From positions 1 through 32,331 of IMG/VR virus record IMGVR_UViG_3300030330_002767: DNA of 32,331 nt. One strand, written 5' to 3'. Under the pieces are notes generated by a model that was given only the letters and a program-made list of their open reading frames with translations, did no database searches and had not been told where the DNA came from. Both the position numbers and the translations under genes were made by a program. This stretch comes from a virus. Taxonomy: Duplodnaviria > Caudoviricetes. Numbering within the stretch: position 1 is the first letter of the stretch; each line of letters opens with the position of its first letter. Shown here in pieces: positions 1 to 32,331 of this stretch.

Positions 1-403
1 CGCCTCTAGGCACAGGATTAGATGTTCTAGTTTGTACTGTGCCAGTCTGTGCTATAACTGTGCCGTATGTTAGTGTCTCACAAAAATAATCATCTTGACC
101 AAATCTATCTTCTTCACTAAACAATATAGGCATAACAATAATACCTGTTTCTACTTGTCGTAAGTTTACAATTAAATCTGCTATCTTATCTCTAGACCAA
201 GGCCATTGACCATACTTCTCTATCGCTTCTTCGTCTATTGTTATGATTGTTATATCTTGTGAGGGTGATTTATCTTCGTTTGCTAAAAGAATGTCAAACG
301 ATTTTAGTCTTAAAACTTCTTTGACCCAAGGATCTTGTAGACCAATGTAAGTCATAATAAACAGCGTGATGAACGCTGTCATCCAATGTGTAAAATATTT
401 CAT
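1..403 (-). CDS. CHASE2-domain sensor protein, N-terminal part (probably a CHASE2 adenylate/guanylate cyclase); runs off the window edge
   Basis: Not in the ORF track. Manual translation from ATG 403: MKYFTHWMTAFITLFIMTYIGLQDPWVKEVLRLKSFD...ITIITIDEEAIEKYGQWPWSRDKIADLI. N-terminal TM segment plus the CHASE2 signature IDE...GxWPWxR. The catalytic domain is not visible. Confidence 0.8.
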   Translation of the reverse strand, partial: MKYFTHWMTAFITLFIMTYIGLQDPWVKEVLRLKSFDILLANEDKSPSQDITIITIDEEAIEKYGQWPWSRDKIADLIVNLRQVETGIIVMPILFSEEDRFGQDDYFCETLTYGTVIAQTGTVQTRTSNPVPRG

Positions 404-404
404 A

Positions 405-788
405 TTAAGGTTGTGTAACAGTCATTGTACAGAAAGAATGAGCACAATATAAATTACCACTATAACTTCTATTATTTCCTGTTTGTGTAATATAAATTGA
501 AGAACCATCGCTTGTTCTACCATCAACATCTATATCAATACTATGATCGTTACCAGTTTGAGAAAATGATATAATAAAATTATCCATACTAGTGATATCT
601 AAATCAATATTATTATCTTCGCCGTCTTGTATTATATCAAGATCACCGCCATCTGTGCCACCACCTATTGTTAAATCAAAATCATTACCTTCGGCATATG
701 CACTTACAAATAATACAACTGCTAATACAAATATTAGTAATACATTGTCTTTGATTATTCTAATTAAATTGTTGAATAGTAATTTCAT
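405..788 (-). CDS. Small secreted curlin-repeat-like protein (CsgB/CsgA-like)
   Basis: Signal peptide ending AYA. Repeats DIIQDGEDNNID, SFSQTGNDHSID and YITQTGNNRSY match the curlin Q-x-G-x-x-N pattern. Confidence 0.65.
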   Translation of the reverse strand: MKLLFNNLIRIIKDNVLLIFVLAVVLFVSAYAEGNDFDLTIGGGTDGGDLDIIQDGEDNNIDLDITSMDNFIISFSQTGNDHSIDIDVDGRTSDGSSIYITQTGNNRSYSGNLYCAHSFCTMTVTQP

Positions 789-1896
789 TGTCCTGCCCTA
801 ATAGTTCGAAATCGTACATTTCAAACTCATTCTGTATAATATTTAGTATATATCCATACTCTTGATCTAATCTTAATTCAATATATGCCCCACCTGCGTC
901 CTCTCTTATAAAAACCCATTGTGGTTCTTCATCTAATATTATGACACCAGTTATAGGATCTTTACCTAATGTAATACCCTCTATTGATCTTTTTTCTTCT
1001 TGTTTATCAAACTCGTTTCTCATTTGTAAAGCAAGTTCTTCATTGATTTGTTTAAGTATATCTGCTAGAAAGTTTTGTTGCAAAAAGTCTATATCTAAAC
1101 CTGTTATATATAAGTTTTCTTCTTCTTCAAGATAGTCTCTATCTAAATCATCAATCTGCAAAAAATCTATGTCTAATGCGTCTGCAACTGCTTTAATTTT
1201 TTTAACATAATTTTCATCTTCTATTTCTTTTGGTTTAGATATAATAAGCATATTGTTTATCATGTCTATTTCTAAATCTAATGTTACAGGTGGTGTAGGT
1301 GGTTTTTCTGGCACTACAACTTGTGTTGCTTGAAATGCTTGATTTAGTATTACTTGACCAGCTGCACTTTCTACTGATATTTCGCCTACAAGACAATTGC
1401 CATTTACATCACAACTTGGTAGTAGTATAATTGTAGAACCACCTAGTTCATCTATTGTCATAGAAAAATCTGTACCACGAACACCTATCGTTGCTGTAGG
1501 TGTTGTAATCTTTATATCTTGTCTTGAATTTTTTGCAATCTGTCCTGACGCATATCTGATAGTGCCTAGTTTTGCTGATAAATTTAGTTTACCTTTACCA
1601 CTATTAGGATCAAATACAAATTCATCTATGATAAGTTTACTGTGCTGTGTAACATCAACTCTGGTATCGTCAACGAATAAAATACCAACTTTACCGTTGC
1701 CTGTTTTTACTGTGTCGTATTGAAGAATGTCTAAAGATTGTTCGATAGTGATATTTTTATCACCATCTTTTCGATCAACTACGCCTTTGCCTTCTAGTTG
1801 ATCTACATTACCTATGCTACCCCATGAAGAGGTAGCACAGAATAATATTAATATTATTATTATCCACTTAGTCAGTTTGTGATATATCGATATCAT
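760..1896 (-). CDS. Secreted FecR-domain protein with acidic C-terminal extension
   Basis: Signal peptide; FecR motifs DTVKTGNG, F-x-DDT, and ITTPTATIGVRGTDF. The exact start is uncertain. Confidence 0.8.
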   Translation of the reverse strand: MISIYHKLTKWIIIILILFCATSSWGSIGNVDQLEGKGVVDRKDGDKNITIEQSLDILQYDTVKTGNGKVGILFVDDTRVDVTQHSKLIIDEFVFDPNSGKGKLNLSAKLGTIRYASGQIAKNSRQDIKITTPTATIGVRGTDFSMTIDELGGSTIILLPSCDVNGNCLVGEISVESAAGQVILNQAFQATQVVVPEKPPTPPVTLDLEIDMINNMLIISKPKEIEDENYVKKIKAVADALDIDFLQIDDLDRDYLEEEENLYITGLDIDFLQQNFLADILKQINEELALQMRNEFDKQEEKRSIEGITLGKDPITGVIILDEEPQWVFIREDAGGAYIELRLDQEYGYILNIIQNEFEMYDFELLGQDNEITIQQFN

Positions 1897-2548
1897 GGTT
1901 ATCGCCAGATGTTGTCAAGGTTATCATATTATCATAAACACCAGATTGTGTAATATCTACATCAGCTATAGATCCTGTATGACTGTGAATTAAGGTGTGT
2001 CCGTTAACATCACCATCACCATTTATGTCAATTAAGTAATTATTTGTGTCACCATTTACGGTTAGTGTTAGTATAGCAGAAGTGCCATCTATTGTAGCAG
2101 CGACTACATTTGAATCACTTCCAGATGAACCTGTTATACTTACTGTTGCGTTACTAGCGTCTGCTGTCTCACCAATATCAATATCTAAATCGTTGCTATT
2201 ACCTGCCCATATAATTGAAGCAGTAGCAGTAGCACAAGATGAATTACCACCTGTACTATCACAATTAAAATCAATATCGTTTGAGTTACCAGTTGTGCTA
2301 AATGTACCTGTGAAGGTCGCACCGTTTACATCAAACTTTAAAACATTCGAGTTACCAACTTGATCTATGTCTATTGTGGTCGTTGCGCCTGTGACCGTAG
2401 AAGCAGTAGTCGAGTTACCAACTGTGTTGTTTTGTCCGTCTTGGGTAATGTCGAGGTCAAGCGTAGCACCTGATTGTGTAACATAGATATCATTTGCAAA
2501 TACCGGCATGGCAAAAAATATCAACAATGTTATTAGTTTAGCGTACAT
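1868..2548 (-). CDS. Curlin-repeat (CsgA-like) secreted beta-solenoid protein
   Basis: Signal peptide ending VFA. Repeats DITQDGQNN, DIDQVGNSN, TTGNSNDID, AGNSNDLD, NGDTNNY, DITQSG and SGDNHDIDISQ; T/S/G/D/N-rich; directly downstream of csgG. Confidence 0.75.
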   Translation of the reverse strand: MYAKLITLLIFFAMPVFANDIYVTQSGATLDLDITQDGQNNTVGNSTTASTVTGATTTIDIDQVGNSNVLKFDVNGATFTGTFSTTGNSNDIDFNCDSTGGNSSCATATASIIWAGNSNDLDIDIGETADASNATVSITGSSGSDSNVVAATIDGTSAILTLTVNGDTNNYLIDINGDGDVNGHTLIHSHTGSIADVDITQSGVYDNMITLTTSGDNHDIDISQTD

Positions 2549-2552
2549 ACTT

Positions 2553-3374
2553 TTACTCCTCTATTTTAAATGACCATAGTCCCTTATCAATACCTTCATA
2601 AATTAAATTATGAATGGCATGTTCGATTGTAGTTCTTATGGCGTAGTTGACTGGCTCGTTTGTTGCGACACCAGTTTCTATTTCAAGCGCTTTTGTACTC
2701 ATATCTAAAAATCTGAATACATCACCGCCACTTGAAAAACTTGCGATAGTCTTTGTTGCTGACACAGTAAGAACAATCTCACCTGTCTGTACTGCAACAA
2801 GTCTTATCGAAACTGTTACTTGGTCTGTACGATATTGTTCACTCATACCTATACCAAAATATCTTGCACCTGCACCACCAGATGTTATATTTGTATCATA
2901 TCCTACAATACCACCCTCTATTATAAGTCCTGCAAACTTTAGAGGTTTTAGTTGATTCTTTACATCACTTTCACCATCATATAATTCTCTTGTTGATCTT
3001 ATAAGTTGTCTTTCTTTTACTAATGAATCTAAACCTTGTCTTTCTAAAACTATAAACCATGGATCATTACCACCTACTGATTTTAGAGCATTGATGACCC
3101 ATGCTTCAGGTCCTTGTGTCACAGCTGTAGATAATTGACTAAATTTTGTATTAGGTTTTCTTTGTCCTGTTCTATCAGGAAAATTATAAACTGCAATTGT
3201 AATCTGTGGTTGACCTAATTCAGGTATTAGTTTTAATCTTTTCATAGTATCAGTTTCCATAGTATAAGGTGTTTCACCTTGATAGAAACCCTCAGGTGGT
3301 GTGGTTGTAGCACAACCTGATAAAAAACAAAACAAGAATATTGCTGCTGCTATTTGTGGGAATGTAAAATCCAT
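2553..3374 (-). CDS. csgG: Curli production assembly/transport lipoprotein CsgG
   Basis: Lipobox LSGC; motifs AVYNFPDRTGQRKP, STAVTQG, WFIVLERQGLDSLVKERQLIR, IEGGIVGYDTN, GGAGARYFGIG, NEPV. Confidence 0.93.
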   Translation of the reverse strand: MDFTFPQIAAAIFLFCFLSGCATTTPPEGFYQGETPYTMETDTMKRLKLIPELGQPQITIAVYNFPDRTGQRKPNTKFSQLSTAVTQGPEAWVINALKSVGGNDPWFIVLERQGLDSLVKERQLIRSTRELYDGESDVKNQLKPLKFAGLIIEGGIVGYDTNITSGGAGARYFGIGMSEQYRTDQVTVSIRLVAVQTGEIVLTVSATKTIASFSSGGDVFRFLDMSTKALEIETGVATNEPVNYAIRTTIEHAIHNLIYEGIDKGLWSFKIEE

Positions 3375-3379
3375 ATTTT

Positions 3380-3850
3380 TTAAAATTTAAAGTCGCCTAC
3401 AGGCACAGACATGACCGTTGTTGAGCCATCTGGTGATGTAATTGTTAGTGTTATTATTTCTGTGGTCGTATCTTTGACCCAAGCAATTTGTGAACCTTCT
3501 ACTTCAGCAGTGCCAGATGTAGGACAAGTGCCTTCACATTCCTCGCCAAACATATTATCAACTAACTGTTTTGATAAATTAGCATAAATTCTACTCTCAA
3601 CATTTTTGATAAATTTATTGATTGTAGTATTATTTTCATCACGCTTAGCAGCTGCGTCAGCAGACTTTTGATCGTCTTTGATTTTGTTTTCTCTACTATA
3701 TCTGAGTTGCTCAAGTGATAGAACATGAGTAGAATAACCATTACCTGAAAATGATGGATTGCTGAACTCTTGTACTAATTCACTTGCGATACCAGGTGTC
3801 GAAAGCACATAACAAAATAGACCTAGCACCATAACTTTTAGTGCTTTCAT
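3380..3850 (-). CDS. csgF: Curli assembly protein CsgF-like
   Basis: Signal peptide, then SELVQEFSNPSFSGNG (CsgF N-terminal F-x-NPSF-x-G motif); immediately upstream of csgG. ATG start at 3850 chosen over the track's 3856. Confidence 0.8.
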   Translation of the reverse strand: MKALKVMVLGLFCYVLSTPGIASELVQEFSNPSFSGNGYSTHVLSLEQLRYSRENKIKDDQKSADAAAKRDENNTTINKFIKNVESRIYANLSKQLVDNMFGEECEGTCPTSGTAEVEGSQIAWVKDTTTEIITLTITSPDGSTTVMSVPVGDFKF

Positions 3851-3856
3851 GCTCAA

Positions 3857-3864
3857 TATTTATA
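3857..3864 (-). promoter_or_regulatory. T4-type late promoter TATAAATA upstream of csgF
   Basis: Exact TATAAATA on the minus strand, 6 nt before ATG 3850. Confidence 0.7.
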
Positions 3865-3985
3865 ATAAGATATAATCGAATATTACGGCTATGGTGAATA
3901 TTATAGTGAATGTCGCACCTATAATTATACCGCTAGTTGAGAGACTTTTTAGATACTCTTTTTGAACTTTTTGATTTATTTTCAT
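3860..3985 (-). CDS. 41-aa single-TM protein
   Basis: Manual: MKINQKVQKEYLKSLSTSGIIIGATFTIIFTIAVIFDYILL*; fills the gap between 3933..4211 and csgF. Confidence 0.45.
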   Translation of the reverse strand: MKINQKVQKEYLKSLSTSGIIIGATFTIIFTIAVIFDYILL

Positions 3986-4211
3986 TCTCTTTCATTTCTA
4001 AAACTGTGTTTAATTTAGACCTTAACCTGATAAGATCATTGTCAAGCATTCGTATTCTATCTAGTAAACCTATCAAAGCAGTATTTGCTTGACCTAATTT
4101 TGCCTTAATATTTTCTGTGGTAAACTTATATATGAAATATATAAAATATCCCATAGCGATAGCTGCCAATGTGGCGAACCCATACTGGTTCAGTATTTCT
4201 ATTATTGTCAT
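3933..4211 (-). CDS. Small TM + coiled-coil protein (paralog of 4215..4496)
   Basis: YGFATLAAIAMGYFIYFIY TM segment, then LDRIRMLDNDLIRL. Confidence 0.75.
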   Translation of the reverse strand: MTIIEILNQYGFATLAAIAMGYFIYFIYKFTTENIKAKLGQANTALIGLLDRIRMLDNDLIRLRSKLNTVLEMKENENKSKSSKRVSKKSLN

Positions 4212-4214
4212 TAT

Positions 4215-4496
4215 TTAATCTTTTCTTGCGTCTGTTTTACCATCTGCTCTAGCAATTCTATCTTCATCTTGTCTTAAATCTAAAGCGTCTGATATTTGAA
4301 CATCTAGTTTTATCATGTCATTGTTCATAGTTTTGATACGATTATCAAGACCCATGATAATACCATGAATACTATTTACTTGACCGATTACTGATTCTAA
4401 GATATATTTGAGAATGATATAAATGAAAAAACCCATAACTGTAGCAGATGCTACAGGTAAACCAAACTCCACTAATATTTCAAAAAACAAATTCAT
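4215..4496 (-). CDS. Small TM + coiled-coil protein (paralog of 3933..4211)
   Basis: FGLPVASATVMGFFIYIIL TM segment, then LDNRIKTMNNDMIKL; TATAAATA at 4505-4512 upstream. Confidence 0.75.
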   Translation of the reverse strand: MNLFFEILVEFGLPVASATVMGFFIYIILKYILESVIGQVNSIHGIIMGLDNRIKTMNNDMIKLDVQISDALDLRQDEDRIARADGKTDARKD

Positions 4497-4504
4497 ATAC
4501 TATC

Positions 4505-4512
4505 TATTTATA
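4505..4512 (-). promoter_or_regulatory. T4-type late promoter
   Basis: TATAAATA 8 nt before ATG 4496. Confidence 0.65.
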
Positions 4513-4516
4513 CGCT

Positions 4517-4545
4517 AAAAAAAAGGGGTGCCGAAACACCCCTCT
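4517..4545 (-). terminator. Rho-independent terminator
   Basis: Minus strand AGGGGTG-TTTCGG-CACCCCT followed by a T-tract. Confidence 0.85.
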
Positions 4546-4564
4546 TATACTATTTTAATATAAT

Positions 4565-4798
4565 CTATTTCTTTGTGTATATTGAATATAAAACCCAAAT
4601 AGCAACTAAACCAACTAGTCCTTGAGCACTAAACCCAGCGATAATTGATTGTACATTACTTATTACACTTATGTCGGGCCAGAAAGGCACATTTTGTCCA
4701 CTAAATAGAACTTCAAGCACGATACCTAAAGCAATAAGTGAAACACCTACATCTGCTAATGCAGCTGCCCAACCCTTTATTTTAGTAATAATTTCCAT
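4565..4798 (-). CDS. 77-aa two-TM membrane protein
   Basis: Strong RBS AAGGAG, two hydrophobic helices; has its own late promoter and terminator. Confidence 0.8.
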   Translation of the reverse strand: MEIITKIKGWAAALADVGVSLIALGIVLEVLFSGQNVPFWPDISVISNVQSIIAGFSAQGLVGLVAIWVLYSIYTKK

Positions 4799-4853
4799 AT
4801 ATAGTCTCCTTTATATGATTTGATATCTCAAACTTTGCATGATGTAATTGTAT

Positions 4854-4861
4854 TATTTATA
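4854..4861 (-). promoter_or_regulatory. T4-type late promoter
   Basis: TATAAATA directly after the gp32 terminator. Confidence 0.7.
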
Positions 4862-4863
4862 TT

Positions 4864-4896
4864 AAAAAGGGGTTAGGACAGAATATCCTAACCCCT
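4864..4896 (-). terminator. Rho-independent terminator after gene 32
   Basis: AGGGGTTAGGA-loop-TCCTAACCCCT followed by a T-tract on the minus strand. Confidence 0.85.
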
Positions 4897-4919
4897 ACAT
4901 AAAGAAACAGGTGGAGAGA

Positions 4920-5825
4920 TTAATCTTCCTCTGCTAATTTTGAGAAGTAATCTAGTGTGTCATCACCATCATCTTCCTCATCAGCAACCGAAGTATCTGC
5001 TGTTTCGTTTACAACTGGTTTACTAACTGTTGGTGATGTAGGTGGGTCCATAACATCTTCAGCTGTACCAGTATTTCTAACACCACTTAAAACTTTATCA
5101 AGTTTCGCTTTTAACTCATCATAAGATTTAAAGTTTTCAGGTGCAAGAAATGGTTTCAATGGATATTGTTTGTTCCATAATTCTTCTATAGCCTCATCAT
5201 TATCTCTGATAGTAGATGGACTATCGAACTCTGATTTATCATAATTCCAGTAACCGTCAACTTTTCTGATCTTTAGTTTAAAGTTTGCACCTTCCCAAAA
5301 ATCAAATGGATTGATAGGTTTTTCATCTTCAAATTCAGGTTTCATCGCCTCAGTAATCTTATCAAATATCTTTTTACCGAACTTGAATAATTTTACTTGA
5401 CCTTCATTCTCAGGATGTTTAGGATCACTAACAATCAAAACATTTGCAATATAAGATAATTTTCTTTTTCTCTTTCTTGCAATCTCTTTGTCAGCGTCAA
5501 CGCCAGAGTTCCAAAGTAAACTATTTGATTCACTAACTGGATCTTTTTTGTTAAGTGTTGTTAAACTATTCTCGATATACCAACCACCAGGACCTTGAAA
5601 GGCATGAGACCATAGTCTTGCCCATGGTAAATCTTCATCTTTTACAGCAGGTAAAAAACGAAATACTGCATAACCATTACCTGATTTATCTAGTTCTGGT
5701 TTCCAGAATCTATCATCTTGATATGAGTTAGTTTGTTTTTGAGGTTCTGCGACTTTGTTTAGTTCGCCTATGAGTGTGTCTAGATTAGACTTCGACCTTT
5801 TTAAGGCCGCAATACTTGTATTCAT
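4920..5825 (-). CDS. 32: T4 gp32-like single-stranded DNA-binding protein
   Basis: DDRFWKPELDKSGNGYAVFRFLP, WSHAFQGPGGWYIENSLTT, FKFGKKIFDKI, GANFKLKIRKVDGYWNYDKSEF; acidic tail. Confidence 0.97.
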   Translation of the reverse strand: MNTSIAALKRSKSNLDTLIGELNKVAEPQKQTNSYQDDRFWKPELDKSGNGYAVFRFLPAVKDEDLPWARLWSHAFQGPGGWYIENSLTTLNKKDPVSESNSLLWNSGVDADKEIARKRKRKLSYIANVLIVSDPKHPENEGQVKLFKFGKKIFDKITEAMKPEFEDEKPINPFDFWEGANFKLKIRKVDGYWNYDKSEFDSPSTIRDNDEAIEELWNKQYPLKPFLAPENFKSYDELKAKLDKVLSGVRNTGTAEDVMDPPTSPTVSKPVVNETADTSVADEEDDGDDTLDYFSKLAEED

Positions 5826-5890
5826 ATTTTTTCTCCGTATATTAATTGTATGTTATTGTATATATTTTTGTCTGTATAAATCGACATAAT

Positions 5891-5898
5891 TATTTATA
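5891..5898 (-). promoter_or_regulatory. T4-type late promoter upstream of gene 32
   Basis: TATAAATA followed by an A/U-rich leader. Confidence 0.6.
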
Positions 5899-6082
5899 AT
5901 GCGAAATAGGTGGGACTAGGATTTACCCACAAGTGAGAGACCGGATACCATTCCTATCACCCCCACAACCTGCCCTACTATGCCTAGTATGTGATTCACA
6001 GTTGGTAAGACTACAAACCTGGGTGCAACCCCTGGACAGTCAAGTTCGACCCTCTGGTGAAAGCCTCTTCCTTGCACTATAA
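5894..6082 (-). ncRNA. Candidate structured non-coding RNA, family unassigned
   Basis: GC-rich island in AT-rich DNA. Ends can pair (TATAGTGC...GCATTATA); internal hairpins such as CCAGGGGTTGCACCCAGG and GTGGG...CCCAC; perfect sigma70 promoter just upstream. Confidence 0.5.
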
Positions 6083-6093
6083 AAAGAAAGTAA

Positions 6094-6267
6094 TTAATTT
6101 TCTTTTGCATTATCTGTATTATAACACATTTGTTGACCCTTGTCAAGCTGTGCTACAAAATTTTTACAAACTTCTATCATAATCGGTAAACCATCACCAT
6201 CGATAAACTCTTTCCAAAGTGGACCGTCATGTGCTTCGTGACCACAGTTTTGGCATACATTGGACAT
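6094..6267 (-). CDS. 57-aa protein with CxxC-x-H motif
   Basis: Manual: MSNVCQNCGHEAHDGPLWKEF...; TAATG coupling to the upstream oxygenase. Confidence 0.55.
   Translation of the reverse strand: MSNVCQNCGHEAHDGPLWKEFIDGDGLPIMIEVCKNFVAQLDKGQQMCYNTDNAKEN
6118..6146 (-). promoter_or_regulatory. Sigma70-type early promoter
   Basis: TTGACA-N17-TATAAT, exact consensus. Confidence 0.85.
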
Positions 6268-6908
6268 TATGCTGGTTTTACTAATACTTTTGGTAATATA
6301 TCACAATTATATGATAATGTTCTTCTCATCTGTTCTGTTTGTCTAAATGGATAAACAGCATGAACCAATGTATATGGGAATATAAAGAAGTCTCCTACTT
6401 TTGGACTTATTCTCATTTGAGACATTGATAACGAATGTTGATTGCCACCGATAAATTCTAAATGACCATTTGCAGGTTCATGATTATTTGTATATTCTTC
6501 GCCATAAGTATCTGGCACTTTTAAAAATAAAACTGATGATAGACCAACTAAACTATTTTTACTAGAATGAAAGTGAGCAGGATTATATTCGCCTGCATAC
6601 ATATCATTTACCCAAACATTATCTAAAGATAATTGATGTGTATTTACTAATACTGAACCTGATCTTTTCATATACTCTTGAAAACACATCATGAAAGTAC
6701 CTTTTATATCATCATTTAAAATAGGATTCAGTAGTTTCTCTTTTTTAATTTTACCTGCAAGTTGAGGATTCCAATCAGGCATACTATCGCCTCTCTCATC
6801 AATCGCTTTGTTTACAGCCTCAATAAAATGCTCAGGCATTTCTAATTTAAGAATTATCTCACCTAATGTAAATACTTGTGTCTTTACTTGTTTACCTTCC
6901 TCACTCAT
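6267..6908 (-). CDS. Putative 2OG-Fe(II) oxygenase
   Basis: WVN...YNPAHFH, LSSVLFLKVP, GDFFIFPYTLVHAVYPF...RRTLSYN. Confidence 0.8.
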   Translation of the reverse strand: MSEEGKQVKTQVFTLGEIILKLEMPEHFIEAVNKAIDERGDSMPDWNPQLAGKIKKEKLLNPILNDDIKGTFMMCFQEYMKRSGSVLVNTHQLSLDNVWVNDMYAGEYNPAHFHSSKNSLVGLSSVLFLKVPDTYGEEYTNNHEPANGHLEFIGGNQHSLSMSQMRISPKVGDFFIFPYTLVHAVYPFRQTEQMRRTLSYNCDILPKVLVKPA

Positions 6909-7522
6909 TATATCTCCTTCATTTTATCTCTCAATGAGATTTTGTACTTTGTAATATTATATGACAAAAACGGTCTGTATCTTTTCATTCTATCAAATAG
7001 TTTAGGCCATAGCACCTTTTCTGTAATATTTTTATTTAATTTTTTTGTAAACCTTAATATGTCATCTAATATTATTAGAGTTTCAAAGTTTATCTTTTTT
7101 GCTAGAAACATTTTGACGATAGGTGGATGTTGACCATCTATTGACAAAAATAAATCATTAAATTTTATATCTTTTGTTGTCATTCTTTCTATAATGTAAT
7201 CAATATCTTGTTCATAATAATAATGTAATGATTCTATTTTTTTAGACCATTGTTTGTAATGTTCATCACCAGTTTTGCCAATGATGTCACCAACCCATAA
7301 ATTAGTATTAGAAACAAAATTGCTAAGGAAGTAATTAACAATAGACTTACTGTCGTAAGATTTACTAAGCCTATGAAAATAATACCTATCCCTTCTTTTA
7401 GTAAATGTTTCCAATCTTGCAGTTGTTCTTCCGTTGTGCTTATGAAAGTCATAAGACTTGTTTTTACTTGTGAAGTGGAGCTTGATTGCCAGATAGATTT
7501 TATATACTTCAAAACCATTCAC
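6908..7522 (-). CDS. 59: gp59-like helicase loader
   Basis: YKIYLAIKLHFT...YDF, KRRDRYYF, ETLIILD; syntenic between gp33 and gp32. Confidence 0.88.
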   Translation of the reverse strand: MNGFEVYKIYLAIKLHFTSKNKSYDFHKHNGRTTARLETFTKRRDRYYFHRLSKSYDSKSIVNYFLSNFVSNTNLWVGDIIGKTGDEHYKQWSKKIESLHYYYEQDIDYIIERMTTKDIKFNDLFLSIDGQHPPIVKMFLAKKINFETLIILDDILRFTKKLNKNITEKVLWPKLFDRMKRYRPFLSYNITKYKISLRDKMKEI

Positions 7523-7523
7523 T

Positions 7524-7742
7524 TTATATTGGTAATTTTGCTGTTTTTTCTTTTAACATATTGAGACCTTGTGCTTCAAATGCTATCTTTTCTTTTAAGT
7601 TTTTATTTATCATAGACTTAGTTGTTGATGGATCTATATTGTTTTTTTCACAATACAAGACCACAGCGTCTATATAACTAATTCTTTTTGTCTTTACTAT
7701 ATCTTCTATTAGTAAAGCAAACTTATTAGGTGTAACTATCAT
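7524..7742 (-). CDS. 33: gp33-like late transcription co-activator
   Basis: IEDIVK...SYIDAVVLYCEKNNID...LKEKIAFEAQGLNML...KLPI; synteny with gp59. Confidence 0.88.
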   Translation of the reverse strand: MIVTPNKFALLIEDIVKTKRISYIDAVVLYCEKNNIDPSTTKSMINKNLKEKIAFEAQGLNMLKEKTAKLPI

Positions 7743-7745
7743 ATG

Positions 7746-8522
7746 TTATCTACTTTTAAAAAACTCTCTTACTTTATTATAGTTTCTTTTGAAACTCTCT
7801 TGAAATTTTAAGTTCATAAGTCTATATTCTTTATTAAAATCTTTATCATTGTTTTTATTTGACAACTCAAAATCTATATTCTCTTTTCTTAATGGTATCA
7901 ACTGAGCAATTGGTGTTCCTGCTTTAATCATAAATTCACCACTTGTGCTATGCCAATGAACAGGAATATTAAGTTTTGCTAATCCTAATTCTGGTTCAAA
8001 TATGCCTGGGCAAACAGTAAATCGATAGTCGTCTTTATAAAAAGGATCTACCATTATGAGTTCCCAACCTTTTGGTATCTTAACATACCATGGTAGATTT
8101 ATTTTAAGAACTATTGATAATGTATCTTTTGGCCAATCATTCATAAACTGATGTAAACTTCCTTCAAAATGATGTGTAATAGTATTTTCACATATACCAT
8201 CTGACATTTCAATCCAATTAGATGGTGTATTCCATTCATAACCACCATCTTTATCTAATATTTTTAAATTAATATCACTATGATTTCGAACAATAAATCC
8301 TTTACTTTTGAGATTAATAATGCCTGGACATTTTGATGTATGTCTAATATCTAAATTACTATTCGCATATTCTTCCATTTCAGTTAAAGAACCAACAGTT
8401 TTAAGATGATTAGCAGCTTTTTTAACCCACCCATATTGTTGTTTACTTGCAGGTATAATAGGCATTGTTTCTTCAACACCCTCAATTACACTAATAAATT
8501 TTATATTATCCATATTTACCAA
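7746..8522 (-). CDS. Conserved phage hypothetical protein (possible DUF6065/dUTPase-like fold)
   Basis: KCPGI...GF, LPWYVKIPKGW, RFTVCPGI, IKAGTPIAQLIP. Confidence 0.6.
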   Translation of the reverse strand: MVNMDNIKFISVIEGVEETMPIIPASKQQYGWVKKAANHLKTVGSLTEMEEYANSNLDIRHTSKCPGIINLKSKGFIVRNHSDINLKILDKDGGYEWNTPSNWIEMSDGICENTITHHFEGSLHQFMNDWPKDTLSIVLKINLPWYVKIPKGWELIMVDPFYKDDYRFTVCPGIFEPELGLAKLNIPVHWHSTSGEFMIKAGTPIAQLIPLRKENIDFELSNKNNDKDFNKEYRLMNLKFQESFKRNYNKVREFFKSR

Positions 8523-8546
8523 ATATCTTCGTATTTATATGATAAT

Positions 8547-8575
8547 ATTATACTATATTTTTTTAGCTTTGTCAA
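8547..8575 (-). promoter_or_regulatory. Sigma70-type promoter, with a late TATAAATA at 8532-8539
   Basis: TTGACA-N17-TATAAT, exact consensus. Confidence 0.8.
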
Positions 8576-8702
8576 GGTCTGATCTACGAATTGTTGGATC
8601 ATATATTTCTTTTGTTTGTTCACAACCTGACATGAAACCAATGCCATAAGCACAAGCGATTAAAACGGCTACTGGTAAAAGAATGGTAAGTATTTCGTAC
8701 AT
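8553..8702 (-). CDS. 49-aa TM protein
   Basis: Manual: MYEILTILLPVAVLIACAYGIGFMSGCEQTKEIYD...; RBS AAGGAG. Confidence 0.6.
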   Translation of the reverse strand: MYEILTILLPVAVLIACAYGIGFMSGCEQTKEIYDPTIRRSDLDKAKKI

Positions 8703-8719
8703 AATAATCTCCTTATATT

Positions 8720-8985
8720 TGATGCCAGTTTCTGTTGCAAGGTACTGGCTAACCCCTAACGACCTAGGCCGCTAATGCAAAGTTATTATAGTTTGCGTTT
8801 ATATAAATTTTAAGTCTTTCGACTATCCTCTCCAATACGATTTCTAGTCAACGGTCGATCCTATTTCGCCCCCCTCATAAACACACTAACGATACTCTAC
8901 TAATATTAGCGATACTCTATTAGTGTGTTTATGGTGGAGGCGTAGGGTACTGCCCCCTAGTCCCTATTGTTTACTCTCATTATCT
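8720..8985 (-). ncRNA. ssrA: Two-piece (circularly permuted) tmRNA
   Basis: Acceptor piece GGGACTAGGGGGCAGTACCCTACGCCTCCACCA ends at 8932; intervening hairpin 8875-8932; coding piece starts GGGGGCGAAATAGGATCGAC at 8873. The acceptor stem has G3:U. Tag ORF 8796-8764 encodes ANYNNFALAA*. Outer boundaries are approximate. Confidence 0.92.
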
Positions 8986-9438
8986 TCACAGAGAATCTTT
9001 TAATGGTATTCTACTACCATCATGATTAAAAAATTGCCAGTCTAATCCATAACCTAATATACAACTTACATTTGAACCATTAGGTCCTAGACCAGGCATT
9101 GTCATTATAAAACTACCACTATTTCTTTCAGCATTATGACCAAAAGACAATATACCTAAAAGTTCACCAAATTCTTGTCCATTTTTTCTAATTTGTCCTA
9201 TCGCAACTTGTGATTCTCCCATCATATCTCTAGAGGCATCTAAGACAAATTCTGTTATACCACAGAAAACAGGAATATTTTGCTCTAATAAACCTTCATA
9301 TTGAAATTTAGGTTGAGGCGCTTCAGGTGGTAGTTCAGGTCCAGTATTAGGTATTGCTCTAACTTCTTTTGTAATAATCATGATAAAAATAATTATGAAA
9401 GCAAACTTCCAAAAATTACTCAGTTTTAAATATTTCAT
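8986..9438 (-). CDS. Hypothetical exported protein
   Basis: Signal peptide ending VRA; Cys pair (PVFC...SCIL) resembling 12713..13108. Confidence 0.7.
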   Translation of the reverse strand: MKYLKLSNFWKFAFIIIFIMIITKEVRAIPNTGPELPPEAPQPKFQYEGLLEQNIPVFCGITEFVLDASRDMMGESQVAIGQIRKNGQEFGELLGILSFGHNAERNSGSFIMTMPGLGPNGSNVSCILGYGLDWQFFNHDGSRIPLKDSL

Positions 9439-10138
9439 TGAACTCCTTTATTGCAGGTTCTAATAAAGGCAAATAATCTTTTTTATCTTTTATAAAACTT
9501 TGAGTGGCACCATCTTCGGTGACTATGAGAATTACAACTTGATCTATTTTTCCTTTAAATCTTTCTTCGTACATCTCACAATAAGCTGCACCTTGAATAA
9601 AATAGTTTTCTACCCATTCCTCTTTTTTTTCTTTTGAAGAGGTTTTGAAATCTATAACAGAAAGTTTACCTTCATATTCTGCTATACAGTCAACACGACC
9701 TGCAATTTTCCATTTATCGCTATATAGGCCGCCTTCTTGTAATACAATATTATTTATCTTATCAAGTTGAGGTTTTAGTAGGGTAAATAGTGCGACAGGT
9801 AGTACATCTTGTTTTGATAGTTCTTCATTATTTAAATAGTTCTCAACTAAAGTGTGTACAGCAGTTCCTCTTTTAGCTGCACCTCTCATAATATTATTTG
9901 CAACAGCATCACCTACTGATTCACGCCACTTAACTAAGCCTTCATTTTTTCTGGTTGATAAAACTGATGTAATCGAGGGATACTTATTACCCTCAGGTGT
10001 GATATAAAATCTTTTACCTTTTATTGTTTGAGTGGTGACATCTGGTAAACTAAAATTTTTATCGAAAGATGATAAGTCAACATGATTAAATGTTTTCATG
10101 TCGTACCTATCTTTTAAAAAGGCATTCATTTGATTCAT
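9416..10138 (-). CDS. PD-(D/E)XK exonuclease (T4-like phage exonuclease)
   Basis: YPSITSVL, RGTAVH, AGRVDCIAEY...VIDFKTS, YFIQGAAY. Confidence 0.88.
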   Translation of the reverse strand: MNQMNAFLKDRYDMKTFNHVDLSSFDKNFSLPDVTTQTIKGKRFYITPEGNKYPSITSVLSTRKNEGLVKWRESVGDAVANNIMRGAAKRGTAVHTLVENYLNNEELSKQDVLPVALFTLLKPQLDKINNIVLQEGGLYSDKWKIAGRVDCIAEYEGKLSVIDFKTSSKEKKEEWVENYFIQGAAYCEMYEERFKGKIDQVVILIVTEDGATQSFIKDKKDYLPLLEPAIKEFNEIFKTE

Positions 10139-10144
10139 AATATG

Positions 10145-10173
10145 ATTATAACAGATTTACTTGATTAAGTCAA
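10145..10173 (-). promoter_or_regulatory. Sigma70-type promoter (leaderless geometry)
   Basis: TTGACT-N17-TATAAT-N6-ATG(10138). Confidence 0.75.
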
Positions 10174-10669
10174 GCGCCATTTTAGTGGTTTCTTCAACTC
10201 GTCTAGTCCAACCTCTGCCAAAAGTTTCAAATGTAGATAAACCCTCGTAATATTCTTGTCTCATAGATTGGTATTTTTCTATTGTTTCTTCAATAGTATT
10301 TTCTTTTACATACTCATTTACTTTTGCCAAAGTCATAGGTCCAATACCACCATCTACTGTAGTGCCAATCATTCTTTGTAAGAATTTTGCTGCTCTACCT
10401 GGTCCTGCGTTTACACCAAAGTCAAATACACATAGGTCTAAACCACTAGGTAGATCATCACATTTCATTTTGCCCCAATATCTATCTATGTAAATAGGTG
10501 CAACATCAGCGACAACTAAATCTTTCATATCTTTTTTGCCACCATATTCTTCGTACACTTTTTTTGTTACGCCAAGATTTGTTTCGCCACCAGGATCTTT
10601 TGGGTGATTAACATATCCACCTTCGTGATGTAGTATTGCTTTCAAACTTGATTCTAAATTATCTTTCAT
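10157..10669 (-). CDS. Glycosyl hydrolase family 108 endolysin with peptidoglycan-binding domain
   Basis: HEGGYVNHPKDPGGETNLGVT, FDFGVNAG, DGGIGPMTL, FGRGWTRRV. Confidence 0.93.
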   Translation of the reverse strand: MKDNLESSLKAILHHEGGYVNHPKDPGGETNLGVTKKVYEEYGGKKDMKDLVVADVAPIYIDRYWGKMKCDDLPSGLDLCVFDFGVNAGPGRAAKFLQRMIGTTVDGGIGPMTLAKVNEYVKENTIEETIEKYQSMRQEYYEGLSTFETFGRGWTRRVEETTKMALDLIK

Positions 10670-11130
10670 TATTTTCCCCTTGTGATTGCTATAATTTTCT
10701 TTACTTGAGCTTCTATAACTTGAGCTCTATTAGGCCAATGTATATACGCTTCTGGTGATTTTGCTAATTTAATTAATAGAGGTATGATAAGTTTTTCTAA
10801 CTTAGAAAATTTATCTTTCATCTCTTTTCCTAAGTTGTCTTTTCTTAAATCATACTCATCATCCATTTGCTTTTTAGCAATATCTAACTCTGTTTGATTT
10901 TTTTCGTTTACTGCTGATTTAGTAGAGTTAATCGCTGATAAAACTTTATCTAGTTTACTCTCTAATCTATTTACAATATCGCTAGAAACAGCCTTGGCAG
11001 TTCCTTCTGCGGTTTGTTTTACTACTGTTTCTGTTTGTTTAGATTGTTCTTCAGATGGTTTTTCTTTGACAGAGGTAAAACCCCAATCGCCATCCATATC
11101 AAAACCTTCTAAAAAGTCAAAGTCTGCCAT
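10669..11130 (-). CDS. Hypothetical protein
   Basis: RBS AAAGGA; DWGFTSV...LIIPLLIKL...YIHWPNR; TAATG coupling to the lysin. Confidence 0.75.
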   Translation of the reverse strand: MADFDFLEGFDMDGDWGFTSVKEKPSEEQSKQTETVVKQTAEGTAKAVSSDIVNRLESKLDKVLSAINSTKSAVNEKNQTELDIAKKQMDDEYDLRKDNLGKEMKDKFSKLEKLIIPLLIKLAKSPEAYIHWPNRAQVIEAQVKKIIAITRGK

Positions 11131-11244
11131 ATATATTCCTTTAGTTGGTGTAGCTACACTCTTTTAGATACATTATCGGATTGACCACTCAGCTTCTTGA
11201 CCATCGCCTGGCGTGCTGTAGTTTCTCGATAGTATCACTTATAT

Positions 11245-11562
11245 TTATCTTCCACCACCTTTTAAAATACGGTTTGTGCGTTTTTTTCTAGCGGCTTCTA
11301 CTTGTGTTTGTCTTACTGTTTTTCTACCATATCTCTCTGCAAGTGGACTATTAGGGTGTGCTTCTGCAGCTTTAGATAATACTTCTTTAAAACCACTATC
11401 AGTTTTACTATCAATACTACCCACACTAGATACAATATTCATTTGTGTAGGTGGTAATAATTCAATGGTATCACTTTTAATAAGTTCTTCCATCTCAGAG
11501 ATTGTCATCAACTCTTCCCATATTTCACCTGTGTGATTATCTTTAAATCTATATGTGGGCAC
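11245..11562 (-). CDS. FmdB-like N-terminus protein (cysteine-less)
   Basis: MPTYRFKDNHTGE, GFKEVLSK...HP. Confidence 0.65.
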   Translation of the reverse strand: MPTYRFKDNHTGEIWEELMTISEMEELIKSDTIELLPPTQMNIVSSVGSIDSKTDSGFKEVLSKAAEAHPNSPLAERYGRKTVRQTQVEAARKKRTNRILKGGGR

Positions 11563-12016
11563 TCTCTTGTTGTCTCCATTCTTTTCTCATGTGTATATAT
11601 TTAGGGTCGTCTGTAACACGCCGTCTTGCATCTTTAAATATCTTTGCTGACTTTGCTTTATCACTCGTTGCCCAATCTTTTTCTTGTGGTCTCACTTGAC
11701 CTTTACTATCATATTTTTTACCGTCTTTGTGATTTGCATATCTTCTTGCTCTTGTAAAACCCATTTCTAAAAACTTTCTTGCCATATCCATACCTACAAA
11801 ATCATTTTGTTCTTTGTATTGATGATATAGAAATAATATTCTTGAAGCTGAAATATATGCTTCCATAGGTGTCTTGAAACGCCAATATTTGCATATGTCA
11901 TTTGTGTAAGGTCTCACCAATAACACACCTTGCTCACCACGACCTATTCTATATCTTTTATCGTTAGGTATAAACAAAGTATTTTTATAATCTAAATTAT
12001 AATCAAACTCAATCAT
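11549..12016 (-). CDS. DUF4385-like protein
   Basis: YRIGRGEQGVLLVRPY...WRFKT, DFVGMDMARKFLEMGFTRARRYANH. Confidence 0.85.
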   Translation of the reverse strand: MIEFDYNLDYKNTLFIPNDKRYRIGRGEQGVLLVRPYTNDICKYWRFKTPMEAYISASRILFLYHQYKEQNDFVGMDMARKFLEMGFTRARRYANHKDGKKYDSKGQVRPQEKDWATSDKAKSAKIFKDARRRVTDDPKYIHMRKEWRQQESAHI

Positions 12017-12177
12017 TTACATAAAAAACTTTTTGATTCTTCAGTACAAGCACAACCACCACCGATAGATCCATCACACTCCATACCATGTTGAAACCAT
12101 TTCTCAGGATAGTCTGTGAGAACTATACCACAAATCAGTAATACAGATATCGCTATTGCTAATAAAAATTCTTTCAT
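12013..12177 (-). CDS. 54-aa TM-anchored Cys-rich protein
   Basis: Manual: MKEFLLAIAISVLLICGIVLTDYPEKWFQHGMECDGSIGGGCACTEESKSFLCK*; ATGA overlaps at both ends. Confidence 0.65.
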   Translation of the reverse strand: MKEFLLAIAISVLLICGIVLTDYPEKWFQHGMECDGSIGGGCACTEESKSFLCK

Positions 12178-12320
12178 TTCTTCTTTTTATCTTCTTCTAA
12201 TATTTTATCTGCTAAACTTTCTAACTTATCTCTTTTACGCTGTACAGATTTTGGCACTTGCCTTGTTCTCTCAAACTTTTTATACTTTTCTATTATCGCT
12301 CTATTTTCACCTTTTACCAT
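12174..12320 (-). CDS. 48-aa basic protein
   Basis: Manual: MVKGENRAIIEKYKKFERTRQVPK...; stop overlaps the next start. Confidence 0.55.
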   Translation of the reverse strand: MVKGENRAIIEKYKKFERTRQVPKSVQRKRDKLESLADKILEEDKKKK

Positions 12321-12355
12321 TATCTCTTTTTTTTCTCCTTTCAACTACTGACATA

Positions 12356-12384
12356 ATTATAATACAAATAAGCATTACTGTCAA
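12356..12384 (-). promoter_or_regulatory. Sigma70-type promoter
   Basis: TTGACA-N17-TATAAT, exact consensus. Confidence 0.7.
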
Positions 12385-12424
12385 GCCTGTAAATAACAAA
12401 CCTATTCCTTGTAAGAATGTCATT

Positions 12425-12610
12425 TTATAATTTTTTTCTAACTTTGTTTAGTGTTGTAAAATAATAGTCTGTCAATTTTACATCAAACTCTGTACCATGT
12501 CTGTGTGTTGAATTTCTACTATCTTCCAATGTGTAAGATACAAAGATACCTAAAAATGTATTCTTAAATATTCTATAATCTTTACCTGTCTCTACACACT
12601 TATATTTCAT
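12425..12610 (-). CDS. Hypothetical protein
   Basis: ORF on the coding strand in a tightly packed gene run. Confidence 0.55.
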   Translation of the reverse strand: MKYKCVETGKDYRIFKNTFLGIFVSYTLEDSRNSTHRHGTEFDVKLTDYYFTTLNKVRKKL

Positions 12611-12712
12611 TTTCTTTTACCAGGCTTACCAGTTCTGTGATCTACTCTGCCTTTTCTTTTTGCCTTGTGTTTTGCTTTTCTTTTTTGTCGTCTTGCCTCG
12701 GTGACAACCTTT

Positions 12713-13108
12713 TTACTTGAAAACATCTCTATCTGGTTGATAGTATGTGTTAGGATCTAATTCTTCATTAAATAATAAATCTGTGCCCCAACTAGTGATA
12801 CAATAAACTAGATACTTTGGGTGATACTCTAAAGCAGTATAAGTTCTAGTCTCTGGATTTACATACAAAGCAAAAGTCAAATATTCTGGTAACTCTCTAT
12901 AAGTATTATTTGGTCCTTTTACTTTTGTAAATTGAACACTTGTCCATACAAGTTGCTGACCTTTTTCAACTATCTCGATAAATGTTTCATTGTGATCAGC
13001 ACACATTACAGGTTTTTCATTCCACTCAGCCGCTCTTGCAACACTTATGATACACATAAGTCCAATAGCGATTGACAACCATATTGAATAATATAAATAT
13101 CTCATCAT
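12713..13108 (-). CDS. Hypothetical exported protein
   Basis: Signal peptide; KPVMC...YCITSWG; RBS AAGGAGG. Confidence 0.75.
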   Translation of the reverse strand: MMRYLYYSIWLSIAIGLMCIISVARAAEWNEKPVMCADHNETFIEIVEKGQQLVWTSVQFTKVKGPNNTYRELPEYLTFALYVNPETRTYTALEYHPKYLVYCITSWGTDLLFNEELDPNTYYQPDRDVFK

Positions 13109-13290
13109 TCCTCCTTATCAGTTTGGCAAATTACACATTTACCTTCAACTAAATCACTTTCACAACTAGAGCATATCTCATAACTATATTTTACAGGATA
13201 TCTTGTTGTGCCATATTCTGCACTATCAGGTATTTTTTTCCACCACTCTTTTACATTTAAGTTAGGATTATGATACATATCTCTTGCCAT
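13105..13290 (-). CDS. Small zinc-finger-like protein
   Basis: CSSC...CVIC; probable start at ATG 13290 (TAATG coupling). Confidence 0.6.
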   Translation of the reverse strand: MARDMYHNPNLNVKEWWKKIPDSAEYGTTRYPVKYSYEICSSCESDLVEGKCVICQTDKEE

Positions 13291-13601
13291 TACCATATAT
13301 CCTCATATTTTCCTGCAGTTTCTTCATATTTAAATTGACCGCCAGGATGATAGTGTTTTCTTTTTTCTTCGTTCTTAAATACTACTACGGTTACAACAAT
13401 TGCCATAATTAAAATAAAGTGAGCAACTACTGTATAACCAAAGACTACAAAAGATCCAAAATATAATGAAAATGCAATACACCACATCCATGCTAGTAAT
13501 TGTATTGCTAAATGTCTTACTTGTAAATCAGGAATGTGTCTCAATGGATTCTTATCCATGTTCATAACACCCTCCCAACTATCGTGAATAAATCTTATCA
13601 T
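13290..13601 (-). CDS. Membrane protein
   Basis: NPLRHIPDLQVRH...LAWMWCIAF, two TM segments; probable start MIRFIH at 13601 (RBS GGGAG). Confidence 0.7.
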   Translation of the reverse strand: MIRFIHDSWEGVMNMDKNPLRHIPDLQVRHLAIQLLAWMWCIAFSLYFGSFVVFGYTVVAHFILIMAIVVTVVVFKNEEKRKHYHPGGQFKYEETAGKYEDIW

Positions 13602-14155
13602 GTTATACTCCCTATAAACCATTCTGGTGTTTGTCTATTAGTCCACTTAGCAAAGTATGCCTTTGCCTCATTATAATAATTTTTGTATGATTGTATAGAA
13701 TCACCAGGCACTATACATTGTGGAAAATGCGACATAGCAGGTGGTGGTTCTTGCCAACCTTTATCTTCTAAATTAACTGGTGGTTGTTTTAAAAGTTCTT
13801 TGAGCAGTTCAATTGTACTGTGGTCTTTTCCATATCTGTAAGTATATTCTCGTCCAAGCTCCCTGAACAAGTTGTACAACCAGTTGTAGTGTTGAGTAGA
13901 AGAACGAGCCCAAACAGCACTAGGATGGTGGTAATGCACCGCCTTATAGATAGTTGCTTCTTCATTTGGGTTAGGTAATCTATACCTTTGTACCTTTCTA
14001 CCTGTTTTAGATAGTGCTTGATATTTAACACCATCTATCATTCTTTTTGCTGTTGACAATAGTTGAGCATATTCTACTATCATCTTAACCACATGCTTAT
14101 CAACATGAAGTTCAGCACACACTTTCGGATCATTATGTAAATAAAATATATTCAT
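13598..14155 (-). CDS. Pyrimidine-dimer DNA glycosylase/endonuclease V-like family protein
   Basis: MNIFYL...HVDKHVVKMIVEYAQLLSTA, HPSAVWAR, EYTYRYGKDH, PPAM, YYNEAK...W. Confidence 0.75.
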   Translation of the reverse strand: MNIFYLHNDPKVCAELHVDKHVVKMIVEYAQLLSTAKRMIDGVKYQALSKTGRKVQRYRLPNPNEEATIYKAVHYHHPSAVWARSSTQHYNWLYNLFRELGREYTYRYGKDHSTIELLKELLKQPPVNLEDKGWQEPPPAMSHFPQCIVPGDSIQSYKNYYNEAKAYFAKWTNRQTPEWFIGSIT

Positions 14156-14161
14156 AATATT

Positions 14162-14190
14162 ATTATATCAGTTTAATTCTTTTTTGTCAA
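14162..14190 (-). promoter_or_regulatory. Sigma70-type promoter (leaderless geometry)
   Basis: TTGACA-N17-TATAAT-N6-ATG(14155). Confidence 0.85.
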
Positions 14191-14311
14191 CCCTCCTGAT
14201 ACTTCTCATAAGTTCTTGTAGTTTATCCATCCATATTCTTTTGAAATCTGGATCAGTAGCACCTTGATACATCTTGTATAAGTTTGCTGCTCGATGCCAA
14301 AACAAGTCCAT
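14168..14311 (-). CDS. 47-aa hypothetical protein
   Basis: Manual: MDLFWHRAANLYKMYQGATDPDFKRIWMDKLQELMR...; fills the gap. Confidence 0.55.
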   Translation of the reverse strand: MDLFWHRAANLYKMYQGATDPDFKRIWMDKLQELMRSIRRVDKKELN

Positions 14312-14312
14312 T

Positions 14313-15032
14313 CTATAACTCATATACACCTCTCAAATTATATTTAATTATTTCTTTTACTAACTCTGTATATGTGGGTTTACTAGCATATTTTGAGAGA
14401 TAGTCTGCAAGAACTAGAGCGTCATCAACACCTCTATCTCTTGCGGCTCTTAACTCTTTAAATGCCGATACATTATTTAGTATATGTAAATAGTCTATAA
14501 CACTCTCACATTTACTACTATACATTTTTACACCCCACCCAGGCCATTTAGTCCAAGGTATGGGTAGTAAATATGGTTCTTCTTTATCCCATGTTCGAAT
14601 ACCAAAAAGATTATTACCTTCATTTGCAAATCTTGATTTACCCCAACCAGTCTCTATGACTGCCTGAGCAATTATTAGTTCATTAGGTATATGATATTCT
14701 GGTTGTATATATCCATACAAATAATTAATACAACTATTTAAAGATTTTACAAACTTTTCGTTTGATGTTGTATCAACTTCTGGCAAGTTATATTCTTTTT
14801 CAACTGTTTTATGCACAGCATATTTTAGTTCTATTTCTCTGTAAGGAACTACAACTGCTTGTTTCCAGTCTTTCTCAATCTCTCTTAAATCACCTCTTAA
14901 ACTTTCATCAAAAACAGGTGTTTCAATCTCATCATAAAAATCAGGACATCCGTCATCTGTACAGTTGTATTTTTCGTTATACTTACTAATCCCAAAAGCG
15001 ATTAGAGCAATCATTAAAGTTATTTTAAACAT
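14313..15032 (-). CDS. GH73 glucosaminidase (Bax/FlgJ-like) with N-terminal membrane anchor
   Basis: IIAQAVIETGWGKSRFANEGNNLFGI, Y...LN, YA...Y. Confidence 0.85.
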   Translation of the reverse strand: MFKITLMIALIAFGISKYNEKYNCTDDGCPDFYDEIETPVFDESLRGDLREIEKDWKQAVVVPYREIELKYAVHKTVEKEYNLPEVDTTSNEKFVKSLNSCINYLYGYIQPEYHIPNELIIAQAVIETGWGKSRFANEGNNLFGIRTWDKEEPYLLPIPWTKWPGWGVKMYSSKCESVIDYLHILNNVSAFKELRAARDRGVDDALVLADYLSKYASKPTYTELVKEIIKYNLRGVYEL

Positions 15033-15306
15033 TGATAAGTTTCTTTAACTCCTTTTTAGTCGCATACGGTTTATATAAACTACATTTGAACCATCTAAAT
15101 TTTGGTGTTGGTGTAGCAGGACCTTCCATTGCAAGTTCATTTTTTGCTTCTGCATAAATGACCTTTTTCATAAACAAAGAAAGAGCTGCGTCATACTCTT
15201 TACAAGGTTTATAACTTGTTCTATCTCGTTTAGGCGTTTCATAAACACCTTTACGATTTTCTATGATAGCCTTGATAATCTTTTTTTCGTATCTATCAAA
15301 TTTCAT
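15025..15306 (-). CDS. Hypothetical protein
   Basis: ORF in a packed run with an RBS. Confidence 0.65.
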   Translation of the reverse strand: MKFDRYEKKIIKAIIENRKGVYETPKRDRTSYKPCKEYDAALSLFMKKVIYAEAKNELAMEGPATPTPKFRWFKCSLYKPYATKKELKKLINV

Positions 15307-15308
15307 AA

Positions 15309-15524
15309 TTAAGATATCCTTTCATATTTAACTTCTTCAAGACCACAAGGTCCACCAACAAGTAGTTCTTCACCGACTTGTAACATAGCAAAATCTTTTT
15401 CCCACTCGTCTCCCATGTAGGCGTCTAGACCCCATGTGCTAAGTTCTTTTAGTGAATGAATTGCTGTTGAACCATCGTTGTCGCCATATCCAGACAACCA
15501 GGTAACTTTAAATTTTTTGTTCAT
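15309..15524 (-). CDS. Hypothetical protein
   Basis: ORF in a packed run downstream of an early promoter. Confidence 0.65.
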   Translation of the reverse strand: MNKKFKVTWLSGYGDNDGSTAIHSLKELSTWGLDAYMGDEWEKDFAMLQVGEELLVGGPCGLEEVKYERIS

Positions 15525-15638
15525 TTTTTGATATCTCGTTTCTTTTATTTATCTAGTTCTTCTAAACCTTCTAGTGCAAAGTCAGACCAAATACCGTTTT
15601 CTTCTGTTTTCATAATATATCCTTTCGATTATGATTAT

Positions 15639-15667
15639 ATAATACACTATATTGAGATATAAATCAA
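15639..15667 (-). promoter_or_regulatory. Sigma70-type promoter
   Basis: TTGATT-N17-TATTAT, followed by RBS AAAGGA and a 22-aa ORF (15613-15545). Confidence 0.6.
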
Positions 15668-15681
15668 GCACTTTCTGGTAT

Positions 15682-15826
15682 AAAAAACCCTTGTTTTCTG
15701 CGTTTTTTAGGAATAATTTGCATAAAAAAACCCTTGAAAATCAACGATTTAAGAGTGTCTTAAACTGTTGAAAAACAAGGGTTTTTAATAGGGGGTCCTA
15801 GGTATATTACAGAAATAACCCCTATG
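15682..15826. repeat. Nested inverted repeats containing the AAAAACCCTTG motif
   Basis: Motif at 15683-15693 and 15726-15736, reverse complement at 15776-15786; long hairpin 15726-15786; second hairpin ATAGGGG/CCCCTAT 15788-15825. Confidence 0.75.
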
Positions 15827-15828
15827 TT

Positions 15829-16404
15829 TTACTCTTTTTTCATAAAATCATCATTCCAATTGAATGCTTCTTTTACTAGGTTAGCAGTAAATCCTTTATA
15901 TTTGTTATTAACTTTTTTATTCACAACTGTTACCAAGAAGTCGGCTTCATCGCCAGATAATCCTTCTAACATTTGTATAAACAAAGTTTCTCTTTTATTT
16001 TGTGTTAAAGTATTATCGCCACCTTTTGTAAACAGATATAATCTTTTTGCTTCTTGTTGCAGTAGTGTATGTTCTGTTCCTATTGGGGCATCATTTCTAT
16101 TATATGGTATGTCATCACCTTTTGGTAATAACCACTCTATCTTTGGATCAAAAGCACCTTTTAAAACTTGTCTCAAAGCCACAGAATCATGATCTTTTAA
16201 TACTTTAAGTTTTCTAGGTTTATCTTTTGCATTATTTACTTTTGTAGCAATCTCATTCATTAGAGGTGGTACAGCTCTGCCTGTATCTGCTAGTGCTTGC
16301 ATTCCTCTTTTAGTTGATAGTGCTGGATGAGATGGTGTGTTCATATTCATACCACCTTCTTGACTGGCGATTGAGCCGTCAGGATTTCTTCTTATAATAA
16401 CCAT
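15829..16404 (-). CDS. Conserved T4-like hypothetical protein downstream of RNase H
   Basis: ALRQVLKGAFDPKIEWLLPKG...PY, KRETLFIQMLEGL...EA; RBS AAGGAG. Confidence 0.8.
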   Translation of the reverse strand: MVIIRRNPDGSIASQEGGMNMNTPSHPALSTKRGMQALADTGRAVPPLMNEIATKVNNAKDKPRKLKVLKDHDSVALRQVLKGAFDPKIEWLLPKGDDIPYNRNDAPIGTEHTLLQQEAKRLYLFTKGGDNTLTQNKRETLFIQMLEGLSGDEADFLVTVVNKKVNNKYKGFTANLVKEAFNWNDDFMKKE

Positions 16405-16433
16405 TTGTTTCTCCTTAACAGTTCTTTCGAAGT

Positions 16434-17303
16434 CTAAAATTCATCAATGACTTCGATTAAAGTTTTAAGTTTTTTGTTTATAAAATAGCCTAGTATTTTA
16501 TCTCTAGTTGCCACTTTAACATCATTAAACTCATTATTAATTTTATCCTCAATCTTTTGAGGTATACAATTTAAATCAATTAGTTTTCGATTTCTATTGT
16601 AATTTTTGTTTTCTTCTTCGGTAAAATGAGTATAAAAAAATATATCATTCACCCAATTATTTAGTTTCTTTTTACTCAGAGGTTTTTGTCGTCTGCCTTC
16701 TACAAAGACATTATCATCTGAAAGTATATTTGGTATACCATCACTTCGATCACCTTTGAGTATATGTTCAATTAAATACTCAGCAGGGTTTTCACCCTTA
16801 CCTACATATTTATTCAAAACAGGATTGTATTGTTTAACATTTTCTTTATGTAATTGTATAAAATCTTTATCACCAGATAGTATCAATACTTTCTTTTCAT
16901 GAGTAGGACTTACAACTCTCTTTACTCTTTTAATTAAAGTAGCAATAATATCGTCTGCTTCACAAGTCTCTACTTCTATAACTTTATAAGGTAAAAATGT
17001 TTTAATCTCATTTTTAATCATGTGTAGAATATTAAATATTTCATCCCAATCGTGTTCAGACTTTTCACGATTTGCTTTTCGACCTGCTTTATAGTTAGGA
17101 AAGTATTCTCGTCTCCATACATTTTTACTATCACAGGCAATTACCATCTCGCCATATTCTTTTCTAAATTTTTTATTGTGAGCTCTGAGTGAATTAAGAA
17201 CCATGTGTCTAACAAGATCCTCTGATAGTGGTTCTGCGTTTCTACCATTTAGTTGAACCATCAAATTAGAAATCATTATTTGGTTAAGGTCTACGATAAT
17301 CAT
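16434..17303 (-). CDS. rnh: T4-type RNase H (5'-3' exonuclease)
   Basis: IIVDLNQ, WRREYFPNYKAGR, EADDIIA, ILSGDKDFIQL, GDRSDGIPN. Confidence 0.95.
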   Translation of the reverse strand: MIIVDLNQIMISNLMVQLNGRNAEPLSEDLVRHMVLNSLRAHNKKFRKEYGEMVIACDSKNVWRREYFPNYKAGRKANREKSEHDWDEIFNILHMIKNEIKTFLPYKVIEVETCEADDIIATLIKRVKRVVSPTHEKKVLILSGDKDFIQLHKENVKQYNPVLNKYVGKGENPAEYLIEHILKGDRSDGIPNILSDDNVFVEGRRQKPLSKKKLNNWVNDIFFYTHFTEEENKNYNRNRKLIDLNCIPQKIEDKINNEFNDVKVATRDKILGYFINKKLKTLIEVIDEF

Positions 17304-17309
17304 AATATT

Positions 17310-17338
17310 ATTATATCAGTTTGTATTGGTAAAGTCAA
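17310..17338 (-). promoter_or_regulatory. Sigma70-type promoter (leaderless geometry)
   Basis: TTGACT-N17-TATAAT-N6-ATG(17303). Confidence 0.8.
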
Positions 17339-17341
17339 GCA

Positions 17342-17767
17342 CTAATCCAAATTCATATCAGGATCAAACTCTATCTTTATTTCTTCTTCTTTTTCAACAT
17401 TCTCTTTGAGTGGTTTTTTACAACTCACTCTACTGTAATTTATATTTGTAAGTTTTCTACCATCTGGTAGATGATGTAATTTAACAATTGCGTCTGTGAT
17501 GGCGTGCATTTGGTGTTCATGACCAAAGTCTCTTTTCATTAATGATTTAATTGATTCTATAACCATTGCTAAGTCTCTTAGAAAAATATGGCTTTTTGTA
17601 TCAACAACATTATCTTGTAACACATGAATAATATCTAAAGTTAATTGCTCAGTTGTTTGCTCTATAAATTTATGTTGTCTCATTTGTAGTGCCTGTTCCT
17701 CTGTTATATCAGGATTAGGTCTATTGTAAACAACTCTATTAGCAGGAAAGTTAATTAATTTGCCCAT
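17342..17767 (-). CDS. Hypothetical protein
   Basis: MGKLINFP start; packed, with TAATG coupling. Confidence 0.75.
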   Translation of the reverse strand: MGKLINFPANRVVYNRPNPDITEEQALQMRQHKFIEQTTEQLTLDIIHVLQDNVVDTKSHIFLRDLAMVIESIKSLMKRDFGHEHQMHAITDAIVKLHHLPDGRKLTNINYSRVSCKKPLKENVEKEEEIKIEFDPDMNLD

Positions 17768-17946
17768 TACTTTTTTCTACCTTCAATTAAATCTACTAAC
17801 TCTTTGGCGGGTGATTTACCATCTCTCATTTCTTTCCAAGCTTTAGAAACACCATAACTTATTTTCATAACTTTTTCTTCTTCTGCCCAATACTCGTCAA
17901 AAGATTTTTCTATCTTTTTCTTTTTTGTAGTTCTCTTTTGATCCAT
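17767..17946 (-). CDS. 59-aa hypothetical protein
   Basis: Manual: MDQKRTTKKKKIEKSFDEYWAEEEK...; fills the gap. Confidence 0.5.
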   Translation of the reverse strand: MDQKRTTKKKKIEKSFDEYWAEEEKVMKISYGVSKAWKEMRDGKSPAKELVDLIEGRKK

Positions 17947-18587
17947 GATACTGCCTGATATGATGTTGGTTTTCTGTTTATCATTCTTCTTATTGCTTTG
18001 TGAACACTAGGATTTACATCCTCAGCAACTTTATTATTGTCAACAATGATAAAATTATTTGTGCCAAATACTCTTTGTAATTTACCTATGTTTTGTTGAA
18101 TTTGTTTATGACTACTAATTACGATTGCATCTGGTAGTTTTCTGGCTCTCATTTGATTTCTTTTAAGAGCAACTTCTAAACTTGTATTTACAAAAACCAT
18201 ATAGACATCATAGCCTATTTGTTTCATTGTATTTGCTTCGTCTGATATTCTAGATACATCTCTTGCTGTACTATCTAATATCAAACCTAGTCGACCCTCT
18301 AGTGCTAATTTTAATTGTGTGCCTGTTCTTGCTTTTGCTTTTGCTCTGATTTCATCTCGTCTCTTGATCTCTTTTTCATCATAATTAGCAAAGTTTAGGG
18401 ACATCTTTTCTTTGTTCAATGCTCTTGCGAATACACTATCACTATTAATAACTTTTAAACCCATACCTGATAACGCTCTTTCAGATACCCATGATTTACC
18501 AGAACCAGGTCCGCCTGCTAGAAAAAATGCTTTGAATATATTAGGGTCGTAAACACCTTCAGAAATGTAGTCTTGAAAGTTTCTCAT
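17910..18587 (-). CDS. P-loop kinase (zeta-toxin/AAA_33-like)
   Basis: Walker A LAGGPGSGKS, INSD, LILDST, MVFVNTSLEVALKRN..R.R; late TAAATA just upstream. Confidence 0.82.
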   Translation of the reverse strand: MRNFQDYISEGVYDPNIFKAFFLAGGPGSGKSWVSERALSGMGLKVINSDSVFARALNKEKMSLNFANYDEKEIKRRDEIRAKAKARTGTQLKLALEGRLGLILDSTARDVSRISDEANTMKQIGYDVYMVFVNTSLEVALKRNQMRARKLPDAIVISSHKQIQQNIGKLQRVFGTNNFIIVDNNKVAEDVNPSVHKAIRRMINRKPTSYQAVSWIKRELQKRKR

Positions 18588-18595
18588 ACTGCTAT

Positions 18596-18865
18596 TTATG
18601 TTTTTTGCTGTATCTTTTCACCCTTGAAGTTTATTTTACCCTCATTTATAAAGTGTTCTTTTAATTCATTATATCCACCAATATGTTTATCATTCATAAT
18701 AATTTGAGGTATAGTTCTTACTTGTTTACCTAAAACTTCAAATAATTCTTCGACAGATAAATCTTTAGAAACAACTTTTTCTTCGTAATCTAAACCAAGA
18801 TTTTTCAAAAGATATTTAGCTTTTTCACAATATGTACAGTTTGGTTTACTATAAATCGTAATCAT
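18596..18865 (-). CDS. nrdC: Glutaredoxin
   Basis: CTYC active site, TIPQI, IGGY. Confidence 0.9.
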   Translation of the reverse strand: MITIYSKPNCTYCEKAKYLLKNLGLDYEEKVVSKDLSVEELFEVLGKQVRTIPQIIMNDKHIGGYNELKEHFINEGKINFKGEKIQQKT

Positions 18866-18868
18866 ATT

Positions 18869-18951
18869 TTATCCTCCAAAAGCATATGTTGCTATTAGTA
18901 TTAATGTTATTAATAATAGTGTTGAGTATATAAATGGTTTAAATGGATCTA

Positions 18952-18955
<4 letters not shown>
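18869..18955 (-). CDS. 28-aa TM peptide
   Basis: Manual: MIDPFKPFIYSTLLLITLILIATYAFGG*; ATGA overlap with the upstream CDS. Confidence 0.45.
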
Positions 18956-19343
<388 letters not shown>

Positions 19344-19344
<1 letters not shown>

Positions 19345-19664
19345 TATTTGCAATCCTTATTTTTGTATTCGTCTGATTGTAAGGCACATTTATAATCTTT
19401 ATCTGCCTGTAATCTTAACTCTGCTGAGATACTATCTAATATACTAGGCATATTCTTAAATATTACATCAATAATATCTAATGACATACCATGTATCAAT
19501 CTTTGTGTCTCTGAATTAAGTATTTCACTATAATCCATATCTGTGCCTTTTAGTGTCTCTGTAATTATATGAGCACCTGTGGCAGTATTGTAATCGTTTG
19601 CATTTGTTTTAAATGAAAACGAACAACCTACTAAAATAAAACTTAATAATAATATTTTTTTCAT
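19344..19664 (-). CDS. Hypothetical exported protein
   Basis: Signal peptide MKKILLLSFILVGC. Confidence 0.7.
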
Positions 19665-19679
19665 ATGTCTTTACTATTC

Positions 19680-19708
19680 ATTATACTACAAATCAATAAA
19701 ATAGTCAA
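19680..19708 (-). promoter_or_regulatory. Sigma70-type promoter
   Basis: TTGACT-N17-TATAAT. Confidence 0.8.
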
Positions 19709-20091
19709 GCACTCTTTACCGATTGTTCTTTTTTAAAATCTTTTAATAACATAAATGGTATATTTTGACCGTAATCGTGATAATAACTTGAATCGGCATA
19801 TGGTGTTTCATGTAAATCATACACATCACTATAGGTCTTATAATATTCTTCATCATCACAAATAAAAACTTCGGACATATGAAACTGTTTTGGATCAGTT
19901 TTGAAATCTCTTTTTGCCTCATAGTCTGCATAAACTTGATCGGCATTCTCTTTGAGAGAAGGTATAGCGTCTTTCATTTTGAAGAGCTCAGAATATGGCA
20001 CATTTCTGTAAATAGTCCATGAATTATCAAAAGTACCATTACCATCTTCGTAATCCCAATAATGTCTAGAGTAAACTACATGAAATGCCAT
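19705..20091 (-). CDS. Hypothetical protein (Tyr/Asp-rich)
   Basis: Probable start MAFH at 20091 (TAATG coupling). Confidence 0.7.
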   Translation of the reverse strand: MAFHVVYSRHYWDYEDGNGTFDNSWTIYRNVPYSELFKMKDAIPSLKENADQVYADYEAKRDFKTDPKQFHMSEVFICDDEEYYKTYSDVYDLHETPYADSSYYHDYGQNIPFMLLKDFKKEQSVKSA

Positions 20092-20258
20092 TATGCGTAC
20101 CACCAATCATAAAATCTAACATCTAATTTAGATTGTAATCTTCTAGCTTTTTTGCCAGACTTTTTAATTTGTTTTAAAACTGTATTTCTTGATTTAGGGG
20201 TCAAGACATCAAATTTAGCGTCTCGACCTTTCTGTGTTTTTGTATTAGATAATTTCAT
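20091..20258 (-). CDS. Small basic hypothetical protein
   Basis: Probable start MKLSNTK at 20258. Confidence 0.6.
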   Translation of the reverse strand: MKLSNTKTQKGRDAKFDVLTPKSRNTVLKQIKKSGKKARRLQSKLDVRFYDWWYA

Positions 20259-20259
20259 A

Positions 20260-20523
20260 TTAAAACATATGTGGAGACATTCTCTCCACATCTTCAATTG
20301 CAGTTTCTAGAGAGATCAAACCCTCTGCGTTAAAAACACATCTAGGTTGACCAATGTTAAGACCCACTAACTCATAGTGAAAAATCTTAATCTCAGAACA
20401 AGTATAAGCATTAAGAAGTTTATCTTTATAGCCTACACATTCTTTGTAGTCATAGGTAGAATGAGTATGCCACTCGCCGTCATGGGTTTTGAACACCATT
20501 TTCCATTTTTCTTTATGTTTCAT
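20260..20523 (-). CDS. Hypothetical protein
   Basis: First gene after the promoter at 20530-20558. Confidence 0.65.
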   Translation of the reverse strand: MKHKEKWKMVFKTHDGEWHTHSTYDYKECVGYKDKLLNAYTCSEIKIFHYELVGLNIGQPRCVFNAEGLISLETAIEDVERMSPHMF

Positions 20524-20529
20524 ATCTAT

Positions 20530-20558
20530 AATATATCAGAGATTTGGTCATATTGCAA
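20530..20558 (-). promoter_or_regulatory. Sigma70-type promoter (leaderless geometry)
   Basis: TTGCAA-N17-TATATT-N6-ATG(20523). Confidence 0.6.
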
Positions 20559-20686
20559 GCATTATTCCATAAAAAAATGGTCTAAAAAAGTCAATAAAAT
20601 CAAGGGTTTTTGAGGGTATTTAGATTTGTTTCAGTATGTGAAACACTTTTGAGACACCTAGGGCGTGAAATTGATACAGTTTTGTT

Positions 20687-20815
20687 CTACTTTTGTTCTT
20701 TATGCCAATCACTCAATCTGCCTCTAAAATAGTGTTTTGAGGGTTCATATCTATTAGATACATTATCATACCACCACTTTGAAACAGCGTGAAGCATATT
20801 TCTTACTTGTGCCAT
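20687..20815 (-). CDS. 42-aa small protein
   Basis: Manual: MAQVRNMLHAVSKWWYDNVSNRYEPSKHYFRGRLSDWHKEQK*; TAAATA at 20898-20903 upstream. Confidence 0.55.
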   Translation of the reverse strand: MAQVRNMLHAVSKWWYDNVSNRYEPSKHYFRGRLSDWHKEQK

Positions 20816-20922
20816 TTTTCACGCCTTAGTGTTTTGAAGTTTGAGATATCAAATCAAATTTCGGAGCAAGTAAAGCTATTTTAGCATTACTTAATCCTAT
20901 TTAGACAAATTAAATTTTTGAC

Positions 20923-21282
20923 TTAATCCTTGTTGGTGACATCATGAGTCCAGTCTTGATAGATTTGAACAAAGTGTTCAGCGTCAAGAACGACTAATGC
21001 TTTCTGATTATTTTTTTTCATGACTACAAGAGGCTCATAGTCTTTTGAATTTTCTTTTGCTTGTTTATATGCTTCCCATACATTTAACTTTTCAACATTT
21101 TTACACTCAATACTGTATGGAAAAGCTACTCTTGCGGCTCTGGCCATGATAAGATCCTCACCACCAGCACCCATTGATCTACTTTCGATATCTTCTGGAT
21201 GTATATTTAATTTTTCAATGAGTAATTTTCTAAACTCTTGTTGTAATCTACGGCCTTTTGCTTTTGCTGATTGTGGTCTCAT
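20923..21282 (-). CDS. PD-(D/E)XK endonuclease, Holliday junction resolvase-like
   Basis: KAKGRRLQ, SMGAGGEDL, SIECKN..KLNVW.AY.QA, PLVVMKKN. Confidence 0.75.
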   Translation of the reverse strand: MRPQSAKAKGRRLQQEFRKLLIEKLNIHPEDIESRSMGAGGEDLIMARAARVAFPYSIECKNVEKLNVWEAYKQAKENSKDYEPLVVMKKNNQKALVVLDAEHFVQIYQDWTHDVTNKD

Positions 21283-21602
21283 ATTAAATGTGCTACTAGT
21301 CCATCATATTCTGATGTTAGTTCAATCTGACAAGATAATCTACTAACATTTTCTTTATATTTTTCTTCATACTCTAATAAGTCTATTTCTGGTAAATCTA
21401 CATTGATAGGTTCAATTATAGATTTCCATGGTTCTTCTATGTAAACATGACAAGTGCCACAGGCACAAGCCCCACCACAGTCAGCAGATATTTCAGGTAT
21501 ACTATCATTTGAAAAAAACTTTGCAGCTTCCATAAGAGTGTTACCTTCTTCTACTTCTACTGGTATTTTTTTACCATCTCTGACGAAATAGACTGTAATC
21601 AT
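21279..21602 (-). CDS. fdx: 2Fe-2S ferredoxin (adrenodoxin/ISC type)
   Basis: CGGACACGTCHV...SRLSCQ. Confidence 0.92.
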   Translation of the reverse strand: MITVYFVRDGKKIPVEVEEGNTLMEAAKFFSNDSIPEISADCGGACACGTCHVYIEEPWKSIIEPINVDLPEIDLLEYEEKYKENVSRLSCQIELTSEYDGLVAHLI

Positions 21603-21775
21603 TAATCTTCTTCATCCCAATTTACTGCATCCATATCCTCATCTATATCTTCATGTTCTTCTCCACAGAATGGACAAAACTGTTCGATATAATCATCTTC
21701 TGGCAAATCATGCTTTACAATGTATTGTGCCGAACAGTTGTCGCATACCGTTTTCATATTCGGGTTTGGTGTCAT
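21602..21775 (-). CDS. 57-aa zinc-ribbon protein with acidic tail
   Basis: Manual: MTPNPNMKTVCDNC...FCPFCGEEHEDIDEDMDAVNWDEED*; coupled to nrdB and fdx. Confidence 0.75.
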   Translation of the reverse strand: MTPNPNMKTVCDNCSAQYIVKHDLPEDDYIEQFCPFCGEEHEDIDEDMDAVNWDEED

Positions 21776-22869
21776 AACTTAAATCCTTTAAAAGTTTCTT
21801 TTTCGACATCTTGTTTTATGCCACCCACGACATAACTTTCAATCTCAGTCTCTTGTGGTGCATTTTGCAACCCACGACTATTTAACCAATGTTGAGTCCA
21901 AGGCAATGGATTGTTATTAGAAGGTTGATCGTAAGGACCTTTTAGACCTATTGCCTTCATTCTTTTATTTGCCATAAACTCCACATACTGATTTAATAGT
22001 GTATCATTTAGACCTATCATAGAACCATCTTTGAACAAAAACTTTGCCCAATCTTTTTCTTGTTGAACAGCTGTATCATACATATCGTAAACTTGTTGTT
22101 CAGTTTCTTTGATAATATCTAACATTTGTTTATCATCTTCACTTCTTTTATAATTGTTTATGATGTTTTGTGATACTGCAAGGTGTAAGTTTTCATCTCT
22201 TGCAATCAAAGATATAATCTTAGCAGAACCTTCCATAAGTTTAAGTTCACCAAAAGCAAATGAACAAGCAAAAGATACATAAAATCTAATACCTTCAAGT
22301 ATGTTTACATTCACTAGTGTTAGATATAAAAGTCTCTTTAATTCTTTTTCACTACCTGTGCCATCTAAATGATACTTGTGAGCATAAGTTATAAACTTAT
22401 CATATGCTTCTGTTACAGTTCTTGCTCTATCCATAATCTCTGGTGTTTCAATAATCGTATCTAAAACAGCAGTAGGATCAGGATAAACATTTTTCATGAT
22501 GTAAGTATATGAACGACTGTGTATTGTCTCACTAAAATCCCATGCAACTAACATAGATTCTAATTCAGGTAAACTACAAAATGGTAGAAACGCAAGACAC
22601 GGTCCTCTACCTTGCACACTATCTAATAATGTTTGATATTTTAAATTAGATGTAAAGATGTGTTTCTGTTCATCTGATAGTTGTTGAAAATCGTTTCTAT
22701 CTTTTTGTAAAGATACTTCTTCTGGTCGCCAAAAGAAACCTAATTGTTGTTGATTTAATTTTTCAAAGATAGGATATTTTTGTTGATCGAATCTTTGTGT
22801 ATTTGGTTCTTCACCAAAAAACATTGGTTGTTTTAACCAATCTACTTTTTCTGTATTAAATGTTTTCAT
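21772..22869 (-). CDS. nrdB: Ribonucleotide reductase class Ia beta subunit
   Basis: FFWRPEEV, QTLLDSVQGR, ETIHSRSY, LEGIRFYVSF, IARDENLH, APQETE. Confidence 0.98.
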   Translation of the reverse strand: MKTFNTEKVDWLKQPMFFGEEPNTQRFDQQKYPIFEKLNQQQLGFFWRPEEVSLQKDRNDFQQLSDEQKHIFTSNLKYQTLLDSVQGRGPCLAFLPFCSLPELESMLVAWDFSETIHSRSYTYIMKNVYPDPTAVLDTIIETPEIMDRARTVTEAYDKFITYAHKYHLDGTGSEKELKRLLYLTLVNVNILEGIRFYVSFACSFAFGELKLMEGSAKIISLIARDENLHLAVSQNIINNYKRSEDDKQMLDIIKETEQQVYDMYDTAVQQEKDWAKFLFKDGSMIGLNDTLLNQYVEFMANKRMKAIGLKGPYDQPSNNNPLPWTQHWLNSRGLQNAPQETEIESYVVGGIKQDVEKETFKGFKL

Positions 22870-25197
22870 TTATATTGTACAAGCCTCACACTCTTCCTCT
22901 GGCATATCAGCAGGTATTTTAATCTCACTAGTCTCTTTCACATCATCATGCCAACCAACAGAATGTGTAGGTTCTTCTACATCTTGTTTTGCATCATATG
23001 TGTTTTGATAGTATGATGTTTTCCATCCTAACTTATATGTCGTTAATAAATCGTTTGCCATAACTGAAACAGGCACCTCGCCGTCAGTATATTGTTCTGG
23101 ATTATAACTCCAGTTTCCACTAATCGCCTGGTCAAAATACTTTTGCATAACTGAAATAGTATTTATGTAACCTTCATTACCTTGCATATCCCATAACAAT
23201 GTGTAGAAATTTTTTAGTCTATTGTAATCAGGAACTATTTGTTTTAGTGTTCCTTTCTTACTCTTTTTGATTGATAAGAAATCTCTAGGTGGTTCAACAC
23301 CATTTGTAGCATTAGAAACAACTGAACTACTCTCTGAAGGCATTTGAGCCGACAATGTTGAATGTCTAAGTCCATATTTCTTAATATCATTTCTTAATTT
23401 AGACCAATCATAACTTAACTTTCTTTTGACTATATCGTCAACATCTTTTTTATATGAATCAACAGGTAGAATACCATCACTATATTTTGTTCTATCAAAG
23501 TATTCACAAGCACCTCTTTCTTCTGCTAAATTATTACTTGCTTTTAGTAAATAATACTGAAATGCTTCTGTGATTTCATCAACTAATTTCCATGCTTCTT
23601 TATCACTATACTTAACTTTATTTTTTGCAAGATAGTGAGCAAGACCTATATAACCGATACCTAGACTTCTTCTTGCAAGTGTAGATTTCTTTGCAGCTTC
23701 TACTGGATATTCTTGATAGTCTATGATTTCTTCTAATGCTCTTACAGATAAATCACATAAATCTTCTAAGTCTTTTTTATCTCTTATCATACCTAGATTA
23801 ATAGCAGATAAAATACATAAGGCAATCTCACCATTAGGATCATCTATGTGTTGAACAGGTTTAGTAGGTAGTGTAATTTCTTGACATAGATTAGACATAT
23901 AAACTTTATCTTTGAAAGATGAATGAGTATTACAATGATCTATGTTCATGATATAGATACGACCTGTCTCTGCTCTTTCTTTAAGTAAATCCATAAACAA
24001 AGTTTGAGCTCTTATTTTCTTTTTACTGATAGATGTTTTTCTCTCATACTTTTCATACATCTCATCAAACTCTGGCATACCAAATGCTTCATATAAACCT
24101 GGTGTTTCATGTGGTGAAAATAAAGTTATATCTTCATCTTTAATAAATCTTTCGTAGAATAGTTTAGATATTTGTATAGAATAGTCTAACTTTCTAACTC
24201 TATTATCATCTGTGCCTTTGTTGTTTTTAAGAACTAGTATATCCTCTATTTCTTGATGCCAGATTGGGAAGTGTACTGTGGCTGATCCCCCTCTAACTCC
24301 GTTTTGTGTGCAACACCTAACTGTTGCTTCAAATTTTTTAAGGAAAGGAATGACACCAGTATGTTGTATCTCACCTCCACGAATCTTCGAATTGATTCCC
24401 CTAATTCTGCCAGCATTAATTCCGATCCCGGCTCTTTGGGCAACATAGCGGCCAATAGCCATATCGGAGCTAAAAATGCTAGGAAGAGTATCATCAGAAT
24501 CAACCAATACACAACTCGCAAACTGCCTAAGAGGAGTACGAACACCAGCCATAACAGGCGTGGGAATATTAATTTTAAATTTACTGATTGCGTCATAGTA
24601 TTTTTTGACATATTGTAATCTACTTTCTTTTGGATATTTTGCAAACAATGTTGCTGATATCATCATATACATAAATTGTGGTGTTTCAAATATTTCACCT
24701 GTGCTTCTATCTTGAACTAGATATTTATCCATGACCTGTCTAAGGCCTGCATAGGTAAAACTATAATCTCTTTCATGGTCAATCCACATACCCATTCTAT
24801 CAATCTCTGCTTCTGTATAATTATCTAATATACCTTTATCGTATAAACCTAGATCAACTAATTTTTTAATGTGTGTAAGAAACTTAGGGTGTTCCCATAG
24901 TCTGTGATGTAAAGATTTTCTTAAACTGAATAGTAATAATCTAGCGGCAACATATTGATAATTAGGACTTTCTAAACTAATTAAATCATTTGCTGACTTA
25001 ATTAATATTTGTTGTATATCATCAGTTGATATGCCATCAAAAAATTGTAAACCACTATTCATCTCAACATGAGAAGCACTAACACCTGTAATACCCTCTG
25101 TTGCAAACCCAACCATTGAGTGAATCTTATCTATATCTAGGGACTCTTTGCCCCTCCCGTTTCTTTTAATTACATTAATTGTTTCGTTAGAGACCAT
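22870..25197 (-). CDS. nrdA: Ribonucleotide reductase class Ia alpha subunit
   Basis: ATP cone VIKRNG, PTPVMAG.RT...FASCVL, SNLCQEI, MPSESSS, C-terminal CEAC. Confidence 0.98.
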   Translation of the reverse strand: MVSNETINVIKRNGRGKESLDIDKIHSMVGFATEGITGVSASHVEMNSGLQFFDGISTDDIQQILIKSANDLISLESPNYQYVAARLLLFSLRKSLHHRLWEHPKFLTHIKKLVDLGLYDKGILDNYTEAEIDRMGMWIDHERDYSFTYAGLRQVMDKYLVQDRSTGEIFETPQFMYMMISATLFAKYPKESRLQYVKKYYDAISKFKINIPTPVMAGVRTPLRQFASCVLVDSDDTLPSIFSSDMAIGRYVAQRAGIGINAGRIRGINSKIRGGEIQHTGVIPFLKKFEATVRCCTQNGVRGGSATVHFPIWHQEIEDILVLKNNKGTDDNRVRKLDYSIQISKLFYERFIKDEDITLFSPHETPGLYEAFGMPEFDEMYEKYERKTSISKKKIRAQTLFMDLLKERAETGRIYIMNIDHCNTHSSFKDKVYMSNLCQEITLPTKPVQHIDDPNGEIALCILSAINLGMIRDKKDLEDLCDLSVRALEEIIDYQEYPVEAAKKSTLARRSLGIGYIGLAHYLAKNKVKYSDKEAWKLVDEITEAFQYYLLKASNNLAEERGACEYFDRTKYSDGILPVDSYKKDVDDIVKRKLSYDWSKLRNDIKKYGLRHSTLSAQMPSESSSVVSNATNGVEPPRDFLSIKKSKKGTLKQIVPDYNRLKNFYTLLWDMQGNEGYINTISVMQKYFDQAISGNWSYNPEQYTDGEVPVSVMANDLLTTYKLGWKTSYYQNTYDAKQDVEEPTHSVGWHDDVKETSEIKIPADMPEEECEACTI

Positions 25198-25201
25198 GTG
25201 C

Positions 25202-26215
25202 CTAAATACCTTTCCAGTTGTTAATATGTTGTAGTGCTGTTAAACCGCAATATGTGTTATTACTTATAATAGTTTCAACTTCTGCTGAGGTTTTTCCTGT
25301 TATAATCATATCATTAATATCTTTATTTTTCAATGTCTTTGGCCATACAACCAAATTAAATTTTTTATCAACAGCCTTTATCATGCGATTAACTATCTCT
25401 TTGTTTCTAGGCTCATTATCAAATATCATTGTGCATTGTTCGTGGTTAATTTTTATATCTGCGTCAGCACCTGCAAGTGCGACAGCATTGTCTAAGAATA
25501 AACTATCAATAGGACCCTCAGTAATTTTTACAGGTTTATTTAAATCTAATTTATCTATGCCATATATTTTTTGTTTTGTTTCATCAAACTTGATAGTTAT
25601 ATATTTAGGTAGTTCTTTACCAAATGCACGACCTTGAAAAGCAAAAAACTTACCCTCTCTATCAAAGAAAGGTATCACTACTCTAGGATGATCGTCTCTT
25701 AAACTAGGAAACTTATTTGGTACTATACTGTTAGTCCATTCATAAAATTTAGGACAAAAGTAAAACTTATCCCAATGTTCTTTGGGTATGAATCTTTTAT
25801 AAACAAATTGTTTTGCAGGATGTGTTGTAACTAATTTATCAAAACGAACTAAGTCATCTAATGCCTTGTCATATCTAGTTTTCTTTTTTAAAATTTTAGA
25901 TGGTGTAAAATCAAACTCTGGTTTTTCTTCTTGTGTTTTACCATCTTTAAATCTCTCAAAGATATATTCTTTGTGCATTGTAGGATCTAGAAATTTAATT
26001 AAATTACCTAATGTCTGACCCATGCCACAATTATGACATTTGAAAAACATATCTGATTTTTTACGATAAACAAAGCCTCTTGCTTTTGTAGATGATTTTT
26101 TAGAATCACCACAATGAGGACATCTAAAATTATAGAGAAAGTCTGATTTTCTTTTAAATTTTTCTAGTCTTGTAGATAATAGATTGAGAAACTTTATATC
26201 AATATATGATGACAT
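25202..26215 (-). CDS. 61: gp61-like DNA primase
   Basis: NFRCPHCGDS...CHNC zinc finger, FQGRAF, TOPRIM EGPIDSLF, FDNEPRN, KDINDM; ATG at 26215. Confidence 0.95.
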   Translation of the reverse strand: MSSYIDIKFLNLLSTRLEKFKRKSDFLYNFRCPHCGDSKKSSTKARGFVYRKKSDMFFKCHNCGMGQTLGNLIKFLDPTMHKEYIFERFKDGKTQEEKPEFDFTPSKILKKKTRYDKALDDLVRFDKLVTTHPAKQFVYKRFIPKEHWDKFYFCPKFYEWTNSIVPNKFPSLRDDHPRVVIPFFDREGKFFAFQGRAFGKELPKYITIKFDETKQKIYGIDKLDLNKPVKITEGPIDSLFLDNAVALAGADADIKINHEQCTMIFDNEPRNKEIVNRMIKAVDKKFNLVVWPKTLKNKDINDMIITGKTSAEVETIISNNTYCGLTALQHINNWKGI

Positions 26216-26221
26216 GAACAC

Positions 26222-26250
26222 ATTATATCATTATGTAATGGTAAAGTCAA
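26222..26250 (-). promoter_or_regulatory. Sigma70-type promoter (leaderless geometry)
   Basis: TTGACT-N17-TATAAT-N6-ATG(26215). Confidence 0.8.
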
Positions 26251-26254
26251 GCGA

Positions 26255-26707
26255 CTAAAACATTTTCATCAGCATACTATCAGGATTGGACATCATGAGT
26301 CCAATAATTATAGAACCACCAATAATTAACCAACGCCATTTTTCTAATACGCCAACTCTTTCAGATAGTTGCGTTCTTACTGCTCTTATTTCGTTGAGTA
26401 ATTTATTTTCTGATTGATATTGTGATTCTCTTAAATCTCTTGCCTGTGTAGTAATCCTAGAATGTAATTCTTTGAGATCGGTATCCCATTCTTTTCTTCT
26501 TGCCTCTAAAGTAACAAATATATCATCATCGGTTTGTTCTGCTCGCTCTAGTTTTGTTTGCTGTTGAGCAATCATTCCTTTTAGTGATATTGTTATTTCT
26601 GTGAGTTTATCGACAGCAACTTCTAATCTTTGATGTATGAGTTCGCCAGTCTTGGCATCTTTTTTGAGTAGTGCTATCTCAGTCTTTAATTTTTCTAGGT
26701 CTGACAT
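26255..26707 (-). CDS. Coiled-coil protein with C-terminal TM segment
   Basis: ELHSRIT...RVGVLEKWRWLIIGGSIIIGL; TAAATA 5 nt upstream. Confidence 0.75.
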   Translation of the reverse strand: MSDLEKLKTEIALLKKDAKTGELIHQRLEVAVDKLTEITISLKGMIAQQQTKLERAEQTDDDIFVTLEARRKEWDTDLKELHSRITTQARDLRESQYQSENKLLNEIRAVRTQLSERVGVLEKWRWLIIGGSIIIGLMMSNPDSMLMKMF

Positions 26708-26715
26708 ACTTATAT

Positions 26716-27078
26716 TTATTCTTTAGGCTCATAGTATTCCTGATAAGATAATATAATCTGTCTTTGTTCTGCTAATTTATTTCGTATGTCTGCAAAGTTA
26801 AGTGCTATTTTTTCATAACCAGTATCAGTTAATGCAAATAAAGCGTAATCACCATTCTTTTCATTTTTTATCTTTTCAAAAACCTCGTCAGCGTTTTCTT
26901 TTGTAATAATAATCCAGTCAATATCTTGTAATTTTAGAGGGGCAGGTAACTCTAAGTTTAATGGTTCTCTTTTCTTTTCTATTGTATAAGTCTCTAATGT
27001 TTTAACACCAGCAGCACAACTACTCAGTAGTATTATCGCTAGGCCAGAAACTAGGACATTCCCTATTCGGTTTACCAT
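26716..27078 (-). CDS. Outer-membrane lipoprotein, putative o-spanin (Rz1-like)
   Basis: Lipobox LSSC; overlaps the 3' end of the upstream i-spanin-like gene. Confidence 0.7.
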   Translation of the reverse strand: MVNRIGNVLVSGLAIILLSSCAAGVKTLETYTIEKKREPLNLELPAPLKLQDIDWIIITKENADEVFEKIKNEKNGDYALFALTDTGYEKIALNFADIRNKLAEQRQIILSYQEYYEPKE

Positions 27079-27469
27079 TTAACTCCTCCTCTGTTAGTGG
27101 ACTACCAGACGCAATCTCCATACATCTAGCAGCACTATCACTTGCTTTGTTTATAATCTTTTCTACAAGACCAGGTTTATTTTCTGCAAGATTACCTATA
27201 TCATGTTTACCTAGTCTATTATTTAATGCGTCTCTATCTGCTTGTAATTTAGCATTGACTTCTTCTATCTCTTGAAGTGTAGAGCGTATCTTTTTTAAAT
27301 CTTGTGTTTGTTGTTCTATGACTGCCTTTTGATTTTCGACAGCAGATTCTAATTTGATTGCATTTTCTTTCAGAATAGCGTTGTCTTTTTGTAGTTTATT
27401 AACATACAAATAACCACCACCTGCACCTGCAAGTAGTATGACGATCAACGCTATTCTTAATTGAAACAT
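27020..27469 (-). CDS. Putative i-spanin (Rz-like)
   Basis: N-terminal TM segment, long coiled coil, KPGLVEKIIN, C-terminal Cys residues. Confidence 0.7.
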   Translation of the reverse strand: MFQLRIALIVILLAGAGGGYLYVNKLQKDNAILKENAIKLESAVENQKAVIEQQTQDLKKIRSTLQEIEEVNAKLQADRDALNNRLGKHDIGNLAENKPGLVEKIINKASDSAARCMEIASGSPLTEEELNGKPNRECPSFWPSDNTTE

Positions 27470-28050
27470 TATTTTATTTTTGCGTTTACTTTACGGTGTT
27501 TGTTCCAAGCCATGAAACCACCTAATCTTAAAGACCAATATGCTAAATAGTTCATTAAATAAAAACCATTTATCTCTATATTAATATCTCTAAAGATTTG
27601 ATCTGCTTTCTTTTGAGTAATTACACCAATAGTATCTTTTTTATTTTTACATAATAGTGTCTCATATTTGTAAGCATAATCGTGTACAAGACCACCTATG
27701 AGTAAAACACCAACTGGTGATAAAAACATATGCAAGAATTTAGGTATACTTGCACCATCAAATTTAAACCCAGCAGGTATGACAAATTTTTGATTATTTA
27801 TTTCATACTCAAAGTCTTTTGCGATTTCCCAATGTCTAACACCAAGTAACCACATTAATATCATTTTGAAAAAACCTTTGCCTTTAGTTGCAATCTTTAT
27901 AGGTTTCATCATAGGATAATCTGAGTATTTAAAATTAACTCTGTTATCAATTTTCTTATCAAAAAGATTGACAATAAAACCTATGATAATTAATGCAATT
28001 AGTATAGACCATTGCCAGAACTTCATAGCTAAAGTTATTAATATTTCCAT
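27469..28050 (-). CDS. DUF1353-family protein with N-terminal TM segment
   Basis: IPAGFKFDGASIP, VHDYAY, ADQIF. Confidence 0.82.
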   Translation of the reverse strand: MEILITLAMKFWQWSILIALIIIGFIVNLFDKKIDNRVNFKYSDYPMMKPIKIATKGKGFFKMILMWLLGVRHWEIAKDFEYEINNQKFVIPAGFKFDGASIPKFLHMFLSPVGVLLIGGLVHDYAYKYETLLCKNKKDTIGVITQKKADQIFRDINIEINGFYLMNYLAYWSLRLGGFMAWNKHRKVNAKIK

Positions 28051-28066
28051 TTTAGTCCTTTATAAT

Positions 28067-28228
28067 TTAACCTTGTTTTTTAACGACAGAGATAATACCC
28101 CATATGATAGCAGCCCACGCTAAAATGTTAACGAAAGGACCACCTAATACGATAAGGAGTCCAAGTGCGATTAGTGAAGCACCTGACCATGTTGATATCT
28201 CTTTTACTCTTCCTTTTACCCATTTCAT
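28067..28228 (-). CDS. Small two-TM protein (holin candidate)
   Basis: Probable start MKWVKGRVKEISTWSG at 28228 after RBS AAGGAG; the R..E.STW.G pattern is seen in small phage holin-like proteins. Confidence 0.6.
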   Translation of the reverse strand: MKWVKGRVKEISTWSGASLIALGLLIVLGGPFVNILAWAAIIWGIISVVKKQG

Positions 28229-28299
28229 TTGATTTTTCTCCTTTGTTGAATCGTCTCCCCATGCTGCCATCTCAGCAGGCATATAAAGACTTCTTATTC

Positions 28300-28455
28300 T
28301 TATTTCTTCTTTTTCAGTTCCTTTATCCATCTCTCTTTCACTTTCTTTACATTTTCTTTTTTTCTTAATGGATTAAGTGCTGCCATGGGTTTCATATACA
28401 AAGCATTGTATCCCATGCCATATTCTTTGACAAATTCTTTATATGATTTTGACAT
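28300..28455 (-). CDS. 51-aa basic protein
   Basis: Manual: MSKSYKEFVKEYGMGYNALYMKPMAALNPLRKK... Confidence 0.55.
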   Translation of the reverse strand: MSKSYKEFVKEYGMGYNALYMKPMAALNPLRKKENVKKVKERWIKELKKKK

Positions 28456-29412
28456 CTACTTTTTAGCAGCTCGAACTTTTTTCGCCAAGTCTTTATCAGC
28501 GCCGCCCCATGTTCCAGATGATTTAGTTACAAAACTATTTACTCTAGCAAGTGCCCATTGTTGTTGAGTTGCACCAGGTCTATGACCACCTTTCCATGCA
28601 GCCATACCTCGATTGTAAACTTGTTTCAGAATAGAGTAAGGCATACCAGTTTTCTTTGCTTTATTTTGTACTGCCTTGATAGTCTCATCTAAACTTACCT
28701 CAGATTTCATCGCCATCGCTTTCATCATTTTTGCTTTTTCTTTGATTTCGTCTTTTGGTATTTCTAAGTCTGGAATAGTTCTGTCGATAGTCTCTTTAAT
28801 TTTAAATCTTCTTAATAGTCTATCTCTCATTGTTTCCTTATCTTTCTTTTTCTTTATTACTACTGTTGATGAATCATCACCTGTTCCTGCGACTGCTGTA
28901 CCTGTAGCATTTGCTGGGGCATCTTCACCATACATCTTCTTAAACTTCTTAGTAAAAGTAGATGGTTTTGTTTTTGCCTTTGCATCACCAGGTGCTGGTT
29001 TGTAATCATCATCATCATCTGATTTACGATAAGGCTTTCTTGTTTTGAAAAAATCTGCTCTTTTCTTTTTTGTTTTTTTATCTAATGTTTTATAGTATTT
29101 TTTAGGTTGTGTACCTTTTACTTTCTTAACATCTTTATCTTGTGGTTGTCTATCCATATCATCATCAATTTGTTTTTCTAATGACTTTGCTTGTTTAGCG
29201 TGTAGACCACTTGCTTTTTTAAGACCTTTAATAACTGTTTTGACTTGTGCTGTATCGCCTTTGTCTAATTCTTCTTTATACTTATCAGACTTTCTTTTCG
29301 TGCCATCTGCTCTAGGTATTAAACCTTTTGCTTTTAGATGTGCTTTATCTGTAAATCCTGCTTTACCTGCTCGAAATCTTCTCATAGCGTCTCTAGTATT
29401 AGGCGTTGGCAT
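28456..29412 (-). CDS. Lys-rich protein with C-terminal DUF5824-like domain
   Basis: ILKQVYNRGMAAWKGGHRPGATQQQWALARVNSF...ADKDL. Confidence 0.7.
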   Translation of the reverse strand: MPTPNTRDAMRRFRAGKAGFTDKAHLKAKGLIPRADGTKRKSDKYKEELDKGDTAQVKTVIKGLKKASGLHAKQAKSLEKQIDDDMDRQPQDKDVKKVKGTQPKKYYKTLDKKTKKKRADFFKTRKPYRKSDDDDDYKPAPGDAKAKTKPSTFTKKFKKMYGEDAPANATGTAVAGTGDDSSTVVIKKKKDKETMRDRLLRRFKIKETIDRTIPDLEIPKDEIKEKAKMMKAMAMKSEVSLDETIKAVQNKAKKTGMPYSILKQVYNRGMAAWKGGHRPGATQQQWALARVNSFVTKSSGTWGGADKDLAKKVRAAKK

Positions 29413-29941
29413 ATAAGTCCTCCGTAGTTAAATATACATTCTTATATTTGAAAACATCATATCCCATAATAGTATCTGTTTTACCTTCAAATATAACTTC
29501 TTCATCTATATTTATGACTATATCACCTTCTAAATCTGTAATATTGCGTTTAACTCTATATGTACCAGGTCTTAATAACTCACCATAGTTCTCATTTACT
29601 TCAAACTCAAAACCTTTTTCTTTTAAGTGTTTGTAAACCACTTGTTCTACATAATCATTTTGACCATTTTCTTCTTTGAAAAATGCAAGTGCAGCTGCAG
29701 CTGCAGTACCTAATGGTCCTCTAATTCCTACTTTTGCTAATAATTTTTTGAGATTGAATACAAAACGAATGAGTAATGTATATGCTTTTCTTTGTCTTTG
29801 ATTTGTAATTTGTTTAGATTTAATTAAAACTTTACCTTTATCATCTATGATACCTAATTTAAATGCGTCTGTTTTATTGAAAGGTGTTACTAGAAGTTTT
29901 AATATTCTATAAGCAATAAATGCGTCTATAACTCTGCTCAT
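29399..29941 (-). CDS. Conserved T4-like hypothetical protein
   Basis: YRILKLLVTPF..TDAFKLGIIDDKG...RFVFNLKKL. Confidence 0.78.
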   Translation of the reverse strand: MSRVIDAFIAYRILKLLVTPFNKTDAFKLGIIDDKGKVLIKSKQITNQRQRKAYTLLIRFVFNLKKLLAKVGIRGPLGTAAAAALAFFKEENGQNDYVEQVVYKHLKEKGFEFEVNENYGELLRPGTYRVKRNITDLEGDIVINIDEEVIFEGKTDTIMGYDVFKYKNVYLTTEDLYANA

Positions 29942-30306
29942 ATTTTTCCTAACTCACTCATAACTTTTTGATTTATTCTTATATCTGTCATATCGTTTTC
30001 TGGCATATAATGTAGAAACACAAGAATAGTTTTTAATAATGGCCAATGTTTTCTATCTATTTTAAAAAATAATAAAGTAGTGGCAGCATCAATACCAAAT
30101 ACATTTGCAAGAATAATTATGTGATTGATTATTAATCTTGATTTTAATTCTTTAGTTGTATCATACTTTCTAAATAATCTTTTCAGATATTTAAATCGTT
30201 TCATATCATCTAAGAACTCTTTTTCGTCAATACAATGAGGATTATCATAATGTTTGATAGCAAACATATTGATGTTCTCAGGTGTCAACTCTTTAAAATC
30301 ACTCAT
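29938..30306 (-). CDS. Conserved T4-like hypothetical protein
   Basis: FAIKHYDNP.C...EF.DDMKRFKYLKRL...RLIINHIIIL.NVFG. Confidence 0.8.
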   Translation of the reverse strand: MSDFKELTPENINMFAIKHYDNPHCIDEKEFLDDMKRFKYLKRLFRKYDTTKELKSRLIINHIIILANVFGIDAATTLLFFKIDRKHWPLLKTILVFLHYMPENDMTDIRINQKVMSELGKI

Positions 30307-30346
30307 AATAAAACCAATCTGTACATATCAATATATATGTACTTAA

Positions 30347-30784
30347 TTAAACTAAATTTGCAAATACTTTGTAAGTGTTGTTAGATTGTTTTTCCCAATT
30401 GAATTCCAGTTTTAAACCACCTTCTTTTCTATGAGAAATACCATCGCCGTTTTCAATATCACCTTCACCTGAAGTAGTGTTATCAGATGTCTTGCCATAT
30501 CTTCCACCAAACTGAGAAACTTCTACTACTGATTTACCATTGTTACCATCAATTTTTGGTACAGTATATCTTAAACCAATAGTTTCTAGTCTCATCGCTA
30601 ATTGGTGCATAGCAGCGTCTGGTTGTAAATATTCTTTATCAGCGATTGCACCTACAAAAGCATTAACTCTTTTTAGTGATTCAGGATTTGCAATATCAAA
30701 GATACCCACATTATCATCTTCTACTGATTGATGAGCAAATCTATCTGTATATCCTGCTTCATTAAATTGTTTAAAGCTCTTCAT
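30347..30784 (-). CDS. Hypothetical protein, possibly virion-internal
   Basis: Probable start MKSFKQFNE at 30784; QFGGRYGK motif. Confidence 0.7.
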   Translation of the reverse strand: MKSFKQFNEAGYTDRFAHQSVEDDNVGIFDIANPESLKRVNAFVGAIADKEYLQPDAAMHQLAMRLETIGLRYTVPKIDGNNGKSVVEVSQFGGRYGKTSDNTTSGEGDIENGDGISHRKEGGLKLEFNWEKQSNNTYKVFANLV

Positions 30785-30944
30785 TTTGTTTTTCCTTTTT
30801 CTTTTTAGGTTTATCTTCTTCAACAACTAAATCTTTATTAGGATTTTCTGTTGTTATTTCAGAAAGAACCTCGTTAGAATCTTCGTATTGCTTTCTCGCT
30901 CTTGGCGATAGACCGTTTAATTCTTCCTGTGTTAGTTTGTCCAT
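30771..30944 (-). CDS. 57-aa hypothetical protein
   Basis: Manual: MDKLTQEELNGLSPRARKQYE...; RBS AGGAG. Confidence 0.6.
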   Translation of the reverse strand: MDKLTQEELNGLSPRARKQYEDSNEVLSEITTENPNKDLVVEEDKPKKKKEKQNEEL

Positions 30945-30956
30945 TAATCTTTTCTC

Positions 30957-31190
30957 CTATGAAGTCGCAATATCAAGAGCTTGTTGTTTTTCTGCTGGCA
31001 TTGGTGCGTCTTTGTCTGCAATCTCTTTTAAGAATACATCACATTGTTGTATTGCACCTGCCAAGGCATTCAAATTATTTCTCATAGTATTGATCTTGAC
31101 TTGACCTTCTTCAATTTGTTGTTTCACATTTTGAAAGTCTTTCTCTAAGTTAGACTTTCTCAATTCAATTTGTTCTTTAGTTATACTCAT
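30957..31190 (-). CDS. Small coiled-coil protein
   Basis: RBS GGAG; LNALAGAIQQCD. Confidence 0.72.
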   Translation of the reverse strand: MSITKEQIELRKSNLEKDFQNVKQQIEEGQVKINTMRNNLNALAGAIQQCDVFLKEIADKDAPMPAEKQQALDIATS

Positions 31191-31212
31191 AACATCTCCA
31201 TTCTATTAAGTA

Positions 31213-31232
31213 AGAGGGCCCGAAGGCCCTCT
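31213..31232 (-). terminator. UUCG-tetraloop hairpin (terminator or stabiliser)
   Basis: AGAGGGCC-TTCG-GGCCCTCT; the U-tract is weak. Confidence 0.6.
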
Positions 31233-31264
31233 AAAAGTTTTAAGTAACCAACTTACTCTAACTA

Positions 31265-31816
31265 TTAGGCGTCAGAGAATGCTGGAGCAGTATCGTCAGC
31301 AACGAAACCTGAAATGAAATAGACAGTTGAAGATTGTCCAACGATGTCGATTACATAAGCAGAAGGTGTTGCTAATGTTAGAATACTGTTTGAGTTACCA
31401 TCAGAGAATACTGTAGCAGATGTTTGACCAGTCTGGTTAGTATCGTGGTGTACTAGAGCACCTTTAAAGAATAAAGTGTTACCAGTAGTTTTGATGATGT
31501 GATCTGTAGCGTCTGCAGCCGCACCAGCGTAAATAAATCTGAAAGTCAGACCAGCACTTGGTGTTGGTAGAGTTACAGTTGTATTTTGTGATGTGTCAGG
31601 AAAAGCGTTTGTTCTTCCTGCGTTAGTAGCAGCAGTTGCTGTGATAGAAGCAGTATCTGCTAAAGATACAGGTGCTCTTAGAGCATTTTCCATCTCAGCG
31701 ATAGTTACTTTTTTATTTATTGGTGTTCCAGAAGGATCATCAACAACATGAAGTAAATCTTCTCTTGCTGTCGCAGTTCCTAATGAAGTTAAAGCGGTGA
31801 TTTTTTTATCAGCCAT
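31265..31816 (-). CDS. Putative virion structural protein
   Basis: [10 protein letters not shown]...[19 protein letters not shown]; A/T/S-rich beta composition; late promoter at 31925-31932. Confidence 0.7.
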
Positions 31817-31924
31817 TTTTTTCTCCCATTTTGTTACCCCTTATGTATTCGGGGAATATTAGCCCATACATTGATGTTATCTCGTAAGGGATCAATTGCA
31901 TAGGGCACTAATGCCCTATACGAA

Positions 31925-31932
31925 TATTTATA
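31925..31932 (-). promoter_or_regulatory. T4-type late promoter
   Basis: Exact TATAAATA. Confidence 0.7.
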
Positions 31933-31941
31933 ATAGTTTTA

Positions 31942-32331
31942 TTACGCAGTTACAGTAATTGTTCCAGCAGCAGTACCTATTGCAGCTGAGTTAGTAATTG
32001 TAGAAGCTGTATTTTGTTCTTGCATGATAAGACCAGCAGTATTACCTTCTAGTTCTATGAACTCGTCAGCACTACCGTCATTAGTTCCTGCTTCTAAAAC
32101 AAATTTTTCAGTTGCTTTCTCAGTAATGAAACCACTATTTAAAGCGATTGCATTTGCACCGATTGAAAGCTCATCACCAGCGTCTGTAGCAGCGTTACCA
32201 GCTGCAATTGCAAGTTGAAATGTAAGTCTGTTTGTTCCAGAACCACTAGTATATGATAATGTATGATTTGAATTGGTATCATTTACTACTGTTAATGTTG
32301 GTGTACCACCGTCTGTAGCAACTTCAACTTC
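31942..32331 (-). CDS. C-terminal part of a structural (Ig-like/fibre) protein
   Basis: Open frame from the window edge: EVEVATDGGTPTLTV...YTSGSGTNRLTF...AGTITVTA*. Confidence 0.7.
   Translation of the reverse strand, partial: EVEVATDGGTPTLTVVNDTNSNHTLSYTSGSGTNRLTFQLAIAAGNAATDAGDELSIGANAIALNSGFITEKATEKFVLEAGTNDGSADEFIELEGNTAGLIMQEQNTASTITNSAAIGTAAGTITVTA

Follow-up and report, generated by a model that had tools for sequence, protein, structure and literature searches.

What does a marine T4-like tailed phage build with a curli-type secretion pore, and do the FecR-like and CHASE2 genes beside it belong to the same device? The preliminary description of the window (the whole 32,331-nt stretch analysed, positions 1 to 32,331 of IMG/VR record IMGVR_UViG_3300030330_002767) reported a csgF-csgG-curlin-FecR-curlin-CHASE2 run behind a late promoter, with gaps of a few nucleotides or overlaps, and our ORF map, Pfam searches and the position of the promoter bore this out. 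The six ORFs are all on the minus strand and nearly contiguous (intergenic gaps of 5, 4, -29, -29, and 1 nt). The block is real and intact apart from the CHASE2 gene, inside which it runs off the end of the single contig that makes up the genome record. The features are:

4505..4512, minus strand: second late promoter, TATAAATA, before the small gene pair; found in 43 of 64 upstream windows of gp32-linked relatives
4215..4496, minus strand: small membrane/coiled-coil protein, 93 aa, paralogue 1 (PHROG 18771)
3933..4211, minus strand: small predicted membrane/coiled-coil protein, 92 aa, paralogue 2 (PHROG 18771), which travels with the block
3857..3864, minus strand: T4-type late promoter, TATAAATA, recognised by sequence, directly before csgF; position kept in relatives
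3380..3856, minus strand: csgF-like gene, 158 aa from TTG (Pfam CsgF, E 1e-13)
2553..3374, minus strand: csgG, outer-membrane pore lipoprotein, 273 aa, lipobox LSGC (Pfam CsgG, E 9e-53)
1868..2548, minus strand: curlin 1, 226 aa, signal peptide, predicted beta-solenoid, likely the shaft (Pfam Curlin_rpt, E 8e-5; structure model)
760..1896, minus strand: FecR-like protein, exported, 378 aa (Pfam FecR, E 1e-9; model)
405..788, minus strand: curlin 2, 127 aa, short form of a variable, cysteine-capped slot, likely tip or cap (NCBIfam CsgA, E 1e-5)
<1..403, minus strand: CHASE2-transmembrane-class III adenylate cyclase, first 134 aa, cut by the contig end (Pfam CHASE2, E 4e-17; relatives)

By count alone, TATAAATA does not exceed chance (6 minus-strand copies vs. 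6.7 expected from base composition). Its position does: among distinct upstream windows of gp32-linked relatives, the motif stood before csgF in 58 of 68, and before csgG, curlin 1, FecR, and the cyclase in 0/72, 0/63, 0/54, and 0/30, respectively. Translation of csgF likely begins a little past the promoter, at the ATG at 3850. In four seawater RNA libraries, contigs from relatives span parts of the block (shares < 0.1, most contigs < 95% alike), but because contigs reveal neither strand nor level nor whether there is a single transcript, we set RNA aside as evidence. The absence of csgE, csgC, and csgD noted earlier was upheld in a Pfam scan of 50 window ORFs.

Two small paralogous genes (3933-4496), omitted from the preliminary description, travel with the block; their products are 31% identical, and paralogue 2 is probably one of the published "histidine kinases". 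That reading was rejected for these 92-93 aa proteins, as none of 32 members matched a kinase family (E up to 1), and the highest share of His in any alignment column was 47% and 6%, with no HisKA invariant His/HATPase pattern. A lead to YvrJ was weak (Atlas 0.88; one of 32 members at E 0.1), and in 401 genomes searched with the small-gene profile the phage contig was the sole match.

The association is kept across phages. In the best 80 csgG loci of viral contigs (70 distinct CsgG sequences), counting only loci with room, csgF was present in 74/74, a curlin in 65/65, the FecR gene in 57/57, and the cyclase in 11/12; of 16 loci in a distant clade, eight reach far enough, and all eight have the cyclase. 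Linkage of the FecR and CHASE2 genes to csgFG thus held in relatives. CsgG is 68% identical to that of HTVC008M and 53% to that of Melnitz, and ~1000 viral stretches match FecR-protein patterns. The same block was published in 2022 from SAR11 and OM43 phages and seen at all 65 GOV2.0 stations (Wittmers et al., 2022, PMC9599517). The earlier mention of csgF and csgG as the known part understated what had been described, namely FecR and cyclase genes as well. The genes here are one more copy of that block, widespread in marine phages; the new part is the predicted architecture. Five close matches to the whole block in bacteria (MAG contigs L083-L087) were dismissed as probably mis-binned phage DNA; the four included in our tree (L084-L087) nest in the phage clade, and the L084 contig reads as phage genes.

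Class III adenylate cyclases are marked by two metal-binding Asp residues, a Lys plus Asp/Thr/Ser purine pair, an Asn, and an Arg. Relatives that are 94-96% identical over the 134 aa present in the window carry Guanylate_cyc, with 611 aa in close relatives. Aligned to CyaB (3R5G), 46 distinct full-length relatives read D-K-D-S-N-R-K (42) or D-K-D-D-S-R-K (4) at the positions D, K, D, S/D, N/S, R, K, which we take to be catalytic; Melnitz-type cyclases proved on re-alignment to be the D/S variant. By sequence, the gene is a CHASE2-transmembrane-class III adenylate cyclase with catalytic motifs intact in relatives and a predicted cAMP output, and the output domain presumed in the preliminary description is therefore present in relatives. 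A sharp puzzle accompanies it: an intact cyclase, and no recognisable cAMP receptor in the phage or in most host-family genomes. The presumed SAR11 host is usually without a cAMP system, and cNMP-binding domains were found in 3 of 61 genomes of its presumed family (many of them incomplete) and in 0 of five phage records. The earlier proposal that the block senses outside phage or stress and tunes lysis or superinfection gained no support here. FecR-CHASE2 pairing also occurs in bacteria: a CHASE2 gene lay within ~9 kb in 11 of 40 hand-picked FecR loci of the host class, and the pairing recurred in two Acidobacteria loci. In Burkholderia, a LysM-FecR gene adjoins a CHASE2 kinase gene (excerpted text of PMC5192318).

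Classical FecR anti-sigma factors have a cytoplasmic N-domain and an inner-membrane helix, and are encoded beside an ECF sigma factor and a TonB-dependent receptor. The only hydrophobic stretch in the phage protein is residues 2-20, and neither a sigma factor nor a TonB receptor was found among the scanned window ORFs. On topology we reject a role as an iron regulator, which is how the main text of PMC9599517 read FecR; that text makes no mention of CHASE2 and calls the upstream genes histidine kinases. The protein comprises a signal peptide, an N-terminal FecR/plug-like domain (~27-210), an acidic linker (211-300), and a beta-meander (~307-376) whose last strand is curlin-like. Its curlin-like end, N-x-I-x-I-x-Q, was present in 84 of 87 distinct phage FecR proteins and not matched in bacterial homologues. 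The full model was poor (pLDDT 51, pTM 0.24), Foldseek returned nothing for it at E up to 0.001, and the C-domain had no usable Atlas match. The top fold match of the N-terminal domain was 5IX9 (rmsd 1.8, 50 aligned, 32% identity) at Z 5.6, which is within the range of chance arrangements; 5IX9 was also the sole PDB sequence match of the FecR profile (E 0.16). The LapA retention model (NF033682) matched 11 of 14 bacterial FecR homologues below its cut-off and gave no match to the window protein at E up to 1. Sequence and model together weakly suggest that the N-terminal domain resembles adhesin retention plugs. In a tree using 19 of 47 phage rows, phage FecR domains formed one clade (99/99) beside three CHASE2-linked bacterial proteins (97/92); since long branches meet at this junction, we claim no donor.

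Profiles and the model place both curlins among exported beta-solenoids of curlin repeats. The curlin 1 model (pLDDT 88, pTM 0.86) matched CsgA best (8C50, Z 19.7, 189 aligned) at an rmsd of 8.6, followed by SufB/D-type solenoids (Z 18.0, rmsd 2.8); Foldseek returned nothing at E up to 0.001. Curlin 2 fell below the cut-off of Pfam Curlin_rpt (E 0.004). The QX10Q kernel, as defined in the excerpted text of PMC10192328, is not repeated through the subunits, occurring once in curlin 1 and not in curlin 2; glutamines are conserved at both ends of curlin 1. Curlin 1 is fixed in length and the most conserved gene of the block (median identity 92% vs. 64% for curlin 2). A capped curlin was found at 80 of 82 loci, and some curlin 2 forms in relatives bear a PA14 domain. 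Curlin 1 is likely a conserved shaft and curlin 2 a variable, cysteine-capped tip or cap.

Of the interfaces between block proteins that the earlier signalling scheme implied, we modelled one, the FecR C-domain with curlin 1, which found weak support, scoring 0.59 vs. 0.00 for the best control (no less than 90% of contacts shared between runs; partner pLDDT 62 or higher). Of 157 solved pairs, 116 attained the mark applied, as did 2 of 215 mismatched pairs, but those attaining it with 0.60 or under were only 18 of the 157 and both mismatches. The prediction weakly suggests that the C-domain docks on curlin 1, and the score may instead reflect likeness to solved curli stacking.

Our preferred model, to which we give a probability of roughly 0.4, is a late-infection, curli-type pore with a short filament, tethered through the FecR-like protein to an inner-membrane adenylate cyclase. 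CsgG and CsgF would form the outer-membrane pore. The FecR-like protein would be exported into the periplasm and retained there by its folded N-terminal domain, as type I adhesins are by their plug; the acidic linker would thread the CsgG pore, and the curlin-like end would seed curlin 1 outside. The curlin 1 shaft would end in curlin 2, sometimes with PA14, which would bind a target; binding or pull would change how the FecR-like domain contacts CHASE2 and switch cAMP synthesis, and cAMP might tune a late decision, e.g., lysis timing, via a further receptor. The preliminary description had favoured signalling over a fibre. Trans-envelope signalling is part of the best model, but exclusion of a fibre was too strict: with one curlin resembling a conserved shaft and the other a variable, capped tip, the device probably includes a filament. 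Counting against the model are the poor FecR structure prediction and the missing cAMP receptor in the phage records and most host-family genomes. In relatives, moreover, the stretch from the FecR gene to the cyclase often contains unrelated genes, and one contig lacks curlin 2; our literature search found no precedent for Sec export of a protein that threads CsgG and leaves a plug behind. A bolder and unlikely version has a pilus-like filament on a FecR-fold base threaded via CsgG, with tip contact passed mechanically across both membranes to the cyclase, so that the infected SAR11 cell would acquire a contact-sensing circuit supplied only by the phage, in which a non-canonical cAMP receptor times lysis to the presence of new hosts or particles. 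The architecture (plug, thread, shaft, variable cap, cyclase) is specific and testable with two cultured phages and, if true, would make the FecR-like protein a tether linking a surface fibre to cAMP production.

It is possible, if somewhat doubtful, that the operon instead encodes two units with no physical connection: one a curli fibre serving aggregation (as "sibling capture" or shielding), the other a FecR-CHASE2 cyclase sensor in the periplasm that regulates the fibre or something else. This hypothesis is published (excerpted text of PMC7029224; discussion of PMC9599517) and agrees with the open beta-solenoid of curlin 1, closest to CsgA, with the PA14 domains, and with the two halves being apart in bacteria (csgG in 0/40 FecR loci, FecR or CHASE2 in 0/7 csgG loci). 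However, the conserved curlin-like end of phage FecR, not matched in the bacterial homologues, the location of its gene between two curlin genes, the single kernel in curlin 1, and the lack of clumping in Melnitz infections (PMC9004378, section 9) argue against it. Distinctly improbable, in our judgment, is a periplasm-facing sensor without an extended fibre, in which curlins and FecR make up a short rod within or beneath the pore and signal to the cyclase when a molecule enters via an ungated CsgG or the envelope is damaged. The missing CsgE gate (window ORFs; PMC9599517), the NsrA-CyaK precedent, and the fixed length and conservation of curlin 1, as expected of a single-copy part, would fit, but the divergence and variable passenger domains of curlin 2 suit an exposed tip and the conserved glutamines of curlin 1 suit stacking.

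Very unlikely is a pore serving as a pinholin- or secretin-like lysis device or as an uptake channel, with the other genes accessory. Such a role was proposed for Melnitz (PMC9004378, section 9) and is consistent with the late promoter and with the two small upstream membrane proteins, which could be holin-like by size and hydropathy. However, the lysis proposal rested on absent curlins, and it counts against this that the block of the Melnitz record has two genes annotated as curlin-repeat, along with a FecR gene and a cyclase; CsgG also retains its lipobox, pointing to the outer membrane, and the conserved cyclase would be left unexplained.

Compared with known systems, the block shares with bacterial curli (CsgA/B/E/F/G) CsgG and CsgF homologues and beta-solenoid subunits with signal peptides, but differs in its absent CsgE/C/D (among scanned ORFs), degenerate repeats, variable cysteine-capped second subunit, and FecR-like and cyclase genes within the operon, seen in none of the seven bacterial csgG loci. 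The type I adhesin retention module (MpIBP RIN, 5IX9; LapA) resembles the first 50-70 mature residues of the FecR-like protein weakly in fold and sequence, below family cut-offs, and a plug-linker-outer domain layout may be common to both; the FecR-like protein, however, has a Sec signal peptide rather than type I secretion, CsgG rather than TolC, and no RTX repeats. In Sinorhizobium, according to excerpted text of PMC7529298 and PMC13001267, the outer-membrane receptor NsrA feeds the inner-membrane CHASE2 cyclases CyaK, CyaD1, and CyaD2, and the phage block is likewise proposed to pass outer-membrane input to such a cyclase; input there is a beta-barrel receptor and in the phage a CsgG pore with curlins, and the former system uses Clr, whereas no CRP-like receptor was found in the phage or most host-family genomes. 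Closest is the pelagiphage T8SS region (PMC9599517; HTVC008M gp011-gp019; Melnitz genes 97-104), whose order, small gene(s)-csgF-csgG-curlin-FecR-(curlin)-adenylate cyclase, is matched here, the cyclase domain itself being seen in relatives only. The FecR-like protein is 70% identical to that of HTVC008M, both lack CsgC/D/E (here among the 50 scanned ORFs), and the two regions show no structural difference, the present copy having a short curlin 2.

The window, which spans the entire record, is part of a T4-like phage genome and encodes gp32, gp59, a late coactivator, RNase H and ribonucleotide reductase, together with the following block:

1-3864, minus strand: csgF, csgG, curlin 1, FecR-like gene, curlin 2 and the start of the CHASE2 gene (open reading frames and Pfam)

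The order csgF-csgG-curlin-FecR-curlin-CHASE2 with gaps of a few nucleotides or overlaps, as given in the preliminary description, was recovered on this strand, the intergenic spacings from csgF to CHASE2 being 5, 4, -29, -29 and 1 nt. The block is real and intact, and is a further member of an already published phage cassette. Wittmers et al. (2022; PMC9599517) describe it from myo- and podophages, where it includes FecR and adenylate cyclase genes, a second curlin and, further upstream, 'histidine kinases', and report its expression; CHASE2 is absent from the main text of that paper, and a literature search covering few subscription journals found no paper joining CHASE2, curli and phage. 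The nearest named phage is Pelagibacter phage HTVC008M (CsgG 68%, FecR 70%) and the next is Methylophilales phage Melnitz (CsgG 53%, FecR 47%), both of which also hold the block; since these are the closest named relatives, the host of the window phage is probably SAR11. Peptidoglycan hydrolases (GH108 and glucosaminidase) are encoded in the window at 10157-10669 and 14313-15032.

Linkage was counted among the best 80 of 195 confirmed csgG loci (70 distinct CsgG sequences), scoring only loci with room. On this basis, csgF was found in 74/74, curlin in 65/65, the FecR gene in 57/57, a small upstream gene in 72/72 and the cyclase in 11/12, counts that are not independent events since the loci come from related phages. 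The sole locus with room yet without cyclase carries a 5.9-kb insertion, and its contig stops at curlin 2. Sixteen loci of a distant clade that lacks gp32 and the late promoter keep the gene order, and each of the 8 extending far enough has the cyclase. The proposed consistent linkage of FecR and CHASE2 to csgFG thus held among relatives. Several phages have a gene for an exported SoxY-SoxZ fusion inserted behind FecR and ahead of curlin 2 (L114:8097-8840; also L070, L079, L122 and L124), and at this site many relatives have a basic gene of 115-165 aa belonging to no known family (e.g., L010:4410-4772).

A late promoter, TATAAATA, lies directly upstream of csgF. Its motif is not enriched across the window (6 found vs. 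6.7 expected); among gp32-linked relatives, 58 of 68 distinct windows upstream of csgF have it, and it never precedes the inner block genes. The probable csgF start is 7 nt downstream of the promoter (window 3850-3864), and the mRNA would be nearly leaderless. Upstream are two small paralogues (92-93 aa) with their own late promoter, which remain with the block even where moved or inverted. Their position suggests that these are the 'histidine kinases' of the published block (PMC9599517); kinase features were not found in either. A 77-aa gene with two hydrophobic helices (4565-4798) has its own late promoter (4854-4861) and occurs only in some relatives.

The suspected output domain behind CHASE2 is present in relatives 94-96% identical across the window's 134 residues, whose 611-aa proteins run from CHASE2 through a hydrophobic stretch to a class III cyclase. 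Catalytic positions read D-K-D-S-N-R-K in 42 of 46 distinct full-length cyclases and D-K-D-D-S-R-K in the other 4; under class III rules, both presumably specify ATP. One cyclase gene is in pieces (L147:8683-10257), through assembly error or decay. Among 61 genomes of the presumed SAR11 family, many incomplete, 3 encode a cNMP-binding domain and 2 a class III cyclase; none of five phage records, including HTVC008M and Melnitz, encodes a cNMP-binding domain. Because a cAMP target was not found, any tie of the block to lysis or superinfection is conjecture. In two genomes of this family, a gene for a CHASE2-SpoIIE phosphatase lies close to the genome's own FecR-like gene (L203:5230-11335 in G393; L213:5049-9919 in G119), a possible target of cross-talk.

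Curlin 1 is predicted to fold as a beta-solenoid (pLDDT 88), with CsgA (8C50; Z 19.7, rmsd 8.6) as top structural match and SufB/D-type solenoids a close second (Z 18.0, rmsd 2.8). Its conservation exceeds that of CsgG in 27/27 loci compared (median 92% vs. 86%), while in 23/27 the short curlin 2 ranks last among the block genes (median 64%). Proteins of about 110-500 aa occupy the second slot; PA14 domains occur in some of them, and 80 of 82 loci having both FecR and cyclase genes encode a C-terminal cysteine pair there. This tally includes some contigs twice, and its two misses are the same contig. High conservation of the first curlin and a variable, cysteine-paired second suggest that curlin 1 is the conserved shaft and curlin 2 its variable cap. 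With a single QX10Q kernel, in curlin 1, amyloid behaviour is uncertain.

The FecR-like protein has a signal peptide and otherwise no membrane helix, and is therefore not a classical anti-sigma factor. Its model is poor overall (pLDDT 51) but confident at a C-terminal beta-meander, which in 84 of 87 distinct proteins closes with N-x-I-x-I-x-Q; the stretch 211-300 is conserved and rich in acidic residues (24 D/E, 9 K/R). The first 50 mature residues weakly match 5IX9 (Z 5.6, rmsd 1.8, 32% identity), described as the periplasmic plug of an ice-binding adhesin (PMC5550230) and also the sole, weak PDB sequence match of the profile (E 0.16). The window protein did not match the LapA retention model; 11 of 14 bacterial homologues did, all below cut-off.

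Interfaces within the block had also been anticipated, and the one pair scored, curlin 1 with the FecR C-domain, chosen before complex prediction, gave a positive result that the scoring method rates as weak. The predicted complex reached 0.59, and the highest of its three controls 0.00; the complex score falls in a range (0.60 or under) that holds 18 solved pairs and both mismatched pairs among those reaching the mark (116/157 solved, 2/215 mismatched). Contacts agreed by at least 90% between runs, with partner pLDDT of at least 62, and resemblance to solved curli stacking may lie behind the score. The best-supported mechanism, at a probability of roughly 0.4 and resting on weak structural hints, is a tether in which the FecR-like protein would be threaded through the CsgG pore, linking a curlin filament to the inner-membrane adenylate cyclase. 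A reading with fibre and sensor as separate units is somewhat less likely but close behind.

Earlier reports proposed sibling capture (Zaragoza-Solas, 2020; PMC7029224) and a lysis pore, the latter in work that saw no clumping (Buchholz, 2022; PMC9004378). Brevundimonas phage Kabachok (ON529852, L266:4285-6890) has a block resembling hfaA/B/D that includes neither FecR nor cyclase. Its CsgG-like gene, which matches HfaB, the holdfast anchor (E 6e-70, below cut-off), stands behind a gene for a small exported protein and ahead of an HfaD-like gene (E 1e-7). In bacteria, the FecR-like N-domain was matched in 135 of 401 genomes of a class taken as Alphaproteobacteria, often within large RTX or cadherin proteins. 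A CHASE2 gene lay within about 9 kb in 11 of 40 bacterial FecR loci, hand-picked from the best matches and without a background rate; csgG occurred in none of these 40, and neither FecR nor CHASE2 genes in seven bacterial csgG loci. Thus, the phage block unites FecR-CHASE2 and csgG modules that stand apart in the bacterial sample.
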